DNA from: Desulfotalea psychrophila LSv54
Lineage (GTDB): Bacteria > Desulfobacterota > Desulfobulbia > Desulfobulbales > Desulfocapsaceae
Reading direction: 5' to 3'
Assembly (NCBI RefSeq): GCF_000025945.1
Contig: NC_006138.1
Coordinates: 2,460,001 to 2,492,000 of the forward strand
Length of the DNA: 32,000 nucleotides
The notes below the pieces were generated by a model. The model ran no database searches and was not told the origin of the DNA. It saw nothing but the letters and a program-made list of their open reading frames with translations. Positions within the stretch are counted from its first letter, which is position 1, and each line of letters opens with the position of its first letter. Position numbers and translations under genes: made by a program. Below are positions 1-32,000 of this stretch, piece by piece.

Positions 1-347
1 CCGGTGGTACACCCGATGGCAACGCCATTCCCATCGCCTCTGTAAAGGCAGAGCTGGCCATGGATGCAGCTGCCTGTATCGGTTGCGGTGCCTGTGTGGC
101 AAGTTGTCCTAATGGGGCGGCCATGCTCTTTACCAGCGCCAAGGTATCTCAGCTGTGCCTCCTGCCCCAGGGAGAGCCGGAAAGAAAACGACGTGCCCTG
201 TCTATGCTTGAAGCCATGGATAAGGAAGGATTTGGTAACTGTACCAATGCCCGTGAATGTGAAATGCAGTGCCCGAAGGGTATTGATATTCGCAATATTG
301 CCCGCTTGAACCATGAGTATATTAGGGCTGCTTTCAGTCAGGGATAG
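1..347 (+). CDS. frdB: Succinate dehydrogenase/fumarate reductase iron-sulfur subunit, C-terminal part (5' end lies upstream of the window)
   Basis: The frame is open from nt 3. Cysteine clusters CIGCGACVASCP and CTNARECEMQCP are typical Fe-S ligands of SdhB/FrdB. The stop at 345-347 is followed by a terminator hairpin. Confidence 0.8.
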   Translation, partial: GGTPDGNAIPIASVKAELAMDAAACIGCGACVASCPNGAAMLFTSAKVSQLCLLPQGEPERKRRALSMLEAMDKEGFGNCTNARECEMQCPKGIDIRNIARLNHEYIRAAFSQG

Positions 348-369
348 TTCTTTGCCCTGATTGAGTTCA

Positions 370-411
370 AAAGCCATTTCAATGCTTCGGCCTTGAAATG
401 GCTTTTTTTTT
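370..411 (+). terminator. Rho-independent terminator after frdB
   Basis: Stem agccatttcaa (372-382) pairs with ttgaaatggct (393-403) and is followed by a run of 9 T. Confidence 0.8.
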
Positions 412-592
412 GTCCCGGTCTTAGCAAAGGTTGAAAAATATCCCCTTCTTTAATTTTCTGCGTTATATTGAAAAATTCATCCAAAAAAATAGGTCTATCT
501 GGCCAGTATTTATTACACAGACTTTATAGTTTGGACCCTGGCTGATTTTAGCAACCCTACACCTGAGTCTTTAGTGATTAGAGAGCACCAGC

Positions 593-1651
593 ATGGAATT
601 TTTCGATATCGTCATAATCGGGGCAGGCCCGGCAGGACTTGCCTGTGCAAAAGAGGCAGGTAAGCGGGGCTACTCTGTCCTTGTTTTAGAGCGTAATGGC
701 CAAATTGGTCGCAAGGTCTGTGCCGGTGGCATTACCTGGAACGGCCTTATGCGACATATGCCGGGCTTTGCCACCGAGAGAGACTTTGCCAAACAACATC
801 TCTTCAGCCGCTACCAGTCCTGTTGCATTGAAGCAGATCATCCCATTGTTGCCACCCTTAATCGGGAACATTTGGGCAGGAGCATGGCCGAACAGGCGCA
901 AGAGGCCGGAGCCGTTATTCGCACGGAAGAACAGGCCCTGCAGATAGGGGCTGAAAAAATAACTGTCCGGGAGAGAAAAACAGGAAGGGACTATAGCGTA
1001 GCCTTTAAATATCTGGTCGGGGCGGACGGATCTTCCTCCCTGGTGAGACGGTATTTGGGCCAGCCGGTAAAGCATATAGGCCTTGGTCTCAATTTTCAGA
1101 TCAGGGGCAGGGCCGAGAAGATGGAGTGGCATCTGCGCCCCGATCTCTTTGTTAACGGCTATGCCTGGATCTTTCCCCACCAGAATACCATCTCCATTGG
1201 CGCCTATGCAGATAGGAGTATTTTTTCGCCTACAGAGTTGAAGAGACGTTTCCTTGTCTGGGCCAAAGCTCAGGGCTATGGGCTGGAGCAGGAGAGGTGT
1301 ACGGCGGGATATATTAACTACGACTATCGGGGCTATCGCTTTGGCTCGGATAATAATATCTTCCTCACAGGAGATGCGGCGGGTCTGGCCTCGGGACTTA
1401 CCGGCGAGGGTATCTATCCGGCAATTGTCTCCGGTATTGCCGTGGCAGAAGAGATCGCTGGCTGCAAAGACCACCCCGAATTAGAGGCAGTCATTAAGAG
1501 TCAGAGGATGCAGCGCCGAATTTTGGATATCAGCGGCAGAGGTCAAGTGCTTGCCACCCTGCTCTCGGAGGCAATGACCCTTGGTATGCGCAGTAAAATT
1601 TTAAAATTTGATACAGTTGAAATGGCTGGGACATCATCCATAAAAAAGTGA
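593..1651 (+). CDS. FAD-dependent oxidoreductase, geranylgeranyl-reductase family
   Basis: N-terminal Rossmann motif DIVIIGAGPAGLACAKEAGKRGYSVLVLERN. Downstream GADG and GDAAG motifs are typical of GGR/FixC-like flavoproteins. ATG start; 352 aa. Confidence 0.75.
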   Translation: MEFFDIVIIGAGPAGLACAKEAGKRGYSVLVLERNGQIGRKVCAGGITWNGLMRHMPGFATERDFAKQHLFSRYQSCCIEADHPIVATLNREHLGRSMAEQAQEAGAVIRTEEQALQIGAEKITVRERKTGRDYSVAFKYLVGADGSSSLVRRYLGQPVKHIGLGLNFQIRGRAEKMEWHLRPDLFVNGYAWIFPHQNTISIGAYADRSIFSPTELKRRFLVWAKAQGYGLEQERCTAGYINYDYRGYRFGSDNNIFLTGDAAGLASGLTGEGIYPAIVSGIAVAEEIAGCKDHPELEAVIKSQRMQRRILDISGRGQVLATLLSEAMTLGMRSKILKFDTVEMAGTSSIKK

Positions 1652-1657
1652 ATATTT

Positions 1658-1942
1658 ATGAAGAATAAAACAGTTGGCAGGGGCAAGAACAGACTCCTCC
1701 TTAATATAATCTTTGGTGTTTTTTGCGCAGGCGTCCTGGCCTTTTTACTAAGCGCTCCAGAGAAGAGCACCTCTCCCCTGCCCATGGACAGCGATCACAA
1801 ACGTTTCTATAGCATGAAAAAGAAGGAGGCGGAGCAGTACTGTATGTCGTGCCATGGACCTGCCAAGGAAAATGCCCTTTCCGCTGAACATCCGTCAAAG
1901 TTCCGCTGTCTCTTCTGCCATACCCGACCGGTGCAGAAATAG
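1658..1942 (+). CDS. Small membrane-anchored dihaem c-type cytochrome
   Basis: Starts 6 nt after the flavoprotein gene. Has an N-terminal hydrophobic anchor (LLLNIIFGVFCAGVLAFLL) and two CxxCH motifs (CMSCH, CLFCH). A diverged second copy lies at 19047-19313. Confidence 0.7.
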   Translation: MKNKTVGRGKNRLLLNIIFGVFCAGVLAFLLSAPEKSTSPLPMDSDHKRFYSMKKKEAEQYCMSCHGPAKENALSAEHPSKFRCLFCHTRPVQK

Positions 1943-1972
1943 TGAAACGACAGCTATCAGACTACAGCTATA

Positions 1973-2049
1973 GCAGTGGAGCGTAGTGGAATGGCGAGCT
2001 GTCAGTAGCAGCTCTTTTTCATATCCTTCATTCCACTACGCGTCACTGC
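1973..2049. repeat. Long imperfect inverted repeat (palindromic element); probably also acts as terminator of the cytochrome gene
   Basis: Arm gcagtggagcgtagtggaatg (1973-1993) pairs with cattccactacgcgtcactgc (2029-2049), 19 of 21 positions complementary. A T6 run follows at 2054-2059. Related arms recur at 19471, 19727, 21916 and 21965. Confidence 0.7.
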
Positions 2050-2335
2050 TAGCTTTTTTCAACGTGTTGCTTGAGAGCGGTTTTAACTTTTTGGGGAACA
2101 GGGATGGCTCGATCGTTGCCACCTTTTACCTGCTTGACGATGATATATGCTTGGGCAAAATCGATATCCTTGTCCCATAGTCGGTGGCACTCTAAAATTC
2201 GTAAACCACAACCATACATAAGTTGGCCATGAGTAGATGGCGTCCCTGACAAAAGAGAGCAGGAAGGATACTTCTTGCTTGCTCATCAGCACAGGCAGGC
2301 GTACAGCCTTTTTGCTTTTAGTAATGAAAGACTTG
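2049..2335 (-). pseudogene. Integron-integrase-like tyrosine recombinase, internal fragment (N-terminus removed by IS3, C-terminal catalytic half missing, one internal frameshift)
   Basis: The two overlapping minus-strand ORFs read KKAVRLPVLMSKQEVSFLLSF / SGTPSTHGQLMYGCGLRILECHRLWDKDIDFAQAYIIVKQVKGGNDRAIPVPQKVKTALKQHVEKS. This parallels IntI1 RRLPVVLTPDEV...[22 protein letters not shown]...GKGSKDR (from memory). It ends in a premature stop and abuts the IS end at 2336. Confidence 0.7.
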
Positions 2336-3610
2336 TGATCTTACCCCAGTTTTGTGGAGCCTTAGTTAAGCTAATTTTTGCAACAAATCAAACTGCTCTT
2401 CGAACTCTGCAGAACTTTTGTAGCCATTAGCTGAATGTCTTCTTCTGCGGTTGTAGTATGCCTCGATGTACTGGAAAAGTCCGTATTTTGCTGCTTCAAT
2501 ATCTCTAAAACTCCTATGATGGATATATTGTGTTTTCAACGTATAAAAAAAAGACTCTGCAACAGCATTATCCCAGCAATTACCCTTACGACTCATACTT
2601 TGCCTGAAGTCTTTTTCTTGGAGTAGCTGTCTATATTCCTTGCTTGCGTACTGAACACCTCTGTCGCTATGGACAAGCATTTCTTTGGTTGGGTTTCTTC
2701 GCAAAATTGCTTTACGTAATGCCCAGATTGTAGATTCTTTTTCAAGTGACGTACTCAGATTCCAAACAACAACTATTATAGAATAAAGGTCTATAAAAAC
2801 AGATAAATATACCCACTTGCTACCTACCTTGATGTAGGTTATATCACCAACCCAAACCTTGTTGGGGCTGCCACAGTGAAATTTCTGTTCAAGATATTTG
2901 GTGCAACCGGAAAAGCATGATTCGACTCAGTCGTAGTTTTGAACTTCTTTAGAGACTTACACTGCATTGAAGACTCTTTCATAATTCGAGCGACACGCTT
3001 TTTCCCCACATCTGCAACCTGAGCCTCTGCTCGCAAATCAGCAGTAACCATAGGACTACCAACCATTCCACCATGCTCAACATAGAGCTCCTGGATGAGA
3101 TTTTTAAGAATATTATTCTCTCTGCAGCGCTTTGAAATTGGTTCCTGCAACCAACGATAGTAGCCACTCTCTGAGATCAAAAGAGTCTGGCACATTTTCT
3201 TCACAGTGAAACGAGAGTGATGATTCCTGATAAAAGTATAATGCATCACTGTGTCCTGCTGAAAATGGCCATGGCTTTTTTTAGAATGTCCCTCTCCATA
3301 TTGATATTCTTCAATTCTTTCTCAAGCGCTTTGATCTTTTTCTGCTCAGAAGTAAGGGCTAAAATACCGTTACCAGGGAACGCTATCTCTCCCTACTCTT
3401 CATATTTTTTCTCCATTGATAGATCAAATCCACATGAATGCCTAGGTTCTCGGCAATTTCTATAATAGTTCTAACAGGTTCTAAACTTAAAAGGACAGTA
3501 CTACGTTTAAAATCTGCATCCCTTTCTACGCTTTTGTATAATCATGTGAGCCTCCTGTTACTCATATTATAACGAGTCCATATTAACTCCACAATATCGG
3601 GGGAGGATCA
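2336..3610 (-). mobile_element. IS3-family insertion sequence, decayed (1275 bp)
   Basis: Terminal inverted repeats: tgatcttaccccagttttgtggag (plus strand at 2336) versus tgatcctcccccgatattgtggag (minus strand at 3610). orfA/orfB layout with an A7 slippery run (ctaaaaaaagcc) at the orfA/orfB overlap. No clear target duplication. Confidence 0.85.
2366..3545 (-). pseudogene. IS3 transposase orfAB, inactivated
   Basis: orfB has the rve/DDE region (VWVGDITYI...HSDRGVQYAS...NCWDNAVAESFF...YNRRRRHSANGY) but carries a frameshift at the G4 run 2864-2867. orfA (start 3545, RBS GGAGG) has two frameshifts at G3 and A6 runs plus an in-frame TAG in KKYEE*GEIAFPGNG. Confidence 0.8.
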
Positions 3611-3611
3611 C

Positions 3612-3788
3612 TACGGAAATGTGCTCAACTGGCAGTACCAATTAAATCTAAAAGTCGATGATTCTACCTGGAAAATAAACTTTGACGATTGGATGTTTTT
3701 ATTAAATGACGATATGCTCATTAATAAGGCTACCATGTCAAAATTTGGATTCGAGGTCGGTGAGATAACAATCATCTTCCGAAAATAG
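3612..3788 (+). pseudogene. 3' fragment (58 codons) of a lipoprotein-like gene, DUF3833-like, truncated by the IS3 element
   Basis: An open frame starts exactly at the IS boundary: YGNVLNWQYQLNLKVDDSTWKINFDDWMFLLNDDMLINKATMSKFGFEVGEITIIFRK*. The C-terminal pattern resembles DUF3833 proteins that accompany CFA-synthase clusters (from memory). Confidence 0.45.
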
Positions 3789-3805
3789 CATAGTGACAGG
3801 ATGAG

Positions 3806-4357
3806 ATGATGACTACGATTCGTAACTTTCTAATAATATTTTTCTTATCATTTTTTGCAACCAATAGAATTTATGCCAGCCCTGTTACTAGCAGTATGCA
3901 AAAACTGGGAGAGGGAGAAGCGTATTACCTTGGATTTATAAAAGTGTATGACGCATCCCTGTACAGCTCAAAATTCTCAGGTATAAAAGATATACTCAAT
4001 GCTGAAATCTCCAAATGTTTGCACCTCGAGTATCAAGTTGATATCGAAAAAAATACTTTATAGAAGTAGCAAATAAGGTTCTAGACGACCAGTTCTCGAA
4101 AGAACAATTGGCCAGTTTACTAAGTGATATTAAACCGCTACATCAAGGATATGAAAACATTACAGACGGAGATAGCTATACACTGTGCTACAATAATAAA
4201 GACCAGATGACCACATCTCTCGTTCAACAAGGAAATTGTGGCTTTTGTTAAATCAGCCGATTTCGCAAAAATATATTTCAGTATCTGGCTGGCACCTAAC
4301 GCTCCTCTCGATGATACACTCCGAGAAGATCTACTTGCAGCCTTACTCAATAACTGA
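3806..4357 (+). pseudogene. Chalcone-isomerase-like family protein, two frameshifts
   Basis: A signal-peptide-like N-terminus precedes the reading frame. The frame continues in two other frames (EVANKVLDDQFSKEQLASLL..., then SFNKEIVAFVKSADFAKIYFSIWLAPNAPLDDTLREDLLAALLNN*). The first shift is at the A7 run 4047-4053 and the second near 4218-4222. Confidence 0.5.
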
Positions 4358-4380
4358 ACAGTGTTAAGGAGACAGGATAG

Positions 4381-4797
4381 ATGAAAACCTTTCTTCATAC
4401 GTACCAGAAATTAAACGCTCACAATCTCGAAACTCTAAAAAATATCTATAGAGATGATGTGCAGTTTATTGATCCCGCCCACGAGGTTAACGGTATTGCG
4501 AATCTCACAGAATACTTTGCATCCCTCTATAAAAACATCGACTCCATATATTTTTCATTTAACGAACCTGTCGTTGTTGAAAATTATGGCTACGTCAGTT
4601 GGAAAATGACTTTCAGCCACAAGAGCCTCGCCGGTGGTAAACCGATCACCATCGATGGAATGACCCACTTGAAATTTGATGAACATAACAAAGTATATTA
4701 TCACCGGGACTACTTTGACCTTGGGGCAATGCTGTATGAGCATGTGCCACTTCTTGGCCGTATTATAACATGGATCAAAAAGGGACTTGGCAAATGA
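4381..4797 (+). CDS. SnoaL-like / NTF2-family protein
   Basis: 138 aa with the typical small alpha+beta barrel pattern (LYxDDVxFxDP...). Its stop overlaps the next start (ATGA at 4794-4797). Confidence 0.6.
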   Translation: MKTFLHTYQKLNAHNLETLKNIYRDDVQFIDPAHEVNGIANLTEYFASLYKNIDSIYFSFNEPVVVENYGYVSWKMTFSHKSLAGGKPITIDGMTHLKFDEHNKVYYHRDYFDLGAMLYEHVPLLGRIITWIKKGLGK

Positions 4798-5510
4798 AAA
4801 TAGTAATTACAGGCGCTACTTCCGGCATAGGACGACAGCTCGCCATGGATTACCATGCTGAAGGTCACGAAGTCTACGCTCTTGGTAGAAACGAGCAGGC
4901 CCTTGAAGAACTTCGTTCCCACGGGCTATCCACTGGCAAGGTGGATCTCACCGATAAAGAGGCAACTCTTGTCTGGTTTTCAACCCTAGAGTCTGTCGAC
5001 CTTGCTATTCTCAATGCAGGCACCTGCGAATATGTCGATCTCCCTCAGTTTGACAGTAGCCTCATCCAGAGAGTAATGCGATCCAATGTTGAATCTATGG
5101 CCATCTCCATCGAAGCTGTCTTACCCCTTCTTCGTAAGAGTGCAACGGGACACTTGGCCGCGGTGGGCAGTTCTGCCGCCTACGTGCCACTTCCACGTGC
5201 GGAAGCCTACGGTGCATCAAAGGCCGCAATAGCATATATGATCAATACCCTGCGCATAGATCTCCACCAGGAAAATATTACTGTCAGCCTTATCTGTCCA
5301 GGATTTGTCAAAACTCCGTTAACAGACCTCAACGATTTTCCCATGCCATTTCGGATATCTGTTGAGCAGGCAAGTAACTACATTAGAAACGGCCTCTCTA
5401 AAAAAAGAGCTGAAGTTCATTTCCCAAAACGATTTACCGTGCTTCTCAAACTTCTCGCGCTTCTCCCTAGTCCTCTCTGGACTAAAATTGGTAGTAAAAT
5501 GGTAAAATAA
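4794..5510 (+). CDS. Short-chain dehydrogenase/reductase (SDR)
   Basis: MKIVITGATSGIGRQLA glycine motif, NAG, and YGASKAA catalytic motif. The ATG at 4794 was chosen because it sits directly before the TGxxxGxG motif and overlaps the upstream stop. Confidence 0.8.
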   Translation: MKIVITGATSGIGRQLAMDYHAEGHEVYALGRNEQALEELRSHGLSTGKVDLTDKEATLVWFSTLESVDLAILNAGTCEYVDLPQFDSSLIQRVMRSNVESMAISIEAVLPLLRKSATGHLAAVGSSAAYVPLPRAEAYGASKAAIAYMINTLRIDLHQENITVSLICPGFVKTPLTDLNDFPMPFRISVEQASNYIRNGLSKKRAEVHFPKRFTVLLKLLALLPSPLWTKIGSKMVK

Positions 5511-6751
5511 TGAGTCGTCAGAAAATTGCAATCATTGGCTCTGGTATCTCGGGACTTACTTGCGCCCATAAGCTTGCACCACACCATGATATAACGGTTT
5601 ATGAGGCAGCCGATTATATTGGCGGCCACACCCATACCGTACAGGTAGAAAAAGAGGGAGAGGTTTCAAACATTGATACTGGATTTATCGTATTTAACGA
5701 CCACACCTACCCGCACTTTATCGAACTCATGGAGAGCGTTGGCGTCGTAGCCCAGCCCACCGAAATGAGTTTTTCGGTAAAAAACGACGCCATAGGTCTT
5801 GAATATAACGGCAACAATCTCAACAGCCTCTTTGCCCAACGCAGGAATATTATCAGCCCGCGCTTCCTTAGGATGATCGTAGACATTGTTCGGTTTAATA
5901 AAGAAGTGGTAGTAGCCGCAAAAAAAGATCAGGACCTAACCATCGGTGACTTTTTGGCAGTAAAAAAATACTCCCCCATCTTTAAAGAAAACTATCTATT
6001 ACCGATGATATCAGCAATCTGGTCCATGGGACTGGAAAGTTGTATGGACTTTCCCCTACATTTTTTTGTAAAGTTTTTCGACAACCATGGCCTGCTCAAT
6101 TTGGTCAACAGACCACAATGGCGCTCAATCATTGGTGGTTCAAGTAGCTATATCGCACCTCTAACAGCCTCGTTTAAAGATCATATCCAGCTAAGCACAC
6201 CGGTTATTCGTGTTGAACGTGAAGACACATTAATTAATATCGTTACCGAAGAGGAAACAGTGCCTTTTGACCAAGTCGTTTTCGCCTGCCATGGCAATCA
6301 GGCCCTGTCTCTTCTTGCTCGCCCCACCAACAAAGAAACCTCTCTCTTAACAGAGTTTACAGCTTCAGCAAACAGGGTGATTCTGCATACGGATACCTCT
6401 TTTCTGCCAAAGAGAAAACTTGCCTGGGCCAGCTGGAACTACAATATGGTTGATGCGGCAAAAGAGCAGACGACCCTTACCTACAATATGAATATCCTGC
6501 AGAGACTTACTAAACAACACACCTACCTTGTGACGCTCAACCAGGATATTTCTGAACAACATATACTTCGCACCTTTAACTACAACCACCCCATCTTCAC
6601 CAAAGATGCAATCCAGGCTCAAGAAAAATGGGAAAATATTTCTGGAAAAAATCGTAGTCACTTCTGTGGAGCCTACTGGTTTAACGGCTTCCATGAAGAC
6701 GGCGTTAAAAGTGGTCTGCGGGTGGCCGCTGCACTGGAGAAGGGATTATGA
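5510..6751 (+). CDS. FAD-dependent oxidoreductase (amine-oxidase-like)
   Basis: IAIIGSGISGLTCAHKLA...VYEAADYIGGHTHT dinucleotide-binding motif. Its start overlaps the SDR stop (TAATG). Confidence 0.8.
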   Translation: MSRQKIAIIGSGISGLTCAHKLAPHHDITVYEAADYIGGHTHTVQVEKEGEVSNIDTGFIVFNDHTYPHFIELMESVGVVAQPTEMSFSVKNDAIGLEYNGNNLNSLFAQRRNIISPRFLRMIVDIVRFNKEVVVAAKKDQDLTIGDFLAVKKYSPIFKENYLLPMISAIWSMGLESCMDFPLHFFVKFFDNHGLLNLVNRPQWRSIIGGSSSYIAPLTASFKDHIQLSTPVIRVEREDTLINIVTEEETVPFDQVVFACHGNQALSLLARPTNKETSLLTEFTASANRVILHTDTSFLPKRKLAWASWNYNMVDAAKEQTTLTYNMNILQRLTKQHTYLVTLNQDISEQHILRTFNYNHPIFTKDAIQAQEKWENISGKNRSHFCGAYWFNGFHEDGVKSGLRVAAALEKGL

Positions 6752-7485
6752 AACCTTCACTTTATATTGGCACAATAGCCCACAGCAGGCAAATTCCCAA
6801 AAAACATCATTTCCAGTATCCGCTTTTTATGTGGTTTCTCAACCTCGATGAACTGGACCAACTACCTTATCTAGGGAAATGGTTTTCCACCTCAAAATGG
6901 GCACTCAGTCGCTATCACCGCCCGGACTACTATGGTGATCCAGACATCCCTCTCGCCGATGCTATTAAAGAGAAGATGCTGGAATTAACAGGCCATACGG
7001 TTGAAGGTCAGGTTTACGGGTTAATGAATATGCGAACTCTGGGCCTCTATTTTAGTCCGGTAAACTTCTATTACGGCTATGACAGTCTTGGGAAATTAAG
7101 CCATTTCATGGCAGAAGTATCTAATATACCTTGGAATGACCGGCATCAATATTGCCATTATATCACCGAAAGTGACTTAACTCCTGAGAACCCAAAACAA
7201 TTTCATGTATCCCCTTTTAACCCGCTCAACCAACATTATCGATGGGGACTCAAAGCTCCGACTGAAACAACTTTCGTTCAAATAGATGTCAATGATGAGC
7301 GGGGCCATATTTTTACCGCCAGGCTCGACCTAAAAAGACGGCCACTCACTTTAAAATCAGTGCGCCACGAGCTACTAAGAAAACCAGCAATGACCATTGC
7401 TATGGTGGCTGGAATTTACTGGCAAGCATTGAAAATCTATATAAAAGGTGTTCCCTATATTACTTACAAAAAGGAGACGATATGA
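6748..7485 (+). CDS. DUF1365 family protein
   Basis: GTIAHSRQIPKKHHFQYPLFMWFLNLDEL is the characteristic DUF1365 N-terminus. ATGA overlaps occur at both ends. Confidence 0.75.
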   Translation: MKPSLYIGTIAHSRQIPKKHHFQYPLFMWFLNLDELDQLPYLGKWFSTSKWALSRYHRPDYYGDPDIPLADAIKEKMLELTGHTVEGQVYGLMNMRTLGLYFSPVNFYYGYDSLGKLSHFMAEVSNIPWNDRHQYCHYITESDLTPENPKQFHVSPFNPLNQHYRWGLKAPTETTFVQIDVNDERGHIFTARLDLKRRPLTLKSVRHELLRKPAMTIAMVAGIYWQALKIYIKGVPYITYKKETI

Positions 7486-8729
7486 ATAGCATGACAAATA
7501 TATCTAAGTCCCAGCCAACAAAGGCCGATAGAACTTTTGCTACCCGTTGGTCACGATCTCTCCTTATGAAAATGCTTTCTGGCCTTCAATTCGGCCAGCT
7601 TATTATCCAAGAAGGAGATCAACAATGGAGCTTTGGTGATGGGAGTCACCCCCAGGCACTTTTGACTATCCACCACCCCATTGCCTATCAAAACATTCTC
7701 TTTGGTGGCTCAATTGGGGCTGGCGAAGCATACATAGATAAACTTTGGGATGTTGATGACTTAACCTCACTGGTTAGAATAATGGTGCTCAACATGTCCC
7801 TGCTTGATCGGATGGAAAAGGGCCTTGCCTGGTTACTCAGGCCAGTTAATATTGTGAGGCATTTCCTCAATGCCAATAATAAGAGTGGCTCAAAACGGAA
7901 CATTATCGCTCATTACGACCTCGGCAATGATCTGTACGGGGCTTTTCTTGATCCATCAATGATGTATTCATCGGCCATATATCCCAATCAGAATGCATCC
8001 CTCGAAGAGGCCCAACAACATAAGCTTGAAACTATATGCCAGAAGCTCGATCTGCAACCGACAGACACCGTTATTGAAATCGGAACAGGCTGGGGAGGAT
8101 TTGCAATATATGCTGCCGGAAAATACGGTTGCCATGTGACAACAACAACCATTTCCGACGCCCAACACCAAGAAGCAAAAAGGAGAATAGCTGCTACCGG
8201 ACTCAACAAGAAGATAACCCTATTACAAAGTGATTATAGAGATCTGAACGGACAATATGACAAGCTCGTCAGTATCGAAATGATAGAGGCGGTGGGAAAT
8301 CGATTTCTTCCAGAATTTTTTCACAAATGCGGTGCACTCCTCAAACCTGATGGAAAAATGTTAATTCAAGCCATCACCATTGCCGACCAGAAATACAAAC
8401 AGTATGTCAACAACGTCGACTTTATCCAGCGATATATTTTCCCAGGTGGTTGTGTCCCTTCAAACAACAGAATGGTACAGTTGATTACGGACAAAACTGA
8501 CATGGTTATTCGCCAGATTGATGATTTTGGTTTTGACTATGCCAGAACAATAGAAGAATGGCGCCACCGTTTCCACAAGGCATACGCTAGTCTACACAAG
8601 AAAGGATATGATGAGACATTCAAAAGGTTATGGGATTTCTACCTCTGTTACTGCCAAGGTGGTTTTCTGGAGCGATCCATAAGTGTTGTCCACGTTGTTG
8701 CAACCCGACCTGGCAATCGACAGCCATAG
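7482..8729 (+). CDS. cfa: Cyclopropane-fatty-acyl-phospholipid-synthase-family SAM-dependent methyltransferase
   Basis: NIIAHYDLGNDLY, SAM motif VIEIGTGWGGFAIYAA, SIEMIEAVG, and FPGGCVPS...WRHRF...FKRLWDFYLCYCQGGF are all CFA-synthase hallmarks. Confidence 0.85.
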   Translation: MNSMTNISKSQPTKADRTFATRWSRSLLMKMLSGLQFGQLIIQEGDQQWSFGDGSHPQALLTIHHPIAYQNILFGGSIGAGEAYIDKLWDVDDLTSLVRIMVLNMSLLDRMEKGLAWLLRPVNIVRHFLNANNKSGSKRNIIAHYDLGNDLYGAFLDPSMMYSSAIYPNQNASLEEAQQHKLETICQKLDLQPTDTVIEIGTGWGGFAIYAAGKYGCHVTTTTISDAQHQEAKRRIAATGLNKKITLLQSDYRDLNGQYDKLVSIEMIEAVGNRFLPEFFHKCGALLKPDGKMLIQAITIADQKYKQYVNNVDFIQRYIFPGGCVPSNNRMVQLITDKTDMVIRQIDDFGFDYARTIEEWRHRFHKAYASLHKKGYDETFKRLWDFYLCYCQGGFLERSISVVHVVATRPGNRQP

Positions 8730-8733
8730 ACCT

Positions 8734-9249
8734 ATGAAAACATTAATCAATGTCCTTATCTACCAGTCGATCTGGTTCCTGTCTATTCTTGGCGGTAATA
8801 GCGGTGCATGGTTTGGTCTATTGTTACTATGCGCCCATCTATTTTATTCAGCAACGAAAAGTGCAGACTTGCGGATGATTGGAGCCCTGTTTGTGGCAGG
8901 GCTGTTGCTAGATGGAACTCTACATCAAGTTGGCTTTTTCTCTTTTACTGAAACAGGATTTCCAATACCTTTCTGGTTACTGGTTATCTGGTTGGGGCTA
9001 GCCATAACACCGAATCATAGCCTGGCCTGGCTACAAAAAAAGCCACTGCTTGCTATGCTCTTTGGAACTCTTGGAGGACCAATTGCTTATTGGGCAGGTG
9101 TTCGTATGGGTGCTGCCCACTTCAACTGGGAGCTACTCCCTTCGCTCGGTACACTTGCAGTTATCTGGGGTCTTCTATGGCCTCTGGTTATGCATTTAAG
9201 TGTCATATCAACAAAAAGGTCTCAAACTCGTCTACTGACACATAAATAG
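8734..9249 (+). CDS. DUF2878-like integral membrane protein
   Basis: 171 aa with about 5 hydrophobic helices. It is the terminal gene of the cluster, as in other CFA-like clusters. The ATG at 8734 is preferred over the alternative start at 8683, which lies inside cfa. Confidence 0.55.
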   Translation: MKTLINVLIYQSIWFLSILGGNSGAWFGLLLLCAHLFYSATKSADLRMIGALFVAGLLLDGTLHQVGFFSFTETGFPIPFWLLVIWLGLAITPNHSLAWLQKKPLLAMLFGTLGGPIAYWAGVRMGAAHFNWELLPSLGTLAVIWGLLWPLVMHLSVISTKRSQTRLLTHK

Positions 9250-9390
9250 TAGTACCAGTTACCATTTGTCCATCCCGGTTGTATTTTTCTTTAGAGCACT
9301 AATTTTGCAAGTATATGCAAATTAATAAAAGAATATGAAATAAGGCTAGTAGAAAAAAAACTATAACACGCAGCAAAATGGTGAGTTTAT

Positions 9391-9780
9391 ATGAGATTAC
9401 AAGAATACTTTGCAGGACAATCTGGGGTTGGAGTTATTTCGACAGCAAACAATAAAGGTGAGGTAAACAGCGCTGTTTATGCCAAGCCTCATGTAACTGG
9501 TAAAAACAGTATAGCATTTGTAACACGTGATAAACTGACAAGGGCAAACCTACAAGAGAACGTCAAAGCGAACTATCTCTTTATTGAGAAAGAGGGAGAT
9601 TTTAAAGGTATTCGACTCTATCTCACCATGACAGAAGAAGTACAAGATAAAGAGCTTATTGCCTCTTTATCGCGAAGAACATCTGCAAACGAAGACGATA
9701 GTATAGAAAGATTTTTAATTTATTTCAATGTTGAAAAGGCTCTTGCTCTGATTGGGGATGAGGCGTTTGAACTAGAGTAA
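9391..9780 (+). CDS. Pyridoxamine 5'-phosphate oxidase-like FMN-binding split-barrel protein
   Basis: 129 aa. The pattern GVGVISTANNKGEVNSAVYAKPHV...ANLQEN..A is typical of the small PNPOx-like family. Confidence 0.55.
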   Translation: MRLQEYFAGQSGVGVISTANNKGEVNSAVYAKPHVTGKNSIAFVTRDKLTRANLQENVKANYLFIEKEGDFKGIRLYLTMTEEVQDKELIASLSRRTSANEDDSIERFLIYFNVEKALALIGDEAFELE

Positions 9781-9785
9781 TAAAT

Positions 9786-9807
9786 CAAAGGGTATACCTT
9801 TTTTTAT
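9786..9807 (+). terminator. Small terminator after the PNPOx-like gene
   Basis: aaagg-gtatac-ccttt hairpin followed by a T7 run. Confidence 0.45.
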
Positions 9808-9811
9808 GATA

Positions 9812-9842
9812 TCAAGACTACCATGCAGCATGGTAGTCTTGA
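9812..9842. terminator. Strong 14-bp hairpin between convergent genes
   Basis: caagactaccatgc / gcatggtagtcttg with a 3-nt loop. There is no U-tract, so its function as a terminator is inferred from position only. Confidence 0.4.
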
Positions 9843-9847
9843 CTTAA

Positions 9848-10204
9848 TCAATGAATCAAAAAATCTTCTAAATTATTTTTTCCATACTCAATTGTGCTAT
9901 CTGTATTTTTTATTTGTTTAGCAATTGTGGCCATAATAAGTTTAACCCCGTTTGTCTTTTCGGGATCTGTGAGTGGAAATAATCTAACGGTAAGGCTCGA
10001 TTTTTTTTGTGAAAGTTGAACAAAAAAGTTTTGATTAACTCCATTCTCAATCGCTAAAGATTCGATCAAGGCACTCTGCTCGCTAGCATTAATGTATTTA
10101 TCTACAACCTTTAATATTCCACCGTCTATCTTATTTGCGAAAGGCTGTACAGCATCAAAAGCGGCTTTGGTTGAGTTTATGTTTTCCAGAACAATATGTG
10201 GCAT
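9848..10204 (-). CDS. Hypothetical protein (118 aa)
   Basis: ATG preceded by AGGAGGAG at ideal spacing. No recognisable motifs. AT-rich. Confidence 0.5.
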   Translation of the reverse strand: MPHIVLENINSTKAAFDAVQPFANKIDGGILKVVDKYINASEQSALIESLAIENGVNQNFFVQLSQKKSSLTVRLFPLTDPEKTNGVKLIMATIAKQIKNTDSTIEYGKNNLEDFLIH

Positions 10205-10325
10205 ATCTCCTCCTCTGTTTTTGATTAAAGTATTTAGATTGTATCCATTACTGAATAGCTAGGTTATATGAGCAACTTTTCCTTATTGCTCCACTTCTAT
10301 AAAATAATCTTCCCACCTGTTGCTT

Positions 10326-10841
10326 TTATTTCTGTTTCACATAAATGAGTGCCTCCGTATCAAAACCTTTCTCTTTTGCAGTTTCAACAAAGTGGCTTAT
10401 AATTTCTTTTTCAACCTTAGGGGTGCGCGAAAGTAGCCAAAGATAGTTGTGATTAAATCCGGAGACATAGGCATATTGATAATTTTCCTCATCAAGACCG
10501 AAAACCACATACGAGCTGTAAAAAGGTCCAAAAAAAGAGACCTTGAGGTATCCCTCATTAATTTCCCCAGCTAAAAAGGCCTTTCCGACCGCTTCTTTCC
10601 ATTCATTCTTTGTATTTGAAAAACCACGATTAACAACCTTTACCTGACCATTGCCAAGAGAGGTGTATTCAGCACTAACCTGCTCAAGACCTCGTTCAAA
10701 AGAATGATCTAAGCGGGCAACTTCGTACCACTTCCCGAGATATCTATTCAAGTCGAACTGCTGTATAGGTGATACATTTTGTGGATATCCGCCACAACCA
10801 CTAAGCAATAGCGACAAGACACCAAGCAACCATTTAGACAT
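10326..10841 (-). CDS. blc: Bacterial lipocalin (outer-membrane lipoprotein Blc)
   Basis: Lipobox LLLSGC, then the DLNRYLGKWYEVARLDHSFERG lipocalin signature. Confidence 0.85.
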   Translation of the reverse strand: MSKWLLGVLSLLLSGCGGYPQNVSPIQQFDLNRYLGKWYEVARLDHSFERGLEQVSAEYTSLGNGQVKVVNRGFSNTKNEWKEAVGKAFLAGEINEGYLKVSFFGPFYSSYVVFGLDEENYQYAYVSGFNHNYLWLLSRTPKVEKEIISHFVETAKEKGFDTEALIYVKQK

Positions 10842-11299
10842 GGGGCACCAATCTCCTTTAAAAACAAATACCTACATTTTTTTTTGATTCGGCCAATAAA
10901 AGAGACCAGGTAACAGGCTCGCTTGTTAGGCTGACACAGCTTTCTCATCTTTGATTTGACACTTGACAACATTCTCAAACCTAGAGACCTATAACTCATT
11001 ATGCACATCCTTTTTTAAAAAATAAAGGTTACTGTGACGCCAAAAACTCTCCCAAGAAGGATATTGCTTTAAATGTAAGATACAGTAGTAATATCTCACA
11101 TCTAAACGTAGTCATTCAATTAAAGAGATACCATGTATTTGGGGAAGTATTTACCGGCAATATTCTATTGCACCTTATTCTTTTATATAGTGTACGCTTT
11201 AAATAAGTATACTGATGTGGCTACTCTGAATTGGCTGTATCAATGACATTCAGTATGAGTATCAAAAACAGGGGAAGTTTTCATGGGGTGTAAGATAAA

Positions 11300-11890
11300 A
11301 TGACTGATAAAAAGATAGTCCTATACAGCTTGACTACTTGTGGTTTCTGTCAGGCTATTAAGAAAATGTTTGATGATCTCGCGGTAGGCCACCTTTGTAT
11401 ACAGGCTGATGAATTGACTGGGGAGGAAAAAAAACAAGCATTAAGAGACCTCAGGAAGGTTAACCCTAAGTGTTCATTTCCAACTGTGGTCATAGATGAA
11501 ACAGTTGTCGTGGGACCTAAAATTCAGGAAATAAAAGAAAAAATAGGGATTCGTACTGAGGTAGATGAACTCTATGAGGTGCTTAAAAAGAAAAATGAGC
11601 CAAAAGGATATTATCTAAATGGAGATAGAGAGAAAACATTTGAACTTATTCGAGGCCTCTTAACCAATAAAAAGCGTTATGGCTATATGGCTTGTCCCTG
11701 TCGGCTTGCTTCTGGGGACAGGAATAATGATCGTGACATTATCTGTCCCTGTCTTTATCGAGAACCGGATGTAAAAGAATTCGGCAGTTGCTACTGCACT
11801 CTCTATGTGTCAGCTGACTGGTATACTGGGAAAATTGAAAGGCAAGAAGTTGCAGAGAGGCGGCCTCCTGAACACTATGAGTTAGACTAA
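11300..11890 (+). CDS. Glutaredoxin-like domain fused to ferredoxin:thioredoxin-reductase catalytic (FTRc) domain
   Basis: N-terminal CGFC redox motif in a Grx-like fold. The C-terminal cysteine pattern CPCR...CPC...GSCYCTLY is characteristic of the FTR catalytic subunit. Confidence 0.7.
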   Translation: MTDKKIVLYSLTTCGFCQAIKKMFDDLAVGHLCIQADELTGEEKKQALRDLRKVNPKCSFPTVVIDETVVVGPKIQEIKEKIGIRTEVDELYEVLKKKNEPKGYYLNGDREKTFELIRGLLTNKKRYGYMACPCRLASGDRNNDRDIICPCLYREPDVKEFGSCYCTLYVSADWYTGKIERQEVAERRPPEHYELD

Positions 11891-11912
11891 TGATTCAAGC
11901 GGGGAAAGAAAA

Positions 11913-12833
11913 ATGATTCGACTGGGATTATGCTGTATATTCCGTGAAGAGCCTATCCGCTTTCGCCAGACAACTGCTACAGCACTAAAAAAGACGTCAA
12001 GGCGGGAGCAGTTAGAAAAGCTCTCCTCTATTTGTTTGAAAAACCTACTGAGCTTAAGTAAAGCGTTAGAGTGGGTTATAGCACATGAAATAGGAGCTTT
12101 TCGTGTTTCATCTCCGCTCTTTCCGAGATTTACCCATCCTGGTGTTGGTTACCAACTGAATGAGCTGCCGGATCACAAAGCACTCATCACGCAGTGCGAT
12201 AAGATACGTACACGCAGGAAAGAATCAGATATTCGATTAAGCCTTCACCCTGATCAATTTAATGTTCTCTCTTCTCCGCATTCAGAAGTTGTAAAAAACA
12301 CCATTAAGGAACTGGAATATCAAGGGTTACTAGCAGAACTTATTGGGGCGGATGTAATAAATATCCATGGTGGAGGAGTGTATGGTGACAAAGCCCTTGC
12401 CCTTGGAAGACTAAGAGATAATTTTACATTGTTGTCTGCAAGAGTTCAAACTCGGCTCACCCTTGAAAATGATGATCATTCTTATACGCCTGCTGATCTG
12501 ATATCTGTTTGTGATGATATGAAGATCCCATTTGTGTACGATGTACACCATCATCGATGTTTGCCTGATCGGTTATCGATTAAAAATGCTACGACTGAAT
12601 GCGTAAGAAGCTGGAATAATATTGGTCGTGAACCATTATTCCATATTTCTACAGCTCTCAACGGGTATGGTTCTTCAAAGCCTCAACCTCACGCTGATTT
12701 TATAAATATAAACGATTTCCCGCAAGAATGGCTTCATCTGGATGCAACAGTCGAGGTTGAAGCAAAAGCAAAAGAGTTGGCTGTACTCAGGCTTAAAAAT
12801 GACCTCAATTTATTGGGGAAAAATGTACATTAA
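11913..12833 (+). CDS. uvsE: UV damage endonuclease (UvdE/UvsE)
   Basis: MIRLGLCCIF start, HPDQF, NIHGGG, LENDD and YDVHHHR motifs. 306 aa. RBS GGGGAAAG. Confidence 0.85.
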   Translation: MIRLGLCCIFREEPIRFRQTTATALKKTSRREQLEKLSSICLKNLLSLSKALEWVIAHEIGAFRVSSPLFPRFTHPGVGYQLNELPDHKALITQCDKIRTRRKESDIRLSLHPDQFNVLSSPHSEVVKNTIKELEYQGLLAELIGADVINIHGGGVYGDKALALGRLRDNFTLLSARVQTRLTLENDDHSYTPADLISVCDDMKIPFVYDVHHHRCLPDRLSIKNATTECVRSWNNIGREPLFHISTALNGYGSSKPQPHADFININDFPQEWLHLDATVEVEAKAKELAVLRLKNDLNLLGKNVH

Positions 12834-12917
12834 AGACAACTAAGATTGAAAATATTCAACGACCAAAGGAGGACCATAACAAGCTCTCCCTTTTTTGATG
12901 TAGACCTGTCTCTTTAT

Positions 12918-12965
12918 CAAAAAAATCCCCCTTGGGGCTTAGCAGCTTCAAGGGAGATTTTATTT
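12918..12965. terminator. Bidirectional terminator between uvsE and a convergent small ORF
   Basis: 9-bp stem atccccctt / aagggagat (one G-U pair) spanning 12925-12958. It is flanked by an A8 run on the left (T8 on the minus strand) and tttattt on the right. Confidence 0.6.
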
Positions 12966-12987
12966 ATAACAATAAGGCTCGAACGGT

Positions 12988-13167
12988 TTACCAACTGTCA
13001 CCAAGCACTACATTCAAATCCATGCAATTTTTTTGTTCTTCTTCGGTCAGATCTTCCTTTTTTTTAATTTGACCGAGATCCTCTATATAGCAGGCATACT
13101 CCGTACCATTCTTGTCTTGAACCCACACCATTTTTTGATACACTTTTGAAATGATTTCACCTTTCAT
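12988..13167 (-). CDS. Small hypothetical protein (59 aa), below the ORF-track cutoff
   Basis: MKGEIISKVYQKMVWVQDKNGTEYACYIEDLGQIKKKEDLTEEEQKNCMDLNVVLGDSW. GGAG lies 6 nt upstream of the ATG, and a terminator sits directly downstream. Confidence 0.5.
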   Translation of the reverse strand: MKGEIISKVYQKMVWVQDKNGTEYACYIEDLGQIKKKEDLTEEEQKNCMDLNVVLGDSW

Positions 13168-13695
13168 AGTAACTCCTTCATCCAGTGTTTATAAAATTAG
13201 GATCAGTCATTGAATCAGACTGCCTGTTGGTGCTACTCAAATACTTTTCTTATGAAAAATACTATATATAATTAGTCTAGTGATCTAACATTAAAAAGCA
13301 AGCCTGAATTATTAATCGTGATGTCCCCCAAAGCCTCACCTCAAAAATGCTTTAAAACGAATAAATTGTAAAGATTATGAATAACGGATAAAAAATTCAA
13401 ATCAATAGTGAACTTTGAACCCGTGAGTTGACTTTTAAACAAGGGATCAAAGAACTTCGTATGTTTACAAATAAAGAATTAACTAAATATCCTCTTGTAT
13501 TATTTAGATTTATTATGCATGCTGGGCCATTTTTTTGGTTGTGTTACCAATTTATTGTTTAGTGAAATTCTCGTTCGATATATGCAATTACCTTATCATG
13601 CCACTCAGTACCACCGAAAAAACGGCAAGACATGTAGCCATATCAAAACCTTAGAATTATACTCTGCCATCTCTTCAACGTTTTGCATCACGACC

Positions 13696-13735
13696 AAAAA
13701 AAGGGAGGAGCCATAAAACGCCGCCCTCCCCTCCT
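13696..13735 (-). terminator. Terminator after the alcohol dehydrogenase gene
   Basis: GGGAGG/CCTCCC stem with a T7 run on the minus strand (A-run 13696-13702 on plus). Confidence 0.5.
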
Positions 13736-13771
13736 TTATTTTTCTGAAACTATACCAAGTCCGCTCCAGAT

Positions 13772-14923
13772 TTAGAAATTAATCGCTGTTCCGTCGTAGC
13801 ATGCCTGGTAGATTGCCTTGATCTCTTCAAACGTAGGTTTTCTGAGGTTGAAAAGGGTACAGGGATCGTTCAGTGCATTCTCAGTCAGAGTATCCAACTT
13901 TGCTTCCCACTCTTTCTCACCAATACCATACTCTTTGAGTGACCCTACAACACCTGCAGATGCTCGGAGGTTTGATACTTCCTGGGCGAACTCTTCAGCA
14001 GTTGATTTGCCGGACAGAGCTGCAAGATCGGCATACTTATCTGTTACCTTGGAATTGAAACGGATGACGTTAGGCATAAGAATAGCATTACCACAACCAT
14101 GAGGTATACCGAAAGTTCCACCAATCTGATGTGACATGGAGTGAACAATTCCCAGCCATACATTGGTAAATGCCATACCTGCCATGCAGGAAGCATCGTG
14201 CATTGCCTGGCGGGCTTCCAGGTTTTTGGGCTCTTCTACAACAATGAGGAGATTCTTGAATACCAGGTCAATAGAACCTTTGGCCAGAGAATCGCTATAA
14301 CGGTCGGCAATGTTTGAGGCATAAGCTTCCACGCCATGGCTCAGGGCATCAAGTCCGGTATTTGCAGTTACATGCTTAGGCATGCTAGCGCAAAGCTCGC
14401 CATCAATAATAGCCACGTCAGGAGTCAGCTCGTGAGAAACGATAGGGTATTTTGTACCTTTCTCTCTGTCTGTAATTACGGAAAGACCGGTGATTTCTGT
14501 ACCTGTACCGCTTGTTGAGGGAATTGCAACGAAATAAGCCTTATTACGCAGGGCCTTAACAGCAAATGGAGCTGACAATTCTTCAAGCTTTGACTCAGGA
14601 TACTCGTAAAAAACCCACATTGCTTTAGCAGCATCGATGGCTGAACATCCGCCCAATCCGACAATAACATCGGGCTGTTCCTCGGTGAAGAACTCTGCTC
14701 CTTTAAGAACTGTCTCAATAGATGGATCAGCTTCTACACCGGAGAAAACAACAGATTCAATGTTTGCTTCAGAGAGGCAGTTCTGAGTTCTTTCCAGAGC
14801 TCCGTTTTTCTGAACTGAGCTACCACCAATGACAATAACTGCTTTGCTGCCTTTCAACCCTTTAAGATTCTCAAGAGTGCCTAAGCCGTGGAATATTTCT
14901 TTTGGAACAATAAATTTCGCCAT
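13772..14923 (-). CDS. Iron-containing (group III) alcohol dehydrogenase
   Basis: GGGSAIDAAKAM-type motif (GLGGCSAIDAAKAMW) and metal-binding His cluster (DALSHGVEAY...HSMSHQIGGTFGIPHG). 383 aa. Confidence 0.85.
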   Translation of the reverse strand: MAKFIVPKEIFHGLGTLENLKGLKGSKAVIVIGGSSVQKNGALERTQNCLSEANIESVVFSGVEADPSIETVLKGAEFFTEEQPDVIVGLGGCSAIDAAKAMWVFYEYPESKLEELSAPFAVKALRNKAYFVAIPSTSGTGTEITGLSVITDREKGTKYPIVSHELTPDVAIIDGELCASMPKHVTANTGLDALSHGVEAYASNIADRYSDSLAKGSIDLVFKNLLIVVEEPKNLEARQAMHDASCMAGMAFTNVWLGIVHSMSHQIGGTFGIPHGCGNAILMPNVIRFNSKVTDKYADLAALSGKSTAEEFAQEVSNLRASAGVVGSLKEYGIGEKEWEAKLDTLTENALNDPCTLFNLRKPTFEEIKAIYQACYDGTAINF

Positions 14924-14975
14924 TTTTATTTCTCTTCTGTTAACGACAATTAAAAAAACGGGCTGTTATTTTGTT

Positions 14976-14991
14976 AAAGCACCTGTGCTTT
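14976..14991. promoter_or_regulatory. Perfect palindrome AAAGCAC-CT-GTGCTTT in the adh/araC divergent control region
   Basis: 7-2-7 dyad located 53 nt upstream of the adh start codon. Candidate operator, with no experimental basis. Confidence 0.3.
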
Positions 14992-15289
14992 GCTTCCCGT
15001 TTCAAGAGGGGCGGCTACTTCCCGCCCTGTTCAATTCTTTTTTAATAAAGGTTCGGCCCGGGAGCCGCCCTACATTTTGTATCTAGCCACTGCCACGCGC
15101 TCAATGTGGCTGCTGCTGAACTGTGGGGAGAATATACGCTAAGCCAAGGAGCAATGGAATATCTGTTCCTGCTTAAATATTGCCTAATTCTGCTGAGAAT
15201 GTTTTTTTACTGCATGTTTGATTGCATTTACATGCTCATATATGGCATGGTGTAAATTCAGACTAAAGGCTTTGGATGGGAGAAACATT

Positions 15290-16171
15290 ATGTCCAGTAT
15301 GATAGCGTTGCTTGATCAGCTTGTTAAAAACGAACTGTTTACAGATTCAAAATTACCCGGTGTTCGATTTTTTATGTCTAACCAGCACATTCCCCGCACA
15401 CCCCTTGTTTACGATCCCGGAATATTTATTGTGGCTCAGGGGCGAAAGATTGGTTATCTGGGAGTCAGTATTTTCCAGTATGATGCGAATAATTATCTTG
15501 TCACCTCAGTTCCCATGCCCTTTGAATGTGAGACCTTTTCCACTCCAACCGCTCCATTTCTCGGGCTTTACATTGACATCAACATAGCCACACTTCATGA
15601 ATTGATCGGGATCATGGGGTTGGATGGCGACTTGCGAAACATACAGATGAGTGAGGTGCCTAAAGGTGTGGGGCCTGCTGAACTTGATGAGGATATGGGT
15701 GATGCGGTTGTAAGGTTGTTGAAATGTCTACAGTCTGAAACTGAAAGCAAAATTCTGGGACCGGGGCTGATAAAAGAAATACTGTATCGGGCACTTTGCG
15801 GAACCCAGGCCTCATCTCTTTGCGCACTGGCTACACATACAGGAAATTTTGCCAGGATATCCCATGCACTCCGATCGATACATAACGATTATGCATCCAA
15901 GCTTGATGTTGAACGCTTATCTCAACTTGCGAATATGAGTGTGTCTACATTCCATCGGGCCTTCAAGGAGGTAACCTCGGAATCCCCAGTTCAATATCTT
16001 AAAAAAATACGATTGAGCAGGGCACGCGATTTTATGCTGAACGAACAGATGAAAGCATATATTGCAGCCGATATGGTTGGGTATGAAAGCGCTTCACAAT
16101 TTAGCCGTGAATTCAAACGGTATTTCGGACAAAGTCCAGCTGACATGATACGAGAGTCACGATCGGCTTGA
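15290..16171 (+). CDS. AraC-family transcriptional regulator (AraC_N-type sensor domain + HTH)
   Basis: C-terminal HTH_18 pattern (LSQLANMSVSTFHRAFKEVTSESPVQYLKKIRLSRARDFM...GYESASQFSREFKRYFGQSP). The ATG at 15290 is preceded by GGGAGA. Divergent from adh. Confidence 0.8.
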   Translation: MSSMIALLDQLVKNELFTDSKLPGVRFFMSNQHIPRTPLVYDPGIFIVAQGRKIGYLGVSIFQYDANNYLVTSVPMPFECETFSTPTAPFLGLYIDINIATLHELIGIMGLDGDLRNIQMSEVPKGVGPAELDEDMGDAVVRLLKCLQSETESKILGPGLIKEILYRALCGTQASSLCALATHTGNFARISHALRSIHNDYASKLDVERLSQLANMSVSTFHRAFKEVTSESPVQYLKKIRLSRARDFMLNEQMKAYIAADMVGYESASQFSREFKRYFGQSPADMIRESRSA

Positions 16172-16239
16172 TGTCACTTTGATCCCTTCTATCCATTTTG
16201 TTTTTGTCTTCGTGGGAAAGATACTTTGACACAACGCTT

Positions 16240-16296
16240 ACTGTTCCTCGTATTACAACGAGTTAATATGGACTCGACAATGTCGGGGGAGGATCA
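16240..16296 (-). mobile_element. Solo terminal fragment (57 nt) of the same IS3-family element
   Basis: Aligns with 3554-3610 (...acaatgtcgggggaggatca versus ...acaatatcgggggaggatca). It contains an exact 10-nt inversion (16263-16272 ttaatatgga versus 3577-3586 tccatattaa). Confidence 0.75.
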
Positions 16297-16414
16297 TAAT
16301 GATGAATAAGCAACAAAGTCAGGAAACCGGAATAACAGGTTATATATCATAGATATAGGCTGATTTAAAATTCCTTACCAAGCATAAAAGTTCGCACTTT
16401 CAACTATTTAACAA

Positions 16415-16443
16415 TTGACATTTGCCAATATCTTTGTTAAAAG
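16415..16443 (+). promoter_or_regulatory. Candidate sigma70-type promoter upstream of the ablA leader
   Basis: TTGACA (16415-16420), 17-nt spacer, TAAAAG (16438-16443). Confidence 0.3.
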
Positions 16444-16799
16444 ATATCACTCTTTGTCTTGGCGGCGTTCGCTTCCTGAACGGACCGATCATAGACCCGC
16501 AGTTGAGGTGGACTGTGCTTACCCTTGGTAGGTTCGGGACGAATCCTCTTTCTTCTGGGCAGCACTGGCTTGAGGCACTCCGCTTCAAGATTGGGTGCGG
16601 GTGGCCCTTACCTGTAAAAAAAAACAGCACTTCAATCTTCGGGCACTCTGCTGCCTGGCCTTCCTATTTATCTGTGGCACGAGCTATTCCGTCATATTTC
16701 ATTTTGTTTGCCTTATGCAGGTGTCCTCCTAACGTCTTCATTTCCCTATGGGGAATTGTAGAATTTTGTTTAGTTAATACAAGCAAAGGAGAACAGACA

Positions 16800-18119
16800 A
16801 TGCCTATTTACTCAAATACTCAGCAGAATATTGCTGAGCAACTATCAACAGAAAAAATAAACATATCCAAATGGATGGATTGGAAATGGCAACTGAGAAA
16901 CAGCATTAAATCAGTTGAGCAGTTTGAAAGCCTGCTTGGCATTGAAATGGACGAGAAATACCGAAAAAAAATTAAAGAGACACTACGTAAATTTCCTCTG
17001 TCGATAACTCCTTATTATCTTTCTCTGATCAATAGCGAGGATTACAGCAACGACCCGATTTTTATCCAGTCCTTTCCGTCACCGAAGGAATTGGACATAT
17101 CCCCGCATGATATGGAAGACCCTCTTGCGGAGGACAAGGACAGCCCTGTTCCCAATATCACTCATCGCTACCCGGACCGGGTTCTTTTGCAAGTCAGCAA
17201 CACATGCGCAATGTACTGCCGGCATTGCACCCGAAAACGAAAAGTCGGCGATGTTGACTCTATCCCGCTTAAGCAGGAAATACTTAATGGTATTGAATAT
17301 ATCAGACAGACTCCTGTCATCAGGGATGTTCTCCTCTCCGGTGGTGATCCTCTCATGCTCTCTGATGATTATCTTGACTGGATCCTCTCAGAACTTCGCA
17401 CAATTCCACACGTTCAGGTCATTCGTATAGGCTCCAGAATGCCGGTCGTATTACCTTATCGTGTTACTGATAGCCTTGTCGCGATGCTCAAAAAGCATCA
17501 TCCGCTCTGGGTTAACACCCACTTTAATCATCCAAGAGAGGTCACTGCCTCAACTCGTGAAGCCTTAGCTAAGTTAGCAAATGCAGGCATCCCTCTTGGC
17601 AATCAAAGTGTATTGCTTGCTGGTGTAAACGACTGTCCCCGCATTATGAAGAGCCTGGTTCATAAACTGGTAGAAAACAGGGTTCGCCCCTACTACCTCT
17701 ATCAATGTGACCTAGCTGAAGGACTCAACCATTTCCGCACTCCAGTAGGTAAGGGTATTGAAATATTGGAAAGTCTGCGTGGCCATACTAGTGGTTTTGC
17801 AGTACCTACCTATGTGGTAGACGCTCCAGGCGGAGGGGGGAAAATTCCACTTAACCCAAATTATCTGGTTTCCTTTTCTACAAATAAGGTCATACTGCGC
17901 AACTATGAGGGGGTCATTACAACTTATCAGGAACCAGACAGCTATGAGTCTACCTTTTGTGATCGCAAATGTGCTGATTGCAACCTGCAATTATACCTTA
18001 ATGACGCTGAAGAGTCTCGAGCCATTGGAATAGAAAAACTGTTGGCAGACCACGACCGGACAATTTCTTTGGTGCCTAAGAAAAATGAACGTATGGAGCG
18101 GAGAGACAGTGAGCGATAA
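16800..18119 (+). CDS. ablA: Lysine 2,3-aminomutase (radical SAM)
   Basis: [12 protein letters not shown] radical-SAM cluster, SGGDPL, and the [12 protein letters not shown]...YYLYQCD...[19 protein letters not shown] KamA signature. The ATG at 16800 follows AAAGGAGAA; the upstream 378 nt of open frame are not protein-like. Confidence 0.85.
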
Positions 18120-18969
18120 GATAGAAATGTTTCGGGACTCCGTTATACAGCATGGACCGGAGAATGATCGCGTGTACGTTATGAAGACGACACGAACCGA
18201 CTGCCAGGATGTTATTCACTATGCCCTCAAGCTGGCCGACTCTAATGGCTACTCTAAAATTTTTGCAAAGTTCCCGGAGAGCTGCAAACAGTTCTTTGAG
18301 CAAAACATGTTCATTGAGGAAGCCAAAGTACCAGGACTCTTCAATGGAGAGGAGTGTGGCTACTTCTCTGGCAGATACATTGATTTGGCACGCAAGCTTG
18401 AAACCAGGCCTGAACTGATTGAGCAAGTAATTGAGGCCGCCCATAGCAAATACTCCGATGGGGTGGAGTCACACATGCTCTCCCCTGGACTTACATGCCG
18501 GATCATGAACAGAAACGACATTAATACAATGGCGTTTCTGTTCAAACAGGTTTTCCCTACCTATCCATTCCCAATTCATGATCCGGATTACCTGGCAACG
18601 ACCATGGAACAAAATGTCATCTATCACGGCATTTTCAAGGGAACAGAACTCATTGCCCAGTCGTCTGCTGAAATCGATTTCAACGCCCGCAATGTTGAAA
18701 TGACCGATTTTGCCACACACCTAAACAGCCGTGGCAAGGGCCTTGCGACCTACCTATTGGCAGTAATGGAAGACGACGTCATGAAAAGAGGCGTGCAAAC
18801 CGCCTATACAATTGCCAGGGCATACTCCTTTGGAATGAACAGCACCTTTGCCAAGCGAGGTTATCAATATGCAGGTACACTCACCAATAACACCCAAATC
18901 TCAGGGCAACTTGAGAGCATGAATGTTTGGTACAAACAAATTCATGGTTATATGGAGGGCAGGGCATAA
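18085..18969 (+). CDS. ablB: Beta-lysine N6-acetyltransferase (GNAT)
   Basis: Lies immediately downstream of, and overlapping, ablA. GNAT core ([10 protein letters not shown]...) and an N-terminal [17 protein letters not shown] pattern as in AblB. The start is uncertain: ATG 18085, GTG 18109 or ATG 18127, all in frame. Confidence 0.7.
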
Positions 18970-19046
18970 TTCCCTTTAACACTTGCAGTAAAATTATAAA
19001 GATTGATACCGTGGAAATGGCCGGGACATCAAAAAAGTGAATATTT

Positions 19047-19313
19047 GTGAAGAGTAGAACAGCTGGCAGGGGCAAAACAGACTCCTTCTCAATACAGCCT
19101 TTGTCCTTCTCTGTGCGGGCATCCTGAGAGCACCGGAGAAGAGCTCCCCTGCCCATGGACAGCGATCACAAACGCTTCTACAGCATGGAAAAGAAGGAGG
19201 CCGAGCAGCACTGTATGTCGTGCCATGGACCTGCCAAGGAAAGCCCCCTCCCCGCCGAACATCCGTCAAAGTTTCGTTGCCTCTTCTGCCACACTCGGCC
19301 GGTGGAGAAATAG
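19047..19313 (+). pseudogene. Dihaem cytochrome c paralog, N-terminal anchor destroyed (GTG start, 12-nt shorter, in-frame TGA)
   Basis: The last 53 codons (19155-19313) align without gaps to 1784-1942 with 18 nt differences; both CxxCH motifs are kept. Upstream, the membrane-anchor region is scrambled and contains a TGA. Confidence 0.65.
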
Positions 19314-19323
19314 CTATGACGAT

Positions 19324-19362
19324 AGCTGTCAGTTATCAGCTGTCAGCTGTCAGCTGTCAGCT
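19324..19362. repeat. Heptanucleotide tandem repeat (AGCTGTC)n, about 5.5 units
   Basis: agctgtc agttatc agctgtc agctgtc agctgtc agcta. Related heptamers (cagctat, cagctac) occur at 1951-1972 and 21901-21914. Confidence 0.8.
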
Positions 19363-19805
19363 AAAAGAAGAAAAAGAAAACAGCAGTTAACCACAGAGGG
19401 CACAGAGAACACAGAGGAAATTAATTAAAAAGCACAGAAAAACAGGACTTGCTGGAGATTATAGCTTAATCGCGGAATGGCGAGTTCAAAAGAAAAGCAG
19501 TTAACCACTGCTTAGAGGACACAGAGGGGGAAATATTTAAACTGCTCAAATGGAGAAAAGAGCATAACTGAGCTGTAGTAGCCCTTGCTGATCAACTCGA
19601 TTTATCCCCTCTTACAAAAGATCCATGCCCTTCACTGCCTTTTCTTACATCCCCGTTTCACTGCTCCCCTGCCTACGGTAACTTCAAATTATGCTATTGC
19701 AGTTCCTGACAGTTCATAACTAATAACTCGCCCATTCCGCTACGCGTCACTGCTAAAACTGATAGCTTGCCATTCAGCTAACATTTCACTCCTACAGCTG
19801 ACACC

Positions 19806-20096
19806 TTTTTTCAACGTGTTGCTTGAGAGCGTTTTTAACTTTTTAGGAATAGGGATGGTGTTGAGTGCTTGTTTCTGGGTACATCAGAGACCTTCCTCTT
19901 TGATGCTAGGTAACAGAGGAATCCTTGTACCTCTTTTGTGCCCATATTCTTTGGGGTGGTCTGCATACTTGTAGTGCTGTAAATATCTGATGACCCAAGA
20001 GTAGTAGCTTCTCTCTGTGGTGAATGAGTAGTAGTGAAAGCGCAAAATCTCCTGCACCTGTCCCACAAGTTTTAAGTTAGGATTAGGGGGAATCAA
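19806..20096 (-). pseudogene. Integron-integrase-like tyrosine recombinase, N-terminal fragment (frameshifts, internal deletion, same distal truncation as copy 1)
   Basis: LVGQVQEILRFHYYSFTTERSYYSWVIRYLQHYKYADHPK / MGTKEVQGFLCYLASKRKVS / TQKQALN parallels IntI1 [29 protein letters not shown]...HP..[31 protein letters not shown] (from memory). TTG start. The fragment joins directly to the IPxPxKVK...KQHVEK tail. Confidence 0.65.
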
Positions 20097-20232
20097 GCTT
20101 GCTTTTCATCTTTGCCTCCTCTATATTCAGATCTGCAGAAAAAAAGAGGTACTATAAAAGTAATATGCCGAAATTTTTCTACTTATCAACACTGTTAGCT
20201 TGATTTTCATACTATTGGTTACTTTATAAATT

Positions 20233-21009
20233 ATGCAAAAAAATAAAACATATAGAAATGTTAGATTTAGAACAGATGCGCTGAAAGAGGCTTATAAGAA
20301 GCTTTCGGAATTTGCCGTGCAAAATGAGCTAGAAATAGATTGCGTAATATTATCAGTTGAGCATGATGACTCTGAATGGCACTATGATACTCAAGACGAA
20401 TTCTTTTCAGATTATAGAAAGTATCAAAACTCTGCATCTTTTCGACATTGGTGTAATAAGTTGTCCGTTCATGTAAATGTTTCTCCAACTTATACAGTAA
20501 TCGAAGTCAGTAGTAGTGATAGGGCTTTTATATATAGTATTTTTGAAATATTTGAAAAATACGCCACAGAAGATTATGTTACGCCTTCTCCTGAACTTGA
20601 AGAAAATCTGACAGTTTTTATCGGTCATGGTGGATCAAGCCAATGGCGGGATTTAAAAGATCATCTCCAAGATAAGCACAATATAAAGATTGAAGCATAC
20701 GAAACTGGTGCTAGGGCTGGTCACACGATCAGAGACATTCTTGAAGATATGGTTAATAACAGTACATTTGCTTTGTTGGTAATGACAGCCGAAGATGAAC
20801 AAGACACAGGCCAATTGAGAGCAAGGCAAAATGTAATCCATGAAATCGGTTTGTTTCAAGGGAGGTTAGGGTTTAATCGGGCTATTGTTTTAATGGAAAA
20901 TTCAACCGAAGAATTTTCTAATATTGCAGGTGTCCAACAAATTCGATATAGCAACATTACTGAAACTTTTGGTGAAGTACTCGCAACCATCAAGCGTGAG
21001 TTTAATTAA
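20233..21009 (+). CDS. TIR-like domain protein (CAP12/Pycsar-effector type, PF10137-like) with unrecognised 125-aa N-terminal domain
   Basis: Residues 127-245: TVFIGHGGSSQW...IKIEAYE...TIRDILEDMVNNSTFALLVMTAEDE...RARQNVIHEIGLFQGRLGFNRAIVLMEN..EEFSNIAGVQQIRY. This matches the hFIxHG / TxDD / RxRxNVxxExGxFxGxLG / SDxxG pattern of that family (from memory). Very AT-rich. ATG start with a weak RBS. Confidence 0.75.
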   Translation: MQKNKTYRNVRFRTDALKEAYKKLSEFAVQNELEIDCVILSVEHDDSEWHYDTQDEFFSDYRKYQNSASFRHWCNKLSVHVNVSPTYTVIEVSSSDRAFIYSIFEIFEKYATEDYVTPSPELEENLTVFIGHGGSSQWRDLKDHLQDKHNIKIEAYETGARAGHTIRDILEDMVNNSTFALLVMTAEDEQDTGQLRARQNVIHEIGLFQGRLGFNRAIVLMENSTEEFSNIAGVQQIRYSNITETFGEVLATIKREFN

Positions 21010-21107
21010 GTTAACAAGGCAATTAAACGGAAAATTTACAGTTGGCTGTTTTTCGTTCCTCAAACATTATAGCCAACTATAATTTTCCGCTTAGTGCGGC
21101 GTTATAT
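21010..21107 (+). other. attC-like imperfect palindrome directly after the TIR-like ORF
   Basis: GTTAAC core at 21010-21015. Left arm cggaaaatttacagttggct (21028-47) and right arm agccaactataattttccg (21071-89) pair with one bulged base plus one mismatch. 23-nt loop. GTTATAT at 21101-07. Length 98 nt, within the attC size range. No U-tract. Confidence 0.4.
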
Positions 21108-21142
21108 TCAAAAACAATAGGCCTCTGTGGATAAAGAACTTC

Positions 21143-21892
21143 ATGGTGTTTTTGTTGTTGTTGGATGATCACCGCCTGGCCTGGAAACTCCGACAGTACT
21201 GTCCCCTGAAAATGCAACGGTTTCAGGTCGACAATCCCCAAAAAGCAGGCACCTCTCTGGGCCATTATAGTGATATGAGCGAATTGGATGAGTATATCCG
21301 AGAGGCCCTACCTCCCAAGGAGCTGCGCTGTGCAGAAGATGGCCATAATAGAGAGGCCCATAAAATCAACAATGACTACCAGCATCGCCAAGATGTGCGA
21401 GAACGAGGCTCGGAAAAGATCTTTAAAAAATATGAGGCCACAGGAAAGTTAGATAAATACGAGACAATTTGTGACGACGACCTTCTCCTCTTAGAGCTGA
21501 TCCAAGACTCTCTCATCCAAAAGATATGTGATAAAGAGATCATCATCGAAACCAATCCCACCTCCAATGTCTATATCTCATTTTTGGGTGATCATGCCGA
21601 GCATCCCATATTCCGCTGGCATCCTATTAACAGGGAAGACTTGAATACAGGTGCTCGCTTCAACCCCCATGGCCTGCGAACCAGCAAGGCCAAGGTCTGT
21701 ATAAACACCGATGATCCGGCCATCTTTGTCACCAGTCTGCCCAATGAGTATGATCTTCTTAAGAATGCCGCACTTTCGAAGCATTCTCATAATCAGGAAG
21801 AGGTTGAGGTGTGGTTGGAGGGGATTCGTAAGACAGGCCTCGATATCTTTGACTACGACCATCTGGAGCATGAGTATAGTAAGATTCAATGA
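21143..21892 (+). CDS. Adenosine/AMP-deaminase-superfamily protein, C-terminal portion only (probable 5'-truncated remnant)
   Basis: IIIETNPTSN (res 133-142) and KVCINTDDPAIF (res 184-195) are the beta7/beta8 motifs of the ADA amidohydrolase fold. No HxH or HAGE motifs are present. The frame opens only at 21095, inside the palindrome flank. Confidence 0.55.
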   Translation: MVFLLLLDDHRLAWKLRQYCPLKMQRFQVDNPQKAGTSLGHYSDMSELDEYIREALPPKELRCAEDGHNREAHKINNDYQHRQDVRERGSEKIFKKYEATGKLDKYETICDDDLLLLELIQDSLIQKICDKEIIIETNPTSNVYISFLGDHAEHPIFRWHPINREDLNTGARFNPHGLRTSKAKVCINTDDPAIFVTSLPNEYDLLKNAALSKHSHNQEEVEVWLEGIRKTGLDIFDYDHLEHEYSKIQ

Positions 21893-22010
21893 GTTACTGA
21901 CAGCTACCAGCTATAGCAGTGGAGCGTAGCGAAATGGCGAGCTATCAGCTAAAAGCTGTCAGTAGCAGCAAAGCGTAGCGAAGTGGCGAAAAACAAAAGT
22001 ACCAGAGCAG
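21893..22010. repeat. Heptamer-rich segment with two more copies of the GCAGYRRAGCGTAGCGAARTGGCGA arm
   Basis: 21916-21941 gcagtggagcgtagcgaaatggcgag and 21965-21989 gcagcaaagcgtagcgaagtggcga. A 9-bp inverted repeat ctgacagct/agctgtcag lies at 21897-21905 / 21954-21962. Confidence 0.7.
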
Positions 22011-22085
22011 GCACCTGCAAAGCCTGACCTGGAGACAAAATGCTCCTTACAGGTCTCTGCAAAGGCTCTCTCAGCAATAAAGTAG

Positions 22086-22305
22086 CCCTTGCGGGTTCAC
22101 GCAAGGGCTGTCGGAGCAATAAAATGGTCTTTGCGGGTTCATGCAAGGGCTGTCGGAGCAATAAAACGGCCTTTGCAGGTTCATGCAAGGGCTGTCCGCT
22201 TAATAAGTTAGCCTTTGCGGGTTTGCGCAAGGGTGTTTTATTAGTTTTGCGGATCTCTGCAAGGTGTTTTATTAGTTTAGGGCTTTGCGGGCTTCTGCAA
22301 GAGGG
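22086..22305. repeat. Array of six 16-bp palindromes TTGC-N8-GCAA; the first three units are exact 42-nt tandem repeats
   Basis: TTGC starts at 22089, 22131, 22173, 22215 (spacing 42, 42, 42), then 22247 and 22285. Units 1-3 carry GCAATAAAA tails and units 4-5 carry the reverse complement TTTTATTAG, so the array has overall dyad symmetry. Half-sites in inverse orientation occur at 22013-22022 and 22057-22066. Confidence 0.85.
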
Positions 22306-22351
22306 GGATCGCACGGAGCTGAGCACCGGAGAAGTTGGCGAAAACCGAAAA

Positions 22352-22633
22352 GAAGTTAACCACAGAGAGCACTGAGAACACAGAGGGAAGAATATTTAAA
22401 CTGCTAAAAAACTACAGGAAAGATAAGGTCATAGGTGTTTCAACAATAGAGTCTTTGCGGGCGAGACAGGCGGCCCAGGATAAAGCCGAGTGTTACGAGT
22501 GGGCAGGACGGATTTACCGAGTAGCTTTAGAAATTAAGCACAGAGGACACTGAGAGAAAAGCATAGTTGATCTGTTCCAGCCCCTACGAAGTAATCCTTT
22601 TTTTTCATCCTACAAAACTCTGTGTTCTCTGTG
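22352..22633. repeat. Dispersed purine-rich ACAGAG modules shared with 19384-19550
   Basis: gaagttaaccacagagagcactgagaacacagagggaagaatatttaaactgctaaaaa (22352-22410) resembles gcagttaaccac...agaggacacagagggggaaatatttaaactgctcaaa (19497-19550) and 19384-19417. Further copies lie at 22537-22565 and, inverted, at 22609-22633. Confidence 0.75.
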
Positions 22634-22647
22634 TTCTCTGTGGTAAA

Positions 22648-22672
22648 TGTTTTTTAGCCTGCCGGGACAGAG
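22648..22672. terminator. Hairpin downstream of pepN
   Basis: cctgccggga-cagag-tcccggcagg, a 10-bp GC-rich stem 20 nt after the pepN stop. The U-tract is poor on the minus strand. Confidence 0.4.
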
Positions 22673-22691
22673 TCCCGGCAGGTTAATACTT

Positions 22692-25295
22692 TTAGAGCAA
22701 CTTGCTTACCACCTCGTGAACATCCGTTGAGAGATTTTCGGTGGCCAGAACCCGTTGCATCTCTTCTTTGGCGCGGAGTTGATGCGTCTCATCATATTTG
22801 CGCCAGCCGGTAAAGGCCGATGAGAGTCGGGCGGCTATTTGAGGGTTTGCCCTGTGCAGGGCAATGATATTATCGGCCAGAAAGGCGTAGCCGGCTCCGC
22901 TGACATCGTGGAAGCAGAGATGGTTATTGTTGGCAAAAAAGCCAATAAGGGCTCGGACCTTATTGGGGTTGGCCATGGAGAACTGAGGGTCTTTCATCAG
23001 TTTCTTCACTTGAGTCAGGGTATCCCCCACGGTTGATCCTGCTTGAATGGCAAACCACTTATCCATGACCAGAGGGTCTGCCTGCCACTTGTTGTAAAAA
23101 TCGGCAAGTAACTCCTTCTTAAGGGGAGATTCCGTATCAACCATGGCGGCCAGGGCGGCGATGGCATCGCTCATATTGGTTGCGCTATGGTACTGGTCGG
23201 CACAGGTCTGCCACCAGTCGGACATGGTTACTAAATAGGGCAGTACCGCATTTTTTATTGCCCTTCGTCCCATGGCGGCAGGAGTTATGGAGTAGGTTGT
23301 CTCTTCCTGATTCTCTCGATAGACCCTGGCCAAATCGTCTTGGCACTGTCGGGCAATCTCACTACGGACAAAGTCATGGGCCCTATGCAGATTCTCCACA
23401 TCTACCTGCGCCATCAGGGAGGCTAGATAACGTTCTTCGGGGAGACGAATGGCCTGGGCCACCAGGCTCTGGTCACCAACTGCCCGCAGATTTGCCTGCA
23501 TGGCCTCAACAAAGGCAGGTTTAAGGGTCAAAGTCTCACCTCTTTGCAACTGGTCCACCACCCTGAGAATGGTTTTAATGGTGAGGCGTTGACTTGCATC
23601 CCAGCGATTAAAGAGATCGCTGTCGTGGGCCATGAGAAAGACCAACTCGGCAGAGGGTTGAAATGGCTTAACTCGTACCGGGGCAGAGAAGCCGCGGAGG
23701 AAAGAGAGGACAGGCTTTTCCTTGATACCTTCAAAGAGAAAACACTGCTCAGTCTCCTTAAGATGGAGCACCCTGGTACCCTCGGCCAGCAGATCCTGGC
23801 CGTTTTCTCCAAGCAGACCCACCGCTACGGGAATATGAAAGGGGGCCTTGCTCTCCTGGCCCGGGGTGGGAGGACAGGTCTGGCGAATATAGAGACGATA
23901 GGTCTCCTCGTTGTTATTCCACTCTTCCTTCACCTCAAGACATGGGGTACCTGCCTGGGAGTACCAGTTACGAAAGAGGAGAAGATCAACGCCGGAGGCA
24001 TCCTCCATTGCTGCCACAAAATCATCGCAGGTTACGGCCTGACCATCGTGACGGACAAAATAGAGGTCCATGCCGGCCCGAAATTTCTCTGCCCCCAGCA
24101 GGGTATGGATCATGCGGATCACTTCGGCGCCCTTATTATAGACGGTGGCCGTATAAAAATTATTTATCTCCACATAGGCATCGGGACGAATGGGATGGGC
24201 CATGGCCCCGGCATCCTCCTTGAACTGATGGTCGCGCAGGACTTTGACATCGTCAATGCGCTGAACGGGCCGTGAGTTCATATCCGAGGAGAACTCCTGA
24301 TCGCGAAATACGGTCAGTCCTTCTTTAAGGCTGAGCTGAAACCAATCACGACAGGTCACCCTGTTACCGGTCCAGTTATGAAAATATTCATGGGCGATAA
24401 CACCTTCAATCCCCAGATAATCGCGATCGGTGGCTGTTTCGGGCAGGGCCAGGACATATTTGGAGTTAAAGACATTGAGGCCCTTATTCTCCATGGCCCC
24501 CATATTAAAATCATCCACGGCCACAATCATAAAAATATCAAGATCATACTCAAGACCAAAAACATCCTCGTCCCACTTCATTGCTTTTTTCAGGGAGACC
24601 ATGGCGTGGTCACACTTTGTCTTGTTTCGTTCTTCAACAAATATCTTCAGGGCTACTTCTCGACCGAAACGAGTGGTAAAACTCTCCTCAATGGCAACAA
24701 GCTCACCTGCCACCAGGGCAAAGAGATAGGATGGTTTGGGGTGTGGATCCTGCCAAAGGGCAAAGTGTCTGCCGCCTTCAAGTTCACCTGCATCTATCCT
24801 GTTGCCATTTGAGAGCATTACGGGACAGGCCTTTTTGTCGGCTTCGATACGGGTGGTAAAGGGGGCAAGGACACAGGGACGATCAGGATAGTAGGTAATC
24901 TTGCGAAAGCCCTCTGCCTCACACTGAGTGCAGTAATTACCGTTTGTTCTATACAGTCCCTCAAGAGAGGTGTTCTTATCCGGATAGATCTCAGTCACCA
25001 ACCGGAGTATAAAATTTTCTGGTACATCTGCAATACGCAGGAACTTATCCGTTTGCTCATAGTCGTTTTTATTAAGAGTGCGACCATCAAGGGCGACCTC
25101 CTTAAGAAGAAGCTCTTCACCGAGCAGGAGAAGACCCTCGGCAGGGTTCCCATCCGGGTTTTGTCTGTAGGATACCGTGGCTGTAACCACGGCTCTCTCT
25201 GCAAAGAGTTGGAACAACAGCTCAGTTTTTTCCACTAAAAAGGCGGGGGAGGTATAATCTTTTCTATAAATTGTCTCATGCTCTGGAGATTGCAT
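22692..25295 (-). CDS. pepN: Aminopeptidase N (M1 family)
   Basis: GAMENKG exopeptidase motif and the HEYFHNWTGNRVTCRDWFQLSLKEG zinc-binding motif. 867 aa. Confidence 0.9.
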   Translation of the reverse strand: MQSPEHETIYRKDYTSPAFLVEKTELLFQLFAERAVVTATVSYRQNPDGNPAEGLLLLGEELLLKEVALDGRTLNKNDYEQTDKFLRIADVPENFILRLVTEIYPDKNTSLEGLYRTNGNYCTQCEAEGFRKITYYPDRPCVLAPFTTRIEADKKACPVMLSNGNRIDAGELEGGRHFALWQDPHPKPSYLFALVAGELVAIEESFTTRFGREVALKIFVEERNKTKCDHAMVSLKKAMKWDEDVFGLEYDLDIFMIVAVDDFNMGAMENKGLNVFNSKYVLALPETATDRDYLGIEGVIAHEYFHNWTGNRVTCRDWFQLSLKEGLTVFRDQEFSSDMNSRPVQRIDDVKVLRDHQFKEDAGAMAHPIRPDAYVEINNFYTATVYNKGAEVIRMIHTLLGAEKFRAGMDLYFVRHDGQAVTCDDFVAAMEDASGVDLLLFRNWYSQAGTPCLEVKEEWNNNEETYRLYIRQTCPPTPGQESKAPFHIPVAVGLLGENGQDLLAEGTRVLHLKETEQCFLFEGIKEKPVLSFLRGFSAPVRVKPFQPSAELVFLMAHDSDLFNRWDASQRLTIKTILRVVDQLQRGETLTLKPAFVEAMQANLRAVGDQSLVAQAIRLPEERYLASLMAQVDVENLHRAHDFVRSEIARQCQDDLARVYRENQEETTYSITPAAMGRRAIKNAVLPYLVTMSDWWQTCADQYHSATNMSDAIAALAAMVDTESPLKKELLADFYNKWQADPLVMDKWFAIQAGSTVGDTLTQVKKLMKDPQFSMANPNKVRALIGFFANNNHLCFHDVSGAGYAFLADNIIALHRANPQIAARLSSAFTGWRKYDETHQLRAKEEMQRVLATENLSTDVHEVVSKLL

Positions 25296-25625
25296 ATCTA
25301 TCCTTTATCTATATTATTCATACAAAACATGTACCCTTCATCCCGTCAAATCAAGCTTGCCCTCTTTCGTTCTCTTTTTTTCTTTAAAAAAAGAATTTTC
25401 AGCAAACAAATATAAAAAAAACAGACAAAAACACGGGTTGAACGACAGAAATCAGTTGACACATGAACCGCGAAAATTATATCTTATCTAAAAAGAGAAT
25501 GTGACCCCATGGGGTCTTTACTTCTCAAACACCATGACTAGATTGTGCCATCTTATATAAAATATAAGACGCCTTTTTCGAACCTATCTGGCAACAATCA
25601 TTGTAAGAAAACTTTAGAGGATGAC

Positions 25626-26848
25626 ATGATAACAATCAATGAAAATTATTTAAAGCTCCAAGCCTCATACCTTTTTTCCGATATTGCAAAAAGAGTTGCT
25701 ACCTTCCAGGAAGAAAACCCTGAAAAAGAGGTTATTAAACTTGGTATCGGTGATGTTACCAGGGGTCTCACCCCAAGCGTTATTGCCGCATTCCACCAGG
25801 CCGTTGACGAGATGGCAAATGACAGCACCTTTCACGGCTATGGCCCCGAGCAGGGATATGCCTTTTTACGGGAGGCCATAGCTGAAAATGACTTCCAGAG
25901 CCGTGGGGCGGGTATCGTAGCCGATGAGATCTTTGTCAGTGATGGTGCCAAATGCGACACCAGTAATATTCAGGAGATATTCTCTGCCGAGACAAAAATT
26001 GCCATCCCTGATCCCGTATACCCTGTATATCTCGACACCAATGTTATGGCAGGACGCACCGGACTCTTTGCCGATGGCAGATATCAAAATATCGTCTACC
26101 TTGACTCCACCAAGGAGAACAACTTTGTCCCGGAACTTCCTACGGAAAAGGTTGATCTGATCTATCTCTGCTTCCCCAACAACCCTACAGGTTCCACCAT
26201 CACCAAGGCTGGCCTGAAAAGATGGGTTGACTATGCCATAGAGAACAAGGCCCTGATCCTCTTTGATGCAGCCTACGAGGCCTTTATCCAGGACGATACC
26301 CTGCCAAAGTCCATCTATGAAATAGAGGGCGCTGACAAGGTTGCCATTGAGTTTCGTTCTTTTTCTAAGAATGCAGGCTTCACCGGCACCCGCTGTGCCT
26401 ATACCGTTGTACCCAAGGCCTGTATGGCCTACGACAGCGAGGGTAACAGCCACTCCCTGCACAGTATGTGGAACAGACGCCACTGCACCAAGTTCAACGG
26501 GGTAAGTTACCCTATTCAACGGGCCGCTGCCGCCACATATACCCCCGAGGGCAAGGCTGAATGCAAAGAGCTCATCGATTACTATATGGCCAATGCCAAG
26601 GTTGTCTGTCAAACCATGACAAGCTGGGCTACTCCTATGTGGGCGGAGAAAACTCTCCCTATATCTGGATTGATGGTAAAACAGATTCCTGGGAGTTCTT
26701 TGATATGCTCCTCAGCAAGGCGGGGGTTGTCTGTACCCCGGGAGCAGGATTTGGCACCTGCGGAAATGGCTATATTCGCATTTCCGCCTTCAACAGCCCG
26801 GAAAATATAGAGAAGGCAATGGCAAGAATCACTGAAGCTCTCTCCTAG
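25626..26848 (+). CDS. dapL: LL-diaminopimelate aminotransferase, reading frame broken by a 1-nt deletion at about 26618
   Basis: [24 protein letters not shown]...YGPEQGY...[13 protein letters not shown] (PLP lysine) is DapL-like. After ...AKVVCQTM the conserved tail [21 protein letters not shown]...[13 protein letters not shown] continues in the +1 frame, and the codons atg and gac share G 26618. Confidence 0.8.
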
Positions 26849-26856
26849 AAAGAGAA

Positions 26857-26890
26857 AAGGCGATAGAGAAAATCTCTATCGCCTTTTTAT
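26857..26890. terminator. Bidirectional terminator between dapL and ispH
   Basis: ggcgatagag-aaaat-ctctatcgcc stem-loop flanked by AAAA on the left and TTTTT on the right. Confidence 0.75.
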
Positions 26891-27831
26891 TAATCAATAA
26901 GGCTTGCCGCCTTAAAATGAACCTTCTCCTGTTGTCCTGTCATCTCTGTTATCTCGTAGCGTCCTCTCTTCAGCAACCAGACGACAACTCCCTCCACCAG
27001 GCTTTCCGGTGCCGAGGCTCCGGCCGTAATGCCCACTCGCTCACAACCCCTAAACCAGGATTCTTTTAAATCTTTAAAGTCATCAATGAGATAAGCCGGT
27101 GTTCCTGTCTCCGTCCCCACCTCACGAAGGCGATTAGAGTTGGAGCTGTTCTTTGAGCCAACCACCAGAATAAGGTCGGTACAACGGGCCAGAGTTCTCA
27201 CCGCATTTTGCCGATTCTGGGTGGCAAAGCAGATATTTGATTTTGGCCCCTGCAAGAGGGGAAAGCGCCGTCTTAAAACCACAAGCACCTGCTCTATATC
27301 ATTTTCGGCCAGGGTTGTCTGGGTAACAAAGGCTATCTTTTCGGAATTATTGACCTGCAACTTCTCTGCCTCTGCCGCCGTTGCCACCACATAGACCTCA
27401 CCTGTCACCCTTCCGGCAGTGCCCTCCACCTCCGGATGTCTATGGTGGCCAATAATAACCACCGAACAGCCCTCGGCATGATACTTCTCAACCATGCGGT
27501 GGACACTGCTCACCAAGGGACAGGTGGCATCAATGGTTTTGAGGCCAAGCGCCTTTGCCCGTTTCTCTATCTGCAGGGAAACGCCATGGGCACTAAAGAT
27601 ACAGATGGCACCGGCGGGAATCTGCTCCAGCTCTTCGACAAAGACAGCTCCTCCCTGGCGAAGATTATCAATAACATGCCTGTTGTGGACAATTTCATGG
27701 AGGACATAGACGGGTTCTCCATGTTCCTTGAGGGCAAGCTTTACCGTTTCAATGGCACGCTCGACGCCGGCACAAAATCCCCTGGGGGAGGCAAGTCTTA
27801 TCTCAAGCTTTTTGTCAGATTCTGAAGACAT
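26890..27831 (-). CDS. ispH: 4-hydroxy-3-methylbut-2-enyl diphosphate reductase
   Basis: PRGFCAGVERAI, SAHGV, DATCPLV and the VVGSKNSSNSNRL motifs of IspH/LytB. Confidence 0.9.
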   Translation of the reverse strand: MSSESDKKLEIRLASPRGFCAGVERAIETVKLALKEHGEPVYVLHEIVHNRHVIDNLRQGGAVFVEELEQIPAGAICIFSAHGVSLQIEKRAKALGLKTIDATCPLVSSVHRMVEKYHAEGCSVVIIGHHRHPEVEGTAGRVTGEVYVVATAAEAEKLQVNNSEKIAFVTQTTLAENDIEQVLVVLRRRFPLLQGPKSNICFATQNRQNAVRTLARCTDLILVVGSKNSSNSNRLREVGTETGTPAYLIDDFKDLKESWFRGCERVGITAGASAPESLVEGVVVWLLKRGRYEITEMTGQQEKVHFKAASLID

Positions 27832-27859
27832 ATAATATCCTTATTCAACAGAGGTGTTA

Positions 27860-29452
27860 TCAGCGACAGGAGATTCCTGCCTGCATAAGGGTTGTCTTTA
27901 CCTCAGAGATTGGAACCTCTTCTCTGTGAAAGATTCCCGCTGCCAGAGCCGCATCGGCATCTGTTTCTCGGAAGACCTCGACAAAATCCCGGGCAGAGCC
28001 AGCACCACTGGAGGCAATAACCGGAATGGAGACAGCCTTCTTGACCAGAGAGATCAGTTCAAGCTCAAAACCATCGTTGGTACCATCCTTATCAATACAG
28101 TTGAGCAGAATCTCTCCCGCCCCCAGGGCCTCACAGCCCTGCACCAACTGGACAGCATCGAGCTTACTTCCCTCCCGACCGCCCTTAATCGTACACTGAT
28201 ACCAACAGTACTCTTCGCCATTAGGTCCTAAACTCCCTGTTTTAACACAGGTATGAGTAGTCTCGTCCGGGCTTTGTACGTAGACTCTGCGCGGATCTAC
28301 AGAGATAACAACTGCCTGCACACCATAGACGGCAGAGATCTGTTCGATGGAGCTCTTGCCGCTCTTCTTGCCGGTGGCCAGATATTCCTCAACAATGGCT
28401 ACGGCATCGGAGCCAATAGATATTTTATCGGCCCCGGATCTGAAATACTGAGCGGCAACGTCAAGGGCAGAGTAATACTTACCATTGCTATCGGTAAAGT
28501 CACGGATGCCACCACCAATGGTAAGGGGTACAAATACATTTTCAGAGGCCTTCTGCAGCACCTCAATCATGGGCTGGTCCTCCATGGGAAAATCTCTAAA
28601 GCCTGTTATATTGAGGAAAGTTACCTCGTCGGCCCCCTCCTGATAGTAGCGACGGGCAAGATCCACCGGTTTGCCCAGATTTCGCACCTCACCCTCCTGA
28701 CGAACATCATACTGATCGCCCTTGGTCACAACAAGATCACCGTTATCATTGGAGCGTACATCAAGGCAGGCAATAACACGCTTTGCATGCTCTGTCTTCT
28801 TCTCTATCTCAATCGGTACGATTGGAGTCTGCGAGGGCCTCTTCTGGGAGGAGAGGAAATTCTGGAGAAGGTTCAAACCGGCTTGTCCGCTCTTTTCCGG
28901 GTGGAACTGAAATGCGGTAACATTTCCCTTTTCCACCGCCGAGATAAAGCGAGTACCGTAATCTGTTGCTGTTAAGGCCCAATCCTCAGGCACAGTATCA
29001 AGGGGTGCATGGTAGGAGTGAACAAAATAGAGCTTTTCTTCCTCATAGCCAGCAAAGGAGGGAGATTCTTTGAGGAGATGAATGCCATTCCAGCCAATCT
29101 GCGGCACCGATAGGGCCGAGCGCACAAATTTTTTGATCTGCCCCGGCAGGATGCCAAGCCCCGCCACGCCGGGGGTCTCTTCACTGCCTTCAAACAGGGC
29201 CTGCAGGGCAACACAGATGCCAAGAAAGGGCTTGTCTTCCTCTATTCTTCGCTTGAGAGGTTCTATATAGCCACGGTCACGCAGGGTGTGCATCACAGAG
29301 CCAAAGCTTCCGACCCCCGGAAAGATCAGTTTATCTGCCGTTAAAATATCTTCGGGATGCTGTACCTCTACAATTTCACATCCTAACGCCCGAATAGCAT
29401 TACGTATACTACGAACATTGCCAGCCCCATAATCCAATAGCGTTACTTTCAT
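27860..29452 (-). CDS. hisHF: Imidazole glycerol phosphate synthase, fused glutaminase (HisH) and cyclase (HisF) domains in one 530-aa polypeptide
   Basis: N-terminal LDYGAGNVRSI and GICVALQ (catalytic Cys) from HisH. C-terminal RVIACLDV, VPLTIGGGIR, GAGEILLNCIDKDGT and AALAAGIFH from HisF. One uninterrupted ORF. Confidence 0.85.
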   Translation of the reverse strand: MKVTLLDYGAGNVRSIRNAIRALGCEIVEVQHPEDILTADKLIFPGVGSFGSVMHTLRDRGYIEPLKRRIEEDKPFLGICVALQALFEGSEETPGVAGLGILPGQIKKFVRSALSVPQIGWNGIHLLKESPSFAGYEEEKLYFVHSYHAPLDTVPEDWALTATDYGTRFISAVEKGNVTAFQFHPEKSGQAGLNLLQNFLSSQKRPSQTPIVPIEIEKKTEHAKRVIACLDVRSNDNGDLVVTKGDQYDVRQEGEVRNLGKPVDLARRYYQEGADEVTFLNITGFRDFPMEDQPMIEVLQKASENVFVPLTIGGGIRDFTDSNGKYYSALDVAAQYFRSGADKISIGSDAVAIVEEYLATGKKSGKSSIEQISAVYGVQAVVISVDPRRVYVQSPDETTHTCVKTGSLGPNGEEYCWYQCTIKGGREGSKLDAVQLVQGCEALGAGEILLNCIDKDGTNDGFELELISLVKKAVSIPVIASSGAGSARDFVEVFRETDADAALAAGIFHREEVPISEVKTTLMQAGISCR

Positions 29453-29551
29453 CTCTGATACATCCTTTTAACGTAAAAAATAGCTCGAACTAAAGATCAT
29501 CGCTTCCCTTAAAAAGAGAACCGATACTTCTCAAAATTATCTCAGGTAAGC

Positions 29552-30082
29552 TTAAAAGTCAAAGCCTGCCTGCGCCTTCACCCCCTGTTTGTAGGGATGC
29601 TTAACCTCTTTCATCTCAGTTACCAGATCTGCCTGTTCTATCATCTTCTCCCCTGCATATCTGCCCGTGACAATAATGTGCAGGGAGGGGGGCCTTTCCC
29701 CTATTGAACGAAGGATCTCTTCTTCGCTTATCATTGAATAGTGGGCAAGGTAGGTAAGCTCATCAAGAACCAGAAGATCATACTGGTTTGCTTTGATAAT
29801 TTCCTGGGCAAACGACCATGCCTTACGGGCAACCTCGATATCCTTATCCAGATCTTCACTTTTCCAGGTAAAACCACGGCCCCGGACATGAAAATCTACT
29901 CCGGGACAGGAGGTATAGAACTGCTCTTCACCCGTCTGCCAACCACCCTTTATAAACTGAATAACACAAACTTTTTTGCCATGGCCAAGGGCTCTGGCCA
30001 CATGCCCGAGGGCGGCAGTAGTTTTCCCCTTACCATTTCCTGTGAAAACTGCAAAAATACCCACTGCCATAACGGCCCCCAT
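29552..30082 (-). CDS. cobO: Cob(I)yrinic acid a,c-diamide adenosyltransferase (CobO/BtuR type)
   Basis: TGNGKGKTTAALG P-loop, QFIKG and LVLDELTY motifs. The start may instead be the ATG at 30070, which has a GGGGG 5 nt upstream. Confidence 0.8.
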   Translation of the reverse strand: MGAVMAVGIFAVFTGNGKGKTTAALGHVARALGHGKKVCVIQFIKGGWQTGEEQFYTSCPGVDFHVRGRGFTWKSEDLDKDIEVARKAWSFAQEIIKANQYDLLVLDELTYLAHYSMISEEEILRSIGERPPSLHIIVTGRYAGEKMIEQADLVTEMKEVKHPYKQGVKAQAGFDF

Positions 30083-30107
30083 CTGTTTATGATTTTAGCA
30101 TAGGCCA

Positions 30108-30147
30108 TAAAAAAAGGAGGTTACTCCCAAGCGGGAACAACCTCCTT
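30108..30147 (-). terminator. Rho-independent terminator after hup
   Basis: On the minus strand aaggaggtt...aacctcctt forms the stem and is followed by T7. Confidence 0.65.
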
Positions 30148-30260
30148 ACAGAGCAAATCTGTCAAAACCAGCGCCATGCCACTACAAAAAAATGAGCACC
30201 ACGGCATACTACAAACAAAGCGCTCTTCAGCTAGGGAAGCCTTAGAGGCCAAAGACAATT

Positions 30261-30533
30261 TTAGTTAATTGCCTCGGACAGCTTGCTTCCAGCTTTAAAC
30301 TTAGCAATGTTTTTCGCAGGTATTTTAATAACTTCGTTGGTTCTTGGATTTCTTCCGTCACGAGCTTCGCGCTTAGACACTGAAAAAGTTCCAAAGCCTA
30401 CCAGAGTAACCTTGTCACCTTTCTTCAAAGTCTCGGCAATTGCAGCCAAAGTTCCGTTCAATGCTTTTTCAGCGGCACCCTTGCTGATATCGGCTGCATC
30501 TGCAATACTCTCGATAAGTTCCTTTTTGTTCAT
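30261..30533 (-). CDS. hup: HU-family DNA-binding protein
   Basis: MNKKELIESIA...GFGTFSVSKREARDGRNPRTNEVIKIPA is a classical HU signature. RBS GGGAGG. Confidence 0.9.
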   Translation of the reverse strand: MNKKELIESIADAADISKGAAEKALNGTLAAIAETLKKGDKVTLVGFGTFSVSKREARDGRNPRTNEVIKIPAKNIAKFKAGSKLSEAIN

Positions 30534-30758
30534 GAATTCCTCCCAACTAAAAGCTCATTGCGTAATAACAGGAGAACTGATCCTCTCCCATTTTAGAATT
30601 GACCTGCTTGAAATTCTTAGTATTTCTAGCAAGGCCAGCTGATTAACTTAAGTGCAAATCACCTTAATTGAATAAATGTCCATATTCAAGCATAAAATGA
30701 TATTTTAGCTAAGCTATCCCCCGAAAAACCACGATTCTCTATAGGGGAGATGCAAACT

Positions 30759-31556
30759 CTACGACTGCCTACCGAGACAATCGACGAAGACACTATTAAA
30801 ACCCATTTTTGTGAAGAATGACAAGGTTTTTTCACGCATATTTCTCTGCATTGCCAGAATAATATCTTTTTCCTGCAGCTGGAGGAGAACCATATCGGCC
30901 CGAGGCTGCACTCGACAACCGGAAAAGCCAAGCCCCTGCAAGAATCTTTCACCCTGTTCTATGGAGGTTAACAGGTTCAGGCTAATCTTCGTGCCCCTCT
31001 CGATACGAGTTGCCAGGCATGAGTTAGAGCTAAGATTCCAATTAGCTAAGCCATGCTTTTTGGCAAGAAGACGAATTTCACCTTTGACCAGGCCTACCTC
31101 GGCAAGTGGTCGCGCTACCTCTTCCTCGATAAGGGCCTGAAGCCCGGGTCTATCCGCCTCTAAATCGCTTTTATTGGTGCCGTCAAGTAACTGGATTAAT
31201 ACTTCCCCTTGGCCACTGGATAGAGAGGTCTTAAGGGCTCTATACATATTTTTCTTACAAATATAACAACGCTCCCTGCCATTATTAACAAATTGATTCC
31301 ACTGCATGGGGTCAAGGATAAGCTTATGAGCCACACAGGAGTTGCCAAATTGCAGGGCCAAAAAGGCATCTACTCTTTTTGCAAAAAATTCATCCTGCAG
31401 GGAAGAAATAACAGTTACAACATGCACCTTTGACGGGCCCAGCGCCTGTCTCGCTGCATGGAGAAGAAAGCTTGAATCAATCCCGCCAGAAAAGGCAACA
31501 GCCACCTGAGGGTATTTTTTTATTGTCTGCAACAACCTTCTATATTTTTCTTCCAT
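30759..31556 (-). CDS. PP-loop ATP-pyrophosphatase, LarE-like (TIGR00268-type)
   Basis: VAVAFSGGIDSSFLL PP-loop and a CYICKK cysteine motif. The ATG at 31556 (GGGG 6 nt upstream) is preferred over the longer ORF-track start. Confidence 0.7.
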   Translation of the reverse strand: MEEKYRRLLQTIKKYPQVAVAFSGGIDSSFLLHAARQALGPSKVHVVTVISSLQDEFFAKRVDAFLALQFGNSCVAHKLILDPMQWNQFVNNGRERCYICKKNMYRALKTSLSSGQGEVLIQLLDGTNKSDLEADRPGLQALIEEEVARPLAEVGLVKGEIRLLAKKHGLANWNLSSNSCLATRIERGTKISLNLLTSIEQGERFLQGLGFSGCRVQPRADMVLLQLQEKDIILAMQRNMREKTLSFFTKMGFNSVFVDCLGRQS

Positions 31557-31692
31557 AATCATCCCCTTGGCCAAGATATTGCCACTTGGCCGTCTGCAAA
31601 TATGCTTGACATAGCTGGAGCTATCCCCTAATCTGACTGGCATAATAATATCTTATAAGCTCTTTTAAAAATGGTCATTAAATTACGGTAAT

Positions 31693-32000
31693 ATGAAACA
31701 AGACTCCAATATACCAAAGGTACGAGAATCCATAGATACAATTGATAATAGTATCTTGGAATTACTTAAAAAACGAATCGGTCTCGCTAAGGAGATTGGT
31801 AGACTCAAAAGCGAAGATAACAGGTCAAAATGGGATCCTCTCAGAGAACGTGAGATCTATGAACGACTTATCACCAGTAATGAGGGTGATTTTCCAGATG
31901 AATCACTTCGCTCGATCTTTCATGAAATAATAACCACCTGCAGACTATCGCAAAAAAAAGCAGTGGTAGCCTATCTCGGGCCGGAGGCCACCTTTTCTCA
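31693..32000 (+). CDS. pheA: Chorismate mutase / prephenate dehydratase (P-protein), N-terminal part; continues beyond the window
   Basis: IRESIDTIDNSILELLKKRIGLAKEIGRLK (CM type 2), then VAYLGPEATFS (start of the PDT domain). The frame is open to the window end and is not in the ORF track because it has no stop. Confidence 0.8.
   Translation, partial: MKQDSNIPKVRESIDTIDNSILELLKKRIGLAKEIGRLKSEDNRSKWDPLREREIYERLITSNEGDFPDESLRSIFHEIITTCRLSQKKAVVAYLGPEATFS

Follow-up and report, generated by a model that had tools for sequence, protein, structure and literature searches.

The locus analyzed here raises the question of whether a small TIR protein of Desulfotalea psychrophila LSv54 can act in defence on its own, and of how its gene came to lie beside the remains of an integron integrase. 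The window, meaning the whole stretch of DNA analyzed, comprises 32,000 nucleotides of contig NC_006138.1, and all positions refer to it. A first-pass annotation of its sequence had proposed an orphan TIR-like effector with an unfamiliar N-terminal domain, packaged like an integron cassette. On balance, we think it probable, if far from certain, that the gene is a stand-alone, single-protein abortive-infection candidate in which a sensor domain of a new type is joined to a TIR domain of the CAP12/Pycsar clade, and which is carried as an integron cassette. The gene and its domains are as follows.

20233-21009, + strand: N-domain+TIR protein gene, stop codon included; 258 aa, ATG to TAA (ORF list)
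20233-20607, + strand: N-terminal domain, residues 1-125, unassigned alpha+beta fold, presumed to act in sensing or regulation (predicted structure, profile searches)
20614-21006, + strand: CAP12/Pycsar-type TIR domain, residues 128-258 (PF10137, Foldseek, profile alignment)

The C-terminal TIR domain

The C-terminal half of the protein is a CAP12/Pycsar-type TIR domain with a conserved glutamate in its catalytic region. The first-pass annotation had suggested as much from the motifs TVFIGHG, ALLVMTAEDE, RARQNVIHEIGLFQGRLG, and FSNIAGV, each of which is present in the 258-aa product, and had placed the domain at residues 127-245. The Pfam search bore this out with a PF10137 match at residues 128-240 (E 5e-29; 101.2 bits against a curated gathering score of 24.7) that spans model positions 2-118 of 119. 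Foldseek matched the TIR half with probability 1.0 to TIR-STING (9lmq/7un8), SARM1, AbTir, and TLR TIRs, and this half of the full-length predicted model was of moderate confidence (pLDDT 56-84). In the protein database, the product is identical (100%) to a D. psychrophila "TIR domain-containing protein."

Codon 204 is GAA at nt 20842-20844, where a putative catalytic Glu had been annotated. In the profile alignment, NVIHEIG of the 258-aa protein falls on NVVFEFG of Cap12 and PycTIR, and E204 coincides with the motif Glu (N-V-x-x-E-x-G) of both sets of chains; we take the aligned residue to be the catalytic Glu of CAP12/Pycsar-type TIRs. E204 is invariant across 28 homologues, and the TIR half is much better conserved among homologues than the N half. 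Together, the CAP12/Pycsar TIRs make up a single clade; those of its members that have been studied are immune effectors that deplete NAD+ once activated by oligomerisation, and the literature likewise gives the aligned Glu as their catalytic residue. Through predicted catalysis by Glu204, the 258-aa protein would be a putative NADase.

The N-terminal domain and its two effector types

Residues 1-125 resembled nothing recognizable at first pass and have kept that character, as they matched no Pfam family and no PADLOC model even at E up to 10. Structure prediction of the isolated domain gave a confident model (pLDDT 93, pTM 0.83), for which Foldseek found no significant match in the PDB (best E 6e-3, TM 0.28) or among BFVD viral structures (best E 6e-3). 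TBP-like, CYTH, and Roadblock folds gave weak Foldseek matches (TM at most 0.44).

A profile search with the N-domain retrieved 557 representative proteins, and these brought out a new point, namely that one N-domain, single or in tandem, pairs with either a TIR or a transmembrane (TM) module. The TIR fusion accounted for 61 of 150 representatives, nine of them with tandem N-domains, and a further 15 (one tandem) carried the N-domain followed by a middle region of ~130 aa and 1-3 predicted TM helices. Ten signature residues (K3, K5, Y7, F12, W49, D52, E56, F57, R62, and F107) are common to the TIR and TM fusions. The domain is not peculiar to the D. psychrophila gene but marks a large family that spans phyla, and we presume it to be a sensor of a previously undescribed type. 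The exchange of TIR for TM modules resembles, by analogy, the pairs PycTIR/PycTM and TIR-STING/TM-STING.

The same observations bear on another explanation, in which the protein would be an orphan effector, the NADase arm of a split system, with the N-domain as receptor for a diffusible nucleotide made by an unlinked host enzyme or by the phage (for instance a cyclase, another TIR, or a phage enzyme). The closest characterized TIRs, Cap12 TIR-STING and PycTIR, are ligand-gated; single and tandem N-domains recall the (pseudo-)dimeric nucleotide-binding sites of CARF versus SAVED; the conserved K/R/D/E and aromatic residues are common to both effector types; and TIR or TM outputs mirror those of the Pycsar and STING effectors. 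Against these parallels, Foldseek found the N-domain to be unlike STING, SAVED, CARF, SLOG, Macro, or the solved PycTIR N-domain, and no cyclase or TIR-signal producer adjoins the gene in the window or its homologues in ~75 other genomes. The first-pass annotation had likewise reported no known partner, and among window ORFs of at least 120 aa we found no cyclase, SIR2, or ThsA-like gene. Because a mobile cassette brings the gene alone into new hosts, reliance on a partner encoded elsewhere is further disfavoured. We consider the orphan-effector explanation unlikely.

The integron cassette and its boundaries

The region from 20195 to 21101 is a genuine integron cassette, the sole surviving one, at a putative attI, of a decayed chromosomal integron. 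Cassette packaging had been proposed from the spacer core, a palindrome, and a neighbouring pseudogene; it was upheld by comparative boundaries, attC structure, and the integrase remnant. The elements of the integron are listed below.

19854-20096, - strand: integron-integrase (intI) remnant, N-terminal ~80 codons with two frameshifts, catalytic domain missing (profile matches)
20097-20200, + strand: attI-like spacer ending in the core GTTAGCT (20194-20200), with the junction between G20194 and T20195 (homology start)
20195-21101, + strand: integron gene cassette, 907 nt, 35.4% G+C, one ORF and attC (alignments)
21009-21107, + strand: attC, 99 nt, with R'' AGTTAAC (21009-21015) and R' GTTATAT (21101-21107) (fold, covariance model R1)

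The left boundary was located by homology. Similarity to an 85%-identical cassette in three other loci (L005-L007) starts exactly at GTTAGCTT, that is, between G and TTAGCTT, and stops at the attC R' site. The superintegron of Vibrio parahaemolyticus carries a 63%-identical homologue as a cassette, with neighbours that vary between strains; that cassette opens with the same GTTAGCTTATTTT directly after a Vibrio attC, and its flanks in two loci (L001 and L002) part right after GGCGTTA. In D. psychrophila, the GTTAGCT core lies at 20194-20200, as first annotated, and the junction is preceded by ATCAAC-ACT-, which is like a simple site, attI sites having no general model.

The right boundary is the imperfect palindrome that had been noticed after the stop codon and likened to attC, and whose first base is the last base of that codon. 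R'' and R' are each one mismatch from RYYYAAC and GTTRRRY, respectively. As bottom-strand DNA, the site has a folding energy of -19.5 kcal/mol, compared with -7.9 +/- 2.35 in shuffles (z = -4.94; 0/200 shuffles as good), and forms one hairpin whose R''/L'' arm carries extra bases, with a one-base bulge and an asymmetric loop on the 3' arm of the bottom strand. The structure is conserved with compensatory changes: across three related attCs, 84.5% of cells were paired, compared with 30-50% when the partners were slid, and five pairs had changed on both sides. A covariance model, R1, built from the attC family of this cassette scored the site at 121 bits on the bottom strand versus 26 on the top and recovered the V. 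parahaemolyticus and Salinivibrio attCs in the matching orientation only. Model R1 found no second attC in the window. A pattern-plus-folding detector, which is strict and strand-blind and misses the Vibrio and L005 gene-adjoining sites, returned a single + strand candidate in the window.

Two further candidates were considered downstream and rejected. The palindrome at 21893-21965 has TAC/GTA cores instead of AAC/GTT and is a member of the AGCTGTCAGC repeat, which also occurs at 19324-19362. A DUF2971 remnant of a next cassette, as found in locus L006, was sought after the attC, and the local alignment was no better than 189/1000 shuffles.

State and age of the locus

The divergent integrase-like pseudogene reported 137 nt from the ATG is present, its ORF (19884-20096) matching positions 8-57 of NF011946, a model of integron integrases, and the match goes on past the frameshifts across three reading frames. 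A frameshift-corrected peptide of 90 aa matched TIGR02249 with E 3.7e-15. A functional integron has an intact intI, and this remnant retains model positions 2-71 of 315, interrupted by the two frameshifts. A second fragment lies just beyond the cassette.

21143-21892, + strand: 3' part of rdrB, the adenosine deaminase gene of RADAR, encoding the C-terminal ~225 of ~850 residues, outside the cassette (NF041744, PADLOC)

This fragment, which is absent from the first-pass account, matches NF041744 (E 1e-56, model positions 627-850 of 850) and PADLOC RdrB (E 3e-40, positions 679-909 of 914). A complete RADAR system comprises full-length RdrB and RdrA, and rdrA is absent from the window. The nine homologues of the fragment are mostly on short contigs. 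Scanning the window with Rfam and for tRNAs gave no matches, and the DNA around the cassette is repeat-rich. The cassette locus is an eroded patch of defence and mobile DNA that includes the rdrB fragment.

The gene has a G+C content of 35.8%, compared with 44.4% for the window and 51% for pepN, and the counts given at first pass (18 G+C in its first 60 nt versus 36 in pepN 23401-23460) are exact. They had been read as evidence of recent acquisition, of which the foreign origin stands and the recency does not: the integrase is a stump, the integron has decayed, dS between the gene and its nearest relative is ~1, and equally AT-rich segments are present elsewhere in the window. Low G+C here is a sign of foreign origin and not of recency.

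Such decay also suggests that in D. psychrophila the gene may be a silent relic, an ORF that looks intact but lies in a dead integron and lacks a working promoter, which would be compatible with any functional reading of the family. The integrase is a frameshifted stump, the neighbouring rdrB is a fragment, and the repeats around the locus look like junk DNA. Upstream of the gene, a scan for one promoter type, which is not proof of absence, found no sigma-70-like promoter on the + strand, and there is no clear Shine-Dalgarno sequence, leaving a weak ribosome-binding site. Set against this are the full-length ORF, in which every family-invariant residue is kept, and the intact attC and attI-like junction. 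We regard silence as possible but doubtful.

Distribution and genomic neighbourhoods

The N-domain+TIR family numbers over 5,600 clusters (90% identity) from many phyla, with matches in 363 of ~185,000 species genomes, and its members stand alone. Among the best 80 of the 363 genome matches, no conserved neighbour cluster was seen except in one Bacteroidota sub-clade, and no Pfam family recurred in more than two of 149 flanking ORFs (~75 homologues). We found no experimental work on any family member in the literature on PDC-S35, PF10137, the Desulfotalea integron, or stand-alone TIR systems.

Some relatives lie near defence or mobile genes. Besides the Vibrio superintegron copy, one relative lies beside type IV Thoeris genes, another is flanked by toxin-antitoxin pairs, and the N-domain TM variants adjoin tyrosine recombinases. 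Few of the distant homologues looked cassette-borne. Defence genes made up ~6/149 immediate neighbours, a modest association that includes Shedu, Gabija GajB, a DRT, PDC-S02, and PDC-S35. Many of the flanking ORFs, on the other hand, are housekeeping or ordinary metabolic genes, and many copies lie alone among these.

The neighbourhoods therefore also speak to a role other than anti-phage defence, either as a TIR-like enzyme that processes nucleotides or nucleosides or as a regulated toxin, serving metabolic regulation, cassette-array stabilisation, or inter-bacterial conflict. Source databases label the family merely "nucleotide-binding protein," most immediate neighbours of homologues are ordinary metabolic genes, and integron arrays are rich in addiction-type genes, with the toxin-antitoxin flanks of one relative as a case in point. 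However, the studied members of the TIR clade are immune NADases; the patchy spread over phyla, movement on cassettes and islands, and TIR/TM swapping are hallmarks of defence genes; and no antitoxin-like partner is conserved beside homologues. We judge a role outside anti-phage defence to be distinctly unlikely.

Proposed function

The abortive-infection reading is favoured because the studied members of the TIR clade are immune NADases, because the family stands alone in genomes and swaps TIR for TM modules, and because dN/dS is low (0.08 against the L005 homologue) and relatives are found in defence and mobile contexts. In this proposal, an N-domain dimer would keep the protein inactive until an infection-linked trigger, perhaps a small ligand resembling a nucleotide or else some conserved product of the phage, is sensed at the conserved charged and aromatic site of the N-domain. 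Sensing would lead to TIR-TIR oligomerisation, and the assembled TIR would cleave NAD+ via Glu204, such that the infected cell would stop growing before phage maturation. We infer the NADase activity, the trigger, and the defence phenotype from domain and family features.

Several observations count against the abortive-infection reading or its stand-alone form. The conserved charged site also fits a housekeeping ligand, and receptors for second messengers made by a partner enzyme typically have tandem or dimeric sensors, yet no such partner was seen. Defence neighbours are few and many copies lie among housekeeping genes, the upstream region has neither a promoter-like site nor a clear Shine-Dalgarno sequence, and the predicted model of the TIR half falls short of high confidence.

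As a tentative extension to the whole family, which we hold to be well short of probable, the N-domain (~120 residues) could be a self-sufficient immune sensor, working as a homodimer or a tandem pseudo-dimer, with interchangeable killers in the form of TIR NADases or membrane-disrupting TM modules. Its K/K/Y/F/W/D/E/F/R site would bind a small molecule specific to infection, for instance a nucleotide made by the phage or under stress, in a large, cyclase-less family of single-protein abortive-infection systems spreading on cassettes and small islands. Such a sensor would follow the logic of STING or PycTIR, with no synthase dedicated to its signal.

Stand-alone TIR proteins have been excluded by design from recent systematic surveys of TIRs, and this family, if defensive, would add a widespread one-gene system across the many phyla described above. 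The TIR/TM swap and the single and tandem forms offer a handle on what the N-domain senses, which in turn could bring a new cue of infection to light. Outside Vibrio, such genes are also carried on integron cassettes in the Desulfobacterota, and a cassette can outlast its integron as one attC and a pseudo-intI, a form likely missed by automated integron callers.

Comparison with known systems

The Cap12 TIR-STING of CBASS (Sphingobacterium faecium SfSTING, PDB 7UN8 and 9LMQ) belongs to the same PF10137 clade as the 258-aa protein and likewise joins a sensor to a TIR in two domains; the N-V-x-x-E-x-G-L-F motif aligns, and SfSTING-type chains are the best structural matches to the TIR half. The domain order is reversed, the TIR being C-terminal in the 258-aa protein, which has no STING domain. 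The NCBIfam Cap12 equivalogs, for which the cut-off is 450 bits, scored 41 and 37 over the TIR region only, and the CD-NTase that adjoins Cap12 in CBASS was found neither in the window nor beside homologues.

PycTIR of Pycsar (PDB 8JSJ) is alike in layout, as a protein of similar size with an N-terminal regulatory domain and a C-terminal PF10137 TIR, and both have a TM counterpart (PycTM for Pycsar, N-domain+TM here). Unlike in PycTIR, no PycC cyclase adjoins any locus examined; the N-domains have no detectable similarity, and the PADLOC PycTIR model aligns to the TIR half only. Thoeris ThsB pairs a PF08937 TIR with an adjacent effector, whereas here PF10137 alone was matched and no adjacent gene is conserved.

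PDC-S35, a single-gene candidate system in PADLOC for which we found no paper, resembles the 258-aa protein in length (~230-280 aa) and in its C-terminal CAP12-type TIR. All five PDC-S35 models matched the protein at E ~1e-14. Membership was rejected: ~50 of 53 bits came from the TIR (47-52 bits for the TIR alone), the N-domain alone had no match at E up to 10, and a genuine PDC-S35 protein scores E 1e-75. Judged by sequence comparison, the N-domain+TIR protein is a sister architecture to PDC-S35 with a different N-terminal domain.

Defence genes have been described as integron cassettes in the sedentary chromosomal integrons of Vibrio and in mobile integrons (Darracq et al., 2025; Getz et al., 2025; Kieffer et al., 2025); the Darracq preprint makes no mention of TIR. 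The D. psychrophila cassette is like those defence cassettes in being compact, with a single ORF and its own attC, and differs from them in its platform, a dead integron with one cassette in a sulfate-reducing psychrophile of the Desulfobacterota.

Gene and Protein

20233-21009 (+): N-domain + TIR gene, an ORF of 258 residues

The product is 100% identical to P0001, the NCBI 'TIR domain-containing protein' of Desulfotalea psychrophila; the TIR label is already on the protein in databases. All protein motifs quoted in the first-pass annotation were found in the translation, codon 204 (nt 20842-20844) is GAA and encodes Glu as claimed, and the G+C counts of 18 (gene start) and 36 (pepN) were exact on recount. 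G+C is 35.8% in the gene versus 44.4% in the window and 45-51% in the flanking ablA/ablB-like genes and pepN.

The C-terminal half had been placed in the CAP12/Pycsar TIR-like family, and it belongs there: Pfam PF10137 covers residues 128-240 (E 5e-29, far over cut-off), the only region matched by the PADLOC TIR-effector, PycTIR, and PDC-S35 models and NCBIfam Cap12. In an AlphaFold2 model of the full protein (alignment input of 28 homologues), Foldseek matched the TIR half to the TIR-STING cryo-EM chains 9lmq and 7un8, and to SARM1, AbTir, and animal TIRs, all at probability 1.0. The family profile aligns R-A-R-Q-N-V-I-H-E-I-G-L-F opposite R-D-N-V-V-F-E-F-G-L-F of Cap12 and the equivalent PycTIR stretch, so that Glu204, invariant among homologues, falls on the glutamate taken in the literature as catalytic for this clade. 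Studied members of the clade are NAD+-depleting effectors, active upon oligomerisation. The best-supported reading, which we favor by a modest measure, is abortive infection by a stand-alone protein whose N-terminal sensor would control oligomerisation of a CAP12-type TIR NADase; such a protein would be expected to cleave NAD+ in response to a trigger and might confer a phage phenotype.

The N-Domain

The N-terminal half forms a genuine domain, conserved but undescribed. Residues 1-125, unrecognised on first reading, matched nothing in Pfam, nothing in PADLOC even at E<=10, and, as a model searched with Foldseek, nothing significant in the PDB or a viral structure library. Modeled alone, the domain was very confident (pLDDT 93, pTM 0.83), with the element order beta-alpha-beta-beta-alpha-beta-beta-beta-alpha. 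The N-domain is not confined to the Desulfotalea psychrophila gene: 5,657 protein clusters match the full protein, mostly with 100% coverage and 45-85% identity, and the family is encoded in 363 species genomes spread over many phyla. Membership in PDC-S35, a PADLOC candidate single-gene system with a C-terminal CAP12-type TIR, was rejected: the match is ~1e-14 here versus E 1e-75 for a genuine PDC-S35 protein neighboring one homologue, and since the N-domain alone has no PADLOC match, the similarity comes from the TIR domain. TIR NADase effectors and defence genes on integron cassettes are established; as far as the libraries and literature searched go, the N-domain and the family it defines are not yet described, and their interest would be greater should the N-domain turn out to detect a novel signal of infection.

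A Cassette in a Dead Integron

21009-21107: attC, R'' AGTTAAC and R' GTTATAT, by bottom-strand fold and covariance model

The gene forms an integron cassette, and the integron around it is dead. Aligned with three metagenomic contigs carrying an 85%-identical gene, homology begins exactly at G|TTAGCTT (window 20194), bearing out the GTTAGCT core-like site proposed for the spacer, and stops where the downstream palindrome ends. The 63%-identical Vibrio parahaemolyticus gene lies within arrays of short co-directional genes on a 3.38-Mb contig; its cassette starts with GTTAGCTTATTTT, as in the window, right after a Vibrio attC, its downstream neighbors vary between strains, and the strains diverge directly after GGCGTTA.

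The palindrome following the stop codon was correctly read as attC architecture. Its bottom strand folds as a single long hairpin (z = -4.94) with a bulged base and an asymmetric internal loop, both on the R''/L'' arm. Another attC of this sequence type lies upstream of the homologous cassette in a metagenomic array. Pairing is conserved across three related sites (84.5% of pair cells standard, versus 30-50% with partners slid; five pairs altered on both sides), and the bottom-strand covariance model gives the correct strand 121 bits and the opposite one 26. It retrieved independent attC sites in Vibrio and Salinivibrio arrays, all in matching orientation, and no second attC in the window. In the array of the closest homologue (L005, a metagenomic contig), the attC R' cores (L005:6864-6873 and L005:5660-5680) read GTAGGGC and GATTGAAC, not GTT..., and the R'' core is TCTAAT. 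Decay may be under way in that array too.

The divergent ORF, first read as an integrase-like pseudogene, corresponds to the N-terminal end of an integron integrase: TIGR02249 matched at E 3.7e-15 after two frameshifts were corrected, over model positions 2-71 of 315 only. The D. psychrophila copy could be silent, an option that we hold unlikely but worth weighing. The region upstream of the cassette yielded no sigma-70-like promoter. Against the 85%-identical homologue, dN/dS is 0.08 (dS ~1.07), and selection is strongly purifying.

Surroundings in the Window

21143-21892 (+): RADAR rdrB 3' fragment, 249-aa ORF; NF041744 positions 627-850 of 850, E 1e-56
19320-19810 and 21895-22655: repeat-rich non-coding DNA bracketing the integron relic
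22348-22385 / 22618-22655: 38-nt inverted repeat enclosing 232 nt, MITE-like
22075-22301: 42-nt tandem unit, four to five copies, each with its own palindrome (GCCCTTGCGGGTTCACGCAAGGGC)
2839-3249 (-): IS3-type transposase fragment, 136-aa ORF, HTH_21 at E 1.5e-14
16422-18969 (+): lysine-2,3-aminomutase-like radical SAM gene, then GNAT acetyltransferase

The rdrB fragment, annotated in the genome as 'amidohydrolase family protein', is the last quarter of the gene, starting ~70 nt past the attC R' site; rdrA and the metal-binding N-terminal part are absent. Because repeat-rich DNA borders the stump of the integrase as well as the rdrB fragment, the interval that separates the ablB-like gene from pepN (19320-22650) looks like an eroded patch of defence and mobile DNA. 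The repeats include AGCTGTCAGC runs (12 matches versus 2 expected), the CACAGAGRRCACWGAG motif (8 versus 0.07 expected, all within the two repeat-rich stretches), and CACAGAG-type motifs. ORFs of 111 and 125 aa overlapping the 42-nt repeat had no Pfam match. The transposase fragment lies within another low-G+C stretch. The radical SAM and GNAT pair is that expected for synthesis of the osmolyte N-epsilon-acetyl-beta-lysine; the listed 565-aa ORF there probably starts too far upstream.

Genomic Neighbors of the Family

The gene stands alone. As first noted, no known partner is present: the window's other ORFs of >=120 aa are metabolic except the transposase fragment. Clustering of three ORFs on each side of the homologue in the 80 best-matching genomes of the 363 gave no conserved neighbor apart from one small downstream ORF, the sole recurrent one, in seven Bacteroidota genomes. 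As an alternative, the protein could be an orphan receptor whose signal comes from another source, and we give this a low probability.

The Bacteroidota ORF (~120-135 aa) lies directly 3' of the TIR gene at L021 (L021:6779-7141), L029, L032, and four other loci, and is possibly a clade-specific partner or regulator.

That the protein is a non-defence enzyme or toxin seems marginally less probable still. Among 149 immediate neighbors any one Pfam family turned up at most twice, and core metabolism accounts for many of the genes; a handful gave strong defence matches (Shedu SduA, Gabija GajB, DRT, PDC-S02, PDC-S35, and a type II methylase). Closer relatives adjoin type IV Thoeris genes, lie between toxin-antitoxin pairs, or are solitary among housekeeping genes.

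A 64%-identical homologue (L090:6880-7800) is solitary, with a SIR2-family gene on one side and a deaminase gene on the other; in place of attC, a perfect 16-bp inverted repeat (AGTTTAGCTCCGACCC / GGGTCGGAGCTAAACT) brackets it, which hints at another route of gene movement. Microcystis phage vB_MaeS-yong1 (MT855965.1, L092:2501-2851) carries the TIR half in truncated form (residues 147-258, 65% identity), annotated 'CMP/hydroxymethyl hydrolase', adjoining a DDE transposase.

One Putative Sensor, Alternative Outputs

A search with the N-domain profile alone over 1.84 billion representative proteins returned 557 matches, of which the best 150 were classified.

Architectures among the best 150 matches
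N-domain + TIR: 61 (9 tandem)
N-domain + ~130-residue middle region + 1-3 predicted transmembrane (TM) helices: 15 (1 tandem)
N-domain + other unclassified C-terminal region: 5
Too short to classify: 69, mostly short proteins, probably contig-end cuts

The family thus swaps effectors, and the N-domain behaves, on these architectures, as a portable module. The longer homologues have two tandem N-domains before the TIR; single and tandem forms together suggest that the domain acts as a dimer. Neither Pfam nor PADLOC annotates the TM-fused proteins, which adjoin tyrosine recombinases; K3, K5, Y7, F12, W49, D52, E56, F57, R62, and F107 are common to TIR- and TM-fused proteins. A DUF4145 gene precedes each of two independent TM-fused relatives, P0136 and P0147 (loci L091:49-855 and L094:618-1253), and the L094 pair is close to a helicase and a phage-type integrase.

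PycTIR/PycTM and TIR-STING/TM-STING each join a single sensor type to alternative TIR or membrane outputs. By analogy, the N-domain family would be a further case of one putative sensor with either a TIR or a membrane output.

Follow-up and report, generated by a model that had tools for sequence, protein, structure and literature searches.

The window analysed here, the whole 32,000-nucleotide stretch taken from the Desulfotalea psychrophila LSv54 chromosome, contains the apparent remains of a small integron followed by the end of a gene for RdrB, the adenosine deaminase of the anti-phage system RADAR. Read along the forward strand, the integron parts lie in the order intI remnant, attI, TIR cassette and attC, and the deaminase stump starts at the right-hand cassette boundary (21101/21102). 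The features, in window coordinates, are as follows.

19805-20096, minus strand: putative decayed intI remnant, consisting of the N-terminal ~70 residues (19854-20096) with one frameshift and a TGA, and a short later piece (19805-19858)
20097-20194, plus strand: presumed attI region, with the crossover G of GTTAGCT (20194-20200) as its last base
20195-21101, plus strand: complete integron gene cassette, TIR gene plus attC, with boundaries taken from homologous cassettes
20233-21009, plus strand: ORF of the TIR-domain gene, PF10137 (CAP12/Pycsar-type), E 5e-29
21009-21107, plus strand: attC of the TIR cassette, R'' AGTTAAC at 21009-21015, R' GTTATAT at 21101-21107, crossover between G and TT at 21101/21102
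21102-21157, plus strand: junction, from the cassette boundary to where secure RdrB homology begins
21143-21892, plus strand: ORF of 249 aa, in a frame open from 21095
21158-21892, plus strand: rdrB 3' remnant, equivalent to residues 689-924 of P0005 (the closest full-length relative), stop codon included
21895-21964, no strand assigned: weak palindrome and dispersed repeat, not an attC (fold z -1.9)

The TIR gene and the palindrome behind it show the hallmarks of an integron cassette, namely R'' and R' cores, a folding bottom strand and shared boundaries between G and TT. The bottom strand of the palindrome folds at -19.5 kcal/mol (z -4.9), and none of 200 shuffled sequences folded equally well. 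Alignment with cassettes from other arrays, 85% identical at the protein level, placed the cassette limits between G and TTAGCT (20194/20195) and between GGCG and T (21101/21102). An attC covariance model built from three copies matched no site in this window other than 21009-21107, found sites directly 3' of every close TIR homologue and also matched the regular intergenic sites of a Vibrio parahaemolyticus cassette array. In addition, a 95% identical attC with unrelated flanks was found in a genome of the same genus, G001 (locus L012 1495-1599, contig C21). Judged by these features, the element that the sequence-only reading had called an attC-like palindrome following a TIR-like gene is a genuine attC of an integron cassette.

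The attC in L012 adjoins a different gene, whose small product looks secreted; within the genus one attC type occurs with differing cassettes. The model also found three solo attC-like elements of the same family on the D. psychrophila chromosome (C1), at 1490741-1490843 (58.6 bits), 1933268-1933371 (46.5 bits) and 190335-190439 (28.4 bits). The ~260-aa TIR protein has 5657 full-length homologues, and its family recurs as a single-gene integron cassette (L101-L107), including in the chromosomal array of V. parahaemolyticus, and matches the PADLOC candidate system PDC-S35.

On the left side of the cassette, the stretch 19805-20096 is tentatively assigned as an intI remnant from weak best matches and context. 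It matched TIGR02249 at positions 2-71 with an internal TGA, NF011946 with an E value of 8e-5 and PF13495 with an E value of 1e-5, it can be aligned by eye with the intact IntI of the genome, and it lacks the IntI catalytic domain with its IntI-specific insertion. The region 20097-20194 is taken as attI because it lies between intI and the first cassette; in the homologous TIR cassettes of L101 and L102 similarity begins at GTTAGCT and the upstream sequences diverge. The intact integron integrase lies at C1:2245267-2246304 on the minus strand (TIGR02249, 392.8 bits). No attC of the modelled type was found alongside it and its DNA shows no resemblance to the window's remnant, nor was any similarity found between the junction or attI and this intact integron. 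The short piece 19805-19858 is 93% identical to another intI fragment at 2053-2107. More broadly, one module is present in two diverged copies, at 1590-2249 and 18985-20096; it combines a small ORF resembling a dihaem cytochrome with repeats and an integron integrase that is truncated. The copies are 80% identical across 372 nt and 93% across 55 nt, and IntI positions 115-181 survive in the copy at 2049-2249, positions 2-71 in that at 19854-20066.

The ORF behind the attC had been described as a 249-aa frame that opens at 21095, inside the right arm of the palindrome, and this description was confirmed: a TAG stop at 21092-21094 directly precedes the open frame. The motifs ETNPTSN (residues 136-142) and NTDDP (residues 188-192) had been recognized as those of a deaminase, and they coincide with the conserved C-terminal strand motifs ETNP[ST]SN and NTDDP of RdrB with a signal far beyond chance in PADLOC, in NCBIfam and among 1460 relatives. 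The NCBIfam RdrB profile NF041744 was matched at positions 627-850 of 850 (E 1e-56) with 193 bits against a curated cut-off of 800, so that the ORF ranks as a fragment of a family member and not as a full-length one. The PADLOC RdrB profile was matched at positions 679-909 of 914 (E 2.9e-40), and the match to Pfam A_deaminase PF00962 was marginal (28.7 bits, profile positions 266-295). The 1460 relatives were obtained by exhaustively searching 1.8 billion representative proteins, and among the best 148 of them 114 were at least 800 aa long and aligned through their C-terminus. The closest relative, P0005 (924 aa), is 58% identical over its residues 689-924 (BLASTP, E 4e-95), and its gene overlaps an upstream gene for an 873-aa protein matching RdrA, as in an rdrA-rdrB operon. 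The solved RdrB structures 8FNV, 8FNW, 8HR7 and 8HRC align with the ORF at residues 687-762.

By homology, then, the ORF is the C-terminal ~26% of RdrB. The comparison with full-length homologues that had been proposed thus gave a clear result, in that the ORF aligns with the ends of RdrB proteins only, and the break falls at residue 689 of P0005. The earlier estimate that the last ~45% of the parent gene remained was too high. A further string, SLGHY (residues 38-42), had been suggested as the beta-6 motif. It falls in a gapped, non-conserved stretch of the alignment with the closest full-length RdrB and was rejected as the GH motif, the true RLGHA being at residue 613 of P0005, upstream of the break. 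The absence of HxH and HAGE motifs had also been noted; no HAGE motif was found in the ORF, and there is one H-x-H string, HSH, that lies within the non-conserved C-terminal tail and is not the beta-1 metal motif.

What the fragment lacks bears directly on function. In Escherichia coli RdrB zinc is bound by a histidine tetrad, H152, H154, H498 and H530, with E501 as catalytic residue, active-site mutants lose defence, insertions 1-3 form the dodecamer, and RdrA is needed (PMC9994260). In P0005 the corresponding motifs start at residues 159 (NHIHLGG), 582 (SVHAGED) and 613 (RLGHALA), all upstream of the break, and neither the histidine tetrad nor the catalytic glutamate is found in the ORF. The surviving ~236 codons encode the last two strands of the barrel and a portion of 'insertion 3'. 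As the ORF starts within insertion 3, the product would therefore be capable of neither catalysis nor dodecamer assembly. There is no adjacent rdrA ATPase gene, and neither RdrA nor another piece of RdrB was found in the 100%-complete genome (three contigs). Searching the window by tblastn with three full-length homologues returned no further rdrB pieces, and no RdrB was found in 40 related genomes.

Set against these losses is the preservation of what remains. The rdrB remnant runs for 245 codons with no stop, and the ORF keeps all 21 invariant columns of 16 aligned RdrB C-termini, which implies that the truncation is recent or that the piece is under some constraint. An intact frame with every conserved C-terminal residue kept also speaks for the proposal of a two-gene module directed at NAD or adenine nucleotides, in which the fragment would be a short, functional subunit derived from a deaminase and would partner the neighbouring TIR protein. 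The two genes, on the same strand and 133 nt apart, could be co-transcribed. We nevertheless find this proposal barely credible. The stump is without zinc ligands and catalytic glutamate, an attC boundary and a GC gap of 11 points separate it from the TIR gene, and the TIR protein belongs to a large stand-alone family found recurrently in single-gene cassettes with changing downstream genes (DUF2971, unknown proteins, Hcp/DUF4225 and no deaminase). The proposed survey of co-occurrence was likewise negative: across 80 RdrB loci taken from species-representative genomes, no member of the TIR family (PF10137) lay within 10 kb, and RdrA was present at 65 of them; full-length RdrB coverage was also seen at 65 of the 80.

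The module would further call for a conserved short form, and judging from the database entries there is none. A length-restricted search for a ~250-aa RdrB-like form returned two fragments only, and apparent short forms proved to be contig ends or split genes. Thus P0010 and P0094 are ends of ~1-kb contigs, one of which begins with what we take to be an adapter-derived peptide; P0115 and P0044 are tails of broken full-length genes, the first frameshifted and the second split by a stop, each with its N-terminal part still adjoining. Genuinely broken rdrB genes were seen as well. In Roseateles noduli (L055 9263-10714) a 5'-truncated rdrB spans profile positions 406-864 and is without rdrA, and in GCA_000281085.1 (L109 1277-3747) rdrB is split by a frameshift. 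The uninterrupted frame and fully retained conserved residues are also compatible with an rdrB tail kept on purpose, expressed by a read-through transcript and translation from a chance ATG and serving, for example, as a decoy or dominant-negative partner of RADAR components or as a helper of the TIR effector, although we give this hardly any weight. Almost certainly the ORF is no new defence module but a dead remnant.

Secure RdrB homology begins at 21158, which is 56 nt past the crossover point, and the intervening 21102-21157 may be diverged or frameshifted rdrB sequence. A continuation of the homology in another frame (21097-21162, where KELHG resembles 'kelyg' at profile positions 629-633) was rejected as 71 of 300 shuffles scored as well. 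The ATG at 21143 is out of frame relative to the KELHG reading. No promoter-like site was found between the attC and this ATG, and the present ATG is fortuitous.

On another reading, the rdrB piece was never resident here but is a captured gene fragment that came in as a second cassette, its attC having since disappeared or been overwritten by the repeats downstream. The stump begins exactly at the cassette boundary, integron cassette arrays are reported to carry gene fragments as well as phage-defence genes (10.1101/2024.07.02.601719), and the downstream DNA is repeat-rich and rearranged. Copies of the repeat at 21895-21964 are dispersed in the genome, one of them at 1965-2005 of the window, and TTGC-N8-GCAA-type palindromes recur every 42 bp between the stump and pepN (22084-22301), several of them scoring as terminator-like hairpins. 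The stump, however, has no 3' attC of its own: with filters off, the attC model, which detects even distant Vibrio attCs, returned no second attC in 21892-22692. Base composition also speaks against capture. The stump has a GC content of 46.5% and a GC3 of 54%, which is host-like (genome, contig C1, GC 46.8%; host gene pepN, GC3 56%) and unlike either the TIR cassette (GC 35% for the whole cassette, GC3 27% for the ORF) or the nearest rdrB (GC 38% for the whole gene, GC3 32% for its C-terminal part). A second cassette is accordingly regarded as quite improbable. The host-like composition fits instead an rdrB that had long been resident and against which an imported cassette came to lie.

The locus as a whole is part of an insertion. 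In G001 pepN directly neighbours the homologue of ORF 593-1651, and window positions 1652-22691 therefore constitute an inserted island of ~21 kb. The island is bracketed by the duplicated repeat/intI modules and contains IS3 fragments, a CFA-synthase (cyclopropane-fatty-acid synthase) operon, a lipocalin, a glutaredoxin/FTR fusion, UvdE, Fe-ADH, AraC and ablA-ablB. An island so full of IS3 fragments and duplicated repeat modules gives grounds for an alternative account, in which rdrB became a pseudogene by ordinary deletion, through repeats, an IS element or illegitimate recombination, and ended at the attC by chance; the broken rdrB genes of L055 and L109 likewise exist without any integron. 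Against this, the end-point lies within a few bases of the crossover between G and TT, which was defined independently by two comparisons, and this would be a marked coincidence if the deletion were random. On the whole we hold ordinary deletion to be a real possibility, though less likely than not.

The best overall explanation, at a probability of roughly 85%, is that the ORF is a non-functional 3' remnant of rdrB that starts at the cassette boundary of a decayed one-cassette integron. The suggestion of a RADAR-like deaminase gene reduced to a stump where a cassette ends was thereby borne out, on the basis of a match confined to RdrB positions 627-850 of 850, a closest homologue that stands in an rdrA-rdrB arrangement and a verified cassette limit. 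As to mechanism, integron integrases are known to use secondary sites. A resident rdrB would have stood beside the integron, and the integron integrase would have used a GTT-type secondary site within that gene as the recombination partner of attI or attC. The DNA between the recombined sites would then have been excised, deleting the 5' part of rdrB. We infer this integrase route because the break coincides with the integrase crossover site, while RdrB homology that is untraceable over the last 56 nt to the crossover point counts against it. The chance that the deletion was made by the integrase at a GTT-type secondary site in rdrB is put at about even. Any transcription of the stump would be read-through from the cassette promoter.

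These results indicate that the proper label for the ORF is an rdrB pseudogene fragment, and not an adenosine deaminase or a new defence subunit. They also imply that RADAR was formerly present in the lineage and that its loss took place at an integron's edge. The locus may represent a natural case of an integron integrase eroding a neighbouring defence locus by secondary-site recombination which, if shown, would be of modest interest to integron biologists.

The locus, an rdrB pseudogene stump at the edge of an integron cassette, is of a kind already familiar and can be set beside known systems. With RADAR RdrB (NF041744) the ORF shares a homologous C-terminal region, including the RdrB-specific stretch before ETNP[ST]SN and NTDDP, but is without insertions 1-2, most of insertion 3, the zinc-binding histidines and the catalytic glutamate; in contrast to a RADAR system, rdrA is missing from the genome. 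Housekeeping Add (PF00962, TIGR01430) has the last strand motifs of the TIM-barrel amidohydrolases in common with the ORF, yet it is matched far more weakly than RdrB, the long segment preceding ETNPTSN is peculiar to RdrB, and the domain is incomplete. Cad1, the CARF-adenosine deaminase (PADLOC CARF5--CARF_ADA), shows weak similarity in the deaminase C-terminus (E 3.4e-5), whereas its CARF sensor is absent from the ORF and the score is ~115 bits below that of RdrB. Finally, the locus differs from the defence-carrying integron arrays (10.1101/2024.07.02.601719) in having a decayed integrase, a single cassette and an rdrB stump of host-like composition without its own attC, and resembles them in its single-gene TIR cassette with an attC, adjoining a divergent intI.
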